NCBI GenBank assembly: GCA_963746845.1
Contig: CAVVCZ010000008.1
Location: 1 to 64,000 of the forward strand
Direction of reading: 5' to 3'
Length of the DNA: 64,000 nt
DNA from: an uncultured Chloroflexia bacterium
GTDB taxonomy: Bacteria; Chloroflexota; Limnocylindria; Limnocylindrales; CSP1-4
Position numbers and translations under genes: made by a program. Shown here in pieces: positions 1-64,000 of the stretch. Each line of letters starts with the position of its first letter. Positions within the stretch are counted from its first letter, which is position 1. The notes under the pieces are model-generated. The model had not been told where the DNA came from, ran no database searches, and saw only the letters and a program-made list of their open reading frames with translations.

Positions 1-84
1 CACGGCGCCGAGACGTCGCGCCGGGTCGCGTGCCGTCCATCTGCTCACGGCCGCGGATTCGCGCGACGACCTCCGACGGATGAC

Positions 85-1500
85 TCAGAACACCCGGCCG
101 GGGTTCATGATCCCGAGCGGGTCGAGCGCGGTCTTGATCGTCCGCATCACGCCGATCACGTCCTCACCGACCTGGTCGACGAGGGCCTCGCGTCGCGACA
201 ACCCGATGCCGTGCTCCGCGGTCACCGTCCCGCCGAGCGCGATCGCCGCAGCGAAGATCTCGTTCCGGACCGTCTCGGTCAGCTCGGCGGCACGCGGATC
301 GTCGTGGTCGAAGATGAAGTTCGGGTGGAGATTGCCGTCGCCCGCGTGACCGAAGGTCGCGACCCGGACGCCGTGACGATCTGCCGCCTCCTGGATCGCG
401 ACGAGGAGCTCCGGAACGCGACCCCGCGGCACCCCGACGTCCTCCATCCGGACCGTACCCTGCCTTTCGAGCGCCCGGAGCGCGAGGCGCCGGGCCTGCC
501 GGAGCCAGTCGGCCTCGGTCGGGTCCTCGGCACGCACGAGGTTCGTCGCGCCCGCCGTCTCGCACGCAGCGACGGCGGCGTCGAGCTCCGCGGCGGCCGC
601 GGCGGCCGGCAGGTCGCTCTCGACGAGGAGCATCGCCGCGGCGTCCCGATCCAGCCCGAGCTGGAACGCGTCGTCGACGGCCAGGATCGTCTCGTGGTCG
701 AGCAGCTCGAGCGTGACCGGGTGGAGCCCGGCGGCGGTGATCGCCGCGACGCCGTGGCCGGCCGTGGCGAGCGACGGGAAGAACGCGAGGAGCGTCGAGC
801 GCGGCGGTGGCGCGATGTGGAGCCGGAGCGTGGCCTCGGTGATGATCCCGAGCGTGCCCTGCGACCCGACGAACAGGTGGGTGAGGGCATATCCGGCGAC
901 GTCCTTCACGTTCCGACCACCGGTCCGGATCACGCGGCCGTCCGGCAGGACGATCTCCAGCCCGAGGACGCTGTCGCGGGTCTGGCCGTACTTCACGCAG
1001 CACAGCCCGCCGGCGTTCGTCCCGAGGTTCCCACCGATCGAGCAGATCTCGTAGCTCGCGGGATCCGGGGCGTAGAACAGGCCCTCCGCGGCAACCGCGG
1101 CCTTCAGCTCGGCGTTGAGGATCCCCGGCTGGGTGACGACGACGAGATTGGCCCGGTCGATCTCCAGCACGCGGTTCATGCGGGTCAGAGCGATCGTCAG
1201 CCCGCCCTCGATCCCCGCGGCGCCGCCGCTCAGCCCCGACCCGGCCCCGCGTGGTACGACCGGCACGCGATGGCGAGCCGCGAGCCCGACGAGCGCCGAC
1301 ACCTCCGCCGTCGACTCGGGGAGTGCCACCGCGAGCGGCAGGCCGGCGTGGAGATAGGCGGTCTCGTCGTTCCGGTAGGCCTCGCGGTCGATCTCGTCCG
1401 TCAGGAGACGCAGACCGGGCAGCTCCCGGGCGATCGCGTCCAGCAGTGCGCGCCCCGCTTCGGGCGAGATGACGGGAGCGGACGCCGGGCTGGTGGCCAC
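85..1500 (-). CDS. glcD: FAD-linked oxidase, glycolate oxidase GlcD/D-lactate dehydrogenase family
   Basis: VPRGAGSGLSGG FAD motif, PDPAS..CSIGGN, GSQGTLGII, GHAGDGNLH, EHGIG and C-terminal MNPGRVF. Confidence 0.88.
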   Translation of the reverse strand: MATSPASAPVISPEAGRALLDAIARELPGLRLLTDEIDREAYRNDETAYLHAGLPLAVALPESTAEVSALVGLAARHRVPVVPRGAGSGLSGGAAGIEGGLTIALTRMNRVLEIDRANLVVVTQPGILNAELKAAVAAEGLFYAPDPASYEICSIGGNLGTNAGGLCCVKYGQTRDSVLGLEIVLPDGRVIRTGGRNVKDVAGYALTHLFVGSQGTLGIITEATLRLHIAPPPRSTLLAFFPSLATAGHGVAAITAAGLHPVTLELLDHETILAVDDAFQLGLDRDAAAMLLVESDLPAAAAAAELDAAVAACETAGATNLVRAEDPTEADWLRQARRLALRALERQGTVRMEDVGVPRGRVPELLVAIQEAADRHGVRVATFGHAGDGNLHPNFIFDHDDPRAAELTETVRNEIFAAAIALGGTVTAEHGIGLSRREALVDQVGEDVIGVMRTIKTALDPLGIMNPGRVF

Positions 1501-1506
1501 GGGCTC

Positions 1507-1522
1507 AGTCTATCGGTAGGAT
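1507..1522. promoter_or_regulatory. Back-to-back -10 boxes for two divergent leaderless genes
   Basis: TAGACT on - (1507-1512) is 6 nt before GTG 1500; TAGGAT on + (1517-1522) is 6 nt before ATG 1529; the intergenic gap is only 28 bp. Confidence 0.65.
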
Positions 1523-1528
1523 TCCGCG

Positions 1529-2893
1529 ATGACCCGGAGCCGGACGCGCCGACTGGTCGGGATCGCGGCCCTCCTGGCGGCGGCGTTCGTCGTCCTCGCC
1601 ATCCCCGTCGACGCGGCCCGTCGGTCGCCTGCTCGTCTCCCCATGCCGGCGGCGGACGGCGTCCGCGCGGGCACGGTCAACGCCACGAGCATGAACCTGA
1701 CGGCCGAGTACAGCGCGACCGTCCGGCTCGGCTTCGGGACCCGCGCGTTCCGCATCGACGAGGCGATCGTCGTCACGAACACGTCCGGCATCGCCATCGA
1801 CCGTCTCGAGCTGAACACGATCGCGGCCCGTCTCGGTGGCGGGATGCGGATCACGAGTGCGTCGGTCGACGGCGTCGCGGTCCAGCCGACCGTCACCGAC
1901 CAGACGATCCACCTCCCGCTCGGCGGCGTGCTCGACCCGGGGGCCGGGACCGTCGTGCGGCTCCAGTACCGGGCCACCCTGCGGAGCACGACGTCCGGCT
2001 CGAACTGGCTCTTCACGCGCGCGAACGGCATCCTCGAGGCCCATCGCTGGTTGCCGTGGATCAGCACACCGACGGCGTTCAACCGTCCGAACCACGGCGA
2101 CCCGTTCGTGACCGGCGTGAGCCCGAAGGTCCGCGTCACGATCATCAGCGACCGCCGGCTCGTGTACGCGACGACCGGCGAGCAGGTCGCGGGAAGCGGC
2201 CTGAGCCGCACATTCGAGGCGCGCAACGTGCGCGACTTCGCGTTCACCGCGGCCCCGGACTACGCCCTGCGATCGGCCACGGTCGGCGGCGTCGTGGTCC
2301 ATGTCTGGAGCCGCCCGGGGTTCCCCGCGTCGACGGTCCTCGCCGCCGCGAAGTCGGCGCTCGCGAAGGAGGCGGCGCTGCTCGGCGCCTATCCGTACCG
2401 GACGTACGACCTGGCCCAGACCGCCGGCGGCTACGGGATGGAGTCGCCGGGACTGACCTGGATCCCGACCGGCGCCGGAAGCCTGACGTACCTCGTCGCC
2501 CACGAGACCGGCCACCAGTGGTTCTACGGGATCGTCGGCAACGACCAGGCGCGGCAGCCGTTCGCGGACGAGGCGGCGGCCGACTTCGTCGCTCGGTACG
2601 TGACCGGGCTTCGACGCGCGTCGCGCTGCTCGACCGCCCGCCTCGACCTCACGATCTACCAGTATTCGAGCGCCTGCTACTACGAGGACATCTACATCCA
2701 GGGTGGGAACCTGATCGACGACACCCGCAAGGCGATGGGCGCGAGCGCCTTCTGGGCAGCGGTCCGCGACTACCTCGCGACGAACCGCTTCAAGATCACG
2801 ACGACCGAGACCCTCCTCGCGACGCTCGACGCCCATACGCCCCTGAACCTCGGCACGACGCGCTTCGCCTCGCGCTTCCCGAGCATGTACTGA
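1529..2893 (+). CDS. Secreted M1-like (gluzincin) zinc aminopeptidase
   Basis: Signal peptide, GYGMES exopeptidase-like motif, AHETGHQWF (HEXXH) with downstream DE. Confidence 0.8.
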   Translation: MTRSRTRRLVGIAALLAAAFVVLAIPVDAARRSPARLPMPAADGVRAGTVNATSMNLTAEYSATVRLGFGTRAFRIDEAIVVTNTSGIAIDRLELNTIAARLGGGMRITSASVDGVAVQPTVTDQTIHLPLGGVLDPGAGTVVRLQYRATLRSTTSGSNWLFTRANGILEAHRWLPWISTPTAFNRPNHGDPFVTGVSPKVRVTIISDRRLVYATTGEQVAGSGLSRTFEARNVRDFAFTAAPDYALRSATVGGVVVHVWSRPGFPASTVLAAAKSALAKEAALLGAYPYRTYDLAQTAGGYGMESPGLTWIPTGAGSLTYLVAHETGHQWFYGIVGNDQARQPFADEAAADFVARYVTGLRRASRCSTARLDLTIYQYSSACYYEDIYIQGGNLIDDTRKAMGASAFWAAVRDYLATNRFKITTTETLLATLDAHTPLNLGTTRFASRFPSMY

Positions 2894-3009
2894 GGACGCG
2901 CGCCGACCTGTCGGGGATCGGACATCCGCGCGGCGTGGGTCACGTCATCCTGCCGATGCGCGTCTGAACGCCGGCTCGACGAGATCGCCGAGCCAGGCAC
3001 GAGGGACGG

Positions 3010-4341
3010 ATGGACATGAACGAAACGAGAAGGACCGCGGCGCTCGCGGCCGTGATCGGACTCGGGTTGCTCGGCGGCTGCAGCTCGGGCCAGCCCGCGT
3101 CGGCGCCGCCGTCGCCATCCATTGCTCCCGCGCCATCGGTGGGGAGCCCGTCGCCGTCCGCCGCCCCCTCGTCGACCCCGGCGCCAACGCGGACCGCGCC
3201 CCCGTCGGTCGCGCCGAGCCCGTCGGCCGGACCGGTCGCCGGCCAGGCGCCCGATGGCCCGTGGACCGGTCTCACCTGGATCACCGCGGACGCGGCCTTC
3301 CCGAAGCTCGTGCCGAACCCCAGCGAGAACGCCGGGCTCCAGCTGTACGGCTGGAGCCATGGCTACGTCGCGTTCGGCTCCGACGGCGGCCAGGGCTCGA
3401 ACATCACGCCGTCGCTCATCGCGACGTCGTCGACCGACGGGCTCCACTGGACGGCGGCCCGTCCGGTCGACATCGGGGGCGCGAACGACCAGATCACGAT
3501 CGAGCACGTCGATGAAGGCCCCGGCGGCCTGCTGGCCGTCGGCTACTTCCCCCCTGACACCTGCGGCGGGCCTCCGGCGATCGCGGGCCTCTGGAAGTCG
3601 ACCGACGGGACGGCCTGGAAGCACGTCGCGCTGCCCCGGGACATGGTCCGGGGACACGTCGAGAACGTCGCGGGCGGCTCGGCCGGCTACATCGCGACCG
3701 GCAAGCTCAGCAACGGCACGACACCCGGGATCTGGCTGTCGCAGGACGGCACGACCTGGAAGGCCGCCGCGCTGCCGAAGCCGCCGAGCGGGACGCTCGT
3801 CGTCAATGACGGCACGAGCTTCGCGGGCGGGTACGTCCTCGCCGGCGCGGTGATCGGGCCGGAGGGCTGCGGCGGCGCCTCGTCCATCCACCCGGCGGTG
3901 TGGTGGTCCGCCGACGGCACGGCGTGGACTCGCGAGGCCCTCCCGGGCGGCCTGACCAGCAAGAACGCCTCGCTCACCATCCGCCGGCTCAGCGACGACG
4001 AGCTGTACGCCATCGACGGTGCCGGGGACACGCCGAAGGTCTGGATCTCGACGGACGGACGGCACTGGACCCAGATCAGGACGCCGACCGACGAGGCCCT
4101 CTACGGCACGATCGGTGACGGCGAGCGATCGATCGTCGTGGCCGCACCCGACGACAGCGGACCGTTGATCTACAAGGCGGTCAGCGATCAGCTGGACGTC
4201 ACGCCGCTGTCCCCGACGGGCGACGGACCGGTCCAGACGCCCGATTCGATCGGGACGATCAGCGCGGTCGGTCCGACCGGGATCGTCGTCGTCAACGTGG
4301 ACGGATCGAAGCTGTGGCTGGGGGTGCCGAGCGGGACCTAG
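3010..4341 (+). CDS. Hypothetical lipoprotein with Asp-box-like (S.DG..W) repeats, probable beta-propeller
   Basis: Lipobox LGGC, Pro/Ser linker, repeated S(T/Q/A)DG..W motifs. Confidence 0.7.
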   Translation: MDMNETRRTAALAAVIGLGLLGGCSSGQPASAPPSPSIAPAPSVGSPSPSAAPSSTPAPTRTAPPSVAPSPSAGPVAGQAPDGPWTGLTWITADAAFPKLVPNPSENAGLQLYGWSHGYVAFGSDGGQGSNITPSLIATSSTDGLHWTAARPVDIGGANDQITIEHVDEGPGGLLAVGYFPPDTCGGPPAIAGLWKSTDGTAWKHVALPRDMVRGHVENVAGGSAGYIATGKLSNGTTPGIWLSQDGTTWKAAALPKPPSGTLVVNDGTSFAGGYVLAGAVIGPEGCGGASSIHPAVWWSADGTAWTREALPGGLTSKNASLTIRRLSDDELYAIDGAGDTPKVWISTDGRHWTQIRTPTDEALYGTIGDGERSIVVAAPDDSGPLIYKAVSDQLDVTPLSPTGDGPVQTPDSIGTISAVGPTGIVVVNVDGSKLWLGVPSGT

Positions 4342-5164
4342 CGGCAAGGGCGACCCGGCGGTCCGCGGCGCGGGCCTGGGGCATCTGGCGGAAGGGCTCC
4401 GGGAGGGCAGGCCGCCAGGCCCGCCAGCCGGCGACGAGCCACGCGGCGACGGCACGTTCGAACGGGCCCCAGCGCAGACCGTACGCCTCGCGGATCGAGG
4501 CCGGGAGCAGCCCGATCGAGGGCCAGAGCGTCCAGGCGTACAGGGCGGCCGGCACCCCGTTCAGCGCGGGGATCACCGGCCCGAGCGGTGGGTGGAGAAC
4601 GGCGTCGCCGAGCTCCCGCGCGACGGGCCCGACCCGGACCGGACCGGACGGGGCCATGGAGTCGGCGAGGTAGGCCTCGAACGCGTCCACGTCCGCGGGC
4701 AGGAGGGCAGCCGGGATCCCGAACGCCCGCCCGATCGGCAGCGTCTCCGCGTAATACCGCGCCCGTCGTTCCCGGCCGAGAGGCTCGAGCCATGCGTCCG
4801 CGACGACGATCGTCGAGTCGACGAGGGTGGCGTGGACCCACAGCGAGAGCTCCGGGTCGCGGGCGCGGTAGGTCGGGCCGGTGATCGTCCGGTGGAGCCC
4901 GTTCAGACGACGGATCTCCGCGCGTGCCGCCGTCCCCGTCCCGTAGACGATCCGGAGATAGCTCCGCAGCGTGCCCTGGAGCCGGGCCCACGGGTCGGCC
5001 CGGAAGTCGCTGTGGTCGGCCACGCCCGCGGCCACCAGGGGATGGGCCAGCTGGAGGAGCAGTGCCCGCGGCCCCGCCCCGAGGAGGAGCATCGCCTCAC
5101 GGTTCAGTGCCCACGCCTCCGAGCCCGGACCGTACAGTCCGCGGGCGTCGTCGGGATCGGCCAT
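4292..5164 (-). CDS. Oxygenase MpaB/rubber-oxygenase-like (DUF2236) protein
   Basis: ALLLQLAHPLVAAGVADHSDF..DPWARL..T, Y.ARDPEL.LWVHATLVDS; ATG at 5164 (MADPDD). Confidence 0.85.
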   Translation of the reverse strand: MADPDDARGLYGPGSEAWALNREAMLLLGAGPRALLLQLAHPLVAAGVADHSDFRADPWARLQGTLRSYLRIVYGTGTAARAEIRRLNGLHRTITGPTYRARDPELSLWVHATLVDSTIVVADAWLEPLGRERRARYYAETLPIGRAFGIPAALLPADVDAFEAYLADSMAPSGPVRVGPVARELGDAVLHPPLGPVIPALNGVPAALYAWTLWPSIGLLPASIREAYGLRWGPFERAVAAWLVAGWRAWRPALPEPFRQMPQARAADRRVALAARSRSAPPATASIRPR

Positions 5165-5214
5165 CCGTTGCGCTGTCACGTGCCGCGCTCGCCGAGGGGC
5201 GGCGACGAGGAACC

Positions 5215-5865
5215 CTAGTCGTCCTCGTCGTCGCCGCGCCGGTCGACCACCCACCATGCCGCCGGGAACGCGGCCGCGGCCAGGAGCAGCTTCACGATGT
5301 CGCCGACGATGAAGGGCGTGACGCCGAGCTTGATGCCCGTGGCCAGGTCGACGTCGAGCACCGCCATCAGCCACGGCACGCCGACGAGGTAGATCACGAC
5401 GTTGCCGATCGCCATCGCCGCCAGCGCGCCGAGCACCCGGCGATCCCAGCCCAGCTCCGCGAGCCGGCCGACCACCGCCCCGGCGAGGATGAACCCGACG
5501 AGATAGCCGCCGGTCGCGCCGAGGATCACCCCGACCCCGCCCTTGCCCTCGGCGAAGAACGGGAAGCCGATCAGGCCGATCAGGACGTACAGGGCAACGC
5601 TCGCGACCCCGCGCCGCGAGCCGAGCGCCCCGCCCACGAGCAGGACGCCGAACGTCTGTCCCGTGACCGGCACCGGCGAGCCCGGAACGGGGAACGTGAT
5701 CCGCGCGCAGAGGTAGATGATCAATGACCCGAGGACGATGAGCGCGACGTGGCGGAACCGGGCGCTGATCCGCTCGCCGACCCCGATCGGGACGAGGAAG
5801 TCGGCGATGGTGAGCCCGCGCTCCTCGGCCGGCAGCCGGTTCAGGCGGGGCGTGGCAAAGGTCAT
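5215..5865 (-). CDS. bioY: Biotin transporter BioY
   Basis: PVPVTGQTFGVLL.G..LG..RG..S..LY..IG..G.PFFA..GG......TGGYL.GF, PFIVGDIVK; SD GGAGGGAG. Confidence 0.92.
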   Translation of the reverse strand: MTFATPRLNRLPAEERGLTIADFLVPIGVGERISARFRHVALIVLGSLIIYLCARITFPVPGSPVPVTGQTFGVLLVGGALGSRRGVASVALYVLIGLIGFPFFAEGKGGVGVILGATGGYLVGFILAGAVVGRLAELGWDRRVLGALAAMAIGNVVIYLVGVPWLMAVLDVDLATGIKLGVTPFIVGDIVKLLLAAAAFPAAWWVVDRRGDDEDD

Positions 5866-5953
5866 CGAGTGACGGCTCCCTCCGTCGGCGCGGGCCCGGT
5901 GCTGGGAAACCGGGCGGGGTCCGGGCGGCGGCGGCCCGAGTCTACCATCGGCC

Positions 5954-8461
5954 TCATTCGCGCCGGACAGCGGAGGCGATCGCGAGACGGCTCGCGAGGC
6001 GGGCCGGGTACCAGGCCGCGAGCATCGACACGCCCACCCCGAGGACGACCGCGGCGGCGATCGTGAGCCACGGCACGTCGGCGATGAGCCGGCCGCCACC
6101 CGCCAGCCCGGTGAGGATCGCCGCGGCGATCAGCCCGGTCACGATCCCGAGCGCCGCACCCACGAGCCCGAGGATCCCGGCCTCCACGACCACCGTCCGG
6201 CGCACCTGCCCGCGGGTCATCCCGGCCGCCCGGAGCACGCCGAGCTCGCGGACCCGCTCCAGGACGCTCACCGTCAGCGTGTTGACGATCCCGAGCGCGG
6301 CGACGATGACGGCGATGATCGCGAGCGCGTCGAACAGCCCGAAGACCTGGGCGAGCGCGTCGTCGACGGCCCCGGCGACGCTCTCGAGCGGCGTCGGCTC
6401 CAGCGCGGACTCCCGGGCGAGCTGGTCGACCGCGGGCCGGGCCGTCGCCTCGGCGCCGGGGTCGTAGCGGACCGCGAGCAGGTCCGCGCCCTCGACCCCG
6501 AAGACGTTCGTCGCGTCGGGCCAGCCGATCAGCACGGCCTCCCCCACCGACCCCGGCAGGGACCGCTCGACGATCCCCGCCACCCGCAGGTCCGCGACCT
6601 TGCCGCCGCCGACGGCGAGCGTGAGCGTCGAGCCGACCGTGAGGCCCGTCCGGTCCGCGATCGCCTCCGGCAGGATCGCGACCCCGCCCCGGTCGAGACC
6701 GGCCAGCGCCGCGTCGCGATCGCCGACGACGAAGCGCAACCGGCCGTCCGCCGCCAGGTCCGAGCCCCGCACCGCGGCGGCCTCCAGCCGGACGCCGTCG
6801 CGGGCGACATCGAACGTCGCGATCGGGCTGACGCGCGTGACGCCGTCGATCGCGGCCACGTCGCCGATGACGGACTCGTCGAGCGCGATCGGCCGGATCG
6901 ACGTCAGCAGCTCGTCGCCGGGGATGACCTCGCTGAGCCATGCCGACGCCGCGAGCCGTGACTGGTGGGCGACCGCGCCGACGGCGACGACCATCGCCAG
7001 CCCGATCGCCAGCCCACCGACCGTCAGCGTCGTCCGGCTCCGGTCGCGGGCGATCGCGGCCCGGGCGAGCCGCTCCTCCGGCCGGAACAGGACGCGGAAC
7101 GGGAGGCCCGCCAGCCGGCTGAGGGCCCCGAGCACGGCCGGCGCGAGGAGGACCGCCGCGAACAGGACGAGATAGATGAGCGCCGAGCGGACGAGACCCT
7201 CCGGGCCCAGGTCGCGCGGCCAGACGAGCAGCCCGGCCAGCCCGACCGCCACGAAGACGGCGACGAGCCAGCGCAGACGGGCACGGCGCGAGGCGGCCGG
7301 GTCGCTCCGCTCGCGGAGAACCTCGACCGGCGGGATCGCGCCGGCCCGGCGGGCGGGCTCGAGACCGGCCGCGACCGTCACGGCCAGCCCGATGACGGCG
7401 ATCGCGACGATCGACAGCACCTCAGGGTCCACCCGCTCGAACGGGATCGCGGCCACCGAGCGGAGCTCGATGGCCATCAGCTCGGCGAGGACAAAGCCCA
7501 GGGCGAGCCCGAGCAGGGCGCCGAGGATCCCGAGGGCCACCGCCTGGGCGACGACGAACCCGACGAGCTGGCGCCGCGTGGCGCCGGCCGCCCGGAGCAG
7601 GCCGAGCTCCCGGATCCGCTCGGTCACGGTCATCGACAGCGTGTTGAAGATCAGGAACGCACCGACGAACAGCGCCACCGCGGAGATCAGGGCCGTGGTG
7701 GCCCGGAAGTCCGCCGTCGAGCTGCGCAGCGACGTGCCGATCTCGCCGGGCGACGACAGCACGTACGGCTGCCCGGTCAGCGCGACCCCGATGGCGTCGG
7801 CGACGTTCTCGGGCGTCGCCCCCTCGCCGGCGATCACGTCGACGCGGCTCACGGTGTCGTCGCCCAGGAGCCGCTGCATCGCCGCCAGCGGCAGGACCAC
7901 GGTGCGCCCACCGCTCCCGACCATCGGCCCGTCCCCCGCCAGGATCCCGACGATCGGCACGGCGGCCGGGCCGTCCGGTCCGAGGACCGTCACGACCCCA
8001 CCGAGGGCCAGGTCGTCGCTGTCCGCGAGGGTCTGGGTGACGAGCGCCCCGTCGGCGTCCGGTCCACCGAGCGGAGCGCCCGACGACAGCACGAGATCCC
8101 GGACCTGCGCCTCCGGCCCCGGATCGACGCCGAGGAGCGTCACCGGTGCGGCAGGCGTCGGTCCCTCGGCGACTCCGCTGAGATACGTCCGCTTCTGGAG
8201 CGCCGGCGCCGCGACGACGACGCCCGGCGCGCCCTCGATCGCGGCGAGGCTGTCGGCCCCGAGCCCGGTCGGGCCGAACGCCTCGACCCGCAGGTCCGCC
8301 CGCCCGACGAGGTCGCTGACCGTCCGGTCGATCGCGGCGGTGATGCCGGCGTCGGTCGCGAGCGACGCGTACAGGACCGCGACCCCGAGCGCGACCCCGA
8401 CGATCGAGAGGAGCGTCCGCCCGCGCCGTGCCCCGAGGCTCCGGAACGCCAGCGAGATCAA
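5954..8461 (-). CDS. FtsX-like/MacB-type ABC transporter permease (duplicated FtsX domains)
   Basis: Two ER.RELG.LRAAG.TR.Q motifs, multiple TM segments. Confidence 0.88.
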   Translation of the reverse strand: MISLAFRSLGARRGRTLLSIVGVALGVAVLYASLATDAGITAAIDRTVSDLVGRADLRVEAFGPTGLGADSLAAIEGAPGVVVAAPALQKRTYLSGVAEGPTPAAPVTLLGVDPGPEAQVRDLVLSSGAPLGGPDADGALVTQTLADSDDLALGGVVTVLGPDGPAAVPIVGILAGDGPMVGSGGRTVVLPLAAMQRLLGDDTVSRVDVIAGEGATPENVADAIGVALTGQPYVLSSPGEIGTSLRSSTADFRATTALISAVALFVGAFLIFNTLSMTVTERIRELGLLRAAGATRRQLVGFVVAQAVALGILGALLGLALGFVLAELMAIELRSVAAIPFERVDPEVLSIVAIAVIGLAVTVAAGLEPARRAGAIPPVEVLRERSDPAASRRARLRWLVAVFVAVGLAGLLVWPRDLGPEGLVRSALIYLVLFAAVLLAPAVLGALSRLAGLPFRVLFRPEERLARAAIARDRSRTTLTVGGLAIGLAMVVAVGAVAHQSRLAASAWLSEVIPGDELLTSIRPIALDESVIGDVAAIDGVTRVSPIATFDVARDGVRLEAAAVRGSDLAADGRLRFVVGDRDAALAGLDRGGVAILPEAIADRTGLTVGSTLTLAVGGGKVADLRVAGIVERSLPGSVGEAVLIGWPDATNVFGVEGADLLAVRYDPGAEATARPAVDQLARESALEPTPLESVAGAVDDALAQVFGLFDALAIIAVIVAALGIVNTLTVSVLERVRELGVLRAAGMTRGQVRRTVVVEAGILGLVGAALGIVTGLIAAAILTGLAGGGRLIADVPWLTIAAAVVLGVGVSMLAAWYPARLASRLAIASAVRRE

Positions 8462-8474
8462 CCCTGGGTCCCGC

Positions 8475-9227
8475 TCAGAGCCCGAGCTCCGCGAGGCGAC
8501 TCACGAGGGGCGTTGTGTCGTGGTCGGCGCGCCGGCCGAGGGTGATCTGGTCGCGGATCCGGCCGTCGCTGATCACGAGGACGCGGTCCGCGTAGGCGGC
8601 CGCCTTCGAATCGTGGGTCACGAGCACGACCGTCTGGTGGCGTTCGACGCACGATCGGAAGAGGGCCTCGAGGATCTCCGTGCCGGTCGTGTAGTCGAGG
8701 TTGCCCGTCGGCTCGTCCGCGAAGAGCAGCGCCGGCCGGGTCACGAGCGCCCGGGCGATCGCGACCCGCTGCTGCTCACCGGCCGACAGCTGGTCCGGCT
8801 TGTGGTGCTCCTTTCCGGCGAGATCGACGAGGGCGACGACGTCCCGGATCCGCTCGGACAGCTCGCCCTTGCTCGGATCGGACCCCGCGATCGTGAACGG
8901 CAGGCCGATGTTCTCGGTGACGTCGAGGAGCGGGATCAGGTTGAACGACTGGAACACGAACCCGGTCCGGTCGCGGCGGAGCTTCGTCGCGGCGTCGTCG
9001 TCGAGCTGGCTGATCGTCTCGCCCTGGAGGATCACCTCCCCGGAGGTCGGTCGATCGAGGCCGCCGAGCAGCTGGAGGAGGGTCGACTTGCCGGAGCCGG
9101 ACGGCCCCATCAGGGCGACGAACTCGCCCTCGCCGACGCTGAGCGAGACGCCCCGCAGGGCGTCCACGGTGGTCGCTCCCAGCCGGTAGCGCTTGGCGAG
9201 GTTGCGTGCCTCGAGGATCACGGCCAT
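8475..9227 (-). CDS. ABC transporter ATP-binding protein (LolD/MacB-like)
   Basis: [37 protein letters not shown]. Confidence 0.93.
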
Positions 9228-9286
9228 CTCGATCGAGTGTAGCCGTGCGACACGGGCCGGCGGAGTTCCGCGCGTCCCACCGCTCG

Positions 9287-10255
9287 TCAGTTACCCAGGT
9301 AGGAGCCCGTCACGCCGGACACGACCGCCTCGAGAAGGCCCGGGCTTGTGCCCGGGTCCACGACGCGCAGCCCGGCCTCGGACGTGCCCGGCCGGGCATC
9401 CCGGACCGTCGTCGCGGTCGTGCCGTCCCCGGTCCCGGATCCATCACCCGATCCGGTGCCGTCCGTCGCGCCTGCTCCGGGGTCACCGGTGTCCTCCGGA
9501 CCCGAGGCGATCGGCGGCGTAAGGGTCGGGGCGGTGTCGGCCGACGGCGACGCGGACGGCGGAGCCACGGCGGGCTTCGGGGTCGGCTTGGGCTTCGCGG
9601 CCGGCTTCGGGGTCGGGCGCGGCGTCACGACCGGCTTCGGCTTCGGCTTCGCGGTCGGCTTCGGGGTCGACGGCGGGCTCGTCGCCCCGCACCGGTCGGC
9701 GAACAGGACCGTCCACATCTTCTTGCCGTCGGGGCCCTTGTAGGCGCCGATCCCGATCACGTCCCAGGCCTTCCCGAGGATGTTCGCGCGGTGGCCGGAC
9801 GAGTTCATGAATGCCTGCTGGATCTCGGCCGTCGCCTGGTCATCGGGATACGTGTTCCAGCCGATGTTCTCGCCGGCGATCTTGTAGCAGTAGCCCTTCG
9901 AGTCGAGGATGTTGAACACGCTGTGGCCGTCGGGCGGGATGCTGTGGCTGAAGTAGTCCCGGACGATCATGTCCTTGCTGCGCGCGCGGGCGATCGTGGT
10001 CAGGGTCGAGTCCACCTTCAGCGACTTCAGCCCGGCCGAGGCGCGGGCCTGGTTCGTCAGGCTCACGAGCTGCTTCTCCGAGCTCGAGCTGAACGAGTTC
10101 GGCGACCACGCAAGGGTCGGGCTCGGCGACGCCAGCAGCCCGATCGAGGTCAGCCCGAACGCCAGCGCGACCATGACGATGAACCGGCGCGGCTCGCGTC
10201 GGACGTCCGGCCGGAGGTCGATCTGCGGGTTCGCTCGGGCGGGGGCGAGGATCAT
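9287..10255 (-). CDS. Secreted CAP/SCP-domain protein with Pro/Lys-rich linker
   Basis: Signal peptide, LTNQAR, YFSHS, GENIG, FMNSSGHRANIL, IGIG; PKPTPKP repeats. Confidence 0.88.
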   Translation of the reverse strand: MILAPARANPQIDLRPDVRREPRRFIVMVALAFGLTSIGLLASPSPTLAWSPNSFSSSSEKQLVSLTNQARASAGLKSLKVDSTLTTIARARSKDMIVRDYFSHSIPPDGHSVFNILDSKGYCYKIAGENIGWNTYPDDQATAEIQQAFMNSSGHRANILGKAWDVIGIGAYKGPDGKKMWTVLFADRCGATSPPSTPKPTAKPKPKPVVTPRPTPKPAAKPKPTPKPAVAPPSASPSADTAPTLTPPIASGPEDTGDPGAGATDGTGSGDGSGTGDGTTATTVRDARPGTSEAGLRVVDPGTSPGLLEAVVSGVTGSYLGN

Positions 10256-10356
10256 CGACGGTTCGGTCTCGTGCGAATCGCCGGCTGGGGATCCGGCGTC
10301 GTTCGACCGTAGACACGGACCGCCGCGGAGTCCGCGGGGCGATGGTCCCGAGACCG
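10256..10356 (-). ncRNA. Candidate structured 5' leader, copy 1 (shared with the M23 gene leader)
   Basis: Closing stem CGGTCTCG/CGAGACCG, two internal hairpins, junction GTGTCTACGGTCGAACG, 3' TTCGCACGA. Confidence 0.5.
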
Positions 10357-10460
10357 GGGTTCACGGGTACCAGCGCCCGCACCGCACCGCCGCGGACGTC
10401 AGCCGACCGGTTCCCTCTGCCCCGTGCCGCACCGGACCGACCACCGGTCCGGGCGCGGGT

Positions 10461-11813
10461 TCAGCCCCCGAGCACCTCGGTGAAAGCCCGGTACGACGGC
10501 TCGATCGGGCCGGCGAGGCCATCGCCGCCCGCTCCCTCGTCGCCCAGGGCGAACCGGCGCGCGTCCGGCGTCTTCACGCCGTTGCCGGACAGGATCGCGA
10601 CGACCTCGTCGCCGTCCCGGATGACCCCGCGAGCCCGGGCCGCCGCAACCGCGGCGACGGTCACGCCGCCGGCGGTCTCGACGAAGATGCCCTCGTTCGC
10701 AGCCGTCCGGCGGATGGCATCGGCCGTGGCCGCGTCCGGGATCCCCTCGATGGAGCCGCCGGTCCGGCGCGCGAGGTCCAGCGCCTCGCCTCCGTCAGCG
10801 GGCGAGCCGATCGCGAGCGAGCGGACGATCGTGTCCGGTGCCCGGACGGGGCGGATCTCGTCGACGCCCTCGGCGAAGGCCGTCGCGACCGGGGCGCAGC
10901 CGGCCGGCTGGCCGCCGACGAACCGGACGGTCTTCCGCTCCACCAGCCCGATGTCGGCGAGCTCCTCGAAGCCCTTCGCGATCTTCGTGAACATCGAGCC
11001 CGAGGCGATCGGCCCGACGAGGACATCCGGCAGGCGCCAGCCGAGCTGCTCGGCGACCTCGTAGGCAATGGTCTTGCTGCCCTCGGCGTAGAACGGCCGC
11101 AGGTTCACGTTGACGAACGCCCAGCCCTCCTCGTCGGCGATCTCGAGGCTCAGGCGATTGACCTCGTCGTAGGTGCCGTTCACCCGGACGACGGTGGCGC
11201 CGTAGCCCAGGGCGTGCTCGACCTTGGCCGGCTCGAGATCCGCCGGGACGAAGACGAAGGCGCGCAGGCCCGCAGCCGCCGCGGCCGCCGCCGTCGCTCC
11301 GGCGAGGTTGCCGGTCGAGGCGCAGGCGAGGGTGTCGAACCCGAACTCCACGGCGCGAGCCGTCGCGACGGCCACGACCCGGTCCTTGAAGCTGAGCGTC
11401 GGGTTGCGCGTGTCGTCCTTGAGATGGAGCGTCGTGCCGGTCCCGAGGTCCAGGTCGCGGGCAAGACGCGGGGAGCGGACGAGGGCTGTCGAGCCGACCG
11501 CGAGACCGCGCTCCGGGGCATGCTCGACCGGGAGCAGCTCGAGGTAGCGCCAGATCCCGGGAGCCCGGGCGGCGATCGCCTCGTGGCTCAGGGCCGAGCG
11601 GGCCACGTCGTAGTCGTACACGACCTCGAGCGGCCCGAAGCACGCCGGACACACGAAGGCCGGACCGATGGCCTCGAGATGCCCGCAGGCGCGACAGCGC
11701 AGGCCCTGGACATGGGAGCGACCCGACGTCGGGAGCTCGGGCGACGCGCCGGCGCCGTCCGGGGTCGCGGGGCGGGCGGGGGTTTCGAGGGTCATGCCGA
11801 TCGTCATCTCCAT
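10461..11813 (-). CDS. thrC: Threonine synthase-like PLP enzyme with N-terminal Zn ribbon (start may be 11795)
   Basis: CRACG..CPAC, GIWRY.ELLP, NPTLSFKDR (PLP Lys), CASTGNLA, NVNLRPFYAEGSKT. Confidence 0.88.
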   Translation of the reverse strand: MEMTIGMTLETPARPATPDGAGASPELPTSGRSHVQGLRCRACGHLEAIGPAFVCPACFGPLEVVYDYDVARSALSHEAIAARAPGIWRYLELLPVEHAPERGLAVGSTALVRSPRLARDLDLGTGTTLHLKDDTRNPTLSFKDRVVAVATARAVEFGFDTLACASTGNLAGATAAAAAAAGLRAFVFVPADLEPAKVEHALGYGATVVRVNGTYDEVNRLSLEIADEEGWAFVNVNLRPFYAEGSKTIAYEVAEQLGWRLPDVLVGPIASGSMFTKIAKGFEELADIGLVERKTVRFVGGQPAGCAPVATAFAEGVDEIRPVRAPDTIVRSLAIGSPADGGEALDLARRTGGSIEGIPDAATADAIRRTAANEGIFVETAGGVTVAAVAAARARGVIRDGDEVVAILSGNGVKTPDARRFALGDEGAGGDGLAGPIEPSYRAFTEVLGG

Positions 11814-11848
11814 TGCGGAGGTCGTCCGACCGGCCCGGGAAATCGAGA

Positions 11849-11870
11849 GACCCTTCCCGGAGGAAGGGCC
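11849..11870 (-). terminator. Expression-platform hairpin downstream of the SAM-I aptamer
   Basis: GGCCCTTCC-TCCG-GGAAGGGTC followed by TCTCGATTT on -; weak U tract. Confidence 0.5.
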
Positions 11871-11880
11871 TGGGAAGGAT

Positions 11881-11987
11881 CCCTTATCTCGCAGGAGGAC
11901 CTGCCCGGATTTGGCACCGTGCCGGCATTCCTGCCGGTCGGTTGTCGGGCTTCACAGGGCCGGTCCCTCCACCACTCTTGATAAGAG
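11881..11987 (-). ncRNA. SAM-I (S-box) riboswitch
   Basis: Minus strand CTCTTATCAAGAG-TGGTGGAGGGACCGGCCCTGTGAAGCCCGACAACC...CGGTGCCAAATCC...GAGATAAGGG matches the S-box consensus. Confidence 0.95.
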
Positions 11988-12004
11988 TCTTCAGTTGTGC
12001 CCGG

Positions 12005-12034
12005 ATCGTAGACCGCCCGGGGCGCGGCGGTCAA
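12005..12034 (-). promoter_or_regulatory. Sigma70-type promoter of the riboswitch-thrC transcript
   Basis: TTGACC-18 nt-TACGAT on - immediately upstream of the aptamer. Confidence 0.6.
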
Positions 12035-12054
12035 TGACGAGCGCATCGTGCGGA

Positions 12055-12855
12055 TCACCGGAGCGCCCCCTCCAGCGCGACCCGGGCATCCGTGCCGGGA
12101 TCGCGATCCTTGACGATCAGCGGCGTCGAGATCGACAGGCCGAGGGTCCGTGCCCACTCCCCGGGGAGTGGCCGCGTGCCCGGGACGACGATCGCGCCGG
12201 GTGGGATGACCAGCGGCCGGTCCGGCGTGCCCGTCAGCTCGACCTCGCGGACCAGGTCGAAGACGCGGGACGTGCCGGTCAGCACGACGCCTGCCCCGAT
12301 CACCGCCCCGTGCCGGACGAGGACGCCGTCGAGAAGCCGGGAGCCGGCACCGACGAAGACGTCGTCCTCGACGATCACGGGCCGCGCCCCGGGCGGCTCG
12401 AGGACGCCGCCGATCGTGACGCCGGCCGCGAGATGGACCCGCTCCCCGATCTGTGCGCACGAACCGACGAGGACATGCGAGTCGACCATCGTCCCGGCGC
12501 CGATCCACGCCCCGACGTTGACGTAGGACGGCGGCATCACGACCACCCCGGGTTCGAGGTGCGCCCCGGCACGGATCGCCGTCCCGCCGGGCACGATCCG
12601 CCGATCGGCGCCCGGATCGATCGGCGGGAAGGCGGCCCGGTCGTGGAACACGAGCGGGCCCACCTGCCAGGTCGCGGTGGTCCGGTCGGTGAACGCAGAG
12701 AGGATCGCCCCCTTGACCTCCGGCCGCACGCGCCAGCCGTCCGGTGCGGACGCGTCGGGCTCGGCCGCGCGGAGCGTTCCTGCGGTGAGATCGACGAGGC
12801 CCCGTCCAGGGTCCGGGGCCGTCTCGGCAGGGCCCGGCGCCAGCGTCGCGGTCAT
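12055..12855 (-). CDS. dapD: 2,3,4,5-tetrahydropyridine-2,6-dicarboxylate N-succinyltransferase
   Basis: RIVPGGTAIRAGAHL..GVVVMPPSYVNVGA...GTMVDSH.LVGSCAQIG..VHL.AGV.IGGVLEP; ATGA overlap with dapA. Confidence 0.9.
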   Translation of the reverse strand: MTATLAPGPAETAPDPGRGLVDLTAGTLRAAEPDASAPDGWRVRPEVKGAILSAFTDRTTATWQVGPLVFHDRAAFPPIDPGADRRIVPGGTAIRAGAHLEPGVVVMPPSYVNVGAWIGAGTMVDSHVLVGSCAQIGERVHLAAGVTIGGVLEPPGARPVIVEDDVFVGAGSRLLDGVLVRHGAVIGAGVVLTGTSRVFDLVREVELTGTPDRPLVIPPGAIVVPGTRPLPGEWARTLGLSISTPLIVKDRDPGTDARVALEGALR

Positions 12856-13832
12856 GCCGACACCTCGTCGAGCGCACGAATCCGGCCGCCCGCCGCCTCG
12901 GCCAGCCCGAGACCACGCAGCGTCACGAGCAGGTCCGCCCGGGCCGCCGGCGCCAGAGGCAGCAGCGGGAGCCGGACGGTGTCGACATCCAGCAGGCCCA
13001 TCAGGGCGAGCGCCGCCTTGACCGGCACCGGGTTCGGACCGCCCGCGAAGTTGTCGAGGAACAGCGGCAGCCACCGATCGTGGATCTGGCGCGCCCCATC
13101 CCAGTCGCCGGCCGCCGCCGCCGCGCACAGCGCGACCAGCTCACCCGGCACCTCGTTGCTCGCCACCGAGACGACGCCGTCGCCGCCCAGTGCCAGGATC
13201 GGCAACGTCCAGGCGTCGTCGCCGGCAAGGACGGCCACGTCGCGCGGGCGATTGCGACAGATCCGGGCGATCTGTTCGAGGTTCCCGCTCGCCTCCTTGA
13301 TCGCCACGACCCGCGGATGCTCCGCGAGGCGGAGGAAGACGTCGACCGGCACGTTCGTGCCGGTTCGCGATGGGACGTTGTAGACGACGATCGGGAGGTC
13401 GCCGTCGTCGGCGATCGCCCGGAAGTGCGCCTCCAGCATCCGGCCGTCCGGCCGGTTGTAGTAGGGCGCGACGACGAGCGCGGCGTCCGCGCCGAGATCG
13501 GCCGCCCGGCGGGTGGCCGCGATCGTGGCCGCGGTGTCGTTCGTGCCCGTGCCGGCGATCACGGGCACGCGTCCGCGCGACGCCCGCTCGGCCACGGTCT
13601 CGACCGTGAGCGCGATCACGCGCTCACGCTCGACGGGCGTGAGGGTCGGGGCCTCGCCCGTGGTGCCGACCGGGACGAGGCCGTCGATCCCGGCGAGGAC
13701 CTGCCAGCGGACGAGCCGGCGAAGGGCGTCCTCGTCCACCGAGCCGTCGGCGGCGAACGGGGTGACGAGCGCGGTGAACGCGCCGCGGAGCGCGGGCCGA
13801 GGCCCGTGGCTCGTGCGATCGAGGGGAAGCAT
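12852..13832 (-). CDS. dapA: 4-hydroxy-tetrahydrodipicolinate synthase
   Basis: ALVTPF, GTTGEA, PYYNRP, YNVPSRTG, IKEASG, LAGDD, NPVPVK. Confidence 0.95.
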   Translation of the reverse strand: MLPLDRTSHGPRPALRGAFTALVTPFAADGSVDEDALRRLVRWQVLAGIDGLVPVGTTGEAPTLTPVERERVIALTVETVAERASRGRVPVIAGTGTNDTAATIAATRRAADLGADAALVVAPYYNRPDGRMLEAHFRAIADDGDLPIVVYNVPSRTGTNVPVDVFLRLAEHPRVVAIKEASGNLEQIARICRNRPRDVAVLAGDDAWTLPILALGGDGVVSVASNEVPGELVALCAAAAAGDWDGARQIHDRWLPLFLDNFAGGPNPVPVKAALALMGLLDVDTVRLPLLPLAPAARADLLVTLRGLGLAEAAGGRIRALDEVSA

Positions 13833-13870
13833 CGAAGTCTCCGTTTCGTGGGATGGGTGAGTGGGTCGGG

Positions 13871-14626
13871 TCAGGCGGCCGGCCGGGCCGGACGATCGAA
13901 CGCGGCCTCGGCTGTCGTGGTTCGGGCGGCGACGAGGCGGTCGTCGATCACCCGATCGAAGGCATGGATGCCGGGGGCCGGATCCGTGGTCCGGAGCCAG
14001 TCGATGGCAGTGAGTGCGCCCGCCGCGTAGGCGGATCGATCGCGCGCCGTCAGACGCAGCTCCACGGTCTCGCCGGCGGCATCGAGAGCGACGGTGTGGT
14101 GTCCGGGCATCGCCCCGGACCGGACCACCGCCACCTCGTCGACGTCGATCGACAGGTGCGGCGCGATCCGTCGGACAAGCTCCCGCGCGGTGCCGGACGG
14201 GCGGTCGGCCTTCGCCCGGCGATGCCACTCGACGACCGCCGGCTCGAACCCGCCGAGCGCGGCCGCCAGCTCCGATGCCTCCTCGACGAGACGCAGGAAG
14301 AGGGCCGCGCCCGGCGACAGGTTCGGCGCCACGACAGCGGCCGCGCCGGCGCCGAGGAGCCGGTCCGCCACGATCGGCCGGGCGGCCTCCCAGCCGGTCG
14401 TCGCGATCAGGAACCGGCGACAGCCCGCCTCCAGACCGGCGACGAGGTTGCCCGGCACGGCCCGCGCCCGCGAAGCGTCGACGACGACGTCGGCGCCGTC
14501 GAGCGCCCGCGGGTCGTGCCGGCCGTCGAGCGGATGGCCGAGGACCGTCGCGCCATCGCCGCGGGCCCGGAGCGCCGCGGCGATCGCCAGCCCGAGCGGG
14601 CCGTCCCCCAGGATGATCGTGGACAT
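13871..14626 (-). CDS. dapB: 4-hydroxy-tetrahydrodipicolinate reductase
   Basis: G.G.LG, ATTGW, APNLS.G, EWHRRAKADRPSGTA, R...A.GA; SD GAGGAGG. Confidence 0.88.
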   Translation of the reverse strand: MSTIILGDGPLGLAIAAALRARGDGATVLGHPLDGRHDPRALDGADVVVDASRARAVPGNLVAGLEAGCRRFLIATTGWEAARPIVADRLLGAGAAAVVAPNLSPGAALFLRLVEEASELAAALGGFEPAVVEWHRRAKADRPSGTARELVRRIAPHLSIDVDEVAVVRSGAMPGHHTVALDAAGETVELRLTARDRSAYAAGALTAIDWLRTTDPAPGIHAFDRVIDDRLVAARTTTAEAAFDRPARPAA

Positions 14627-14692
14627 CGGTGGTGCCTCCTCGTCGTTCCGAGGAGCCACCGGGTGGATGGGAGGCCGATCGTCCGCCGGACG

Positions 14693-14731
14693 AATCGAAA
14701 GGCCGCGGTCACCGGCTGGGTGTCCGCGGCC
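14693..14731 (-). terminator. Attenuator terminator hairpin upstream of dapB
   Basis: GGCCGCGGACACC-CAGCC-GGTGACCGCGGCC followed by TTTCGATT on -. Confidence 0.65.
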
Positions 14732-14782
14732 CCTGGAGCCTCCGCGCCCGGAGGCTCCTGTCGGTCGTTCGCTCGCGCGCCG

Positions 14783-14863
14783 TCAGAGCCCCAGGGCCCG
14801 TGCCTCCCGGCAGGGCCGCCAGAGCTTCTTCTTGGCCTCGTCGGTCAGGAAGGTGCGGCGCAT
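14783..14863 (-). CDS. Putative lysine-sensing leader peptide MRRTFLTDEAKKKLWRPCREARALGL
   Basis: 26-codon uORF with AAG AAG AAG (14825-14833) upstream of dapB-dapA-dapD, followed by alternative hairpins. Confidence 0.62.
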   Translation of the reverse strand: MRRTFLTDEAKKKLWRPCREARALGL

Positions 14864-15014
14864 ATGCATACCTTGCATCGGGAATGGAAATCTTGCAAGC
14901 GGCCCGGCGGTTGCGGTTCGGTACCGAACCCGGGCCTCCCTGGTCGAAGCGACGCGCCGAATCCGGTAGACTCCCGTGGCCCTCGCCCGGCCGCGGCCGA
15001 CGCGCATGGTGCAT

Positions 15015-15091
15015 GGTGGCCTTAGCTCAATCGGCAGAGCACTGGATTGTGGCTCCAGAGGTCACGGGTTCGAACCCCGTAGGCCACCCCA
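15015..15091 (+). tRNA. tRNA-His (GUG)
   Basis: G-1, acceptor stem GTGGCCT/AGGCCAC, anticodon arm CTGGA-TTGTGGC-TCCAG, GGTTCGAACCC T-arm, encoded CCA. Confidence 0.97.
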
Positions 15092-15226
15092 ACGACCTCG
15101 TTGGCAGGACGTGGTGCGAACAGTGGTGCGCGCGTTGACCGGATTCACCACGGACGGCTTGCGATTCGACCTGACGTCGGGCATTGTGCGTCGCCTCGGG
15201 GTACCGTGGAGGAACAGCGTGGTTTG

Positions 15227-16207
15227 GTGCCCGTGAGACGACTGCTTGGGGTCTCGCTCGTTGTCGCATGCCTCGTCGCGGCGTGCGGATCGAACGCGAC
15301 CGGACCCACCCCGTCGAGCGTCGTCCTGGCCGCGACCGGCCGGCCGGTCGATCCCTCGATCGGGTCGTGCATGGCCGCCGTGTCGAGCCTCGCCGCGTTC
15401 ACGGAACGGCTGGGCAAGGACCTCGCCGCCGTTCGCACGCCCCTCAAGACAACCCCGTTCGACTCGGCCGCGACGGCCGCCGCGAGCTTCCACGTGTCCG
15501 CCACGATCACGGCCTACAAGAGCGGCGAGATCGAGGCGGTCCTGCAGGGATGTCCGGCCACCGCCGTCCTCGCGCCGCGGGTCAAGAAGCTGATCGACAC
15601 CGCGGATACGGCCCTCGAACAGGCTCGCGTCGCCAGTATCAACAACCCGGCGACCCAGAAGGCCGCGGCCACCAGCCTCGTCAACTTGCTCCCGGAGGTC
15701 CAGAAGCTCGCGACCAGGAACAACGAGATCGTCGCAGCGCTCGACCTCACGTCCGGCGTCGCGGCCGGCAGCTCGGCGTCGCCCGGCGCCGCCGCGGACT
15801 GGACGACGGCCGCCAATGCCTACCTCGAGGACACGTACGCCACCTACGGGGCGGCCCGGTCCGCCGCCCAGGAGCTGGCCGGGCTGGATCCCACCGCGTC
15901 GGGGGTCACACCGGACGAGCTGGCCGCGCGCCAGGTCGCCGCCGCAACGGCCTGGACGACGGCCGGTCAGGCGCTGACCCGGCATCTCGCGACGATGGAC
16001 GCCAACGTGGCGCGGCCGTGCTACACCGACGCCTACAGCGCGGACCGAAAGCTCGCCGCACAGTGGCAGAAGCTGCTCGGCGCAGGGACCGTGCCGGCGG
16101 TCGACACCGAGCTCGGCCGGACGGTGATCCTGCAGGCGAACCAGGCCATGACGCAGACGACGGCGTTCCTCACGGGCATGGGCGCGTACTTCGCCGGCTG
16201 TCGCTGA
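15227..16207 (+). CDS. Hypothetical alpha-helical lipoprotein
   Basis: Lipobox VAAC, SD GGAGGA, Ala-rich helical sequence. Confidence 0.65.
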   Translation: MPVRRLLGVSLVVACLVAACGSNATGPTPSSVVLAATGRPVDPSIGSCMAAVSSLAAFTERLGKDLAAVRTPLKTTPFDSAATAAASFHVSATITAYKSGEIEAVLQGCPATAVLAPRVKKLIDTADTALEQARVASINNPATQKAAATSLVNLLPEVQKLATRNNEIVAALDLTSGVAAGSSASPGAAADWTTAANAYLEDTYATYGAARSAAQELAGLDPTASGVTPDELAARQVAAATAWTTAGQALTRHLATMDANVARPCYTDAYSADRKLAAQWQKLLGAGTVPAVDTELGRTVILQANQAMTQTTAFLTGMGAYFAGCR

Positions 16208-16348
16208 GCGCGTCCACCGCGGACGGATCAGCCCGGCGACCCCCCGCCCCACGGAAACCACTGACCGGCCATCCGACGAACCCGGGACTAGACTTGCCCG
16301 ACGGCGGCGACCTCCGCCCTTCGCTGGCCGAACCATCGGTTCCGGCCG

Positions 16349-16381
16349 TCTCAGGCGCCTCTCAGCGACGCCGGGGATGCT
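16349..16381 (+). promoter_or_regulatory. OmpR/MprA-type direct-repeat box plus -10
   Basis: TCTCAG-GCGCC-TCTCAG-N10-GATGCT. Confidence 0.6.
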
Positions 16382-16421
16382 CGAGGGTGAGGCCCCGTCG
16401 ACGGGGTGACCAACGCTTCCC

Positions 16422-17324
16422 GTGGCGATCCACACGGAGACCCGCCCTCGGATGACCGGCCAGATGGCCCCGCAGGCGCAGCCGGATCCTCGGCCATCGT
16501 CGAGGCGGACCGATCGCGCGCGGGCGGGCGCGCGCCGGGCGACGCCATTCATCGCCGGGGTCATCGCGACCTTCCTCGCCCTCGTCGTCTACGGGATCCT
16601 CAATCCGCCGCCTGCACCGCTCACCACCGCCGATGTCAACCAGGCCGTGGCCAGCGTGCTCGCCTCCCAGACGCCCGGTCCGCCCCGCTCGGAGCTCGTC
16701 TACGCGGCCGTCCAGCCGTCGATCGTGCTCATCGAGACCGACATCGCGGGGACCGGCTCCGGCGGCCCGGGCGCGTCCGGCTCGCCGGACACGGCCCTCG
16801 GCACCGGCGTCCTGGTCAACGACGCGGGCGCCATCCTGACCGCGCTCCACGTCGTCGCGGACGCCTCGTCGATCAAGCTGACGTTCCCGGACGGCTCCAC
16901 GGCGCACGCGACGGTCGTCAGCCGCCAGCCCGATTCGGACATCGCCGTCCTCCAGCCGGACAGCCTGCCACCGACGGCCGTGCCGGCGACGCTCGGCAAC
17001 CCGGCGGCGATGCACATCGGGAGCGAGGCCTACATCGTCGGGAACCCGTTCGGGCTGTACGGCTCGCTGAGCGCGGGCGTGGTGTCCGGGCTCGACCGGA
17101 CATTCCAGCTCCCGAACAGCACCACGGTCATCAAGGGCCTGATCCAGGTCGACGCCGCGGTCAACCCGGGGAACTCCGGCGGTCCGCTCGTCGACCGCGA
17201 CGGACGGGTCGTCGGGATCGTGACCGCGCTCGTCAACCCCACCAAGCAGGACGTCTTCATCGGGATCGGCCTCGCCGTCCCGATCGATGTCGCAGGCGGC
17301 GCCGCCGGCCTGCCCGCGTACTGA
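16422..17324 (+). CDS. Membrane-anchored trypsin-like (HtrA/S1C) serine protease lacking PDZ
   Basis: TM anchor, ILTALHVV, SDIAVL, GNPFGL, IQVDAAVNPGNSGGPL. Confidence 0.9.
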   Translation: MAIHTETRPRMTGQMAPQAQPDPRPSSRRTDRARAGARRATPFIAGVIATFLALVVYGILNPPPAPLTTADVNQAVASVLASQTPGPPRSELVYAAVQPSIVLIETDIAGTGSGGPGASGSPDTALGTGVLVNDAGAILTALHVVADASSIKLTFPDGSTAHATVVSRQPDSDIAVLQPDSLPPTAVPATLGNPAAMHIGSEAYIVGNPFGLYGSLSAGVVSGLDRTFQLPNSTTVIKGLIQVDAAVNPGNSGGPLVDRDGRVVGIVTALVNPTKQDVFIGIGLAVPIDVAGGAAGLPAY

Positions 17325-17358
17325 GCCGCATCGACCCACCCAGGAGGAGGTGATCCCG

Positions 17359-18369
17359 TTGGAGCCCGAAACGACCACCCGCGCCGCCGCCCCGATGGAG
17401 CGGCTGCTCTACGAGGTGAAGAAGATCATCGTCGGCCAGGACCACCTGCTCGAGCGGATGGCGGTCGCCCTGCTGGCCCGCGGCCATCTCCTCGTCGAGG
17501 GCGTTCCCGGACTCGCGAAGACGATGGCGATCAAGTCGCTGGCGGAGTCGATCGGCGGCGACTTCAAGCGGATCCAGTTCACCCCGGATCTCGTGCCGGC
17601 GGACCTCGTCGGGACCCGGATCTACAACCAGAAGACCGGCGAGTTCACGACGTCGCTCGGGCCGGTGTTCACGAACCTGCTCCTCGCGGACGAGATCAAC
17701 CGCGCCCCGGCGAAGGTCCAGTCCGCCCTCCTCGAGGTGATGCAGGAGCGGCAGGTCACGATCGCCCACGAATCCCACCCGGTCCCAAATCCGTTCCTCG
17801 TCCTCGCGACGCAGAACCCGATCGAGACGGAGGGCACCTACGCGCTGCCCGAGGCCCAGGTCGACCGGTTCATGCTCAAGGTCCTCGTCGGCTACCCGAG
17901 CCCGGTCGAGGAGTTCGCGATCGTCGAGCGGATGACCGGCCGGCTCGACAAGATCCAGCGCGTCCTGACGACCGACGAGCTCGTGAAGCTGCAGGAGACG
18001 GTCGACGCGGTCTACGTCGACCCGGCGCTCGTGGAGTATTCGGTGCGGCTGACGAACGCCACCCGGTACCCGCAGCTTCACGGCATGGCCGAGCTCGAGC
18101 GGTACATCACCTACGGCGCCAGCCCGCGGGCCTCGATCAACCTGATCCTCACCGCCCGGGCGCTCGCCTACGTCCGCGGTCGCGAGTACGTCCTTCCCCA
18201 GGACGTCATCGACATGGCCCACGACGTGATGCGTCACCGGCTGGTCCTCTCGTTCGAGGCCCTGTCGGACAACGTCTCGTCGGACCAGCTGCTGTCGTCG
18301 ATCGTGAGCCGGATCCCCGTCCCCGTCGTCCCGCTCCAGGACCATCATGGCGTCCGCGTCGGCGCCTGA
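17359..18369 (+). CDS. MoxR-family AAA+ ATPase
   Basis: EGVPGLAKT, RIQFTPDLVPADL, LADEINRAPAKVQSALLE, ATQNPIE.EGTY.LPEAQ.DRF. Confidence 0.95.
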   Translation: MEPETTTRAAAPMERLLYEVKKIIVGQDHLLERMAVALLARGHLLVEGVPGLAKTMAIKSLAESIGGDFKRIQFTPDLVPADLVGTRIYNQKTGEFTTSLGPVFTNLLLADEINRAPAKVQSALLEVMQERQVTIAHESHPVPNPFLVLATQNPIETEGTYALPEAQVDRFMLKVLVGYPSPVEEFAIVERMTGRLDKIQRVLTTDELVKLQETVDAVYVDPALVEYSVRLTNATRYPQLHGMAELERYITYGASPRASINLILTARALAYVRGREYVLPQDVIDMAHDVMRHRLVLSFEALSDNVSSDQLLSSIVSRIPVPVVPLQDHHGVRVGA

Positions 18370-19252
18370 GCGCATCCTCCAGCGGCTCGACTGGCAGGTC
18401 GTCCGCCGGCTGGACGGGCTGCTCCAGGGCGACTATCGGAGCCTGTTCCACGGCTCCGGCCTGGACTTCGCCGCCCTGCGCGAATACCAGTTCGGCGACG
18501 ACGTCCGGGCGATCGACTGGAACGTCACCGCGCGGATGACGGTCCCGTACGTCCGCGAGTACCACGAGGACCGTGACATCACGGCGTGGTTCCTGCTCGA
18601 CCTCAGCCCGTCGGTCGACTTCGGGACCGTCGGCGAGGATCGCGAGAAGCGGACCGTCCTCGTCGACTTCGTCGCGACGCTCGCGCGACTCCTCACCCGG
18701 CGCGGGAACCGGGTCGGGGCGATGATCGCGGGCGGCGAGCGGGAGCTGACCATCCCGGCGGGCGGCGGCCGCGCCCAGGTCCTGCGGCTGATCGAGGACC
18801 TGACGCGCCAGCCCCGACTCCAGGCCGCGCCGTTCACGGACCTCGGCCCGCTCCTCGAGAACGCCCACCGGCGGATCAAGCGCCGCTCGCTCGTGATCCT
18901 GATCTCGGACTTCATCGGCGTGCCCGGCTGGGACCGGTCGCTCGAGCTGCTCAACCGCCGGCACGAGCTCCTCGCGGTCCGGCTGATCGACCCCCGCGAG
19001 ATCGACCTGCCGGACGTCGGGCCGGTCCTGATGGAGGACGCGGAGACCGGCGAGCAGCTCTACGTCGACACGGCCGACGCGGCCTTCCGGAAGCGGTTCC
19101 GCGCGGCCGCCGACCAGCGCGAGGCCGCGGTCGCGGCCGCGTTCCGGCGATCCGGCGTCGAGGCTGTGACGCTGTCGACCGACGACGACCTCGTCCGCGC
19201 GATCGTCCGCATGGCGATGGAGCGACGGCTCCGGAGGCGGAAGCCGGCGTGA
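18347..19252 (+). CDS. DUF58 domain protein
   Basis: G.DF..LREYQ.GDDVR.IDWNVTAR, DLSPSVDFG, LISDF. Confidence 0.92.
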   Translation: MASASAPERILQRLDWQVVRRLDGLLQGDYRSLFHGSGLDFAALREYQFGDDVRAIDWNVTARMTVPYVREYHEDRDITAWFLLDLSPSVDFGTVGEDREKRTVLVDFVATLARLLTRRGNRVGAMIAGGERELTIPAGGGRAQVLRLIEDLTRQPRLQAAPFTDLGPLLENAHRRIKRRSLVILISDFIGVPGWDRSLELLNRRHELLAVRLIDPREIDLPDVGPVLMEDAETGEQLYVDTADAAFRKRFRAAADQREAAVAAAFRRSGVEAVTLSTDDDLVRAIVRMAMERRLRRRKPA

Positions 19253-20295
19253 CGTTCCAGTCGCCCCTCCTGCTGCTCACGATCGGGCTCGTCCCGCTGT
19301 TCGTGCTGGCCACGCGCCGGATCGACGAAGGGCGCCGACGCAAGCTGGCGACGCTCGGCGGCATCGGACGGCTGACGAGCGGCGGAGGGTCGGCGGCCAC
19401 CGGCACGCCCGGCACGCCCGGCACGCCCGGCACGAGGAGCCTCGCGGACCGGATTCCCGCGTTCCTCGTCATCGCCGCGCTCGTGCTCTTCGCGATCGCG
19501 CTGGCGCGGCCGCAGGCCACGGTGGCCCTGCCCCGCGTCGAGGGGACGGTCGTCCTGACGTTCGACGTGTCCGGCAGCATGGCCGCCGACGACGTCCAGC
19601 CGACGCGGATGGAGTCCGCCAAGGCGGTCGCCAAGGCGATCGTCGAGCGTCAGCCCCAGGGCGTCGTGATCGGCGTGGTCGCCTTCTCCGACGCCGGCCT
19701 GTCGATCCTCGCCCCGACCTCCGATCAGGCGACGGTCCTCCAGGCGATCGACCGGCTGGGTCCGGCGCGCGGGACGTCCGTCGGCCAGGGGATCCTCGCC
19801 GCACTCGATGCGATCCAGCAGGCGGAGGCCGACACGCCGCCCGGCTACTACAGCAACCGCTCCGCGCCACCGACCGAGGCCCCGGCGCCCGTCGCGCCGG
19901 GCAGTCACGCGGACGCCGCGATCGTCCTGTTCAGCGACGGCGAGAACAACGAGCGACCGGACCCGCTGAGCGCGGCCCAGGTCGCCGCGAACGAGGGCGT
20001 CCGGATCCTGACCGTCGGCGTCGGGACGACAGGCGGCACGACGCTCGATCTCGACGGGTTCCGCGTTCAGACATCCCTGGACGAGGCGCTGCTCCAGCAG
20101 GTCTCGAGCGTGACCGACGGCACGTACCAGCCCGCGGCGAGCGCCGATCCCGGCGCGGTCTACACGAATCTCTCCGCACGGCTGGTCTCACGCGACGAGG
20201 AGATCGAGGTCACCGCGCTCGTCGCGGGCGCCGGGCTGATCCTCCTGGTCGCGGGCGTGATCACGTCGCTCGCGCGCTCGGGACGGTTGCCGTGA
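19249..20295 (+). CDS. BatA-like membrane VWA domain protein
   Basis: ALARPQ, FDVSGSM.A.D..PTR MIDAS, LFSDGE, C-terminal TM. Confidence 0.9.
   Translation: MTFQSPLLLLTIGLVPLFVLATRRIDEGRRRKLATLGGIGRLTSGGGSAATGTPGTPGTPGTRSLADRIPAFLVIAALVLFAIALARPQATVALPRVEGTVVLTFDVSGSMAADDVQPTRMESAKAVAKAIVERQPQGVVIGVVAFSDAGLSILAPTSDQATVLQAIDRLGPARGTSVGQGILAALDAIQQAEADTPPGYYSNRSAPPTEAPAPVAPGSHADAAIVLFSDGENNERPDPLSAAQVAANEGVRILTVGVGTTGGTTLDLDGFRVQTSLDEALLQQVSSVTDGTYQPAASADPGAVYTNLSARLVSRDEEIEVTALVAGAGLILLVAGVITSLARSGRLP
19402..19434 (+). repeat. In-frame 9-bp tandem repeat (GGCACGCCC, 3 full copies plus a partial) encoding GTP-GTP-GTP-GT
   Basis: Seen directly in the sequence. Confidence 0.85.
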
Positions 20296-20334
20296 TCGGC
20301 TCGTCCGCCACCCCTCTCGGGACGAGGAGCTGAC

Positions 20335-21408
20335 ATGGAGTTCCAGTGGCTCGGCCTGCTCGTGCTCCTCGCGATCGTCCCGATCCTCATCGCGATCTAT
20401 GCCTGGAGCCTGCGTCGCCGGCGCCGGGGCGGCGCCCGGTACTCCAGCCTCGCGCTGGTGCGGGACGCGCTGCCGGGCTCGATGCGCCTGCGCCGGCACC
20501 TCCCGTTCGCGCTCCTCGCCGCGGGCGTCGCGGTGGCCGTCGTGGCCCTCGCCCGGCCGTCGGTCGTGCTCAGCGTCCCGACGAACCAGACGACGATCAT
20601 CCTGACGATCGATGTGTCGGGCAGCATGTGCTCCACGGACATCCTGCCGACGCGCCTCGAGGCGGCCGAGGACGCCGCCGTCGCGTTCGTGACGAGCCAG
20701 CGGGCCGAGACCCAGATCGGGATCGTCGCGTTCAGCGGGTTCGCGGCCGTGATCCAGCCCCCGACGACCGACCAGCGGGCCCTCGTCGACGCGATCCGCA
20801 GCCTCACGACCGGGCGGCGGACGGCGATCGGCAGCGGGATCCTCACCGCGATCGATGCGATCTCCGAGGTCGACCCGAACGTCGCCCGGAGCGTCCAGCC
20901 GGGTCGCCCGGGTGTCGCGCCGCCGCCGGTCCCCGCGGGCGCCTACGCGCCGGACATCGTCGTGCTCCTGACAGACGGGGCGAGCAACGCGGGCCCGGCG
21001 CCGATCGATGCCGCCCAGCAGGCGGCCGACCGGGGTCTCCGCGTCTTCACGATCGGGTTCGGGTCGGTCGACGGCGGCGAGCTCGATCCCGCCTGCCGGC
21101 GCCAGTTCATCGGCAACGAGCCGGGCCAGGGGCTCGGTGGCGGGTTCGGCGGTGGCGGCGGGTTCGGCGGTGGCGGCTTCCCGCGCGGGATCGACGAGGA
21201 GACGCTGAAGTCCGTCGCGAAGCTGACCGGCGGCGACTACTACCCCGCCGACAGCGCCCAGCAGCTCGAGCAGGTCTTCACCGGCCTGCCGACGACCCTG
21301 ATCACGAAGCACGAGGTCGTCGAGGTCAGCTTCGGGTTCGTCGGGCTGGGCGGCCTCCTCGCCGCGTTCGCCCTCCTGCTCGGCCGCGCCTGGCGTCCGT
21401 TGCCCTGA
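20335..21408 (+). CDS. BatA-like membrane VWA domain protein
   Basis: RHLPF, ALARP, IDVSGSMCSTD..PTRL, LLTDG, GGGFG insert, C-terminal TM. Confidence 0.9.
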   Translation: MEFQWLGLLVLLAIVPILIAIYAWSLRRRRRGGARYSSLALVRDALPGSMRLRRHLPFALLAAGVAVAVVALARPSVVLSVPTNQTTIILTIDVSGSMCSTDILPTRLEAAEDAAVAFVTSQRAETQIGIVAFSGFAAVIQPPTTDQRALVDAIRSLTTGRRTAIGSGILTAIDAISEVDPNVARSVQPGRPGVAPPPVPAGAYAPDIVVLLTDGASNAGPAPIDAAQQAADRGLRVFTIGFGSVDGGELDPACRRQFIGNEPGQGLGGGFGGGGGFGGGGFPRGIDEETLKSVAKLTGGDYYPADSAQQLEQVFTGLPTTLITKHEVVEVSFGFVGLGGLLAAFALLLGRAWRPLP

Positions 21409-21444
21409 CGTTCCCCGGCCGGTGGCCCACGCTGGCGCAAAGTC

Positions 21445-21458
21445 GTTGCATGTGCAAC
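21445..21458. promoter_or_regulatory. Palindromic operator GTTGCA-TG-TGCAAC (MarR-like) upstream of the LUD gene
   Basis: Perfect 6-bp inverted repeat in an AT-richer patch overlapping a possible -10 (AACAAT). Confidence 0.45.
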
Positions 21459-21535
21459 AATCGGCGCGGAGACCGGTGCGACCGGCGCCAGGTCGGCGCG
21501 GTTCGTTGGCCGGGACGAAGGAAATCGATATCCCC

Positions 21536-22159
21536 ATGGCCGTTGCGCCGCTCAGCCTTCCCACCACGGCCGGTGAGGCCGTCATCCAGCGCGTCGCGAA
21601 GAAGCTCCGCGCGAACAACATCGAGGTCGTCGTCGTCGACACGGGCGACCAGGCCCGCGACGAGGTCCTGGCCCGGATCGAGCCCGGCTCCGAGGTCCAC
21701 AGCGGCAAGAGCCTGACGCTCGAGGAGATCGGCGTCTTCTCCGCGCTCCACGAGGCGGGCCGGTTCGACGCGATCCGCCCGAAGCTCCAGTCGATGGACC
21801 GGGCGACCCAGGGCCGCGAGATGCGCAAGCTCGGCGCGGCCCCGGATACGATCGTCGGCAGCGTCAACGCCGTGACCGAGGACGGCGTCCTCGTCGTCGC
21901 GTCGGCGACCGGCAACCAGCTCGGGGCGTATGTCGCCGGCGCCGGTCGGGCGATCTTCGTGATCGGCAGCCAGAAGATCGTGCCGGATCTCGACGCCGCG
22001 CTCGCACGGATCCGCGAGACGGTCTTCCCCTACGAGGACGCACGCGTCCGGGCGGTGCTCGGGGTCGGCACGAAGCTCGAGAAGGTGCTCCTGATCTACG
22101 GCGAGTGGGTCAGCGATCGAACCACGGTCATCCTCGTCCGGGAGCCCGTCGGGGTCTGA
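21536..22159 (+). CDS. LUD-domain (LutC/YkgG-like) protein
   Basis: V.SG.SLTLEEIG, GSVNAVTEDG.LV.ASATGNQ, VIGSQKIVPDLD.A..RI. Confidence 0.8.
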   Translation: MAVAPLSLPTTAGEAVIQRVAKKLRANNIEVVVVDTGDQARDEVLARIEPGSEVHSGKSLTLEEIGVFSALHEAGRFDAIRPKLQSMDRATQGREMRKLGAAPDTIVGSVNAVTEDGVLVVASATGNQLGAYVAGAGRAIFVIGSQKIVPDLDAALARIRETVFPYEDARVRAVLGVGTKLEKVLLIYGEWVSDRTTVILVREPVGV

Positions 22160-22378
22160 TCCGCGGCGCTTCGTCTCGTTCGCGGGGCCCGGTCGGCCAC
22201 CAGGCGGCCCAATCGACCGGCGAAACGCGCCTCACGGACGCAATCTCGTCGATCCGGGCCGCCACGCGGACCAACGAGCCTCGTGAACCAGATCTGACAG
22301 GCCTGCGACGGGCCGCATCGGTCGTTTCGTCCACCTGACGGCCAGCCGCCAGAGCCCCGAAGGCGGGGTCTGCGCCGG

Positions 22379-24061
22379 TCAGCCGGCGACGCTCGCCACC
22401 AGCGCCTGGGCCTCCTCGAGCAGCCGCTCGAGATGGGCCTCGCCGCGCCAGCTCTCCGCGTAGACCTTCGCGACGTTCTCCGTGCCCGACGGCCGGGCGG
22501 CGAACCAGCCGTTGTCCGTCGCGACCTTGAGCCCGCCGATCGGGGCGTCGTTGCCGGGCGCCCGGGTGAGGATCGACGTGATCGGGTCGCCCGCGAGCGT
22601 TGACGCGGTGACGTCCGACGGCGACAGCCTCGCGAGGACCGCCTTCTGGTCGGGCGTGGCCGGCGCGTCGACGCGGCGGTAGGCCGGCGCCCCGAACCGG
22701 TCCGTGAGCTCGCGGTAGGCGACACCCGGATCGCGGCCGGTCCGGGCCGTCAGCTCGCAGGCGAGCAGGTCCGGGATGATCCCGTCCTTGTCGGTCGTCC
22801 AGACGGAGCCGTCCCGACGGAGGAACGAGGCGCCCGCGCTCTCCTCCCCACCGAACCCGATCGTGCCGTCGATCAGGCCCCCGACGAACCACTTGAACCC
22901 GACCGGCACCTCGACGAGGCGCCGGCCGACGTCGGCGACCACCCGGTCGATCATCGACGACGACACGAGCGTCTTCCCGACCCCGATCTCCGCGGCCCAC
23001 TCCCGCGCCCCGCCGAACAGGTACGCGATCGCGGCGCTGAGGAAGTGGTTCGGGTTCAGGAGGCCCGCGTCCGGGGTGACGACGCCGTGCCGGTCCGCGT
23101 CGGCGTCGTTGCCGAGCGCGAGCTCGAACCGGTCGCGCAACGCGATCAGCCCGGCCATCGCCGACGGCGACGACGGGTCCATCCGGATCTTCCCGTCCCA
23201 GTCGTAGGTCATGAACCCGAACGTCGGGTCGATCCGGGTGTTGACGACGGTGATGTCGAGGCCGTGCCGCTCGGCGATCGCCGCCCAGTAGCCGACGGAC
23301 GCCCCGCCCATCGGGTCGACGCCGATCCGGAGGCCGGCGGCACGGATCGCCTCCAGGTCGACGACGTTCGGCAGGTCGGCCACATAGCCGCCGAGGAAGT
23401 CGTGCGGCCGGGCCGCCGCGGCGACATCGTTCGCCGACGCGCGGCGGATCCCCGCGATGCCGTCGCTCCCCTTCCCCTCGAGGAGCCGGTTCGCCTCGGC
23501 CTGGACCCACCCGGTCACGTCGGTGTCGGCCGGGCCGCCGTTCGGCGGGTTGTACTTGAACCCGCCGTCCTCCGGCGGGTTGTGCGACGGGGTCACGACG
23601 ATCCCGTCGGCGAGACCGCGCCCGGCGGCCGCGTCGGCGTCGGATGGCGGGATCCGGCGACCGCGGTTCGCGACGAGGATCGCGTGGGAGACCGCGGGCG
23701 TCGGCGTGACGCCGAGCTCGTCCGAGGCGACGCGGACCTCGACGCCGCGTGCGGCGAAAACCTCGAGGGCCGTCGCGGTCGCGGGCACGCTCAGGGCGTG
23801 CGTGTCGCGGCCGAGGAAGAGCGGTCCGTCGTAGCCGTGCGCCGCCCGGTACCGGCAGATCGCCTCGGTGATCGCGAGGATGTGGGCTTCGTTGAAGGCC
23901 CCGCGGAACGAGGAGCCTCGATGACCTGATGTCCCGAAGGCGACCCGCTGGGTCGGATCCGACAGATCGGGCGTGATCTCATGGTAGGCGCGGAGGAGCG
24001 CGGCGACGTCGACGAGCGTCCTCGGATCGGCCGGCTTGCCGGCGAGCGGGCTGTTCGGCAC
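22379..24061 (-). CDS. pgm: Phosphoglucomutase (alpha-D-glucose-1,6-bisphosphate dependent)
   Basis: [42 protein letters not shown]; leaderless GTG start inferred. Confidence 0.95.
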
Positions 24062-24204
24062 GCCCTTGAGCGTACCGCGATCAGCGGGCGCCGAGCGCGG
24101 CGACGCGCCTTCCGCGGCGACAGGCCCACCGTTCGTCATTCGTCGCGCTCCCTTGCCGACGGGCGCCGATGGGACAGCGGGTCGGGTGCGGCGATCCTCG
24201 TCCC

Positions 24205-24651
24205 ATGACCGCCCTCCCGATCCGAGCCCCCGAGCCAGTCGACCTGATCCACGAGCCATCGCTCCGACGCCTGCTGGGCGCCGCGATCGTCGGCGGGATC
24301 GGGGCGATCGCCTTCTCCATCGCCATCGCCAACAGCTTCGTCGGTACGCTCCACCACCTGCCCGCCGCGTCCGCGGCGGTCCCGTGGTTCGTCGGGATCG
24401 GCGCGCTCAACGTCGTCGTCGCCGCGGCGCTCGCGGCCCGCCGCGACGTGGTCCGCACGATCGCCGCCGTGATCACGGGCCTGACGGCCCTGGCTGCCGC
24501 GACCGCGGCCGCGATGACCGCCGCCGGCGTCGATCCGTTCGGTCTGTCGGGCTCCGGCCAGCCGGCCCCGAGCGGCGTCGGGATCCTCGCCGTCAGCGCG
24601 GTCCTGTACGGCGCCGCGACGCTCCTCGCCGGCGGATCCTCCGAGGCCTGA
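24205..24651 (+). CDS. Hypothetical 4-TM membrane protein
   Basis: Hydrophobic segments, GC3-rich codon usage. Confidence 0.6.
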
Positions 24652-24732
24652 CTCCCGGCGCGGGTCGCTCCGCGCTCCGCGCTGCCGCGCGACCCATCGC
24701 GGTTCGGCGATGATCGGCGCGGAGGTGCCCCG

Positions 24733-25137
24733 ATGTCCGTCTTCCCCGCCGACGCCACCGACCTCACGCGGCTGCTGGTCGTCGCCGATCTCGCCCGATC
24801 GGTCGCCTGGTATCGCGACGTCCTCGGCGCCGAGATCGTCGGCGAGTACGGCGGGACGTCCGCGGTCGTGCGGTTCGTCGGGTCGTGGCTGCTGCTCGTC
24901 ACGGGCGGCGACCCGACGGCCGACAAGCCGACCGTATCGATGGCGCCGCCGTCCGATCCGGATGTCGTCGATGCCGAGCTGATCGTCGCGGTCCCGGACT
25001 GTCACGCCGCGCACGACGAGCTCATCGAGCGCGGGGCCACGTTCCTGGCCGCCCCGGTCGAGTACGCCTGGGAGATCCGGGCCTTCTTCCGCGATCCCGA
25101 CGGCCACTTGTTCGAGATCACCCAGCGTCGCCACTGA
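24733..25137 (+). CDS. VOC/glyoxalase family protein
   Basis: V.DL.RS..WY.DVLG, W.IRAFFRDPDGHLFEI; SD GGAGG. Confidence 0.9.
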   Translation: MSVFPADATDLTRLLVVADLARSVAWYRDVLGAEIVGEYGGTSAVVRFVGSWLLLVTGGDPTADKPTVSMAPPSDPDVVDAELIVAVPDCHAAHDELIERGATFLAAPVEYAWEIRAFFRDPDGHLFEITQRRH

Positions 25138-25228
25138 CACCGATCACGCGGGAGCACGGGCAGGGACCCGACGCCGGCAACGAGAGACCGGCGGCCCGCC
25201 GAAGCGGACCGCCGGTCGGACGCCGTGC

Positions 25229-25648
25229 CTAGAGGGCGGGCGTCGGGCTGGACGAGTCGTTCGACGGCGTCGTCGAGCCTCCTGAACCGGAGCTGCCGGA
25301 ACCGGTGCCGCCGGATCCCGAGCCGCCCATGTTCGGGCAGTTGTGGCCGGTCCCCGCGTGGGGAGCCTGACCCTGAGGCGCGGTGGTGCCCGGAGCGGTC
25401 CCGTTGCCGGAACCACCGGAGCCGCCGGCCGCCGGCTGGCTCGCGCTCGGGGCCGTCGATCCGGACGGATCGGCGGCGAACGCCACCGCCGTCCCACCGA
25501 CGACCAGCAGGCCGACGGCGAGAGCAGCGGTCGCGACGCCACGACGGACGCCGCTGAACCAGGGAGTGGATGCCGCGACGGGCGGCGGGGCCGCGGTCAC
25601 GGGTTCAAGGGGTGCCGGCTCGTTGGCCGGCACGTCATACCAGGTCAT
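25229..25648 (-). CDS. Small exported Gly/Ser/Pro-rich protein
   Basis: SD AAGGAG, signal/TM segment ending AFA, low-complexity tail containing GHNCPNMG. Confidence 0.6.
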   Translation of the reverse strand: MTWYDVPANEPAPLEPVTAAPPPVAASTPWFSGVRRGVATAALAVGLLVVGGTAVAFAADPSGSTAPSASQPAAGGSGGSGNGTAPGTTAPQGQAPHAGTGHNCPNMGGSGSGGTGSGSSGSGGSTTPSNDSSSPTPAL

Positions 25649-25891
25649 CGTTGACTCCTTCGTGAGGTGGTCTCGAGCGGTGCGTCAATGCCTGTTCATC
25701 GGCACCTCCGTGGGGGGATGGGGTGAACCGCAACCGCGAACGGTCACGGGCCCCGTGGGCTCTCCCCGACGGCTGGTCGACGTCCGATGACGGAACCGCC
25801 GTCGCCGCCCCCACGGCAACCTGGTGATGGGTGGCTGCCGCGCGTCGGGCGGAGGGCCTCGGGGCTCCTCCGACCCGCGCGTCGGCGGCGC

Positions 25892-26948
25892 TCACGGGAA
25901 CCGGTTGAACCAGTGCGCCGCGAGGCCCGCGCCGGCGACCACGAGCACGAGCCCGGCCGCCGCGAACCACTGGGTGACCTCGCGCTCCTCGGACGTGTAC
26001 CCGATCTTCGAGCCGAGGCTCTGGTAGATCTGGTCGAGGTCCGAGGCCGTCGGGGCCTGGAAGGAGCGTGCGCCCGTCGCCTCCGAGATCGCAGCCAGCG
26101 TCTCGGTATCCGGTGGGACATTGACCGTGTGGAGCTGGCCCAGCTCGTCGGGAACCGTCACGACGCCGTCGGCCGTGCCGAGCGCGATCGTGTAGATCGG
26201 GACGTTGAGGGCCGCCGCCTTCTCCGCGGCCGGGATCGGCTCCATGTCCCCGGTCGAGTTGGCGCCGTCCGACAGGAGGACCGTCGCGACGATCGGCTTC
26301 TCCTCCTCTGGCGTCGCGGAGCCGGACGGAGCCGGCGCCGCGGACGCGCCCGCGGAGGGATCGGTCGACGCGGCCGGGGACGGGACGGCGTTCGCCGTGG
26401 CCGCATCCGGGTCGAGCCCGGCCGCCTGGAGCGACTCGATGATCGCGTCGCCGAGGGCGGTGCCGCCGTGCGCGCGGAGGTTGTCGAGCGCCGCGTGGAG
26501 GGCCGCCCGGTCGGTCGTCGGCTGGACGAGCGTCTCCGGCGCGGTCGAGAACGCGACGAGCCCGACCTTGAACCCGGCCGGCAGCCGGTCGATGAAGTCC
26601 GAGGCCGCCTTCTCGGCCGCCGCCAGGCGGCTCGGTGAGACGTCCGTGGCCATCATCGAGCCCGAGATGTCCATCGTGAGGATGATCGTGGCCTCCTCGC
26701 GGGGCACCGCGACCGTCATCGACGGGCGGGCGAGAGCGAACACGAGCGCCGCGGCGGCGACCAGGTACAGAGCCGGCGGAACGTGGCGTCGCCAGGCCGG
26801 CGTCCTCGGGACGAGGTTGCCGAGCAGGTCGACGTTGGTGAACCGGACGACGTAGCGGCTGCGACGCCGCTGCGACGAGCCGGTAGAGGATCAGCCCGAC
26901 CGGCACGAGCAGCAGGCCGAGCAGCAGGATGGGATCAGCGAAGGTCAT
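25892..26948 (-). pseudogene. BatA-like VWA protein with one +1 frameshift near 26873 (pseudogene or sequencing error)
   Basis: N-terminus MTFADPILLLG..LYRLV continues as QRRRSRYVVRFTNVD..RHVP..ALARP..MDISGSM after removing one base; 1057 bp = 352 codons + 1. Confidence 0.8.
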
Positions 26949-27892
26949 GACCGGATTCCTCGGAGGCGCAGCTCTCCGGCCAGGGTCCGGAGCCAGTCGC
27001 CGGCGGTGGACAGGACGATGTGGTCGACACCGAGCCGGCGGAGGTCGGTGGCCACGGATTGGCGCTCGGCGGCGGCCGCGGCGACGTAGCGCTCGCGGAG
27101 CCGCGGGGAGGACGTGTCGACGCGGACCTCGCGGCCGGTCTCGGCGTCGACGAGGGTCAGCTCGCCGACATCGGGCAGATCGGCCTCGCGGGGATCGTCG
27201 ATCTCGATCGCGAGAACGTGGTGACGGGCGGCCAGCGCGGCCAGCGGGCCCCGCCAGTCGCGCGGACCACGGAAGTCCGACACGAGGATCACGAGACCAC
27301 CGCGGGGCGCGGCCGCATTCGCGATCCGGAGTGCGTCGGCCGGTGACGTGGCGCCGGTGCCCTCCTCGACGGTCTCCACCCGCGACGCGAGCAGCAGACC
27401 GAGGAGGCCGGCGCGGCCGGCGGCAGGCGGGAGGCGCCGATCGCGCGACCCGCCGAACGTGACGATCCCGAGGCGGTTGCCACGTTGGGTCGCCAGGTGG
27501 CCGATCGCGACCGCGACGCCTTCGGCGACGTCCGCCTTGCGGCGATCGGCGGTGCCGAAGGTCATCGACGGCGAGACGTCCAGGAGGAGCCAGGCGGTCA
27601 GCGCGCGCTCGGGGACGTGGACCCGCACGTGCGGGATCGTCGTCCGGGCGGTGACGTTCCAGTCGATCCGGCGGACGTCATCGCCTGGCTCGTACGGCCG
27701 GATCTGGGCGAGCTCCGTGCCGCCGCCGAGGTCGTGCGCCCGGTACTCCCCGGGGATCAGGCCCCGGATCCGGCGCCCGACCGTCAGGTCGAGCGCGCGG
27801 AGAAGCGCCTCCGGCGTGGGACCGGGCCCGGGACGCTCCCGGGTCCGGCCGCGCTGGAGATCGGAGGCGGCGCCGGCAAGGCCGACGGTCAC
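26945..27892 (-). CDS. DUF58 domain protein
   Basis: RPYEPGDDVRRIDWNVTAR, DVSPSMTFG, VSDF. Confidence 0.92.
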   Translation of the reverse strand: MTVGLAGAASDLQRGRTRERPGPGPTPEALLRALDLTVGRRIRGLIPGEYRAHDLGGGTELAQIRPYEPGDDVRRIDWNVTARTTIPHVRVHVPERALTAWLLLDVSPSMTFGTADRRKADVAEGVAVAIGHLATQRGNRLGIVTFGGSRDRRLPPAAGRAGLLGLLLASRVETVEEGTGATSPADALRIANAAAPRGGLVILVSDFRGPRDWRGPLAALAARHHVLAIEIDDPREADLPDVGELTLVDAETGREVRVDTSSPRLRERYVAAAAAERQSVATDLRRLGVDHIVLSTAGDWLRTLAGELRLRGIRS

Positions 27893-29142
27893 GCCGACAC
27901 CTCGATGTCGTCGGCCGGCGTCGTCGGGGCCGTCGGGAAGGACCCGGCGAAGGCCGTGCCGCTCGCGACCGAGACGTTGGCGACGGGCTCGGTGACCGCG
28001 CCGCGGGCGAGCGCGCCGCGCTCGGCGGCCTCGGCCCGGGCCAGGAGGCTGTCCTGGGCGACGCGCGGCACGGGGACGGCCGAGATCAGCCGGTCGAGGA
28101 TCATGTCGGCCGTGACCTCCTCGGCGAGGGCCGTGAAGCTCGGGACGACCCGGTGGCGGAGCACGTCGCGGGCGAGGTCGACGACATCACCCGGGACGAC
28201 GTAGCGCCGGCCGCGGACGAGGGCCAGGGCCCGGGCCGCATGGACGAGGTTGATCGAGCCACGCGGGCTGGCGCCGAAGGCGATGTACGGCTTGACGTTC
28301 GGCAGGCCGACACGCTCGGGGAACCGGGTCGCGGTGGTGAGGGCGACGGCGTAGTCGACGATCGGCCGGTCGACATAGACCTCGGTCGTCATCGCCTGGA
28401 GCACGGCCAGCGACTGGGCGCTGAGGATCGGGCGGATCGTCGCGGCCGAGTGGAGCGACCGCTCGACGACGAGAGCCTCCTCCTCGGCGCTCGGGTAGCC
28501 GACGACGACCTTCATCATGAACCGGTCGACCTGGGCCTCCGGCAGCGGGTAGGTGCCCTCGGACTCGATCGGGTTCTGGGTCGCCATGACGAGGAACGGC
28601 TTCGGGACCGGGTGGGTCTCCGGGCCGATCGTCACCTGGCGCTCCTGCATGACCTCGAGCAGCGCGGACTGGACCTTCGCCGGGGCGCGGTTGATCTCGT
28701 CGGCGAGGAGGAAGTTGCAGAAGACCGGCCCGAGCTCCGTGTCGAACGTGCCCCGGTCCGGGCGGTAGATGCGGGTCCCGACGAGGTCGCCCGGGACGAG
28801 GTCCGGGGTGAACTGGATCCGGCGGAACGAGGCGTGGAGGACGTCGGCAAGGGTCTTGATCGTGAGGGTCTTCGCGAGACCCGGGACGCCCTCGAGGAGG
28901 AGGTGCCCACCGGCGAGGAGGGCGACGAGGACCCGCTCGAGCATCGCGTCCTGGCCGACGATGACCCGGCGGATCTCGTACAGGACGGCCTCCGCGGTCT
29001 GGCGGGCGTCGATCGCGTTGTCGATGCGGTCGCGATCCGGTCGCGGCGCGCGTGGGGAGTCGGCGGCAGAAGCCGCGACGGCGCCGGACGCTGCGTCGGC
29101 GCGAAACGAATCGGTCACATGGATCTCCGCGCCCGTGGGCAC
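27889..29142 (-). CDS. MoxR-family AAA+ ATPase (second copy)
   Basis: EGVPGLAKT, RIQFTPDL, LADEINRAPAKVQSALLE, EGTYPLPEAQVDRF. Confidence 0.94.
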   Translation of the reverse strand: MPTGAEIHVTDSFRADAASGAVAASAADSPRAPRPDRDRIDNAIDARQTAEAVLYEIRRVIVGQDAMLERVLVALLAGGHLLLEGVPGLAKTLTIKTLADVLHASFRRIQFTPDLVPGDLVGTRIYRPDRGTFDTELGPVFCNFLLADEINRAPAKVQSALLEVMQERQVTIGPETHPVPKPFLVMATQNPIESEGTYPLPEAQVDRFMMKVVVGYPSAEEEALVVERSLHSAATIRPILSAQSLAVLQAMTTEVYVDRPIVDYAVALTTATRFPERVGLPNVKPYIAFGASPRGSINLVHAARALALVRGRRYVVPGDVVDLARDVLRHRVVPSFTALAEEVTADMILDRLISAVPVPRVAQDSLLARAEAAERGALARGAVTEPVANVSVASGTAFAGSFPTAPTTPADDIEVSA

Positions 29143-29202
29143 GGGCGATCAGCTCAGTGGTGGCGTGGCGACCTCACTCCGTCGGACCATGCCGTTGGAG
29201 GC

Positions 29203-29235
29203 AGATTCGCGGGAGCCCATGAGAGGAGCCTGAAA
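29203..29235 (-). promoter_or_regulatory. OmpR/MprA-type direct-repeat box plus -10
   Basis: TTTCAG-GCTCC-TCTCAT-N10-GAATCT on -. Confidence 0.5.
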
Positions 29236-29483
29236 GCCCTCGGGGGGTGCTCGCGGCCTGCCGCCGGCACGCCTGCCGGTCGTCTGGCTCGAACGACAGC
29301 CACGACGTCCTTGGACGCGGCCGGCGGCGAATTGGCGCCGGATCGGCCTCAAGCGCCGCGCTGGCCGCCGAATGAGCCGGAAACAGCCGTCCCCCCGGAA
29401 TGCAGGCAGCTAGGGCTCTCGTGGCTGGCGAGTGATCGACGCGGAGCCTCCGGCCGCCAGGGTTCCTCCGCCGACCTTTTCGT

Positions 29484-29720
29484 TGCCAGATCGACGTGGG
29501 GTGTCGATTGGCGCCGCAGAAGCCGCAAATCAGTGCCAGATCGACGTGGGGTGTCGGTTGGGCGTTGCCGGCTGCACGCAACGAGCCACCTGGCGCCTTA
29601 CCGCTGTCGCCTGCGGGCCTTGGATCGATGGCACGAGTCTGCCTCATCGACGCCCGGTGTCGATCTGTCAGCCAATCCGGGCGATCCGGGCCGTCGTCGA
29701 CAAGGGGCGTCGAACGGTCA
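29484..29720. repeat. Four palindromic TCGAC-N7-GTCG(A) units: two direct plus two inverted
   Basis: Units begin at 29491, 29541, 29647 and 29697; the first two share TGCCAGATCGACGTGGGGTGTCG. Confidence 0.7.
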
Positions 29721-30284
29721 GGTCGCCTTCTGCTCTCGCACGGCCGACCAGTCCTCATGCCGCAGCCGGTACAGCACGTGCGGCCGTTGCGGATGCCCGT
29801 CCGGCAGGTTCGGGTGCGGGAAGTCGTCGGCGGGATCGTGGGTCATCCCGATCCGGCGCATGACCGCCTGTGATCGCTCGTTCGCGACCGTCGTCACCGA
29901 CACGATCTCGGGGACCCGCAGCACCTCGAACGCGAACGCCGCGGCGGCGCGTGCGGCCTCGGTCGCGTAGCCTCGGCCCCAGGCGAACCGGGCGAACCGC
30001 CAGCCGATCTCCGGCTCCGGCAGCCACGCCAGCCGCGCGATCCCGGTGAACCCGAGAAACGCCCCGTCGGCCGTCCGCTCCACGGCCCACAGGCCGTGTC
30101 CGTCGGTCGCCCATCGGGTCGCGATCCGTTCGACGAGCGCGTCGCTCTCCGGGCGCGTAAGCGTCGACGGGAAGTGCTCCATCACCGCGGAATCCGCGTT
30201 CAGCGCCGCGAACGGCTCCAGATCCGCGTCGCGGAAGCCACGCAGGCGGAGCCGCTCGGTCGTCAGTTCCGGGACGGCGGGCAC
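29718..30284 (-). CDS. GNAT N-acetyltransferase (RimJ/RimL-like)
   Basis: TERLRLR, EIGWR....WGRGYATEAA, N.RS..VM.RIGM. Confidence 0.92.
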   Translation of the reverse strand: MPAVPELTTERLRLRGFRDADLEPFAALNADSAVMEHFPSTLTRPESDALVERIATRWATDGHGLWAVERTADGAFLGFTGIARLAWLPEPEIGWRFARFAWGRGYATEAARAAAAFAFEVLRVPEIVSVTTVANERSQAVMRRIGMTHDPADDFPHPNLPDGHPQRPHVLYRLRHEDWSAVREQKAT

Positions 30285-30297
30285 GCTCCGGACGGCC

Positions 30298-31095
30298 TCA
30301 GCGCGCCTCGAACGAGCGCTTCGACAGCCCGTAGGCGAAGCCTTCGATTGCGTAGTCCGGCCGGTCGTCCGGTCGCGCGACCGCGCCGAGCGTCACGAAC
30401 ACCGGTGCGAAGTGCTCGACCGTCGGGTGCGCGTACGGCATCCCCGGCGCCTTCTCGCGGAACGCGAACAGCTCGTCGACGTCGCCCCGGTTCAGCGCCT
30501 CCATCGCCCACTGGTCGAAGTCGATCGACCACTGCGGCGCGCCGGGCTTGCCCATGAAGTACTCGTGGACGAACGGCAGCCCGTGGGTCAGGAAGCCGCT
30601 GCCGACGATCAGGACGCCCTCGTCGCGGAGCGGCGCCAGCCGCCGCCCGATCTCGAACAGGTGCTCCGGATCCAGGTCCGGCATCGACATCTGGAGGACG
30701 GGGATGTCGGCATCCGGATACATCGCCATGAGCGGCACCCAGGCGCCGTGGTCGAGCCCGCGGTTCGGTCGCTCGAGGACCGGCTCGGTCGACGGCATCA
30801 GGCCGCGGACCTTCGCGGCGAGGTCCGGCGCGCCGGGCGCGTCGTAGCGGAGCCGGTAGTAGTGCTCCGGGAAGCCGTAGAAGTCGTAGACCAACGGGAC
30901 CGGCGCGGTCGCGCTGATCGCCATCGGGGCGGTCTGCCAGTGGGCGCTCACGATCAGGATCGCGCTGGGTCGGCGCAGGCCCGCCGCCCAGCCACCGAGC
31001 TCGGCCATCCACTCGGCGTCCTCGAGGAGGGGCGGGGCGCCGTGCCCGAGATACAGGGCGGGCATCCGGCTCGGTTCGCTGTGCTGGTCGGTCAT
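30298..31095 (-). CDS. Extradiol ring-cleavage dioxygenase (LigB/DODA/YgiD family)
   Basis: PALYLGHGAP, SAHW, YDFYGFP, RGLDHGAWVP, GSG..TH, AHPT.EHF. Confidence 0.92.
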   Translation of the reverse strand: MTDQHSEPSRMPALYLGHGAPPLLEDAEWMAELGGWAAGLRRPSAILIVSAHWQTAPMAISATAPVPLVYDFYGFPEHYYRLRYDAPGAPDLAAKVRGLMPSTEPVLERPNRGLDHGAWVPLMAMYPDADIPVLQMSMPDLDPEHLFEIGRRLAPLRDEGVLIVGSGFLTHGLPFVHEYFMGKPGAPQWSIDFDQWAMEALNRGDVDELFAFREKAPGMPYAHPTVEHFAPVFVTLGAVARPDDRPDYAIEGFAYGLSKRSFEAR

Positions 31096-31186
31096 CGCGT
31101 GGGTCTCCGTGGGCTGTGCAAACAGAGCGTACCGAAGACCGCCCGACCGCAACCGGTGCCGTCCCCGGCGGGTTACGGTGACGACG

Positions 31187-31837
31187 ATGCCTGCCGCTCG
31201 GCGCACGCCCGCGACACCCGAGTCGCTCGATGACGTCCGCCTCCGCGCGGCTGCCGCGGAGCTTGCGGCCCGGGACCCCGACCTCGGCGGGATCCTCGCG
31301 CGCCACGGGCCGCCGCCGCTGTGGGCCCGGCCACCCGGCTTCGAGACGCTCGTCGCGATCGTCCTGGAGCAACAGGTGTCGCTCGCCTCCGGCGCGGCCG
31401 CGCTCGACCGCCTCCGCGCGGCTGCCGGCGCCATCGAGCCGGATGCGGTCGCCGCCCTGGGCGAGGATCGTGCCCGAGGCGCGGGGCTGACCCGCCAGAA
31501 GGCCCGCTACGTCGTCGGGCTGGCCGACGCCACCCTCGACGGGCGGTTCGACCCGGAGGCAGTCGCCGCGGCGGACGACGACCTCGCGCGCGCCACGCTC
31601 ACGGCGCTGCTCGGGATCGGCCGCTGGACGGCCGACATCTACCTGCTGATGGCGCTCGGCCGGCCGGACGTCTGGCCCATCGGCGATCTGGCGCTGGCCA
31701 CGGCGATGCGTCGCGCGAAACGCCTGACCGCGCTCCCGACCACGCTCGAGCAGGAAGCGATCGCGGACCGCTGGCGGCCCTGGCGCGCCGTCGCGGCCCG
31801 ACTCCTGTGGCACGCCTACCTCGCGGGGGAGCGCTGA
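31187..31837 (+). CDS. alkA: DNA-3-methyladenine glycosylase II (AlkA-like, HhH-GPD)
   Basis: FETLV..VLEQQVS, GIGRWTADIYL, DVWPIGDL, WRPWR..AAR.LW. Confidence 0.85.
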   Translation: MPAARRTPATPESLDDVRLRAAAAELAARDPDLGGILARHGPPPLWARPPGFETLVAIVLEQQVSLASGAAALDRLRAAAGAIEPDAVAALGEDRARGAGLTRQKARYVVGLADATLDGRFDPEAVAAADDDLARATLTALLGIGRWTADIYLLMALGRPDVWPIGDLALATAMRRAKRLTALPTTLEQEAIADRWRPWRAVAARLLWHAYLAGER

Positions 31838-31860
31838 ACCTCCGGAATTCTCGGGACCCT

Positions 31861-31893
31861 TCTCAGCGACTTCTCACCCGACCGGCCGAACCT
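31861..31893 (+). promoter_or_regulatory. OmpR/MprA-type direct-repeat box plus -10
   Basis: TCTCAG-CGACT-TCTCAC-N10-GAACCT, with an extra TCTCGG at 31849. Confidence 0.55.
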
Positions 31894-31948
31894 CCGAGCG
31901 TTGCGCCCCCTCCTCTCAACGGGCGCCGCTGGAGGGCTTGGTCCGGCC

Positions 31949-33136
31949 ATGAAGCTGAAGGTCCTCGCGATCGTCGTCCTCCTCGTCGTCGGCGGCGCCG
32001 CGCTGTTCGTCGCCTCGGGAGGGCTCCCGCGGAACACCTCGGCGGCCGTGACGTATCTCACCTCCCCAGCGACCGTCGCCGACGTCAGCAACGACGTCGC
32101 CGCCACCGGCTCGATCGCCGCGTCGACGAGCTGGAGCCTCGCCTTCGGGAGCGCCCCGACGGTCGGCACCACGGACACCTCCTCGTCCTCCTCGAGCAGC
32201 TCGGGCTCGACGGGCACCTGGCACGTCGCCAGGGTCTCGGTGAAGGTCGGCGACGCGGTGACCGCGAAGCAGGTTCTCTCGACCGCGACCAACACGACCC
32301 TCGCCCAGAGCATCGCGCAGGCGAAGAACAGCGTCACCAGCGCCAACATCCAGCTCCTCCAGGCCCAGGACGCGTACGACGCCGCGACCACGACCGACGC
32401 GATCCGTCAGACCCGGGTCCAGCTCCTCAACGCGCAGAACGGCTATGACCAGGCGAAGGCCAGCCTCCGCGACCTCCAGGCGACCGCCGCCCATCCGGCG
32501 CTGATCGCACCGGCCGCCGGCGTCGTCACCGCCGTGAACATCACCGACGGCGCCGACGCTCCATCCGGCGCGGCGATCACGATCGACGCCAGCACCTACC
32601 AGGTGACCGCCGACGTCGTCGAGAGCGACGTGTCGTCGATCCAGGTCGGGCAGGCGGCCGACGTCACGGTCGCCGCCATCGGCGCGGACCTGACGGGCAA
32701 GGTCGCCACGATCGCCCCGACCGCCGCGTCGACGGGCTCGTCGAGCTCGGTCGTCTCGTTCGCGGTCGCGATCGACGTCCAGACGCCGCCCAAGGAGCTC
32801 CGCTCCGGGATGACCGCCGACATCACGATCACGACGGCGTCGGCCGCGAACGTCCTCGCGGTGCCGGCCGCCGCGATCCGCGGCACGTCCGGCAGCTACT
32901 CGGTCCTCGTCCTCGTCGACGGGACGCCGGAGTCCCGCCCGGTCGACGTCGGGCTCATGACGAGCTCCCTCGTCGAGATCAAGTCCGGTCTGAACCAGGG
33001 CGACGAGGTCGTCATCGGGACGAGCAGCCAGCAGCGTGCCGGCACCGTCACCAACGGGTTCGGCGGCGCCGGGCAGTTCGTCGTCCCGGGCGCCGGCGGC
33101 CGGGTCAACGGCGGCGGCCGCGGCGCGGGCAACTGA
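31949..33136 (+). CDS. Efflux periplasmic adaptor subunit (MacA/HlyD-like)
   Basis: VKVGDAV, coiled coil, LIAPAAGVV, LRSGMTA, V.VG......VEI.SGL..GDEV. Confidence 0.88.
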   Translation: MKLKVLAIVVLLVVGGAALFVASGGLPRNTSAAVTYLTSPATVADVSNDVAATGSIAASTSWSLAFGSAPTVGTTDTSSSSSSSSGSTGTWHVARVSVKVGDAVTAKQVLSTATNTTLAQSIAQAKNSVTSANIQLLQAQDAYDAATTTDAIRQTRVQLLNAQNGYDQAKASLRDLQATAAHPALIAPAAGVVTAVNITDGADAPSGAAITIDASTYQVTADVVESDVSSIQVGQAADVTVAAIGADLTGKVATIAPTAASTGSSSSVVSFAVAIDVQTPPKELRSGMTADITITTASAANVLAVPAAAIRGTSGSYSVLVLVDGTPESRPVDVGLMTSSLVEIKSGLNQGDEVVIGTSSQQRAGTVTNGFGGAGQFVVPGAGGRVNGGGRGAGN

Positions 33137-33137
33137 C

Positions 33138-33899
33138 GTGGGCCTCCGCCTGTCGGGGCGAGGCCCCCTGCAGGGTCCGGTGCCGGGCCTGACGAGCGAG
33201 GTGCCGGCGGGGCCGGCCCCGATCGTCGCGCTCGAGCGCGTGAGCCGGACCTACGCGATGGACGGCGTCCGTGTCGACGCCCTGCGCGACGTCACTCTCC
33301 AGGTCCGACCCGGCGAGTTCGTCGCGATCGTCGGGCCGTCGGGGTCCGGCAAGAGCACGATGATGAACATCGTTGGCTGTCTGGACCGGCCGAGCGCCGG
33401 CGTCTACCGGCTCGCCGGCACGCTCGTCGCGGAGCTCGATGATGACGGCCTGGCGCGGCTGCGGAGCCGGACGATCGGGTTCGTCTTCCAGTCCTACAAC
33501 CTCCTGCCACGGACCACGGCGCTCGACAACGTCGCGACGCCCCTCCTCTACCAGGGCGTCGGACGGAAGGAGCGGGTCGCCCGCGCCACCGCCGCGCTCG
33601 AGCGGCTCGGGCTGGCCGACCGCCTTCACCACGAGCCGAGCCAGCTGTCGGGCGGCCAGCAGCAGCGCGTCGCGGTCGCCCGCGCGATCGTGACCGACCC
33701 GGCCCTGATCCTCGCCGACGAGCCGACCGGCAACCTCGACAGTGCGTCCGGCCAGGATGTCCTCGCGGTCCTGCGCGAGCTCCACGCGGCCGGCCGGACG
33801 ATCGTCCTCATCACCCACGATTCCGACGTCGCCGCCGCCGCGAGCCGCCAGGTCCACATCCGCGACGGCCAGCTGACGGACGGGTGGCTGGCCGCGTGA
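33138..33899 (+). CDS. ABC transporter ATP-binding protein (MacB-like)
   Basis: [35 protein letters not shown]. Confidence 0.93.
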   Translation: MGLRLSGRGPLQGPVPGLTSEVPAGPAPIVALERVSRTYAMDGVRVDALRDVTLQVRPGEFVAIVGPSGSGKSTMMNIVGCLDRPSAGVYRLAGTLVAELDDDGLARLRSRTIGFVFQSYNLLPRTTALDNVATPLLYQGVGRKERVARATAALERLGLADRLHHEPSQLSGGQQQRVAVARAIVTDPALILADEPTGNLDSASGQDVLAVLRELHAAGRTIVLITHDSDVAAAASRQVHIRDGQLTDGWLAA

Positions 33900-35080
33900 A
33901 CGCCTTCGAGCTCCTCCGTCTCGCGCTCTCGCGGCTCCGGACGAGCCGGCTCCGGGCCGCGCTCACGATGCTCGGCGTCGTCATCGGCGTCGCATCGGTC
34001 GTCGCGCTCGTCGGGGTCGGCCAGGGCACGACCTCGAACATCACCAGCCGGCTGGCGAGCCTCGGGACGAACCTTCTCACGATCAGCCCGACCGGCGGCT
34101 CCAGCGAGCATCCCCTGAGCCTCGACGATGCGGACGCGATCGCGAAGGTCCCGGGCGTCGCGGCAGTCGCGCCGGAGCTCCAGACCTCGGTGACGGTGGC
34201 CGTCGGGACCCAGTCCACGACGACGTCCCTGATCGGGACGAGCGCCGACTACGCGCAGGTCCGCGCGTACGACGTGTGGCAGGGCTCGTTCCTGACCGAT
34301 GCCAGCGTCGAGACCGGCCTCCGGGTCGCGGTCCTCGGCGCGACGACCGCGAGCGACCTGAACCTCGACGCGACCGCGATCGGGTCGACGATCCAGGTGA
34401 ACGGGCTGCCGTTCCAGGTGATGGGGATCCTCCAGCCGAAGGGCGGCTCGGGCTTCGCGAACCCGGACGACGAAGTGCTCGTGCCGATCGCGGCCGTCCA
34501 CAAGTACTTCATCGCCGGCGACGACGTCCGCACGATCGGCGTGAGCGTCGCCTCGGACGACCAGATGACGGACGTCACGAATGCGATCACCGCGCTCCTC
34601 CGCGACCGGCACCAGCTCGCCGCGACCGACAGCGCCGACTTCTCGGTGTTCAACCAGACCCAGCTCCTCGACGCCGCCTCGTCGATCAGCGCGACACTGA
34701 CGCTCCTGCTGGGCGGGATCGCCTCGATCTCGCTCATCGTGGGCGGCATCGGGATCATGAACATCATGCTGGTCTCGGTCCGTGAGCGGACCCGCGAGAT
34801 CGGCATCCGCAAGGCCGTGGGGGCACGCGGCCGCGACATCCTCGCCCAGTTCCTGATCGAGGCCCTGACCCTGTCGCTGCTCGGCGGGCTGATCGGGATC
34901 GTGCTGGGGCTCGCCGTGTCCGCCCTGATCGGCCAGCTGGCCGGCTGGGGCTTCCAGTTCAGCATCTCGACCGTCGCGGCGGCGGTCCTGTTCAGCCTCG
35001 CCGTCGGCGTCGTGTTCGGCGTCTGGCCCGCACGCCAGGCGGCCCGTCTCGACCCGATCAACGCCCTCCGCTACGAATAG
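33896..35080 (+). CDS. MacB-like ABC permease
   Basis: LTMLGVVIGVASV, GGIGIMNIMLVSVRERTREIGIRKAVGA, LDPINALRYE. Confidence 0.93.
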   Translation: MNAFELLRLALSRLRTSRLRAALTMLGVVIGVASVVALVGVGQGTTSNITSRLASLGTNLLTISPTGGSSEHPLSLDDADAIAKVPGVAAVAPELQTSVTVAVGTQSTTTSLIGTSADYAQVRAYDVWQGSFLTDASVETGLRVAVLGATTASDLNLDATAIGSTIQVNGLPFQVMGILQPKGGSGFANPDDEVLVPIAAVHKYFIAGDDVRTIGVSVASDDQMTDVTNAITALLRDRHQLAATDSADFSVFNQTQLLDAASSISATLTLLLGGIASISLIVGGIGIMNIMLVSVRERTREIGIRKAVGARGRDILAQFLIEALTLSLLGGLIGIVLGLAVSALIGQLAGWGFQFSISTVAAAVLFSLAVGVVFGVWPARQAARLDPINALRYE

Positions 35081-35093
35081 GGAGCCACCCTCG

Positions 35094-35780
35094 ATGACCG
35101 ACCCGACCCGTCCGACCGACCCGACCCAGCCCGCGCCGGCCGGCAACCCGTTCTCCACCCCTGCCGGAACGCCCGCACCCGGTGCCAGCCCGTTCGCGAG
35201 CCCGGCCGCCCCGCCGCCGGCGACGGCCCCGGTCCCGGTCGCGCCGGTCAAGCGCCGATCGAGCGCCGGGCTGCTCGTCAACGTCCTCCTCGGCGTCGCC
35301 GTCGTCGTGGCGGTCGGCGGCGTCGCGTTCGCCGCGGGTCGCGCCACGGCCCCGACGACGACGGCCGCGAACGGCCGCTTCGGCGGAAACGGCGCCGGCG
35401 GCTTCGGCCCGAACGCGAGCGGCGCCCCCGGTCGCGGCGGCGCGTTCCAGGGCGTCTTCGGGGGGGGTGGCGTCACCGTCGAAGGCACGGTCACCGCTGT
35501 GGCGGCCGACTCGATCACGATCCAGCTCTCGTCCGGCCAGGCGGTCACGATCCCGACCAGCAGCGACACGACCTACCACAGCCAGACAGCGGCTTCGTCG
35601 TCTGACGTGACGACCGGCGCGACCGTCAAGGTCGAGCTGAGCGGCGGCGGACGGTTCGCGGGCGGCGGTCAGGGCACCGGCGGCAACGGCAACGGCGGCA
35701 ACGCGCCGACCGCGAGCGGCGCGCCCGGCCGCGGCCTTGGCTCGGCGAGCAGCGTCACGGTGGTCCCGGCCGGGAGCTGA
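35094..35780 (+). CDS. Membrane-anchored Gly-rich accessory protein with OB-like (DUF5666-like) domain
   Basis: TM segment, GTVTAV.ADSITI......VTI.....T, DV..GATV.V. Confidence 0.65.
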   Translation: MTDPTRPTDPTQPAPAGNPFSTPAGTPAPGASPFASPAAPPPATAPVPVAPVKRRSSAGLLVNVLLGVAVVVAVGGVAFAAGRATAPTTTAANGRFGGNGAGGFGPNASGAPGRGGAFQGVFGGGGVTVEGTVTAVAADSITIQLSSGQAVTIPTSSDTTYHSQTAASSSDVTTGATVKVELSGGGRFAGGGQGTGGNGNGGNAPTASGAPGRGLGSASSVTVVPAGS

Positions 35781-37080
35781 CCTCGCGGGACGCAGCCTCC
35801 GTGCTCGAAAGACGCGCCGCGGTTCCCCGCGGCGCGTCGGGTGCCCGGCGCGGGATCATGATCGCGGCCACGACCCCGGCGACGACCGCCGCGATCGCCC
35901 CGACGACGATCGCCAGCTCGATGGACTGCGTCGCGAGGACACCCGCGAGGGCCGCCCCGATCGGGTAGCCGAGGAAGTTGAAGCCCATCGAGACCGCGAA
36001 CGCCCGGCCCATCCAGGCCTGGTCCGTCCGGCGTTGCCGGATCGTGAACAGCCCGATGTCCATCGGGCCGTTGAGCAGCCCGCCGAGGGCGAGACCGAAC
36101 ACGACGAAGGCAAACCCGACGGCCGCCGTCGCGGCGCCGGCACCCGCGAGGAGGAGCAGGTTCGCGGCCGCGATCCCGCCCATGGGCAGCACGAGCAGGT
36201 TCCACTCGCGGCCACGCGTGTCCATCTGGCCCGCGATCAGGGCGGCGATCATCCCGGCGATGCCCGACGCCGCGAATGCGAGCCCGACCGCCACCTCCGG
36301 CAGCCCGAGCTCGCGGACGACGATCAGCGGGACGACGATCGTCACCATGCCGCCCGAGAGGTTCAGGAGCGAGATCGACACGCCCAGCCCGCGGAGCGTC
36401 GGGTTGCGGACCGTGTACTTGACCCCCTCCCACGCGTCGCCGAGCAGGCTGCCCGACGATGAGCTGCTGGTGTCCGGGTCCGGCGCGCCGATCATCGCGA
36501 TCGTGGCGGCGCCGAAGACGAGCCCGATCAGGATCAGCGCCGTCGCCCCGCCGAACAGTGACACGAGAGCCGCGGCAAGCGGCGGCCCGATGATCGTGGC
36601 GACGAGGTACCCGTTCGAGTCGATGGCGTTGACCCGTTCCCAGAGCCGCTCCGGGACGATCAGCGGGAACAGGCTCCGGAGGCCCGTCGCGGACAGGATC
36701 GAGGTCAGCGAGCTGACGATCGTGATCGCGAACAGGAGCGGCACCGGCAGGGCGCCCGCGAGGGCGAGACCGCCGATCAGCGCCAGCGAGGTCATCGCCA
36801 CCGCGTAGTCGATGATCACGAGCTTCGTCCGGCCCTGGCGGTCGAGGAGCGCCCCGGCAATCGGCGCGATGAGGATCCCGGGCAGGACGCTCGCCGCGGT
36901 GATCAGCCCGGTCAACGCGGGCGAGTTGTACTCCTCGAGGGTGAACAGGACGAGTGCGACGCCGACCATCGCCTGGGCGATGCGCGCCAGCATCATCGAG
37001 GTGAGGATCCGGCGGAGCCCCGGGATCGCGAACAGCGCGCGGTACGAGCGTTCGATCCGTGGGCTCGGGCTCGGGGTCAC
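35755..37080 (-). CDS. MFS transporter
   Basis: About 12 TM segments, GALLDRQGR motif A, MGRAF. Confidence 0.9.
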   Translation of the reverse strand: MTPSPSPRIERSYRALFAIPGLRRILTSMMLARIAQAMVGVALVLFTLEEYNSPALTGLITAASVLPGILIAPIAGALLDRQGRTKLVIIDYAVAMTSLALIGGLALAGALPVPLLFAITIVSSLTSILSATGLRSLFPLIVPERLWERVNAIDSNGYLVATIIGPPLAAALVSLFGGATALILIGLVFGAATIAMIGAPDPDTSSSSSGSLLGDAWEGVKYTVRNPTLRGLGVSISLLNLSGGMVTIVVPLIVVRELGLPEVAVGLAFAASGIAGMIAALIAGQMDTRGREWNLLVLPMGGIAAANLLLLAGAGAATAAVGFAFVVFGLALGGLLNGPMDIGLFTIRQRRTDQAWMGRAFAVSMGFNFLGYPIGAALAGVLATQSIELAIVVGAIAAVVAGVVAAIMIPRRAPDAPRGTAARLSSTEAASREVSSRPGPP

Positions 37081-37228
37081 GAGCCGATGCTATCCGCCGG
37101 CCAGCCGGCGCGAGATCCGCACGCTTCTCCGCGTCGACGTGACCCTTGCCGACAGCCGCGACGACGCGCAGGATGTCCGGCGTCCGGGCCATGTCCCACC
37201 GGACCAATGGGAGGGATAGGAGGAATCC

Positions 37229-38698
37229 GTGGCGTCATCGACTGGGGGAGCCAGCCTCGAGCGGAACGCGATCGGTCTCACGGAGGTCCTGTTTCAATCG
37301 ATCACCCACATGGCGCCGGCGGTCGCCACGGCCCTCTCCATCGGGCTGGCGACGACCCTGGCCGGCGGGATCACCCCGCTCGCGGTGCTCTTCGCGCTCA
37401 TCGCGTGCCTGTTCACGGCCTATTCGATGAGCCAGCTCGCCCGCCACATGTCCTCGGCCGGCGGCATGTACACGTACGTCACGCGCGGTCTCGGCTCGTT
37501 CGTGGGCTGGCTGATGGCGTGGGCGTTCACCCTCGCCGAGCCGATCGTGCCGGCCGCCCTGTTCGGCGCGTTCGGGTTCTTCGGGGCGTCGTTCATCACC
37601 GAGCTGACCGGCTTCTCGAACGAGTGGCTGTGGCTCGTGCTCGCGGTGATCTGCGGCCTGATCGTCTGGTTCCTGACGTTCCGCGGGATCGAGATCTCCA
37701 CGCGGACCGGCGTCGTGCTTGGCCTGATCGAGATCGCGATCTTCCTCGCGGTCTCCGTGCTGCTGATCGCGAACGCAGCGCAGCCGATCAACACCGCGGT
37801 GTTCATCCCGCCTGACGGGAACATCCAGCCGGCGTTCCAGGGCATGGTCTTCTGCATCCTGGCGTTCGTCGGGTTCGAGGCGGCCGCACCGCTCGGCGAG
37901 GAGACGCGCGAGCCACGCTCGACGATCCCCCGGGCGATCATCCTGTCCTGCCTGCTGATCGGGCTGTTCTACATCTTCTGCTACTACGCGGCGACGGTGT
38001 ACTTCGGCCCCGACAAGATGAAGACCGACTTCCTCGGCTACAACGAGGGCAACCCGTGGGCCGGGATGGCGAACAACATCCTGCCCACGATCGGCAGCCT
38101 CCTCGTGACGTTCGCGATCGTGAACAGCTGCCTCGCCAACTCGAACGCCGGGGCGATCGCGTCGACCCGGTCGATCTTCTCGCTCGGCCGGGCCGGGCTC
38201 CTGCCGCGGGCGCTGGGCGCCGTGCATCCGACCTATCAGACGCCGGCCCTCGCGACCCACGTCCAGGGCATCATCGGGATCGTCCTCGCGGTCGGGCTCG
38301 GGCTCCTGTTCAACAGCTACCCGAGCGGCGGCCCGATCACGACCTACGGCTTCATCGGGACCATGCTCGGGCTGCTGTTCGCGGCGATGTACATCCTCGT
38401 GAACGCGGCCGCGATCGGGTTCTTCCTCGGCCCGGCGAGGGCCGACTTCAACATCCTCAAGCACATCGTCGTGCCGGTGCTCGGGATCCTGGCGATGGTC
38501 GTCGGGTTCCTGTCGGCGCTCGGCGGGGTCTCGATCCCGATCCTCGGGGTGGATCTGCCGCCGCTGCCGGAGCCGTACAACTACGCGCCGCTCGTCGCCG
38601 GCATCTGGATGCTGATCGGCCTCGTGGCGTTCTTCCTGCTCCGGGCCCGGAGCCCGGAGGCGATCGGGCAGCTCGGGGCGGCCGTCGCCGAGGGCTGA
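37229..38698 (+). CDS. APC-family amino acid/amine permease
   Basis: SAGGMYTYV, AFVGFEAAAPLGEETREP..TIPRAI, about 12 TM segments. Confidence 0.9.
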   Translation: MASSTGGASLERNAIGLTEVLFQSITHMAPAVATALSIGLATTLAGGITPLAVLFALIACLFTAYSMSQLARHMSSAGGMYTYVTRGLGSFVGWLMAWAFTLAEPIVPAALFGAFGFFGASFITELTGFSNEWLWLVLAVICGLIVWFLTFRGIEISTRTGVVLGLIEIAIFLAVSVLLIANAAQPINTAVFIPPDGNIQPAFQGMVFCILAFVGFEAAAPLGEETREPRSTIPRAIILSCLLIGLFYIFCYYAATVYFGPDKMKTDFLGYNEGNPWAGMANNILPTIGSLLVTFAIVNSCLANSNAGAIASTRSIFSLGRAGLLPRALGAVHPTYQTPALATHVQGIIGIVLAVGLGLLFNSYPSGGPITTYGFIGTMLGLLFAAMYILVNAAAIGFFLGPARADFNILKHIVVPVLGILAMVVGFLSALGGVSIPILGVDLPPLPEPYNYAPLVAGIWMLIGLVAFFLLRARSPEAIGQLGAAVAEG

Positions 38699-38737
38699 GG
38701 GTCGTTCACCGCGGCCGGCGCACCGCGCCGGCCGCCG

Positions 38738-39667
38738 TCAGTCGAAGATCGACAGCGGGCAGTGGGCCGTGACGACGTAGTTCGGCATGTCCACGATCTC
38801 GCTGATCCGGAGATCGATCGCCACGCTCGCGAGCAGGTAGGCGTCGATCGACGCGATGCCGTGCTCGCGATCGAGCCAGTCGATCATCCGATGCAGCGCG
38901 TCGCGCGCCGCGCCGGCGAGATCCGGCCCGACGCCGTCCGTGGCGTAGCGCCGGCCGACCGGGGTCCTGACGTCCGCGGTCAGGAACTCGGGGCCGGTCA
39001 CCTGGAGGTCCTTGCGGACCGTCAGGCGGACGAGCGCCCGCATCGGCGTCTCGATCGCCGTCCCGCACACCTCGCCGTCGCCCTGGGCGGCATGGCCATC
39101 GCCCATCGACAGCCGCGCGCCGTCGTGGAAGACGGGCAGGAAGAGCGTCGAACCGGCGGTCAGGTGGCGGGTGTCCATGTTGCCGCCGAAGAGGCCCGGC
39201 GGGATCGTCGAGAGCGGTCCGGTCGGCGGGGCGACGCCGATCTCGCCGCAGAACGGCACGATCGGGACCCGGACGCCGGGCAGGAACTCCGCGCGCCGGC
39301 CGGCACGCGGCACCTTCGTGATCCGGAGGTACGGGTCCGCGAACTCGTCGGCGAGCAGCCCGAAGCCCGGGATGCTCGCCGTCCAGCCCCAGTCGGCCGG
39401 CTCGAACTCGAGCAGGTCGACCTGGAGCGTGTCGCCCGGCTCCGCGCCGGCGACCGCGATCGGCCCGTTGACCTGGTCGACCCGGTCGAAGTCGAGCCGG
39501 CCGAGGTCGTCGACGGTCGACGTCGCGTTGAGCTGGCCACCGGCGGCGTCGAGCAGGTCGAACTCGACGACGTCACCGCTGGCGACGGTCTCGATCGGCG
39601 GGATCGCGGGGTCCCACTTGAGGTGGAACCGGTCGCGGGTGACATGGATCGCCGGACGGGTCTGCAT
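38738..39667 (-). CDS. Acetamidase/formamidase family protein
   Basis: GPIAV.GAEPGD.L, GGNMD, LSMGDGHAAQGDGEVCGTAIE. Confidence 0.92.
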   Translation of the reverse strand: MQTRPAIHVTRDRFHLKWDPAIPPIETVASGDVVEFDLLDAAGGQLNATSTVDDLGRLDFDRVDQVNGPIAVAGAEPGDTLQVDLLEFEPADWGWTASIPGFGLLADEFADPYLRITKVPRAGRRAEFLPGVRVPIVPFCGEIGVAPPTGPLSTIPPGLFGGNMDTRHLTAGSTLFLPVFHDGARLSMGDGHAAQGDGEVCGTAIETPMRALVRLTVRKDLQVTGPEFLTADVRTPVGRRYATDGVGPDLAGAARDALHRMIDWLDREHGIASIDAYLLASVAIDLRISEIVDMPNYVVTAHCPLSIFD

Positions 39668-39733
39668 CGAGCCTCCTCCGCCCGGATTGTAGGCGTTGCG
39701 TTCGGACCCTCGGTCGTCCCGCGACGCCGCCCG

Positions 39734-40099
39734 TCAGGCGGAGGGCGGATCCCAGATCGTCGCGTCGACGACGGCCTTGAACAGGCCATTGCTCCACGGC
39801 GCGGCGAGGTCGTAATCGCCGAACGCGGACCACTCCCGGTTGAGCCGGCCGAAGTCGGAGTTCGGGTCCTTGGCCGCCGCCGCCAGCCGGTCCATCGCGG
39901 CGTAGCTGTCGAGCTCGACGAACGACCGGTAGTTGCCCGCTGCCTTGTCGGACGTGAACACGGTCGAGAACGTCCCGAGGTAGCGGCAACCGGCCGGATG
40001 CGCCTTCGCGAGCTTCTCCTCGTTGTCCAGCATCCACTGCTGGTGGGCTTCGTCCTGACCGACCTTCACCGTGTACCCGAACTCCTGGATGAAGCGCAT
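39734..40099 (-). CDS. Hypothetical small protein (possible dimeric alpha-beta barrel)
   Basis: SD AAGGAGG, coding-like codon usage. Confidence 0.65.
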   Translation of the reverse strand: MRFIQEFGYTVKVGQDEAHQQWMLDNEEKLAKAHPAGCRYLGTFSTVFTSDKAAGNYRSFVELDSYAAMDRLAAAAKDPNSDFGRLNREWSAFGDYDLAAPWSNGLFKAVVDATIWDPPSA

Positions 40100-40171
40100 G
40101 TCGGTGCCTCCTTGCCGAATGGGGTGACGACACCACGGTACGACGTGTCCATCTGTCGCGTCGTGGTCCCT

Positions 40172-41038
40172 TCAGCTGTCGCCCGGACCCTCGATCAGCG
40201 CGAAGAGGTGGCGCGGCTCCGGGATCCCCTTGAGGGCATGGGTGCCACGGTCGTCGAAGTCGAGGCCCGCGCTGGCGGCGAGGTCCCGGGTCGTCTGCGC
40301 CACGAGCACCTCGCCCGGTCCGGCGAGCGCGGCGATCCGGGCGGCTTCGTGGACGGCCATCCCGCGGACCGCGTCGCCGACGATCTCGACCTCCCCGACG
40401 TGGACCGCCGCGCGCGTCTCGAGGCCGTCGCTCCGGGCCGTGTCGCGGATGGCGACGGCGCAGCGGATCGCCCGGGCCGGCCCGTCGAAGGTGGCGAGCA
40501 GCCCGTCGCCCGCACGATCCACCTCGGTGCCCCGGAACTGGAGCACCTCGACCCGCGACCGCTCGACATGCCGACCGAGCAGCTCGCGCCACGCCGCGTC
40601 GCCGATCCGGGCGAGCAGGGCGGTCGACTCCACGATGTCGACGACGAGGAGGGTGACGAGCGACCGATCGAGGAACCGGCTCCCGCGGCCCGCCCACGTG
40701 CGCGGGCCCGACCACTCGATCATCACGGCCGGCTCGTCGCCGATCGTGAAGCCGTCGTGGCCGGGCGGGATGTCGTAGACGTCGTCCGGCCCGTACTCGA
40801 GGATCGTTCCGTCGCGCAGCTCGGCGCCCTGCCGGCCGGACAGCGTCACACCGACGTGGTGGCTCTCGCACCACTTGCCGCCGGCGATCGCCCGCATGTC
40901 GTTCGACCACCGCCAGCCCGGGTACTGGACGACCCGGGCGATGACCTCCTCGCCGACGAAGACGAGATCCTCCTCGACCCCGGGCAGCCGCACCGACTCG
41001 TCGGGGCGCCGGAGGTTCTTGGGCACGTGGTCGGCCAT
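40172..41038 (-). CDS. Cupin domain fused to a class III adenylate/guanylate cyclase
   Basis: N-terminal PGWRWS...C..HH.G..LSG..IPPGHDG cupin; C-terminal VDIVEST, AGDG.LATFD, H.GEVE, AVH.AARI, LKGI. Confidence 0.85.
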   Translation of the reverse strand: MADHVPKNLRRPDESVRLPGVEEDLVFVGEEVIARVVQYPGWRWSNDMRAIAGGKWCESHHVGVTLSGRQGAELRDGTILEYGPDDVYDIPPGHDGFTIGDEPAVMIEWSGPRTWAGRGSRFLDRSLVTLLVVDIVESTALLARIGDAAWRELLGRHVERSRVEVLQFRGTEVDRAGDGLLATFDGPARAIRCAVAIRDTARSDGLETRAAVHVGEVEIVGDAVRGMAVHEAARIAALAGPGEVLVAQTTRDLAASAGLDFDDRGTHALKGIPEPRHLFALIEGPGDS

Positions 41039-41344
41039 GCCCGGAAGAGTGATGCCGCCGTTCGCGCGACGTCAATGCCTCGGGCGCGGCGTGAGACCGG
41101 GCTCCGGTCCGGCCCGGGCTCCATCCGGCCCGGAGCCGCACCCGCTCCGATCCCGCGCCGTTTCTGTCGTTCGTTCACGTGGGGGTCGCTAGTCGGCGCG
41201 CAGGGCGTTCGCGGGCCGCACGGGCGAATGACGGTGTTACGATCCGCCCACTCGAGCCGGCTCCTCGTACGGGGTCCGTCCACGACGCCTTCGGCGGCTG
41301 GATGCAGGGACCCGCGATGCCCCGGTGGAGTGAGGTGTGCGCGC

Positions 41345-42463
41345 ATGTCGACCGTGACGTTCGAGCACGTCACCAAGAAGTATGGTGACGTCCTCGCGGT
41401 GAACGACCTGAACCTTGCCATCAACGACGGCGAGTTCATGGTCCTGGTCGGACCCTCGGGCTGTGGCAAGACGACCAGTCTCCGGATGATCGCCGGCCTC
41501 GAGGAGATCTCCTCGGGCGAGCTGAAGATCGGCGACAAGGTCGTCAACGATGTGGCCCCGAAGGATCGCGACATCGCGATGGTCTTCCAGAGCTACGCGC
41601 TCTACCCGCACATGACGGTCCGCGACAACATGGCGTTCGGGCTGAAGCTCCGGAAGCTGCCGAAGGCGGACATCGAGAAGCGGGTCAACGAGGCGGCCGG
41701 CATCCTCAGCCTCGAGAAGCTCCTCGATCGCAAGCCGAAGGAGCTGTCCGGCGGCCAGCGCCAGCGCGTCGCGCTCGGCCGGGCGATCGTCCGCGAGCCC
41801 GCGGTGTTCCTCATGGACGAGCCCCTCTCGAACCTCGACGCCAAGCTGCGCGTCCAGACGCGGGCCGAGATCGCCCGTCTCCACCAGCGGATGGGGACGA
41901 CGTTCGTGTACGTCACCCACGACCAGGTCGAGGCGATGACGATGGGCACGCGGATCGCCGTGATGAGCGACGGCCTGCTCCAGCAGGTCGGCACGCCGCA
42001 GGTCCTGTACGACACCCCCGCCAACCGGTTCGTCGCCGGGTTCATCGGCAGTCCGTCGATGAACTTCGTCGACGTGACGTTCGACAGCTCGGGTGGGACG
42101 GCGAAGTTGATCGGTCCCGGCAACTGGACCGCGAACCTGCCGAATCGGCTGGCGACGGCCGTCGGCGCGACCAGCGGCCGCAAGCTCGTCGCCGGGTTCA
42201 GGCCGGAGCACCTCGACCTCGATCCGGTCGAGGGCGACCAGGTGACCATCCCCGGCCACGCGGACGTCGTCGAGTACCTCGGCAACGAGGAGCTCCTCCA
42301 CGTCACGGCGGCCGAGAAGGACATCGTCGCGATCGTCGGCTCCGACCACCGGGTGAAGCCGGGCGACGTGCTCCAGATGATCCTGCCGCTCTCGAAGCTC
42401 CACCTGTTCGATGCGGAGACGGGCCTGAGCCTGACCTCCGATCGCGAAGCGATGGCCGCCTGA
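41345..42463 (+). CDS. ugpC: Carbohydrate ABC transporter ATPase (MsiK/UgpC/MalK family)
   Basis: GPSGCGKTT, VFQSYALYPH, LSGGQRQRVALGRA, DEPLSNLDAKLR, FIGSPSMN, TOBE tail. Confidence 0.93.
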   Translation: MSTVTFEHVTKKYGDVLAVNDLNLAINDGEFMVLVGPSGCGKTTSLRMIAGLEEISSGELKIGDKVVNDVAPKDRDIAMVFQSYALYPHMTVRDNMAFGLKLRKLPKADIEKRVNEAAGILSLEKLLDRKPKELSGGQRQRVALGRAIVREPAVFLMDEPLSNLDAKLRVQTRAEIARLHQRMGTTFVYVTHDQVEAMTMGTRIAVMSDGLLQQVGTPQVLYDTPANRFVAGFIGSPSMNFVDVTFDSSGGTAKLIGPGNWTANLPNRLATAVGATSGRKLVAGFRPEHLDLDPVEGDQVTIPGHADVVEYLGNEELLHVTAAEKDIVAIVGSDHRVKPGDVLQMILPLSKLHLFDAETGLSLTSDREAMAA

Positions 42464-42552
42464 GCGCGGCGACCGACGGGGCCGGCGACGCCGGCCCGAA
42501 CCCCGGAGACAGCTCGGGCGCGGCGCCGGACCCGGCGACCGCGCCCGCTGGC

Positions 42553-43719
42553 GTGACGGACGCGGGTGCCGACGGCATCGCCGGCTCCGGTGACGACGCC
42601 GACCTCGTCGAGCGGGTCGTCGATTCCCGGATCCTCCATCGGGGCCGCTACCTGACGTTCCGCGTCGACACGATCGAGCGCGCGGACGGCAGCCGGTCCG
42701 AGCGCGACATCGCCGGGCATCCGGGAGCGGTCGCGGTCGTCGCGATCGACGCCGAGGATCGCGTCCTGCTCGTCCGGCAGTGGCGGACCCCGGCCGAGCG
42801 GGTCCTGCTCGAGATCCCCGCCGGCACGCTCGACGAGGACGAGGCGACGGGCGCGATCGAGGACCCGGAGCTCGCATCCCGGCGCGAGCTCGAGGAGGAG
42901 ACGGGCTACCGCGCCGGGGCCTGGCGGAAGCTCGCGGCGTTCTGGACGGCGCCGGGCTTCGCCGGCGAGCGCATGCACCTGTACCTCGCCACGGATCTCG
43001 AGCCCGCCCACCCCGACGTGCGGCTCGGGCCCGACGAGGACGAGCACCTCCGGCTCGAGCGACGCCCCTTCGCGGACGCGATCGCGGCCGTCGAGTCCGG
43101 CGAGATCGCCGACGCGAAGTCGATCGTCGGGCTGCTCTGGGTCGACCGGATGCGTCGCGCGGCGGGCGCTGCCACGCCGGCCGGCCTGGGCGAGGGCCGG
43201 GCGGAGGCCGCTGCCGCTCCCTCACCCCTCGTCCAGCGCTCGTTCAGCTACACCCTGGGCGAGGCGATCCGGATCTCGATGCTGTCGATGCGCCGGTCGC
43301 GGTTCGCCCAGTTCACCTCGATCGCGATCGCCCTGATCTCGGTCCTCGGCGCGAATGGCGAGCTGATCGTCGCGCTGCCGGGGCTGATCGTGGCGTTCCT
43401 GTTCATCACGGGCCTCCTGAGCGTGCCGATCACGTTGTTCTTCGCCTGGCGGTACCGCGAGCGGTTGTTCGCCGTCACCACGGTGAGCGTCGACGTCGAC
43501 GGGATCCGCGGCAGCTCGACCACGAGCCAGTGGGAGACGCCGTGGACCGCCTTCCAACGCCTCCAGGAGTCGGGCGGGTTCCTCCTGCTGGACCTCGGGC
43601 CGCAGCTCCTCTCGTTGCCGTTGCGGGCGTTCACGGCGGACGACCTGACGACGATCCGCCGGCTCGCGGCCGACGCCGGCTTCGGGCCCGACGGGCGGCC
43701 GGCACGCCCGAAGGTCTAA
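42553..43719 (+). CDS. NUDIX (ADP-ribose pyrophosphatase-like) hydrolase fused to a YcxB-like membrane domain
   Basis: HPGAV, EIPAG.LD, RELEEETG, PGF..E, DAKSI; C-terminal 2 TM segments plus a W..F....E..G..L domain. Confidence 0.8.
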   Translation: MTDAGADGIAGSGDDADLVERVVDSRILHRGRYLTFRVDTIERADGSRSERDIAGHPGAVAVVAIDAEDRVLLVRQWRTPAERVLLEIPAGTLDEDEATGAIEDPELASRRELEEETGYRAGAWRKLAAFWTAPGFAGERMHLYLATDLEPAHPDVRLGPDEDEHLRLERRPFADAIAAVESGEIADAKSIVGLLWVDRMRRAAGAATPAGLGEGRAEAAAAPSPLVQRSFSYTLGEAIRISMLSMRRSRFAQFTSIAIALISVLGANGELIVALPGLIVAFLFITGLLSVPITLFFAWRYRERLFAVTTVSVDVDGIRGSSTTSQWETPWTAFQRLQESGGFLLLDLGPQLLSLPLRAFTADDLTTIRRLAADAGFGPDGRPARPKV

Positions 43720-44153
43720 CCCTCGGTCGGCTCGGGCGGGGTCGGTGACGGCGGCTCGGGCGGCGGCCCGAGGCGGGCGAGCGCGCCGGCGTAGAGCGTC
43801 GAGGTCGGGCTCAGCGCGACCGCGAGCCGCAGGTGCGTCCGCGCCTCGCCGCGACGGCCGAGCTGCTTCAGGCTCTGGCCGAGCGCGAAGTGGGCGTAGG
43901 GCGCCGACGGGTCGAGCACCAGGAGCCGCTCGAACGTCGCGCGGGACGCCTCGTGCTGACCGGAGTTGTAGTAGGCCCGCCCGAGGGCCTCGAGGATCGA
44001 CGCCTTGCCGGGCTCCGCCCGGTCGGCTCGTTCGAGGACCGTCGCAGCCTGTGCGTAGTGGCGCCCCTTCAGCAGCTCGTGGCCGCGCTGGAGCAGCTCG
44101 TACGCCGACTCACGCTCGTCGTCCGGGTCGCGACCGGCCGCCTCGTGTTCCAT
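43716..44153 (-). CDS. Tetratricopeptide repeat protein
   Basis: A...LE.A...EP.K..I.EALGRAYY, YAHFALG..L...GR..EA..HL.LA. Confidence 0.85.
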   Translation of the reverse strand: MEHEAAGRDPDDERESAYELLQRGHELLKGRHYAQAATVLERADRAEPGKASILEALGRAYYNSGQHEASRATFERLLVLDPSAPYAHFALGQSLKQLGRRGEARTHLRLAVALSPTSTLYAGALARLGPPPEPPSPTPPEPTEG

Positions 44154-44775
44154 GCCCCGATGGTGGCACGATCGGTCCGATCGGGCCGTCAGCGCGGAGA
44201 CGCGCCTCGAGCCACGGGACGAGGAGCTGTCGCTCCACCTCGACGGCGCCGTCCGACGAGAGACCGGACGTGCGGGCGGCAAAGTAGATGTGGACGTGCG
44301 CCGCGGCGACGACGGCGACCGCGACCGGATCGTCGTCGAGCGGCGCGATCGCCGCGCGGATCAGCGTCGCGACCCGCGCGTCGTAACGCGCCTCCGGCAT
44401 GGCCCAGGCATCGATCCCGGCCCGGTCGGCCTCGCGGACCTCCCACCACCCGGTCGCCCGCTCGAAGAACGCGCCGATCTCGACGAGCAGCCGGTCGACC
44501 CTCTCGATCGTCCCATCCGCCCCGTCGAAGATCGACGCGTCGGGCATCCCGAGCCCGTCGAGGATCGCCTCCGCGGCCGCCTCGGCCAGATCGGTCGGCC
44601 CGGGGAAATGGTTGCGGACCGTCGCCGGCGCCACGTCCGCCGCCCGTGCGACGGCCGGCACGGTCGCGCCGGCCACGCCGACCTCCCGGTACAGCTGGAG
44701 AGTTGCCGTCACGATCCGGGCGCGCGTCTCCGCCTTCGCCTCGTCCCGCTTGTCCATCGCGTAGCGACGGGGCAC
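44110..44775 (-). CDS. TetR/AcrR family transcriptional regulator
   Basis: Y.M..R......TR.RIV, TV..VA..A.V...TV..HFP HTH; SD GAGGAGG. Confidence 0.88.
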   Translation of the reverse strand: MPRRYAMDKRDEAKAETRARIVTATLQLYREVGVAGATVPAVARAADVAPATVRNHFPGPTDLAEAAAEAILDGLGMPDASIFDGADGTIERVDRLLVEIGAFFERATGWWEVREADRAGIDAWAMPEARYDARVATLIRAAIAPLDDDPVAVAVVAAAHVHIYFAARTSGLSSDGAVEVERQLLVPWLEARLRADGPIGPIVPPSGHGTRGGRSRPGRRA

Positions 44776-44796
44776 GCTTCCTCCTCAATCGAATGG

Positions 44797-44825
44797 TTGA
44801 CAGGTAAGTCAATCAATCCTATCAT
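44797..44825 (+). promoter_or_regulatory. Consensus sigma70 promoter overlapped by a putative TetR operator
   Basis: TTGACA-17 nt-TATCAT; inverted repeat TTGAC-N6-GTCAA (44797-44812); TAGGAT on - at 44816-44821. Confidence 0.7.
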
Positions 44826-44868
44826 GCGCCCGTCCACACCGGGGAAGGCGAGCACTCGTGAGGGATCG

Positions 44869-45468
44869 ATGATGGCGACTGCGGATCTCTACCGTCTGGC
44901 CGGTCTGTCCACGTGGGTTGCCCTCGTGGCGCTCGTCCTGTCCGGGATCGCCCTCGCCCTGTTCTTCGGCGGGGCCGGCGAGTTCTGGGGTCCGGTCAAC
45001 GACGCCCTGATCGTCGTGACCGCGATCGCCCTCTTCCCCGCCGTGTTCGCCGTGGCACGGCTCGCCGGAGACCGCGGCGCGCCGTGGGTCTCGATCCTGT
45101 CGATCGCCGCGATCGCCGGGCTCGCGCTGATCGCCGTCGGTCAGACGCTGCTGATCGTCGGCCGGCTCTCGCTCGAGGGGTCGTTCGTGACCGGAGGGAT
45201 CGGCGTCGTGCCGTTCCTCGCGTGGATCGTGCTGGTTGCGGTTCTCGGGATCGGCCTGGGCGTCCTCCCGGCCCGGACGGGCTGGCTGGCCGCTGCCGTG
45301 CTGGTCTCGATCGTCTCGGCGTCCTTGATCGCGACCGTGACGAGCGGACCTGTCTGGTGGGTCCTCGGGATCAGCGAGCTGCTCGTCCTGAGCGTCTGGC
45401 TGGCCGACCTGGCCGTATCGATCGGAGGCGCCGCCGGGGAGGTTGCGGTGATCGAGGCGACCGCCTAG
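44869..45468 (+). CDS. Hypothetical 6-TM membrane protein
   Basis: Hydrophobic segments with WGPVND; divergent from tetR. Confidence 0.7.
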   Translation: MMATADLYRLAGLSTWVALVALVLSGIALALFFGGAGEFWGPVNDALIVVTAIALFPAVFAVARLAGDRGAPWVSILSIAAIAGLALIAVGQTLLIVGRLSLEGSFVTGGIGVVPFLAWIVLVAVLGIGLGVLPARTGWLAAAVLVSIVSASLIATVTSGPVWWVLGISELLVLSVWLADLAVSIGGAAGEVAVIEATA

Positions 45469-46499
45469 CCGGTCCCGTCCCGCCAGAGCTCGAGATCGAT
45501 CGGCCTGAGCCGGGGCGATTCGGTCACGCCCGGGATCCGGCCGCGCTTGGCGATCGGCCGCCCGTCGATCTCCTTGATATCGCCGGTGAAGTCGATCGGC
45601 GTGGCGCCGCTGATGTACGAGCCGACGGCATACGAGTCGACCGGCGCGCCCTGCTCCTTGAACCAGGTGATCCGCTCGGGGGTGAGCCCGCCCGAGACGA
45701 CGATCTTCACGTGGCGATAGCCCTCCTGATCGAGCCGCGCCCGGACCTCCTTCACGAGGTCGGCGGTGACCCGACCGCGCTCGGACGGCGTGTCGAGGCG
45801 GATCCCGTAGAGCCGGTCGCCGAGGGCATGGGCGACGCGGAGCGCCTCCTCGGCCTCGTCCTTGAACGTGTCGACGAGGACGATCCGGGGCACGTCGTCG
45901 TCGAGGTCGCGATCGAACGCCTCGGCCGCGAGGACCGTGTCGCCGAAGATCAGGACGAGCGAGTGGGGCATCGTCCCGGTCGGGTTCAGCCCGGCGAGGC
46001 GGGCGCCGGCCGGGGTCGACGCGCCGACACAGCCGCCGACGATCGCGGCGTAGTCGAGGACGTCGGTGATGTCCGGGTGGACGTGGCGGGCGCCGAACGA
46101 GACGACGGGATCCGGGGCCGCGGCGTCGACGACCTCGCGGGCCGCGGTGGCCCAGCCGGTCGACTGGGCGAGCATCCCGAGGATCGCGGTCTCGTACAGC
46201 CCGAACCGCCGGTACCGGGCGTGGATCCGGAGGACGACCTCCTTCGGCGCGATCCGGTCGCCGTCGCTCAGCGCCTCGACCCGGGTCTCGGACGGCTCGC
46301 AGTCGGCGAGGACGTGCCCGATCAGGTTCTTGGCCTCGTCGATCCCGCACAGGATCGCGTCCTGGCGGGTGAAGACCTCCATCGTGACGACGGGGTCGAG
46401 GCCCTCGCGCTCCATGATGCTGGCCGCGCGGGCGAAGTAGACGTCCGCCGAGTCGCCGGACAGGATCTCGCGCGACGGTCGCGTGCGTACGAGCCCCAT
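45465..46499 (-). CDS. pncB: Nicotinate phosphoribosyltransferase (short type)
   Basis: DVYF.R, SFGARH.HP, GTMPHSL, LVDTF, IRLDTPS.R, VSGG, KRGR. Confidence 0.88.
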   Translation of the reverse strand: MGLVRTRPSREILSGDSADVYFARAASIMEREGLDPVVTMEVFTRQDAILCGIDEAKNLIGHVLADCEPSETRVEALSDGDRIAPKEVVLRIHARYRRFGLYETAILGMLAQSTGWATAAREVVDAAAPDPVVSFGARHVHPDITDVLDYAAIVGGCVGASTPAGARLAGLNPTGTMPHSLVLIFGDTVLAAEAFDRDLDDDVPRIVLVDTFKDEAEEALRVAHALGDRLYGIRLDTPSERGRVTADLVKEVRARLDQEGYRHVKIVVSGGLTPERITWFKEQGAPVDSYAVGSYISGATPIDFTGDIKEIDGRPIAKRGRIPGVTESPRLRPIDLELWRDGTG

Positions 46500-46512
46500 C
46501 AGCGGTCCTGGC

Positions 46513-48764
46513 TCACGATGCGTCTCCCTGGTCGGCGGGCGGTCCGTCCGGGCCCGCGTCGTCCGATGGCTCGGCCGGCGCGTTCGACTGGTCGGCGAGT
46601 GTAGCGTACGGTCCGCCCTCGGCCGGGCTGGTCGCCAGCTCCGAGACGGGCGCCGGCTCGGCCGCCAGCATGAGCAGCTCCGGCGCCGGATGGGCCATCG
46701 ACGTCCGCGGCCGCCGCGTCGATGCGGGCCCCGAGGCTGCCCCGTGGGCCGCCGCCTCTGCCCCGTGGGCCCCTGCGGCCGTCACGATCCGGCGGTGCCG
46801 GCGGCCGGACCAGATGATCAGCACGATCGCGATGACCCACGTCGAGGAGCACGACCAGGGCGAGGCTCCCCGCGAGGATCAGCCGGCCTCGTCCGACCTC
46901 CGCCGCACCGGCGATCAGCGCCGACAGCGCGGCCGCGTCCGCACCCGTGCGTCGCCACGCCGCTGCTGAACGACGCCCGGATCGCCGCGAGGCGGGTCTC
47001 CGGCGACCGCCCGAGGAGACCCACGGTCGTCAGGGTGTCCCGCGGCGCCGCCACGGCCGCCGACGCGCTCGAGACGAGACGTCCGTCCGCGATCTCGCGG
47101 TCGGCGAGGGCGGCCGCGCCCTGCAGCGAGTCGGTCGCGGTCTGGTACGCGGTCCGGAGATCCGGCGGCGGCGCGACCCCGAGCCCGGCGGCGACCGTCG
47201 CCAGCTCGTCCCGCTTGGCGATCACGTCCTCGGCGCTCGCGATCCGCGACGCCGCCTCGTCGAACCGCCAGCCGGACATCGAATCGCGCACGTACATCGG
47301 CGGGAGCCAGTCGCCGCCTGCCGTAACGAGGCCGGCGTACGCGGTCCGGGCGGTCGCCCGCGCGTCGAGCTCCGCGACCTGCGCGTCCGTGACGACCCAC
47401 TGGCGGAACAGGTCGTCGGCAGAGCGCGCATGACCGCGCTCGTCGAGCAGGTCCAGCAGCCGGCGCCAGTCGTTCGGGCCCGAGACCGTCTCGGGCGCCC
47501 CGGCGCCGACGTACGCGATCTGGCGATCCTGTGCGGCCGCGAGGACGTCGCGCATCGGGTCGGTCCCGACCTCCCGGACGATCGACCGGACGACCGTCCA
47601 CGAGGCGTCGTACCCGAACTGCTCCCGGGCGTCGGTCTCGTCGTCGTTGATCCGGCCCGGGAAGACCCAGTCGTTGAGCTTGACGGCCGCGGCATCGGTC
47701 GGGCTGACACGCGACGGGTTCCACGGCCCGAGCCCGGTCGCGTCGAGCGACTGGGCCGCGAACGTGTCCGCGAACCCCTCGTTGATCCAGCGGCCGGCGA
47801 ACAGGTCGTTGTTGAACCAGGCGTGCGACGACTCGTGGAGGATCGTCAGGTCGTCGAGGTCCTCGCTGATCTCGATCCGGTTCTCGCCCTCGAAGAAGAT
47901 CCCGGCGTAGCCCTCGAGCAGTGGCGTGTGGACCTCGAACACGTCGAGGTCGCCGGACACCGGCCAGGTCAGGCCGGTCTCGTCGACGAGCTCGGGCAGG
48001 CCCTTCGTCAGCAGCTCCGCGACCTCCGTCTTCCAGGACGGGTCGTCCGGCCAGGCGTGGATCACGAGGTGCTCGCCGCCGGGCAGGTCGACCCGGGCGT
48101 TGGTGAGGGCGGCCTTCCGATCGGCGTTGACGACGACGTACCAGTCCGGGACGTCGGTGATGCTGGTGGCGCCGAACACCGTGGCCGTCCCGGCCGTCGA
48201 CTTGACGACGTCGGATCCGCTCGTCTCCGCCTCGAACCCGGCCGGGATCACGACCCGGACCGAGCCCGAATCGCCGAACGCCCAGCCCACGAACGTCGCG
48301 AACGCCGGCCCGACGCGGATCTCGCTCTTCGAGCGTGGGGCGCCGCCGGGCAGATCGAACTGGACGCGGACCCTGGCGGTCTCGGCGTGGAACAGCGACG
48401 TCCGGAAGCGGACCTCGAGCTCCTTGAAGCCGTCGCGTGGCCGGATCGTCGTCGAGAGCGCCGCCCCGCCGGATGTCGCCTTGATCGACGTGGCCTCGGG
48501 CTGGATGCCGATCCGGAACCCGTCGTAGAAGTAGCGGGTCACGACGCCGCCCGAGGTCTGGTTGGGCTTGTCGTTGCGGGCCGTCACGTCGACGAGGACG
48601 CGGACGACCTTCCGCGACGGGACGAGCGTGTAGGTCGCGCTCGACGTGAGCGTGAGGGTGTCCGTCGCGGCGCGGGCGACGGGCGCCGTCATCGGCCCGA
48701 GGCTCGCGGCCACCGCGAGGACCGTCGCGACGAGGAGGAGCCCCGCAGGCGAGCGGCGGCGCAT
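46513..48764 (-). CDS. Membrane-anchored gluzincin (peptidase MA-like) protein; two +1 frameshifts near 46949 and 46837
   Basis: Signal peptide, ILHESSHAWF..RWINEGFA; removing 2 bases gives 750 codons including a C-terminal TM segment. Confidence 0.75.
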
Positions 48765-50809
48765 CAGCTGCCGGTCAGGAGGGTCCGACGCCGGACGCCA
48801 CGGTCACGCAGCCAGCGGAACGCCAGCCACACGCCGAGGGCGAGCGCGGCCAGGGAGGCGACGACGCCGATGATCCGGTTCCGCCCGACTGCGGACGCCG
48901 ACCCCCAGGTCGCCTTCGCGAACGAGCTCGCCCGAACCGTCGTCTCGAGGTCGCCCGCGGCGAACGCGGTGGCCGCCTCGGCCAGCGACGCGTCCGGCTT
49001 CGCGTTCCACAGCCCGATCGTCTGGACGATGTCGGTCCCACCCGTCCGTGACGCCGCGGCATCGCGGTACGCGGCAATCGCGGCCAGCTCCGCCTCTGCC
49101 TCCGCCGACGCGGCGGCGAAGCCGCGCGGGCCCTCGAAGTCGACCTGCATCGTGTCGGGTGGCGTCAGCCCGGCAGCCGATGCCGCGTCGGCGACCGCGT
49201 CACGGTCGTCGAGCGCGTTGGACGCGGCGTTCAGCAGCTCGCCGAGCCGCTCGTACTGCCAGACCCGGAGCGCGTCGCGCACGACGCGCGGCATCTGCCA
49301 GTCGCCGGCCCGCGCCGCGACCTCCGCGTAGCCCGTCTTCGCCGCGTCGCGGTCGATGATCAGGTCGGCCTCGGCCGGTCGCGCGACCCAGTCCGTCCAC
49401 AGGTCGGTGAAGTCCTTGCCGGTCCGGTCCTCGAGCAGGTCGAGGAGACCGCGCCAGTCCGGGGCGGCCTCGGACCGCTCGAGATCGGCCGCGCCCGCGG
49501 CGACGGCGCCCTGCATGTTGCCCGGCTGGAACGGCGCGCGACGCTCCTGGATCGCCGCCCACAGGGACCGCAGGCCGTCCGGACCCGCCCGCTCGGCGAC
49601 GAGGGACGCCAGACGCAGGGCCGCGGCGTACTCCGCGTCCTCGGCCCGGGACGAGGTGCCGTCGGGGTTGGGCGGCCCCCACGCGTTCAGCGGCACGCGG
49701 AGCTTCGCGAGCGCCGGGGTCAGCGGATCACCGACGACTCCCTTCGCCTTGATCGCCTTGGCGGCCCCCAGGGCGTACCACGACGCGAACCCCTCGCTCG
49801 CCCATCGGTCGGCCAGCAGGCCGCCGTCGAACCAGGCGTGAGCGGCCTCGTGGAGGATCACGAACGTGTCCGCGTAGTAGGCGATCTCGATCGTGCCCTC
49901 GGCGGGCCGGTACTGGCTCGCGAAGCCGCTCGTGTTGCGGCTGACCGCCTCCTGGACGATGAGCGGACGGCTCGCGGTCCACGGCAGGCCGATCGCCTTC
50001 GAGAGCGCCGGCAGGCCCTTCGTCAGGAGCGAGCCGACCCGCTTCGCCCAGGCCGTGTCATCGGGCCACGACCGGAGCGTGATCGGGACCGTCTCCCCGC
50101 CGATCGGGACGTTGAGCTTCGTCTCCTTGAAGGCGCTCGGGCGGTCGGCGGTGAACGTGGCGATGAACGAGGTCGGGTTGGCGAGCCGGCCGGTCTGGAA
50201 GACCGTGTTGCCGGCGGCGTCGGTCGAGGGCTTGCCGACGCTGCCGCCACTCGGCTGGATCGCGTACCCGGGCGGGAAGACGACCGTGACGCTGCCACCC
50301 GTCGCGCCGTCGCTGCCAAGGCCCCACGCGCTGAACGACACGAGGCTGGTCCCGATCCGAAGTGGGCGGGTCGGGGCGCCGCCCGGGTCCGGGATGTCGA
50401 AGCGGATCGAGAACGTCCGCGTCGCGCCCGCGCCGAGCTGCTTTCCGAAGTCGATCCTGAGCAGGTTGTAGGTCTTGTGGCGCGCGGTCGCGGTCACCTT
50501 CGGCGCCGCGCCCGCGCTCGAGATCTTGAAGCCGGTCGTGCCCGGCGGCACGGACAGGAACGCGCGATCGAAGAAGTAGCGGCGGGTCTTCGTGTCGGCC
50601 AGGTGGTTCGTGGCGGACAGGGCCACGGTCACGTGGACCTTGTGGGTCGCCGGGTCGACGACGTAGCGGGCGTCCGCCGTCGTCGTCAGGCCGCTCGCCG
50701 CGGCCACGTCGCCCGGCGCGCCCGGAGCGCCCGCGGGCAGGAGCGCGGTCACGGAGACGAGGCTGAGGGCGGCGACCAGGGTCGCCGCCGCGAGTCGCCC
50801 GCGGATCAT
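48764..50809 (-). CDS. Membrane-anchored gluzincin (peptidase MA-like) protein, paralog of the downstream gene
   Basis: Signal peptide, ILHEAAHAWF..RWASEGFA, DWR.LLDLLE, C-terminal TM plus basic tail. Confidence 0.8.
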   Translation of the reverse strand: MIRGRLAAATLVAALSLVSVTALLPAGAPGAPGDVAAASGLTTTADARYVVDPATHKVHVTVALSATNHLADTKTRRYFFDRAFLSVPPGTTGFKISSAGAAPKVTATARHKTYNLLRIDFGKQLGAGATRTFSIRFDIPDPGGAPTRPLRIGTSLVSFSAWGLGSDGATGGSVTVVFPPGYAIQPSGGSVGKPSTDAAGNTVFQTGRLANPTSFIATFTADRPSAFKETKLNVPIGGETVPITLRSWPDDTAWAKRVGSLLTKGLPALSKAIGLPWTASRPLIVQEAVSRNTSGFASQYRPAEGTIEIAYYADTFVILHEAAHAWFDGGLLADRWASEGFASWYALGAAKAIKAKGVVGDPLTPALAKLRVPLNAWGPPNPDGTSSRAEDAEYAAALRLASLVAERAGPDGLRSLWAAIQERRAPFQPGNMQGAVAAGAADLERSEAAPDWRGLLDLLEDRTGKDFTDLWTDWVARPAEADLIIDRDAAKTGYAEVAARAGDWQMPRVVRDALRVWQYERLGELLNAASNALDDRDAVADAASAAGLTPPDTMQVDFEGPRGFAAASAEAEAELAAIAAYRDAAASRTGGTDIVQTIGLWNAKPDASLAEAATAFAAGDLETTVRASSFAKATWGSASAVGRNRIIGVVASLAALALGVWLAFRWLRDRGVRRRTLLTGS

Positions 50810-51351
50810 CCGACGGCGGCCGGCTCGACGGGTCCGATCACCTCGGCCAGGCGATCCGCGTAGCGGACGAGCAGGTGGGCGCCGCGGCTCGTCCGGGCGC
50901 TCGTGTCCGGGACCCGGCCGCCGACCCACAGCCAGCTCGCGGACTCCTCGAGCAGCCGATCGGCGATCGCGAGGGAGCGCGCGATCGCGAGCCCCAGCTC
51001 GTCCCGGTCGAGGGTGGCCACGGGGATCTCCGTCGCGAGGACCGGCCGCTCGTCCTCGGCGAGCGAGAACTTCACGAACGGGTACTCGTCGTTCCAGCGC
51101 AAGAGCTTGCGGTACGACTTCCGGAACGCGTCCCCGATCGGCGGGGCGAAATGGACCCAGCAGATCAGGGCGAAGCCCGGATCGAGGATCAGGGTGATCG
51201 GGACGTCGAAGCGGCGCAGGCCGTCGAGGCGCAGGTCCCACGACGAGACGCTGTCGCGGTCGGCGCGCTCGGTCGGCGCCAGCCCGAGGTCGTCGAGCCA
51301 GCGCTCGACATCGGTCGGTCGGACCATCGCCCCCGACTCCGCTGCAGGCAT
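50806..51351 (-). CDS. YbjN-like (T3SS chaperone fold) protein
   Basis: YRKLLRWNDEYPFVKFSL.ED..VL..E; ATGA-coupled to the downstream peptidase. Confidence 0.65.
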   Translation of the reverse strand: MPAAESGAMVRPTDVERWLDDLGLAPTERADRDSVSSWDLRLDGLRRFDVPITLILDPGFALICWVHFAPPIGDAFRKSYRKLLRWNDEYPFVKFSLAEDERPVLATEIPVATLDRDELGLAIARSLAIADRLLEESASWLWVGGRVPDTSARTSRGAHLLVRYADRLAEVIGPVEPAAVG

Positions 51352-51405
51352 GGCGGGCAGTCTACCGTCCGGTGTCGATCGGGGCCGTCGCGGCCCCTCG
51401 GGCGC

Positions 51406-52800
51406 TCAGGTGTCCGAGGCGCCCCCGGCGCGGGCGACCGAGCCCGCCGACGACGACTCCTTGACGGCGGCGGACGATCCGGACCGCGCGGCGCCGGCCT
51501 CGGCCCGTCGATTGGCGACGGCCAGCCGCGCTGCGGCGGTCGCGGGCCGACCGGACTCGATCGACGAACCGCTTTTCACGACGCGCTTCGGGAAGTCGGT
51601 CGCCTTCACGTCGCCGGCGATCTTCACGTTCCGTCCGATCCGCGCCCCGCGCGGGATCACCGCCCGCTTGCCGATCACCGTGATCCCGGTGTTCAGCCGG
51701 CCGGGCTCCTGCTTGTTCGGCGTGTCGAAGTCCGGTCCGTCGCCGACGATCGCGCCCGGCCCGACCACGACCTCCTTGTCGAGGATCGAACGGTCGACGA
51801 CCGCGCCGGATCGGATGATCGAGTCGAACATCACGATCGAGTCGCGGACCACCGCCCCGACGTCCACCCGGACGCCCGGCGACAGCACGCTGTTCACGAC
51901 CGTCCCGTTGATCACGCAGCCGTGGCTGATCAGGCTCCGGTGGACCTGCGCGGTCGGGCCGACCTGGGCGGGCGCCCGTTCCTCCGACCGGGTGTGGATC
52001 AGCCAGTCACGGTCGTACAGGTCGAGCGCGGCGTTGTCCTCGAGCAGTGCGAGGTTCGCCTCCCAGTAGCTCTGGATCGTCCCGACGTCCTGCCAGTACC
52101 CCTCGAAGTGGTAGCCGAAGACGCGGGCACCGCCGTCGAGCATCGCCGGGATGACGTCGCGGCCGAAGTCGTTGCGGTCCTCGCTCAGCCAGCGCATCAG
52201 GGCCCGCTTCGAGAAGACGTAGACGCCCATCGACGCGAGATCGCTCTTCGGGTGCTTGGGCTTCTCCTGCCACTCGGTGACCCTGTCGTTCTCGTCGAGC
52301 GCGAGGATTCCCATCCGCGTCGCCTCGATGAGCGGCACCCGCCGGACCGCGATCGTGACGTCGGCCCGCTTCCGGCGATGGGCGGCGATGAACGGCTGGT
52401 AGTCCATCTTGTAGATGTGGTCGCCGGCGAGGATCAGGACGATGTCGCCCCCGTCGTGCTCGATGACGTTGAAGTTCTGAAGGACCGCGTCGGCCGTCCC
52501 GCGATACCACTCCGCGACGCGGCCGCGCGCGATGTACGGCTGGAGGAGCTTCACGCCGCCGTTGTTGCGGTCGAGGTCCCACGGCCGGCCGAGACCGATG
52601 TGGTCGTTCAGCGAGCGTGGGTTGTACTGGGTCAGGACCACGACGTTGTCGATGTCGGAGTTGACGCAGTTCGACAGCGTGAAGTCGATGATCCGGTACT
52701 TGCCGCCGAACGGGACGGCAGGCTTCGCGCGGACCGACGAGAGGATCGACAGGCGCTCACCCTCACCACCGGCGAGGATCACCGCCATCGTCCGCTTCAT
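51406..52800 (-). CDS. glgC: Glucose-1-phosphate adenylyltransferase
   Basis: [57 protein letters not shown]. Confidence 0.96.
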
Positions 52801-52871
52801 CGTCCGATGCTAACAGCCTCGGCCGTCGTTCACCGGTGACCGGGAGGTGAACGTTCGGTTGCGCGGACGAG

Positions 52872-54254
52872 CTAGAGGAACAGCCGCGGGTTGACGAAGT
52901 CGTCGTTGAACCGGACGGCCCAATGGAGGTGCGCCCCGGTCGAGTGGCCCGTGTTGCCCTCGTGGCCGACAACCTGGCCGGCGTTGACATGCGTGCCCGT
53001 GTGGGCGGGGCAGTTCGGGGTCATGTGGGCGTACCAGGTCTCGAGCGACTGGCTGTGGGCGACGATCACGATCCACGCCGGGTCGGCCCCGTCCGCGTAG
53101 TTCCAGCCGCAGTAGACGACCTCGCCTGCCCCGGACGCGCGCACCGGAGTGCCGTACGGGCTGACGATGTCGATCCCCTGGTGGAAGTGGGCGCAGGTGC
53201 CGAGCGGAGGCTCGAAGACGACGCCGGTGCAGCCGAAGTCCTGGCTCACGGCGCCCGACATCGGCCACTTCAGCGTCCCGTTGTATTGGGACGGGATGTT
53301 GCCGTGGGCGTATTGCTGGGCGACGAGGTCGCTGATCTTCTGGGCGAGCGCGTGCTTGGCGGCGTCCGTGATCCTGAGCGCCTTGGCGAGGTCCTTCTTG
53401 TTCCGGGCCAGCCGTGCGTAGGCGGCGTTCTGGATCGCGAGCGCGCTCTTCGTCGCCTGCTCGAGGCGACGGAGCTCGGCCTGCGCGGCCTTCAGCGCCT
53501 TGAGCTGCTTGTCCAGCTTCGCCTTCTGGGCGGCGGTCTGGACCCGCAGGTCATCGGTGGCCGAGCGCATGTCCTCGACGGTCTGCTCGACCGCCGCGAG
53601 GGTCTGCTGGTCCTGGACGATCTGGATGGCGAGGGCCTTGTCCTGCTCGCTGACGTCGATCGCGTAGCTGACGTCGGACAGGACGTCCGTGAACGATTCG
53701 CCCGAGAGGAAGGTCTCGAGCATCGACGTGCGATCCGTGTCGTACGCCTGGCGGAGCCGGTCGGCGAGGATCGCCTTGCGCTCGGCCAGCTGCCAGCGCA
53801 TCCGCATCTCGTTGATCTTGATCCGTGCGAGCTGACTGTCGAGGAGGTTCAGGCTGGCGACCTGGGCCAGGTAGTTCAGCCGCACGACCGCGATCTTCCG
53901 CGCCATCGTGTTGATCGAGGCCCGGACCGAGACGAGATCGGCGTTGATCCCGTTGAGCTGGCGCTTCGTCGCGGCGATCTCTTGGCCGAGATCGGCCTGG
54001 AGGGCGTTGATCTGGTCGACCTGCGCCTTCTGGTCCTTCAGCTGCTGGGCGAGCGCGGTCTGGCGGGCTCGAGCGTCGGAGAGCTCGTCCGCGCCGACCG
54101 GTGACGCGGGCGCGCCGCCGATCCCGACGATGAGGGACGCGAGGACGAGCAGGGGGACGAAGCGCGCACGGCCGAGGACAGGTCGTCGGCCGATCCGGCC
54201 GGTGCCCTGGCTGCGTGACGTGTCGGGGGCCGAGTGGGCGCCTGGGCGCTTCAC
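52872..54254 (-). CDS. Secreted coiled-coil M23 peptidase (EnvC/CwlO-like murein hydrolase)
   Basis: Signal peptide, long coiled coil, FHQGIDI, TWYAHM, GNTGHSTGAHLHW, NPRLFL; GTG 54254 is the last canonical start before the signal peptide. Confidence 0.88.
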   Translation of the reverse strand: MKRPGAHSAPDTSRSQGTGRIGRRPVLGRARFVPLLVLASLIVGIGGAPASPVGADELSDARARQTALAQQLKDQKAQVDQINALQADLGQEIAATKRQLNGINADLVSVRASINTMARKIAVVRLNYLAQVASLNLLDSQLARIKINEMRMRWQLAERKAILADRLRQAYDTDRTSMLETFLSGESFTDVLSDVSYAIDVSEQDKALAIQIVQDQQTLAAVEQTVEDMRSATDDLRVQTAAQKAKLDKQLKALKAAQAELRRLEQATKSALAIQNAAYARLARNKKDLAKALRITDAAKHALAQKISDLVAQQYAHGNIPSQYNGTLKWPMSGAVSQDFGCTGVVFEPPLGTCAHFHQGIDIVSPYGTPVRASGAGEVVYCGWNYADGADPAWIVIVAHSQSLETWYAHMTPNCPAHTGTHVNAGQVVGHEGNTGHSTGAHLHWAVRFNDDFVNPRLFL

Positions 54255-54392
54255 CGGGGCATCGTCATCGTGCGAACAACTCCGTTGGCGTTGCCCCGTT
54301 CTCACCAGACGCGCTGGGGGCGCGGGTGTCGGCAGCGACGCCGATCGTTCCGCCCCGACAGGGCACCCTCAGGACGATGACCGACTGCCCGG
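54255..54392 (-). ncRNA. Candidate structured 5' leader, copy 2 (shared with the CAP gene leader)
   Basis: Starts just after -10 TATGAT (54394-54399); closing stem GGGCA..GTCATCGT/ACGATGAC..TGCCC; junction GCGTCTGGTGAGAACG; 3' TTCGCACGA. Confidence 0.55.
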
Positions 54393-54503
54393 CATCATAC
54401 CTCGGGCTGTCCAACCTATCAGCCGTCCGGAGGCCCCGGGACCCTGACGATGGTCCCAAGTCGTGCCGGGACGCCGCTCGCCACGGCAGCGCCCGGACAA
54501 CCA

Positions 54504-55148
54504 TCAGGGCGTGACGAAGATCGCCCAGAGCGCGCCGAAGATCAGGAACGGCCCGAACGGCACATACGTCCGCCGACCGACCCGCTTCGTCACGAGCAGT
54601 ACGAGCAGCACGATCCCGGCCACCAGCAATCCGGCGATCAGACCGTTGAGCGCACGCAACAGCCCGAGCATCAGCCCGACCCCCACGAGCAGCTTCACGT
54701 CGCCCATCCCGAACGCGCCGGCCCCGAACGGGATCGACAGCAGGTACAGCCCGCCCGGCAGGACGATCGCGACGATCAGCGCCGCGATCCACGCCCCGCC
54801 GACGAGCGGGTTGTGACCGGTCAGGTTCAGCACGAGAGCCACCGGGATGATCGGCAGCGTCACCTCGTCGGGGAGCAGACGCTGGTCGAGGTCCACCGCG
54901 AACCCGAGGACCAGGGACGCGAACCAGGCGGCGAACACGACGACAGCCACGGCCTCGGCGTCGGCGAACTTCAGGTCGAGGAGCGAGAACGCGAACGCCC
55001 CGACCGCGCCCGTGACGACCGTCCGCCAGCCCATCGGCCGGCCGGGTGGATGCTCGTCGTCGTGCTCGGGCCAGCGCACGGCGAGGCGATCCGCGGCGAC
55101 GCCGAACACGGCCCCGCAGATCGCGAGGGCCGCGGCGAGAGGGGTCAG
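54504..55148 (-). CDS. Prepilin peptidase (A24 family) lacking the N-terminal Cys-rich domain; start uncertain
   Basis: DLDQRLLPD, FGMGDVKL, VPFGPFL. Confidence 0.82.
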   Translation of the reverse strand: MTPLAAALAICGAVFGVAADRLAVRWPEHDDEHPPGRPMGWRTVVTGAVGAFAFSLLDLKFADAEAVAVVVFAAWFASLVLGFAVDLDQRLLPDEVTLPIIPVALVLNLTGHNPLVGGAWIAALIVAIVLPGGLYLLSIPFGAGAFGMGDVKLLVGVGLMLGLLRALNGLIAGLLVAGIVLLVLLVTKRVGRRTYVPFGPFLIFGALWAIFVTP

Positions 55149-56662
55149 CCCTTCGCCCCGGCCAGCGCCAGCTCGACGAGCGTCGCGTGGGTGACGCCGG
55201 TCGCGCCGCGCGCCGCGTACGGCGTGGTCTTCCGGAAGTAGCCCGTGCCGCCGATGTCGAGGTGGACCCACGGCACCGTCCGGAACTCTCGCAGGAAGAT
55301 GCCCGACTTCACGAGCGACCCTTCGGCGGAGCCCGTGTTGATGATGTCGCCGTACCAGCTGTCCATGTCGCTCGTGTACTCATCGACGAGCGGGATCTGC
55401 CAGTAGCGCTCGGCGGCCCGATCGGCCGCGGCCATCACCTGGTCCCACCACGGCTGGGGCGTCCCGAACGCCCCGGTGATCAGGTGCCCGAACGCCCGCG
55501 ACACCGCGCCGGTGAGCGTGGCCACGTCGACGATGTGGGTCGCCCCGAGGCGCTCCGCGTAGGTCATCGCGTCACCGAGGATCAGGCGGCCCTCGGCGTC
55601 GGTGTTGATGATGTCGACCCACTTGCCGTTCAGCGCGCGAACGACGTCGCCCGGCCGCGTCGAGTGCGGACCGGGCATGTTCTCGACGGCCGGGGCGACC
55701 GCGAGGAGCGGTGTGCCCGGGGCGATCCGGGACACGGTGTCGATGGCCGCGATCACGGTGCACGCACCGATCTTGTCCATCTTCATCTCTTCCATCCGGT
55801 CGGCCGGCTTGATGCTGATGCCGCCGGAGTCGAAGCAGACGCCCTTGCCGACGATCGCGAGATGACGGTCGAGGGCGTCGCGCTCCCCTTCCCCGCCCGA
55901 GCGCATGACGATCATCCGCGGCGGGTTGTCGCTGCCCTGGCCGACGGCGAGGAACATCCCCATCCCGAGGTCCCGCGCGCGGTCGGGCTCGATGACGTCG
56001 ATCCACAGCCCGTGGCGCTCCGCGATCGTGCGGGCTTCCTCGGCGAGGACCTCCGGGCTGACGTCATTGGCAGATCGGTTCGAGAGCGACTTCGCGTGGT
56101 TCGCGCCCTCGCCGATGATCACGCCGCGCTCGGCGGCCCGCTGCAGCTCCCCGGTCGAGGCCGCGCCGGTCGCCACGAGGATCAGCTCGTCGAGGACCGG
56201 CGGCGCGGTGGCGAGGTCGTCGGGGTCGCGATACAGGGTCTTCGGGTCGAAGCCCCCCTCGACGACCCCGCGGGCGATCAGCTCGGCGACCGCGGCGGCA
56301 CCCCCATCGAGAATGGCCGACAACGGATCGAGCCAGACCGCCAGCGTCCGCGCATGACGGCCGCCGAGCCGGTGCTCCGTCGCGGCGCCGACGTGCAGGA
56401 CGGTCTCGCGGTCGAGCTTGGCCGGGTCGCCGGCACTGACCGTGAGAACCCGGCCGGCCGCGAGCTCACCGGGGGCGGCGATCGACGAGCTGTATCGCTT
56501 CGCCCGCAGCTCGCCGAACGCGGCGAGGGCCGCGAGCTCGCCGCCGGTTCGCTTGTTCAGCTCGCCGAGAGGGCCGTCGAATGCCGGGTCACCGACGATC
56601 GGGACGGCGAGGACGTCGGCCCGGACGTCCCACGGTTGGTCGGTGACGACACGCAGCAGCAC
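55145..56662 (-). CDS. pepA: Leucyl aminopeptidase (M17)
   Basis: VGKGVCFDSGG.SIK, MKMDK.GA, ENMPG, NTDAEGRL.L.D, ATLTGA, WVHLDI.G. Confidence 0.93.
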   Translation of the reverse strand: MLLRVVTDQPWDVRADVLAVPIVGDPAFDGPLGELNKRTGGELAALAAFGELRAKRYSSSIAAPGELAAGRVLTVSAGDPAKLDRETVLHVGAATEHRLGGRHARTLAVWLDPLSAILDGGAAAVAELIARGVVEGGFDPKTLYRDPDDLATAPPVLDELILVATGAASTGELQRAAERGVIIGEGANHAKSLSNRSANDVSPEVLAEEARTIAERHGLWIDVIEPDRARDLGMGMFLAVGQGSDNPPRMIVMRSGGEGERDALDRHLAIVGKGVCFDSGGISIKPADRMEEMKMDKIGACTVIAAIDTVSRIAPGTPLLAVAPAVENMPGPHSTRPGDVVRALNGKWVDIINTDAEGRLILGDAMTYAERLGATHIVDVATLTGAVSRAFGHLITGAFGTPQPWWDQVMAAADRAAERYWQIPLVDEYTSDMDSWYGDIINTGSAEGSLVKSGIFLREFRTVPWVHLDIGGTGYFRKTTPYAARGATGVTHATLVELALAGAKG

Positions 56663-56737
56663 GGATGGGCTCTCCTTGCGGTGAGTCGCGCCACGGGTCG
56701 GGCGCGTCCGGGATGAGTGGCCGCAGTGTAGCGGCGG

Positions 56738-57718
56738 TCAGCCGCTCGCCGTCGGAGCCGGGGACGACGATGACCTGGGCGCCGCCAGCTCGTCGACAGC
56801 CGACTGGAGCTTGAGCTTCGCCCCTTCGATCCCGATGACGGCCTGATTGAGCCCGCCCCGGCCGATCTCGGCGAGGATAATCACGAGTCCCGAGGTGTTC
56901 GCCGGCAGCAGCGAGTGCGCGTGACGCTCGTCGATCGCGGCCTGCTTGAGGTCGTCCGTGATCCGGCCCTTCGCGTCGATCGTGGCCTGGTACAGGTGGC
57001 CGAGCGCCGCGTCGTACTCGACGTTCCGGTCGATCCACTGCGTCAACGTCGTGACGTCGACCGTGTTCGCCAGGGCGTCGCGAAGCGTCTTCGCCGCGTC
57101 GAGCTTCGCCTGCGCCTCCTTCAGCGTCTTCAGCGCCGCGGCGTACTTGCCGGCCCGGCCGCTCGCCGCCGCCTGGCCCGCGATCGTGTCGTGATCGGTG
57201 AGCAGCGAGGTCAGGCCGTTGGCCGTCGTCGCCCCGGCCGCGAGCCGGATCCATGCCGCCTCGAGACCGCTTGTCGCGTCCAGCGCGGCCAGCGCGACGT
57301 CTCGCCGATGGCGGGTCTCGGGCGACCACGTGAGGTCCTCGGTCGGCCCCGTCCCCGGAAGCTGGGTCAGCTCGGCGCGGATCGCCGCCGAGCGGTCCTC
57401 GATCGACCGCGCGAGCGTCTTGCCGTCGGCGACGGACGAGTCGAGCGTCGCGAAGTCCGAGTCCACGAGGGCGGTCAGCGCGCCCCGCCCGAGCTCGCCG
57501 AGCTTGTCGACGTCGCCCGACAGGTCACTCAGCTCCGTCTGGGCCCGGGCCAGCCCGGCGGCCGCGGCGGCGTCGCCCTCGGCGGTCAGCTCCGGTCGCG
57601 CGGCGGTCCCCGGCGGGTTGGCGAGCGTCGCCACGAGCCCGGCGCCACCGATCGCGATGACCGCGGCGAGGAGCAGCCAGACGACGGTGACGGACGCCTG
57701 CTTGAGGGACGGACTCAT
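56738..57718 (-). CDS. Hypothetical membrane-anchored helical protein
   Basis: N-terminal TM segment, RPELT..GD, Ala/Leu-rich helices. Confidence 0.65.
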   Translation of the reverse strand: MSPSLKQASVTVVWLLLAAVIAIGGAGLVATLANPPGTAARPELTAEGDAAAAAGLARAQTELSDLSGDVDKLGELGRGALTALVDSDFATLDSSVADGKTLARSIEDRSAAIRAELTQLPGTGPTEDLTWSPETRHRRDVALAALDATSGLEAAWIRLAAGATTANGLTSLLTDHDTIAGQAAASGRAGKYAAALKTLKEAQAKLDAAKTLRDALANTVDVTTLTQWIDRNVEYDAALGHLYQATIDAKGRITDDLKQAAIDERHAHSLLPANTSGLVIILAEIGRGGLNQAVIGIEGAKLKLQSAVDELAAPRSSSSPAPTASG

Positions 57719-57768
57719 GCGGCGATTCGGCTCGGCCCGGACATCGGGCGGCATCGTAGCATCGGGTC

Positions 57769-58812
57769 GTGCGTGCCCCCCTCGACTCCGGAGCCCGGCG
57801 TGCGTGGCTGGCGTCGATGCCGAAGGCGGAGCTGCACCTCCACCTCGACGGGTCAATCCGGATCGAGACGGCGATCGAGCTCGCCCGGACACGGGGCGTC
57901 GAGGCGCCCCGGGACGTCGAGGGCATGCGACGCGAGCTCGTCGCCCCGATGCCCTGCCGCGACCAGGCGGAGCTCCTCCGCGCGTTCGAGATCCCGATCC
58001 TGCTCCTGCAGGACGCCGAGGCGCTCGAACGGATCACCGCGGAGCTGGTCGAGACGAAGGCGGCCGAGGGCGTGCGCTACGCCGAGATCCGGTGGGCACC
58101 GGCGCTCCACACCGCGCGCGGCCTCTCCCTCGAGGATGGCATCGCGGCGGTGGCGCGCGGGGCGCGCGACGCGGCGAGCCGGCACGGGATCGAGATCCGG
58201 CTGATCTGCACGGCGATGCGCTCCCACGACCCGGCATCGAACGTGGCGCTCGCGCGGGTCGCGGCCCGGTTCGCCGGCGACGGGCTGACCGGCTGGGACC
58301 TGGCGGGCCCCGAGGCGGCATTCCCGGACCCTGCTCTCCACGCGGCCGCCTTCGCGGCAGCACGGGAGGCGGGTCTCCGGATCACCGTCCACGCCGGCGA
58401 GTGGGGCGGCGCGGTACAGGTGCGGCGTGCGTTGACCGTCGACCCGGAGCGCATCGCCCACGGCCCGGGCGCGATCGACGACCCCGACCTGATGCGCGAG
58501 CTGACCGCGCGCGGGATCTCCCTCGACGTCTGCCCGACCTCGAACTGGCAGGCCGGGATCGTGTCCTCGATCGCCGCCCATCCGCTGGCGCGACTCCATC
58601 GCGCGGGCGTGCCGGTGACGCTCTCGACCGACGACACGACCGTCTCCGACCTGTCGCTGACCGACGAGTACGAACGGGCGCTCGACCTGATCGGGCTGAC
58701 GGTCGACGAGCTCTGGGCGATCGACCGGGCCGCCCTCGACCACGCCTTCGCGGATGCGCCGACCCTCGACCGCCTGCGGGCGGCGTTCGACGCATGGGCG
58801 ACGAGCGCCTAG
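57769..58812 (+). CDS. add: Adenosine deaminase
   Basis: PKAELHLHLDGS, YAEIRW, DLAGPE, TVHAGE, RIAHG, CPTSN, STDD. Confidence 0.92.
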   Translation: MRAPLDSGARRAWLASMPKAELHLHLDGSIRIETAIELARTRGVEAPRDVEGMRRELVAPMPCRDQAELLRAFEIPILLLQDAEALERITAELVETKAAEGVRYAEIRWAPALHTARGLSLEDGIAAVARGARDAASRHGIEIRLICTAMRSHDPASNVALARVAARFAGDGLTGWDLAGPEAAFPDPALHAAAFAAAREAGLRITVHAGEWGGAVQVRRALTVDPERIAHGPGAIDDPDLMRELTARGISLDVCPTSNWQAGIVSSIAAHPLARLHRAGVPVTLSTDDTTVSDLSLTDEYERALDLIGLTVDELWAIDRAALDHAFADAPTLDRLRAAFDAWATSA

Positions 58813-58823
58813 GCCGAACGACC

Positions 58824-59008
58824 GTCCGAAATCGTTCGCCGCTCGGAGTCACTGTCCTTCTCCGACCCGTACGTCCGATTCCGGAGTCCGAACTCGGACG
58901 ACCGCGACCGGGGCGAGTTCGCCGCTCGGAAGGGCCGAGATCGGAGTCCGAATTCGGAAGTCCTGACGTGGAAGTGAGAGTGTCTTCCCGTGGCGTGCGA
59001 AATCGGAC
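58824..59008. repeat. Degenerate TCCGA/TCGGA palindromic repeat cluster in a convergent intergenic region
   Basis: GTTCGCCGCTCGGA at 58834 and 58917; CGGAGTCCGAA(C/T)TCGGA at 58882 and 58942. Confidence 0.6.
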
Positions 59009-59045
59009 TGGTTGCGGGGCCCGGACGCCCCTGGCCGGCCGGCGA

Positions 59046-59921
59046 TCAGCCGGCGAACCTCGCCAGGATCCCGGCCAGCTCGGCGGCGTCGGCGGCAATC
59101 GCGGTGGGACGGCGATCGGCCGGCGCCGCCTCCACGTCCGCTCGTGACGTCACGCCGGTCAGCATCAGGACGCTCCGCGCGCCGACCGCGACCGCCGCGG
59201 CGATGTCGGTCCCGAGACCATCGCCGATCATGATCGCCTCGGTGGCCTCGCGGCCGACGGCTCGTGCCGCCTCCTCGAGCAGGTACGGCTCGGGCTTGCC
59301 GATCGAGGTCGGGACGACGCCGCTCGCCGCCTCCAGCGCGGCGACGATCGAGCCGGCCCCCGGCCGGACCGCCCGCTCGGTCGGGTAGACGGGGTCGCGG
59401 TTCGTCGCGATGAACCGGGCGCCGGCGCGGATGCAGTCATTGGCGACCGTCAGCCGCAGGTAGTCGATCTTCGGGTCGAGCCCGACGACCACCGCGTCGG
59501 GCTGGCCGGCCGCCTCCCAGCCGTTGCCGCCGTCGGTGCCCTCGACGCCGCCGCCGCGGATCAGCTCGCCGGCATCGCCGGCGCGGGTGACGCGGAACCC
59601 GGCGTCGGTCAGCTCACGGTCGAGCCCACTCGCGCCGACGGTGAGCACGTGCCGGACTGACGGCTCGTGGTCGCGGAGGTAGAGCGCGGTCGCGCGCGGC
59701 GACGACACGATCCGATCCGCCGACACGGGGCCGCCCATCCCGGCAATCCGCTCGACGTACTCGGCGTGGTACCACATCGAGTTGTTCGTCACGTACACGA
59801 CGTCGTCGCCGCGCGCCGCTCGGTCGGCAAGGAGGGGGCCCACGCCGGGCACGGGGTCGGCGCCGCGGTACAGGACGCCATCGAGGTCGACGAGCAGGAG
59901 CAGGCCGTGGGCGGTCGTCAC
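59046..59921 (-). CDS. HAD-IIA hydrolase (NagD-like)
   Basis: DLDGVLY, VTNNS, ATNRD, GKPEP, IGDGLGTDI, LTGV. Confidence 0.92.
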   Translation of the reverse strand: MTTAHGLLLLVDLDGVLYRGADPVPGVGPLLADRAARGDDVVYVTNNSMWYHAEYVERIAGMGGPVSADRIVSSPRATALYLRDHEPSVRHVLTVGASGLDRELTDAGFRVTRAGDAGELIRGGGVEGTDGGNGWEAAGQPDAVVVGLDPKIDYLRLTVANDCIRAGARFIATNRDPVYPTERAVRPGAGSIVAALEAASGVVPTSIGKPEPYLLEEAARAVGREATEAIMIGDGLGTDIAAAVAVGARSVLMLTGVTSRADVEAAPADRRPTAIAADAAELAGILARFAG

Positions 59922-59976
59922 GATCGGGAATGCTACCGGCGGACGCAGCCGGGCACGGCGGGACTACGATCGAGAG

Positions 59977-60612
59977 GTGACCCGCGTCGCTTCGTCGTCC
60001 GATCCGCTCAGCGGGGTGACCCGCCTGCTCGTCGACGGGACGAACCTCCTGCACGCGCTCGCGCGCGGACCGACCGGTCCCGATCGCCAGCCGCCGGCGG
60101 CCCTGATCGGGCGGCTCCGCGCGGCGATCCCGCCCGAGACCTCGATCGAACTGATCTTCGACGGCCCGGCCGAGCCGGGCCTGACCCGCCAGCGGATCGC
60201 CCACGGCGTCAGCGTCCGCTATGGCGGCCGCCACACCGCCGACACGGTCCTGATCACCCTGGTCGAGGACGTGGTCCTCGGCGCGGGCGGGACGCCCGGT
60301 GGTGGATCGCTGGCCACGGACGCGCTCCTGGTGGTGACCGACGATCGCGAGCTTCGTGCCGCGGTCACGCGACGCGGCGCGCGGAGCGCCGGCGCCAGCT
60401 GGCTCCTGCGCCGGATGGAGCGGCCGCGCCTCGCGTCGCCGTCCGTGGGCAATGCGCGCCCGCCGCGAGCGCCGCACGTCGACCAGGGTCCGCCCGGCTC
60501 CGCGTCCGCCTCCGCCGACGCTGACGGCCACGACGAGCGGCGCGGCTGGTCGCCCGGCCGCCACGCCACCCGCAAGAAGGGTCCCGGCAAGAAGCCACCG
60601 AAGAGCCGCTGA
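59977..60612 (+). CDS. NYN/PIN-like (YacP-type) domain protein
   Basis: LLVDGTNLL, LIFDG, TADTVL, VVTDDRELR. Confidence 0.8.
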   Translation: MTRVASSSDPLSGVTRLLVDGTNLLHALARGPTGPDRQPPAALIGRLRAAIPPETSIELIFDGPAEPGLTRQRIAHGVSVRYGGRHTADTVLITLVEDVVLGAGGTPGGGSLATDALLVVTDDRELRAAVTRRGARSAGASWLLRRMERPRLASPSVGNARPPRAPHVDQGPPGSASASADADGHDERRGWSPGRHATRKKGPGKKPPKSR

Positions 60613-60656
60613 GGCGCCGCGCGGTCGTCGCCGCGGCCCGGCGCTATCATGCCCGC

Positions 60657-61136
60657 GTGACCGTGATCGATCAGATCCAGCAGGGTTGGTCGAGCCTCCT
60701 CGACTTGCTCTCGAAGCTGATCATCCCCGACTGGGCGAGCCTGATCGTCCTGCTCCCGGTCTTCGTCCTGATCGGGATCGTCGGTCCCCTCCTGACGCTC
60801 GCGATCCTCGGCTGGATGGGCTACGGGATCCTCAAGCCGCGAACGGTCGTCACCTACGAGGAAGGCACGCGGACCGCGCCGCGCGATCAGCTCGGCCGGA
60901 TCGTCGCCCCGGCCGGCGAGCCGTACTGCCCGCGAGACGGGCTGATCTATCCGTCGGGGCAGCAGCGGTGCGACGTCGACCACACGACGCTGCTCCTGCG
61001 CTGCCCGAAGTGCGAGGTCGTCCGCGAGGCCACGATCTCGACCTGCGGCAACTGCGGGCTGAGCCTCCGGCTCGAGCCGCGCGCGATGATCATCGCCCGG
61101 GATGCGCCGCCTCCGGGTGGCGCCGCCGTCGCCTAG
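60657..61136 (+). CDS. Membrane protein with C-terminal double zinc ribbon
   Basis: N-terminal TM segment; CPRD, CDVD, CPKC and CGNC motifs. Confidence 0.7.
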   Translation: MTVIDQIQQGWSSLLDLLSKLIIPDWASLIVLLPVFVLIGIVGPLLTLAILGWMGYGILKPRTVVTYEEGTRTAPRDQLGRIVAPAGEPYCPRDGLIYPSGQQRCDVDHTTLLLRCPKCEVVREATISTCGNCGLSLRLEPRAMIIARDAPPPGGAAVA

Positions 61137-61150
61137 GAGCCGGTCCTCCC

Positions 61151-62104
61151 ATGAGCATCCTCGCGACGATCCTGTTCCCGCTCGGCACGGTCGCGATCGC
61201 GATCGCCTTCGCCGCCCACGTCGGGCACGCCGTGCTGCTCGCGAACGGCCGTCGATCGATCGGGCTCGCGCTCGGCCGTCCGACGAACCAGCCCGCGTGG
61301 GCCGGCGCGGTCACGGGATCGTTCGCCACCGCCCAGGCCGCCGCGATCCCGGCCGACTCGCCGGACGCACCGCTCGGGATCGCCCCGACCCCGCTCGGTC
61401 GCGCGGCCGTCGTCATCGCCGGCGTCGGGTTCGTCGCCCTGCTCGCGTACCTGATCGCACGCGGGATCGCGGTCGGGCGCGGGCCGTGGGGCAACATGTT
61501 CGAGTTCAGTGTCGCCTTCGCGACGTCGATCGTCGGCGGCTACCTGTACCTCCAGCGCCGCTACCCGATCCGCTCGATCGGGTTCATCCCGACGGGGGTT
61601 GCCCTTGGGCTGCTCCTGTACGCGTCGAGCCTGCCGTCGCAGATCAGCCAGCTCGTGCCGGCGCTCCAGAACCCGCCGTTGCTGACGATCCACGTCGGGC
61701 TCGCCGTGCTGTCGTACGGGATCTTCGCGACGTCATTCGCTGCGGGCGTCGGGTACCTGCTCCAGGGCCAGGGCGACCGGTTCGCCTGGCTGCCGAGCCA
61801 CAAGGTCCTCGACGAGGTCGCCTACCGGGCGGTGATCATCGGCTTCCCGGTCTTCGCGACGATGATCATCCTCGGGTCGTGGTGGGCCTCGATCGCCTGG
61901 TCACGCTACTGGGGCTGGGACCCGAAGGAGACCGCGGCGCTCGTGACGTGGCTGTCGTACGCGGTGTACCTCCACGCGCGGAACCAGAAGTCGTGGGCCG
62001 GCCGGCCGGCCGCACTGCTGCTGGTCGTGGCGTTCGGGATGGTGATCGTCACGTACTCCGGGTCGCTCTGGTTCAACGGCCTGCACTCGTACAGCGGGCT
62101 GTAG
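61151..62104 (+). CDS. ccsA: Cytochrome c biogenesis protein CcsA/ResC (System II)
   Basis: PWGNMFEF, PALQ, LTIHV, WSRYWGWDPKET..L.TW..YA.YLH, GLHSY. Confidence 0.92.
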   Translation: MSILATILFPLGTVAIAIAFAAHVGHAVLLANGRRSIGLALGRPTNQPAWAGAVTGSFATAQAAAIPADSPDAPLGIAPTPLGRAAVVIAGVGFVALLAYLIARGIAVGRGPWGNMFEFSVAFATSIVGGYLYLQRRYPIRSIGFIPTGVALGLLLYASSLPSQISQLVPALQNPPLLTIHVGLAVLSYGIFATSFAAGVGYLLQGQGDRFAWLPSHKVLDEVAYRAVIIGFPVFATMIILGSWWASIAWSRYWGWDPKETAALVTWLSYAVYLHARNQKSWAGRPAALLLVVAFGMVIVTYSGSLWFNGLHSYSGL

Positions 62105-62367
62105 CTCCGGCTCCTCGCCCCGCGCCGGCCGTCCCCGCTGGCACTCCGGCTCTCGCACTTCCGCGAACGTGCACCCACGGACCGTTCGAGTCGGTCGCTG
62201 CCTGGACTTCGAGGGCCGCGAGCGCGGTCTGACGGGCACACTCGAGCATCCAGTCATGCCGTGACCATCTGATCGACTCCCGACCACGAGACGTGGTCCA
62301 ACGGTCCCCCGATGACCGTCTGATCGGATCCGGCACACGGGCGGGACCTGCGGCGCCGGACCGGGGA

Positions 62368-63105
62368 CTACGGCGAGGTCGATGCGGATGCGGCCGGCTG
62401 ACCCGGGCCGCCGGCCACGACATCACCGCATGCCACGACCGTCGGGTCCTTCGCGGACTTCTGGATCAGGATCGCGAACGGCTCGGCGACGAGCGCGCTC
62501 GGTGGCGTTGCGATGACCGTGTTCGACGAGCCACCCGCCACCGGGTTCAGCGCGAACGGCGGGCCGGGGACCGCGGACGGCGCGGAGGCCGACGGCTCGG
62601 CGCTCCCGCTCGCGGCGGGCGCACTGGCCGGCGCCGCGGGCGCGGCGCTCGGGCTCGCAGCCGGCGCACCGCTCGCGTCGGCGCTCGGACTCGGTGGCGG
62701 GGCCGTGACCAGGTCGGCGCAGGCGCCCTGCTCGAGCGTCGCCGGCATCGGATCGGCGAACCCGATCGCCACGATGCCGAGCGTCACTGCGGTCGAGTTG
62801 CCGTCGGCGAGCGCGATCAGGATCCCGCCGCCGAAGACCTTGCTGGCATTCGCCTCCGCGAACGAGGTGGTCAGTCGGGTGACGGGCGCCGCCGACGGCG
62901 ACGGCTCGACGGACGGCTCGACGGACGCCGGCGACGTCGCCAGCGGCGAGCCCGTGGCGCCGGCGACGTCCCCGGAGGCGGAACTCGAACCGCAGGCGGC
63001 GACCAGGAGCGCGGCGATCGTCGCCAGGCCGGCGATCGGAAGCGGATGGCGGAGGGTCGCGTGACGTGCGGAGGGGGCACGCACTGGCAATCCGTCGTGA
63101 GGCAT
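62368..63105 (-). CDS. Lipoprotein with a Cu/Zn-SOD-like/CHRD-like beta domain
   Basis: Lipobox VAAC, PATLEQGAC, F.LNPV.GG.S.T, AILIQKS, VACGDV; SD GGAGG. Confidence 0.55.
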   Translation of the reverse strand: MPHDGLPVRAPSARHATLRHPLPIAGLATIAALLVAACGSSSASGDVAGATGSPLATSPASVEPSVEPSPSAAPVTRLTTSFAEANASKVFGGGILIALADGNSTAVTLGIVAIGFADPMPATLEQGACADLVTAPPPSPSADASGAPAASPSAAPAAPASAPAASGSAEPSASAPSAVPGPPFALNPVAGGSSNTVIATPPSALVAEPFAILIQKSAKDPTVVACGDVVAGGPGQPAASASTSP

Positions 63106-63230
63106 GAGACGTCCTCCACGGAGACGGTGAACCGCTCGACGATCCCACCGTCTCGCGTGCGTGCGCGCGCCCGCGCGAGGCGATCGCGTTACAACGGCGT
63201 CCCAAAGCGCGCCCGCGAGGGCGCGCCCGA

Positions 63231-64000
63231 TCAGCCGGGCGGCGGCTCCGGCGTCGACGCGAACGGGTCGGACGAGGGTGCCGGCGGCACCCACTGGATC
63301 AGCGGATCGTCGATCCATGACTCCGGAGGCTCCGGCCAGACCGCCGATTCCGGCCCCGGCTCCGCGCCGCCGAGCGGCCCGATTCCCGGCTCCGGCAGCA
63401 CGGACGCGGCCGGCGTCGACGCGGCGGCGGCCGCGCCGGCGGGCTGCCACTCCCCGGCTTCCCGCGCCGGCGGCGTCGGCATGAACTGACGGAACTGGAG
63501 GACCTTCCGCTCGAACGGCTGGGTCAGCGTCGGATCGACCGCCTCGGCCTCGAGGAAGACCTGCTCCAGCTCGTCGCCGATCAGCTCGTCGCGCTCGATC
63601 AGGGCGCGTGCGACGTAGTGGATCGCCGTCATCTTCTGGAGGACGAGCCGCTCGGTCTCGGCATAGAGCTGGTCGAGGAGCTCGTTCGCCGCGACGAGGA
63701 ACGGCTGAGGTGGGAGCTGCCCCGCCACCACCGGCACGACCAGCTTCGACGGGCCCATGGCCCACACGGACGTGTAGTAGACGGCCTGGGCCGTGGCACC
63801 GCGGAGATCGGACGACGGCCCGGTCGAGAGGTCCTTGAGATAGCGCGTCTCGATCACGTGCCCCGCGAGGGCGACCATGATCCACGACTCGACATGCCGT
63901 CGGAAGTACGAAGTGCGCTCCTCGCGCGGCTTCGGCACGACCATGCCGAGCGCGTGGCCGCGGCGGATGATCGTCGCCTTCGACACCCGCGAGTCCGTGA
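63231..64000 (-). CDS. FtsH-like AAA protease, M41 C-terminal region (5' part outside the window)
   Basis: KATII.RG.ALGMV, I.VALAG...E, STG.SSDL..AT..A, WAMG, ALIER.EL.G.E. Confidence 0.72.
   Translation of the reverse strand, partial: TDSRVSKATIIRRGHALGMVVPKPREERTSYFRRHVESWIMVALAGHVIETRYLKDLSTGPSSDLRGATAQAVYYTSVWAMGPSKLVVPVVAGQLPPQPFLVAANELLDQLYAETERLVLQKMTAIHYVARALIERDELIGDELEQVFLEAEAVDPTLTQPFERKVLQFRQFMPTPPAREAGEWQPAGAAAAASTPAASVLPEPGIGPLGGAEPGPESAVWPEPPESWIDDPLIQWVPPAPSSDPFASTPEPPPG

Follow-up and report, generated by a model that had tools for sequence, protein, structure and literature searches.

A conserved structured leader with a putative translationally coupled mini-uORF upstream of a murein hydrolase gene in Ca. 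Limnocylindrales (Chloroflexota)

The M23 peptidase gene in the window, which is the whole 64-kb stretch of DNA analysed in this study and belongs to a genome designated G000 (other genomes are numbered G, and loci L), is preceded by a conserved leader with a covarying secondary structure and a very short upstream reading frame, to which translation of the gene is probably coupled. An initial annotation had placed one structured RNA ahead of both this gene and the gene for a CAP-domain secreted protein, and in doing so probably merged two separate things, as the CAP leader appears non-homologous to that of M23 and the two genes seem to be linked only at the promoter. The case for one riboswitch-like element common to both is not supported by the sequence comparisons made here, and the methodological lesson is that a resemblance between two copies in one G+C-rich genome dissolved when orthologs were compared. 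The product of the M23 gene matches Pfam PF01551 (E 2.6e-24) and PF24568 (E 2.8e-07), and is predicted to be a peptidase with a PcsB-type coiled coil and an EnvC/PcsB-like architecture. Murein hydrolases of the EnvC/PcsB type need tight control, and we know of no account of how uncultured soil Chloroflexota exert it. The conserved leader and its presumably coupled mini-uORF offer a concrete, testable handle on hydrolase control in these bacteria. The coordinates of the features discussed are collected in Table 1.

Table 1. Features of the M23 and CAP loci, with positions in the window.
Feature	Position	Strand	Basis or remark
M23 peptidase gene	52872..54254	-	Start GTG 54254
uORF AUG ACG AUG CCC CGG UGA	54251..54268	-	UGA overlaps the M23 start GUG 54254-54252
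GGAG, Shine-Dalgarno-like	54280..54283	-	10-15 nt before the conserved start in 81/87 leaders
Long bipartite hairpin P3/P3b/P4	54269..54346	-	Helices 2-5 of the covariation test
Hairpin P2, arms AUCGUCCUG ... CGGGGCGG, conserved loop GGGUGCCC	54349..54378	-	Covariation and RNAalifold
M23 leader RNA, match of model R1	54248..54386	-	84.4 bits, E 5.6e-17
TATGAT, proximal -10 box of the M23 leader (predicted)	54394..54399	-	TAnnnT signature in orthologs
Promoter box GGGACCATCG upstream of M23 (predicted)	54448..54457	-	TAGGTT 54418-54413 (TAnnnT) 39 nt downstream
CAP-domain secreted protein gene	9287..10255	-	Start ATG 10255; Pfam PF00188, E 4.2e-15
Predicted short CAP 5' UTR (~44 nt)	10256..10299	-	Conserved in orthologs; 5' end inferred from the -10 box
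CAP UTR hairpin CGCCGG-AUCCCCA-GCCGGCG	10298-10279	-	Followed by UUCGCACGAGACCG (10277-10264)
TACGGT, likely -10 box of CAP, core of the 'conserved linker' of the initial annotation	10306..10311	-	Ortholog spacing
Promoter box GGGACCATCG upstream of CAP (predicted)	10340..10349	-	Conserved in CAP orthologs

Orthologs of the M23 gene were gathered from 18 genomes of the genus and through full-length BLAST matches of the leader from the other genera of the family, and the leader, which is about 135 nt long, was strongly conserved in all of those collected. A covariance model (R1) was built from 32 M23 leaders. Of 80 public M23 loci, 72 have a match to it ahead of the gene at E < 1e-3, and a profile search of G000 with this model gave one strong match only, the M23 leader itself. 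A second match, at C6:115884-116004 with 25.4 bits and E 0.01, falls within the gene of a LuxR-type response regulator and was rejected as spurious. The leader is present in 35 of the 44 genomes sampled from family f1 (Ca. Limnocylindrales, Chloroflexota), and in none of 106 genomes from four sister families (f2 0/6, f3 0/49, f4 0/50, f5 0/1). In the small-genome sister family f2 the M23 gene follows directly after pepA, with a short spacer containing GGAGG and no leader, in all 11 orthologs inspected (11 of the 16 f2 genomes with an M23 match). Copy number is always one (36/36 genomes with a match, and likewise G000), and the leader is upstream of the M23 gene in every fetched locus whose neighbouring gene was examined. 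The initial annotation had proposed to look at the genes downstream of such matches, and these belong to the M23 gene family only; recurrence ahead of several functionally linked genes, a mark of riboswitches, was not seen for this single-copy element. That it occurs once per genome, next to a single gene family and within a single bacterial family, speaks for a leader specific to its gene. It appears to be new, structured and confined to this lineage, and to precede an EnvC/PcsB-like hydrolase gene.

The ydaO-yuaA (c-di-AMP) riboswitch, RF00379, is found upstream of rpf and cell-wall hydrolase genes, and the M23 leader resembles it in being a structured 5' leader before a murein hydrolase gene in a high-G+C bacterium. 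It differs, however, in its architecture, in occurring once per genome and in having no match to this family, either at E <= 10 in G000 or at E <= 1 in eight diverse leaders. No family of Rfam 15, c-di-AMP and c-di-GMP riboswitches included, was found at either the M23 or the CAP leader of the window at the gathering score or at E <= 10; 17 orthologous loci gave no match at the gathering score, and the eight diverse M23 leaders nothing relevant at E <= 1. The claim of an undescribed element stands for the M23 leader, which is conserved, structured and absent from Rfam, but not as something shared with CAP. A literature search on riboswitches in Limnocylindria, and on general motif catalogues at the level of titles and abstracts, found no description of the M23 leader. 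It is similar to the lineage-specific leader motifs that they list (Weinberg 2007, 2010, 2017; the 26-genome catalogue of 2021) in being a covarying 5' UTR motif of one gene family, but is unlike them in its absence from Rfam 15 and its restriction to a single Ca. Limnocylindrales family among those searched.

The fold of the leader, consisting of P2, P3, P3b and P4, was tested on an alignment of 88 leaders (A5). In P2, GUCGUCCUG pairs with CAGGACGGC, in P3 GGCGGGCG pairs with UGCUCGC, and in P3b CCG pairs with the CGG of ACGGAG, and P4, a variable hairpin, has the clearest compensatory changes, all five of its pairs being changed on both sides. In P2, 92% of cells across the 88 leaders are paired and 6 of 9 pairs have two-sided changes, and pair 127-257 of P3 is CG in 69 leaders, UA in 6 and GC in 5. 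Over the whole fold 91.3% of cells are paired (shuffled mean 86.4%), 18 pairs have two-sided changes (shuffled mean 8.0) and the covariation score is 0.181 (shuffled mean 0.112; slid controls <= 0.038), with none of 500 shuffles reaching the observed value in any of five measures, although the covariation counts come from an alignment fitted to the model, which favours the model. High conservation and a high G+C content in most of the helices leave many pairs with variation on one side only. When run on this alignment, RNAalifold retains P2 and P3b only and pairs 5' GCCGG with CUCGC instead, and alternative pairings exist for the helices of the M23 leader. Taken from the alignment, these figures indicate a conserved secondary structure with covariation above that of the controls.

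Several further pairings were considered, and two of them rejected. The P2 loop GUGCCC might form a pseudoknot with GGGCGU in the 5' arm of P3, but the loop variants GUGGCC and GUGCCA are uncompensated (by eye, A5), and a long-range GGGUG/CACCC pairing is likewise contradicted by the uncompensated variants CAGCC, CAACC and CUCCC. The 5' GCCGG could also act as an anti-sequestrator by pairing with CCGGC in the P3 arm; this fits most of the sequences, but there is no two-sided change and L090 contradicts it. In three loci, G000, G016 and L098, an insert carries CGGGGCA (54292-54298, minus strand), complementary to UGCCCCG (54255-54261) at the end of the uORF. This UGCCCCG stretch sits just before GUG 54254, and the same three loci share the unusual uORF codons AUG CCC, which looks like a lineage-specific extra helix over the putative reinitiation site.

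The initial annotation had described both genes as having no Shine-Dalgarno sequence, which is incorrect for M23, where GGAG is located 11 nt before the conserved AUG 54268 at which the uORF starts. The GGAG lies within a conserved ...AACGGAGUUUGCUCGCACGAUGAC... and its distance to the start is 10-15 nt in 81 leaders and 12 nt in 48 of them; a spacing of 11-14 nt is long for a Shine-Dalgarno sequence. The 3' end of the 16S rRNA is canonical (...CACCUCCUUUCU), with the anti-Shine-Dalgarno intact. A start codon is present at the aligned uORF position in 87 of 88 leaders (ATG 75, GTG 9, TTG 3). The stop of the uORF overlaps the start of the main frame, as NUGA or UGAUG, in 61 of the 88, the aligned start codon opens the M23 ORF itself in 13, the uORF is short but the M23 frame could not be set within the locus in 9, and a uORF with no overlap was found in 4. 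The uORFs are mostly of 5 codons (65 leaders), with others of 6 (5), 9 (2), 8 (1) and 3 (1), those of 3, 5 and 6 codons all retaining the overlap, and the stop is TGA in 73 of 74. The peptide encoded is only loosely conserved (M-T/P-S/T-P-x). The uORF changes length in frame without losing the overlap, and one clade begins M23 at this very codon; both observations argue for a genuine start codon and for coupling, and pairing within the closing stem proposed by the initial annotation does not explain these features. The geometry is that expected of uORF-coupled translation by termination-reinitiation, and suggests that the M23 gene is translated in this way. In the clade of L174, L161, L170, L155, L168, L175, L162 and L177 the 'uORF' start is in frame and opens the M23 ORF, so the uORF arrangement elsewhere looks derived from, or interconvertible with, a normal start with a Shine-Dalgarno sequence and AUG.

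The leader is probably transcribed from the TAnnAT -10 box 7 nt upstream of the conserved 5'-AGCCGG, and folds into the local hairpin P2 with its conserved loop and the long bipartite P3/P3b/P4. On the 3' arm of the latter are the GGAG and the stretch that separates it from the conserved start of the mini-ORF, which usually has five codons and ends in a UGA overlapping the start of M23 (GUGA or UGAUG). With no Shine-Dalgarno of its own, M23 would most likely be translated by ribosomes just finishing the uORF, and the folding of the leader may set how often the uORF is initiated. Ensemble folding gives modest support to sequestration: the probability of being unpaired is somewhat lower than in controls for the spacer (0.33 vs 0.40) and for the AUG (0.35 vs 0.45), whereas the Shine-Dalgarno-like site is not more hidden than in controls (0.40 vs 0.31).

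Overlapping stop and start codons (UGAUG or AUGA) couple translation in trp and many other operons, and regulatory mini-uORFs and leader peptides are a known kind of control. The arrangement at M23 is similar to such translational coupling in having a Shine-Dalgarno-like site with a start, a very short ORF, and a stop overlapping a gene start that lacks a Shine-Dalgarno, but it is dissimilar in that the upstream frame has only 3-6 codons and is located inside a conserved structured leader. Unlike known leader peptides, the uORF peptide is loosely conserved, and no stalling or attenuation signal was identified.

At the CAP gene, a TAnnnT hexamer is located 38-39 nt after the GGGACCWTCG box in 21 of 23 orthologs, which include L061 from the unpublished genome G010, on which nothing rests. 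The hexamers are TACGGT (9), TAGGGT (5), TACGTT (4), TAGCGT (2) and TACCTT (1). At M23, TAnnnT occurs within 20 nt upstream of model position 1 in 84 of 88 leaders and ends 5-9 nt before it in 81 of 88, the hexamers being TATGAT (36), TATCAT (16), TACCAT (7), TAGAAT (7) and others, with the middle positions varying. A TAnnnT at fixed distance with a variable middle is the signature of a -10 box, and both genes are accordingly predicted to have one, as part of a sigma-70-type promoter. The observation of the initial annotation that the M23 leader begins just after a -10 box is upheld, TATGAT 54399-54394 standing 7 nt before the start of the conserved leader. As the linker assigned to the CAP structure is itself the TAnnnT box 38-39 nt from GGGACCWTCG, the 5' half of that structure is most likely promoter DNA, which would read TGGTACC, 16 nt, GGGACCWTCG, 28-29 nt, TAnnnT. 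In 22 of 23 CAP orthologs a spacer of exactly 16 nt separates the TGGTACC (10366-10372, minus strand) from the GGGACC box that follows it, and the remaining ortholog has no TGGTACC. The two elements together make an imperfect inverted repeat (GGTACC / GGGACC), a possible regulator site. A helix between CGGUC of the CAP hexamer and GACCG was also considered, with one compensated case (L053) and several uncompensated ones, and the -10 box was preferred. In orthologs L048-L070 the CAP UTR hairpin (10279-10298, minus strand) has a conserved C-rich loop, ACUCCCCA, resembling an anti-Shine-Dalgarno.

In G000 as a whole, TAnnnT after NGGACC[AT][TA][CA]G peaks at offsets of 38-40 nt, with 8 sites against 0-3 at any other offset, and the 8 include M23, CAP, C1:87972, C1:84618, C7:97896, C9:78008 and C4:1256529. 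At two of these sites the start codon comes 7 nt past the hexamer, and the mRNAs, which encode a UDP-glucose/GDP-mannose dehydrogenase and a 481-aa membrane protein, are probably leaderless; the box is also found ahead of an ABC ATPase and other genes. Among the 88 M23 leaders, 39 have the box with TAnnnT at 38-40 nt, which in most cases makes up a second promoter, 19-48 nt ahead of the point where the leader begins. The box and its spacing to TAnnnT define a candidate regulon or promoter class, in a lineage without genetics, and the link between M23 and CAP appears to sit here, at a box at fixed distance from the -10, and not in RNA. Regulators of the WalR/MtrA type control hydrolases like PcsB, CwlO or RipA, and the present case is similar in that a coiled-coil hydrolase and secreted envelope genes share a DNA motif, here GGGACCWTCG at -51 to -42. 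It differs in that the motif also precedes the UDP-glucose/GDP-mannose dehydrogenase, the ABC ATPase and others.

The reading of the initial annotation was that one riboswitch-like three-way junction, with a closing stem, variable hairpins and conserved linkers, controls both M23 and CAP. The strings that it quoted are indeed present on the minus strand, as CGGTCATCG ... GCGTCTGGTGAGAACG ... TTCGCA-CGATGACG, 8 nt and GTG 54254 at M23, and as CGGTCTCG ... GTGTCTACGGTCGAACG ... ATTCGCA-CGAGACCG, 8 nt and ATG 10255 at CAP. The gap from TTCGCA to the start codon is exactly 16 nt at both, and a closing stem of 7-8 bp is possible in both leaders. Yet model R1, which recovers the M23 leader in relatives, does not detect the CAP leader: there was no match in G000 at E <= 10, the best score in 1 kb around the CAP leader with filters off was 10.3 bits and not colinear with the alignment proposed, and nothing was found at the leader position of 19 CAP-ortholog loci. 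The linkers described as conserved are not kept in the orthologs of either gene. At M23 the linker GTCTGGTGAGAACG sits within an insert (54309-54287) seen only in G000, G016 and L098, GTCT..GAACG is missing from M23 orthologs outside the closest relatives, and elsewhere in the orthologs the position is the 3' side of a variable hairpin, while at CAP the linker is the degenerate TAnnnT hexamer, in which the variation at the middle positions is uncompensated. The closing stem of M23 (GUCGUC with GAUGAC) has no pair changed on both sides in the ortholog alignment, and its 3' strand varies against a fixed 5' strand, with 11 U-C mismatches at pair 19-277; the 5' strand is instead the 5' arm of P2, for which the mean duplex energy is -13.0 kcal/mol against -8.1 for the closing stem. 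The 5' arm proposed for CAP, CGGTCTCG (10356-10349, minus strand), is specific to G000 and upstream of the likely promoter, where it abuts the box; orthologs conserve the box but not the 8 nt that precede it. No consensus long-range stem was found by RNAalifold in 22 CAP upstream regions (-2.65 kcal/mol). In neither stretch does the MFE fold improve on those of shuffles (z -0.56 and -1.49). Since the pattern GTCTN{4,8}GAACGN{12,40}TTCGCA was itself abstracted from the two copies, the low number of matches expected by chance is a circular argument; the pattern has one extra match in G000, in coding sequence by inspection, and matches in 14 of 40 relatives, none like either leader by inspection. 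On this evidence a junction shared by the two genes is extremely improbable. What the two do have in common at the RNA level is UUCGCACGA followed by GAC, which M23 and CAP orthologs alike keep at a distance of 16 nt from the start. On the M23 side the P3 arm and the start of the uORF explain it, an explanation that does not extend to CAP. That YCGCACGA(U)GAC, 8 nt before both starts, is a shared functional site, such as a target of an sRNA or RNA-binding protein in otherwise unrelated leaders, would agree with its conservation and equal distance, but seems decidedly unlikely, as a start codon is lacking at that place in CAP, other G000 genes show no enrichment of the motif ahead of them, and of 55 genome matches followed by a long ORF only M23 and CAP read as 5' leaders, the rest looking like coding sequence. 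By our own estimate for 70% G+C, the chance of an identical 9-mer at equal offset from the start codon is ~1.5e-3 per gene pair, so that a few such pairs are expected among the ~60 genes of the window, and the resemblance of CAP in G000 may be a short motif plus chance.

For the M23 leader taken alone, a new ligand-sensing riboswitch would have P2 and the loops and junctions of P3/P4 form an aptamer, with the ligand freeing or hiding the Shine-Dalgarno, spacer and AUG of the uORF. Covarying helices that flank near-invariant unpaired stretches (the P2 loop GGCAGUGCCCG, GUAG and AACGGAGUUUG) and the lack of an Rfam match would be in agreement with this, as would the two mutually exclusive pairings possible for GUCGUC, with GGACGG in P2 or with GAUGAC by the start. 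The second of these, however, does not covary, ensemble folding shows little sequestration of the Shine-Dalgarno, and the gene context points to no ligand. A riboswitch class is usually found with several genes of one pathway, and the restriction of this leader to one copy, one gene family and one bacterial family makes a riboswitch unlikely. We are similarly doubtful of a broader proposal, that the leader represents a new class of RNA sensor, of a metabolite or a protein, gating the coupled mini-uORF, with a separate undescribed regulator acting on the GGGACCWTCG box; if true, the sensor would determine how abundant a divisome-type murein hydrolase is in Ca. Limnocylindrales, and the box regulator would co-ordinate M23, CAP and polysaccharide genes. 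Conservation might also reside in the DNA, as operators or promoter elements, or in a small protein gene, since the region adjoins two promoter-like elements and much of it is invariant, so that pairing cannot be told from sequence constraint there. This is very improbable, given that P4 stays a hairpin while its sequence and length change, with two-sided changes at 5/5 pairs, that in 81-84 of 88 leaders the -10 box comes before the element, and that differences in leader length are not multiples of 3. A possible ORF from the -10 box is, by inspection, not kept in frame, the small ORF starting in TATGAT being out of frame in G017 and G002. A gene-specific leader with uORF-coupled translation at M23, and a link to CAP at the promoter only, is the reading we consider probable.

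In ten soil metatranscriptome runs only 5-6% of the words of the stretch are present. In four of these runs, contigs from relatives (90-95% alike) cover 54311-54458 and run on at both ends with no 5' end, and may represent read-through or DNA. The GGTGCGGT repeats upstream of both genes were dismissed as a shared signal, with 180 copies in the genome against ~290 expected by our own estimate from base composition. Two known RNAs were also recognised in the window. A SAM-I riboswitch (RF00162, 69 bits) at 11881-11987 on the minus strand is upstream of a 450-aa ORF (10461-11813) that terminates just ahead of the CAP promoter region, and a malK-III RNA (RF03009, 85.1 bits) at 41253-41347 on the plus strand runs up to an ATG.
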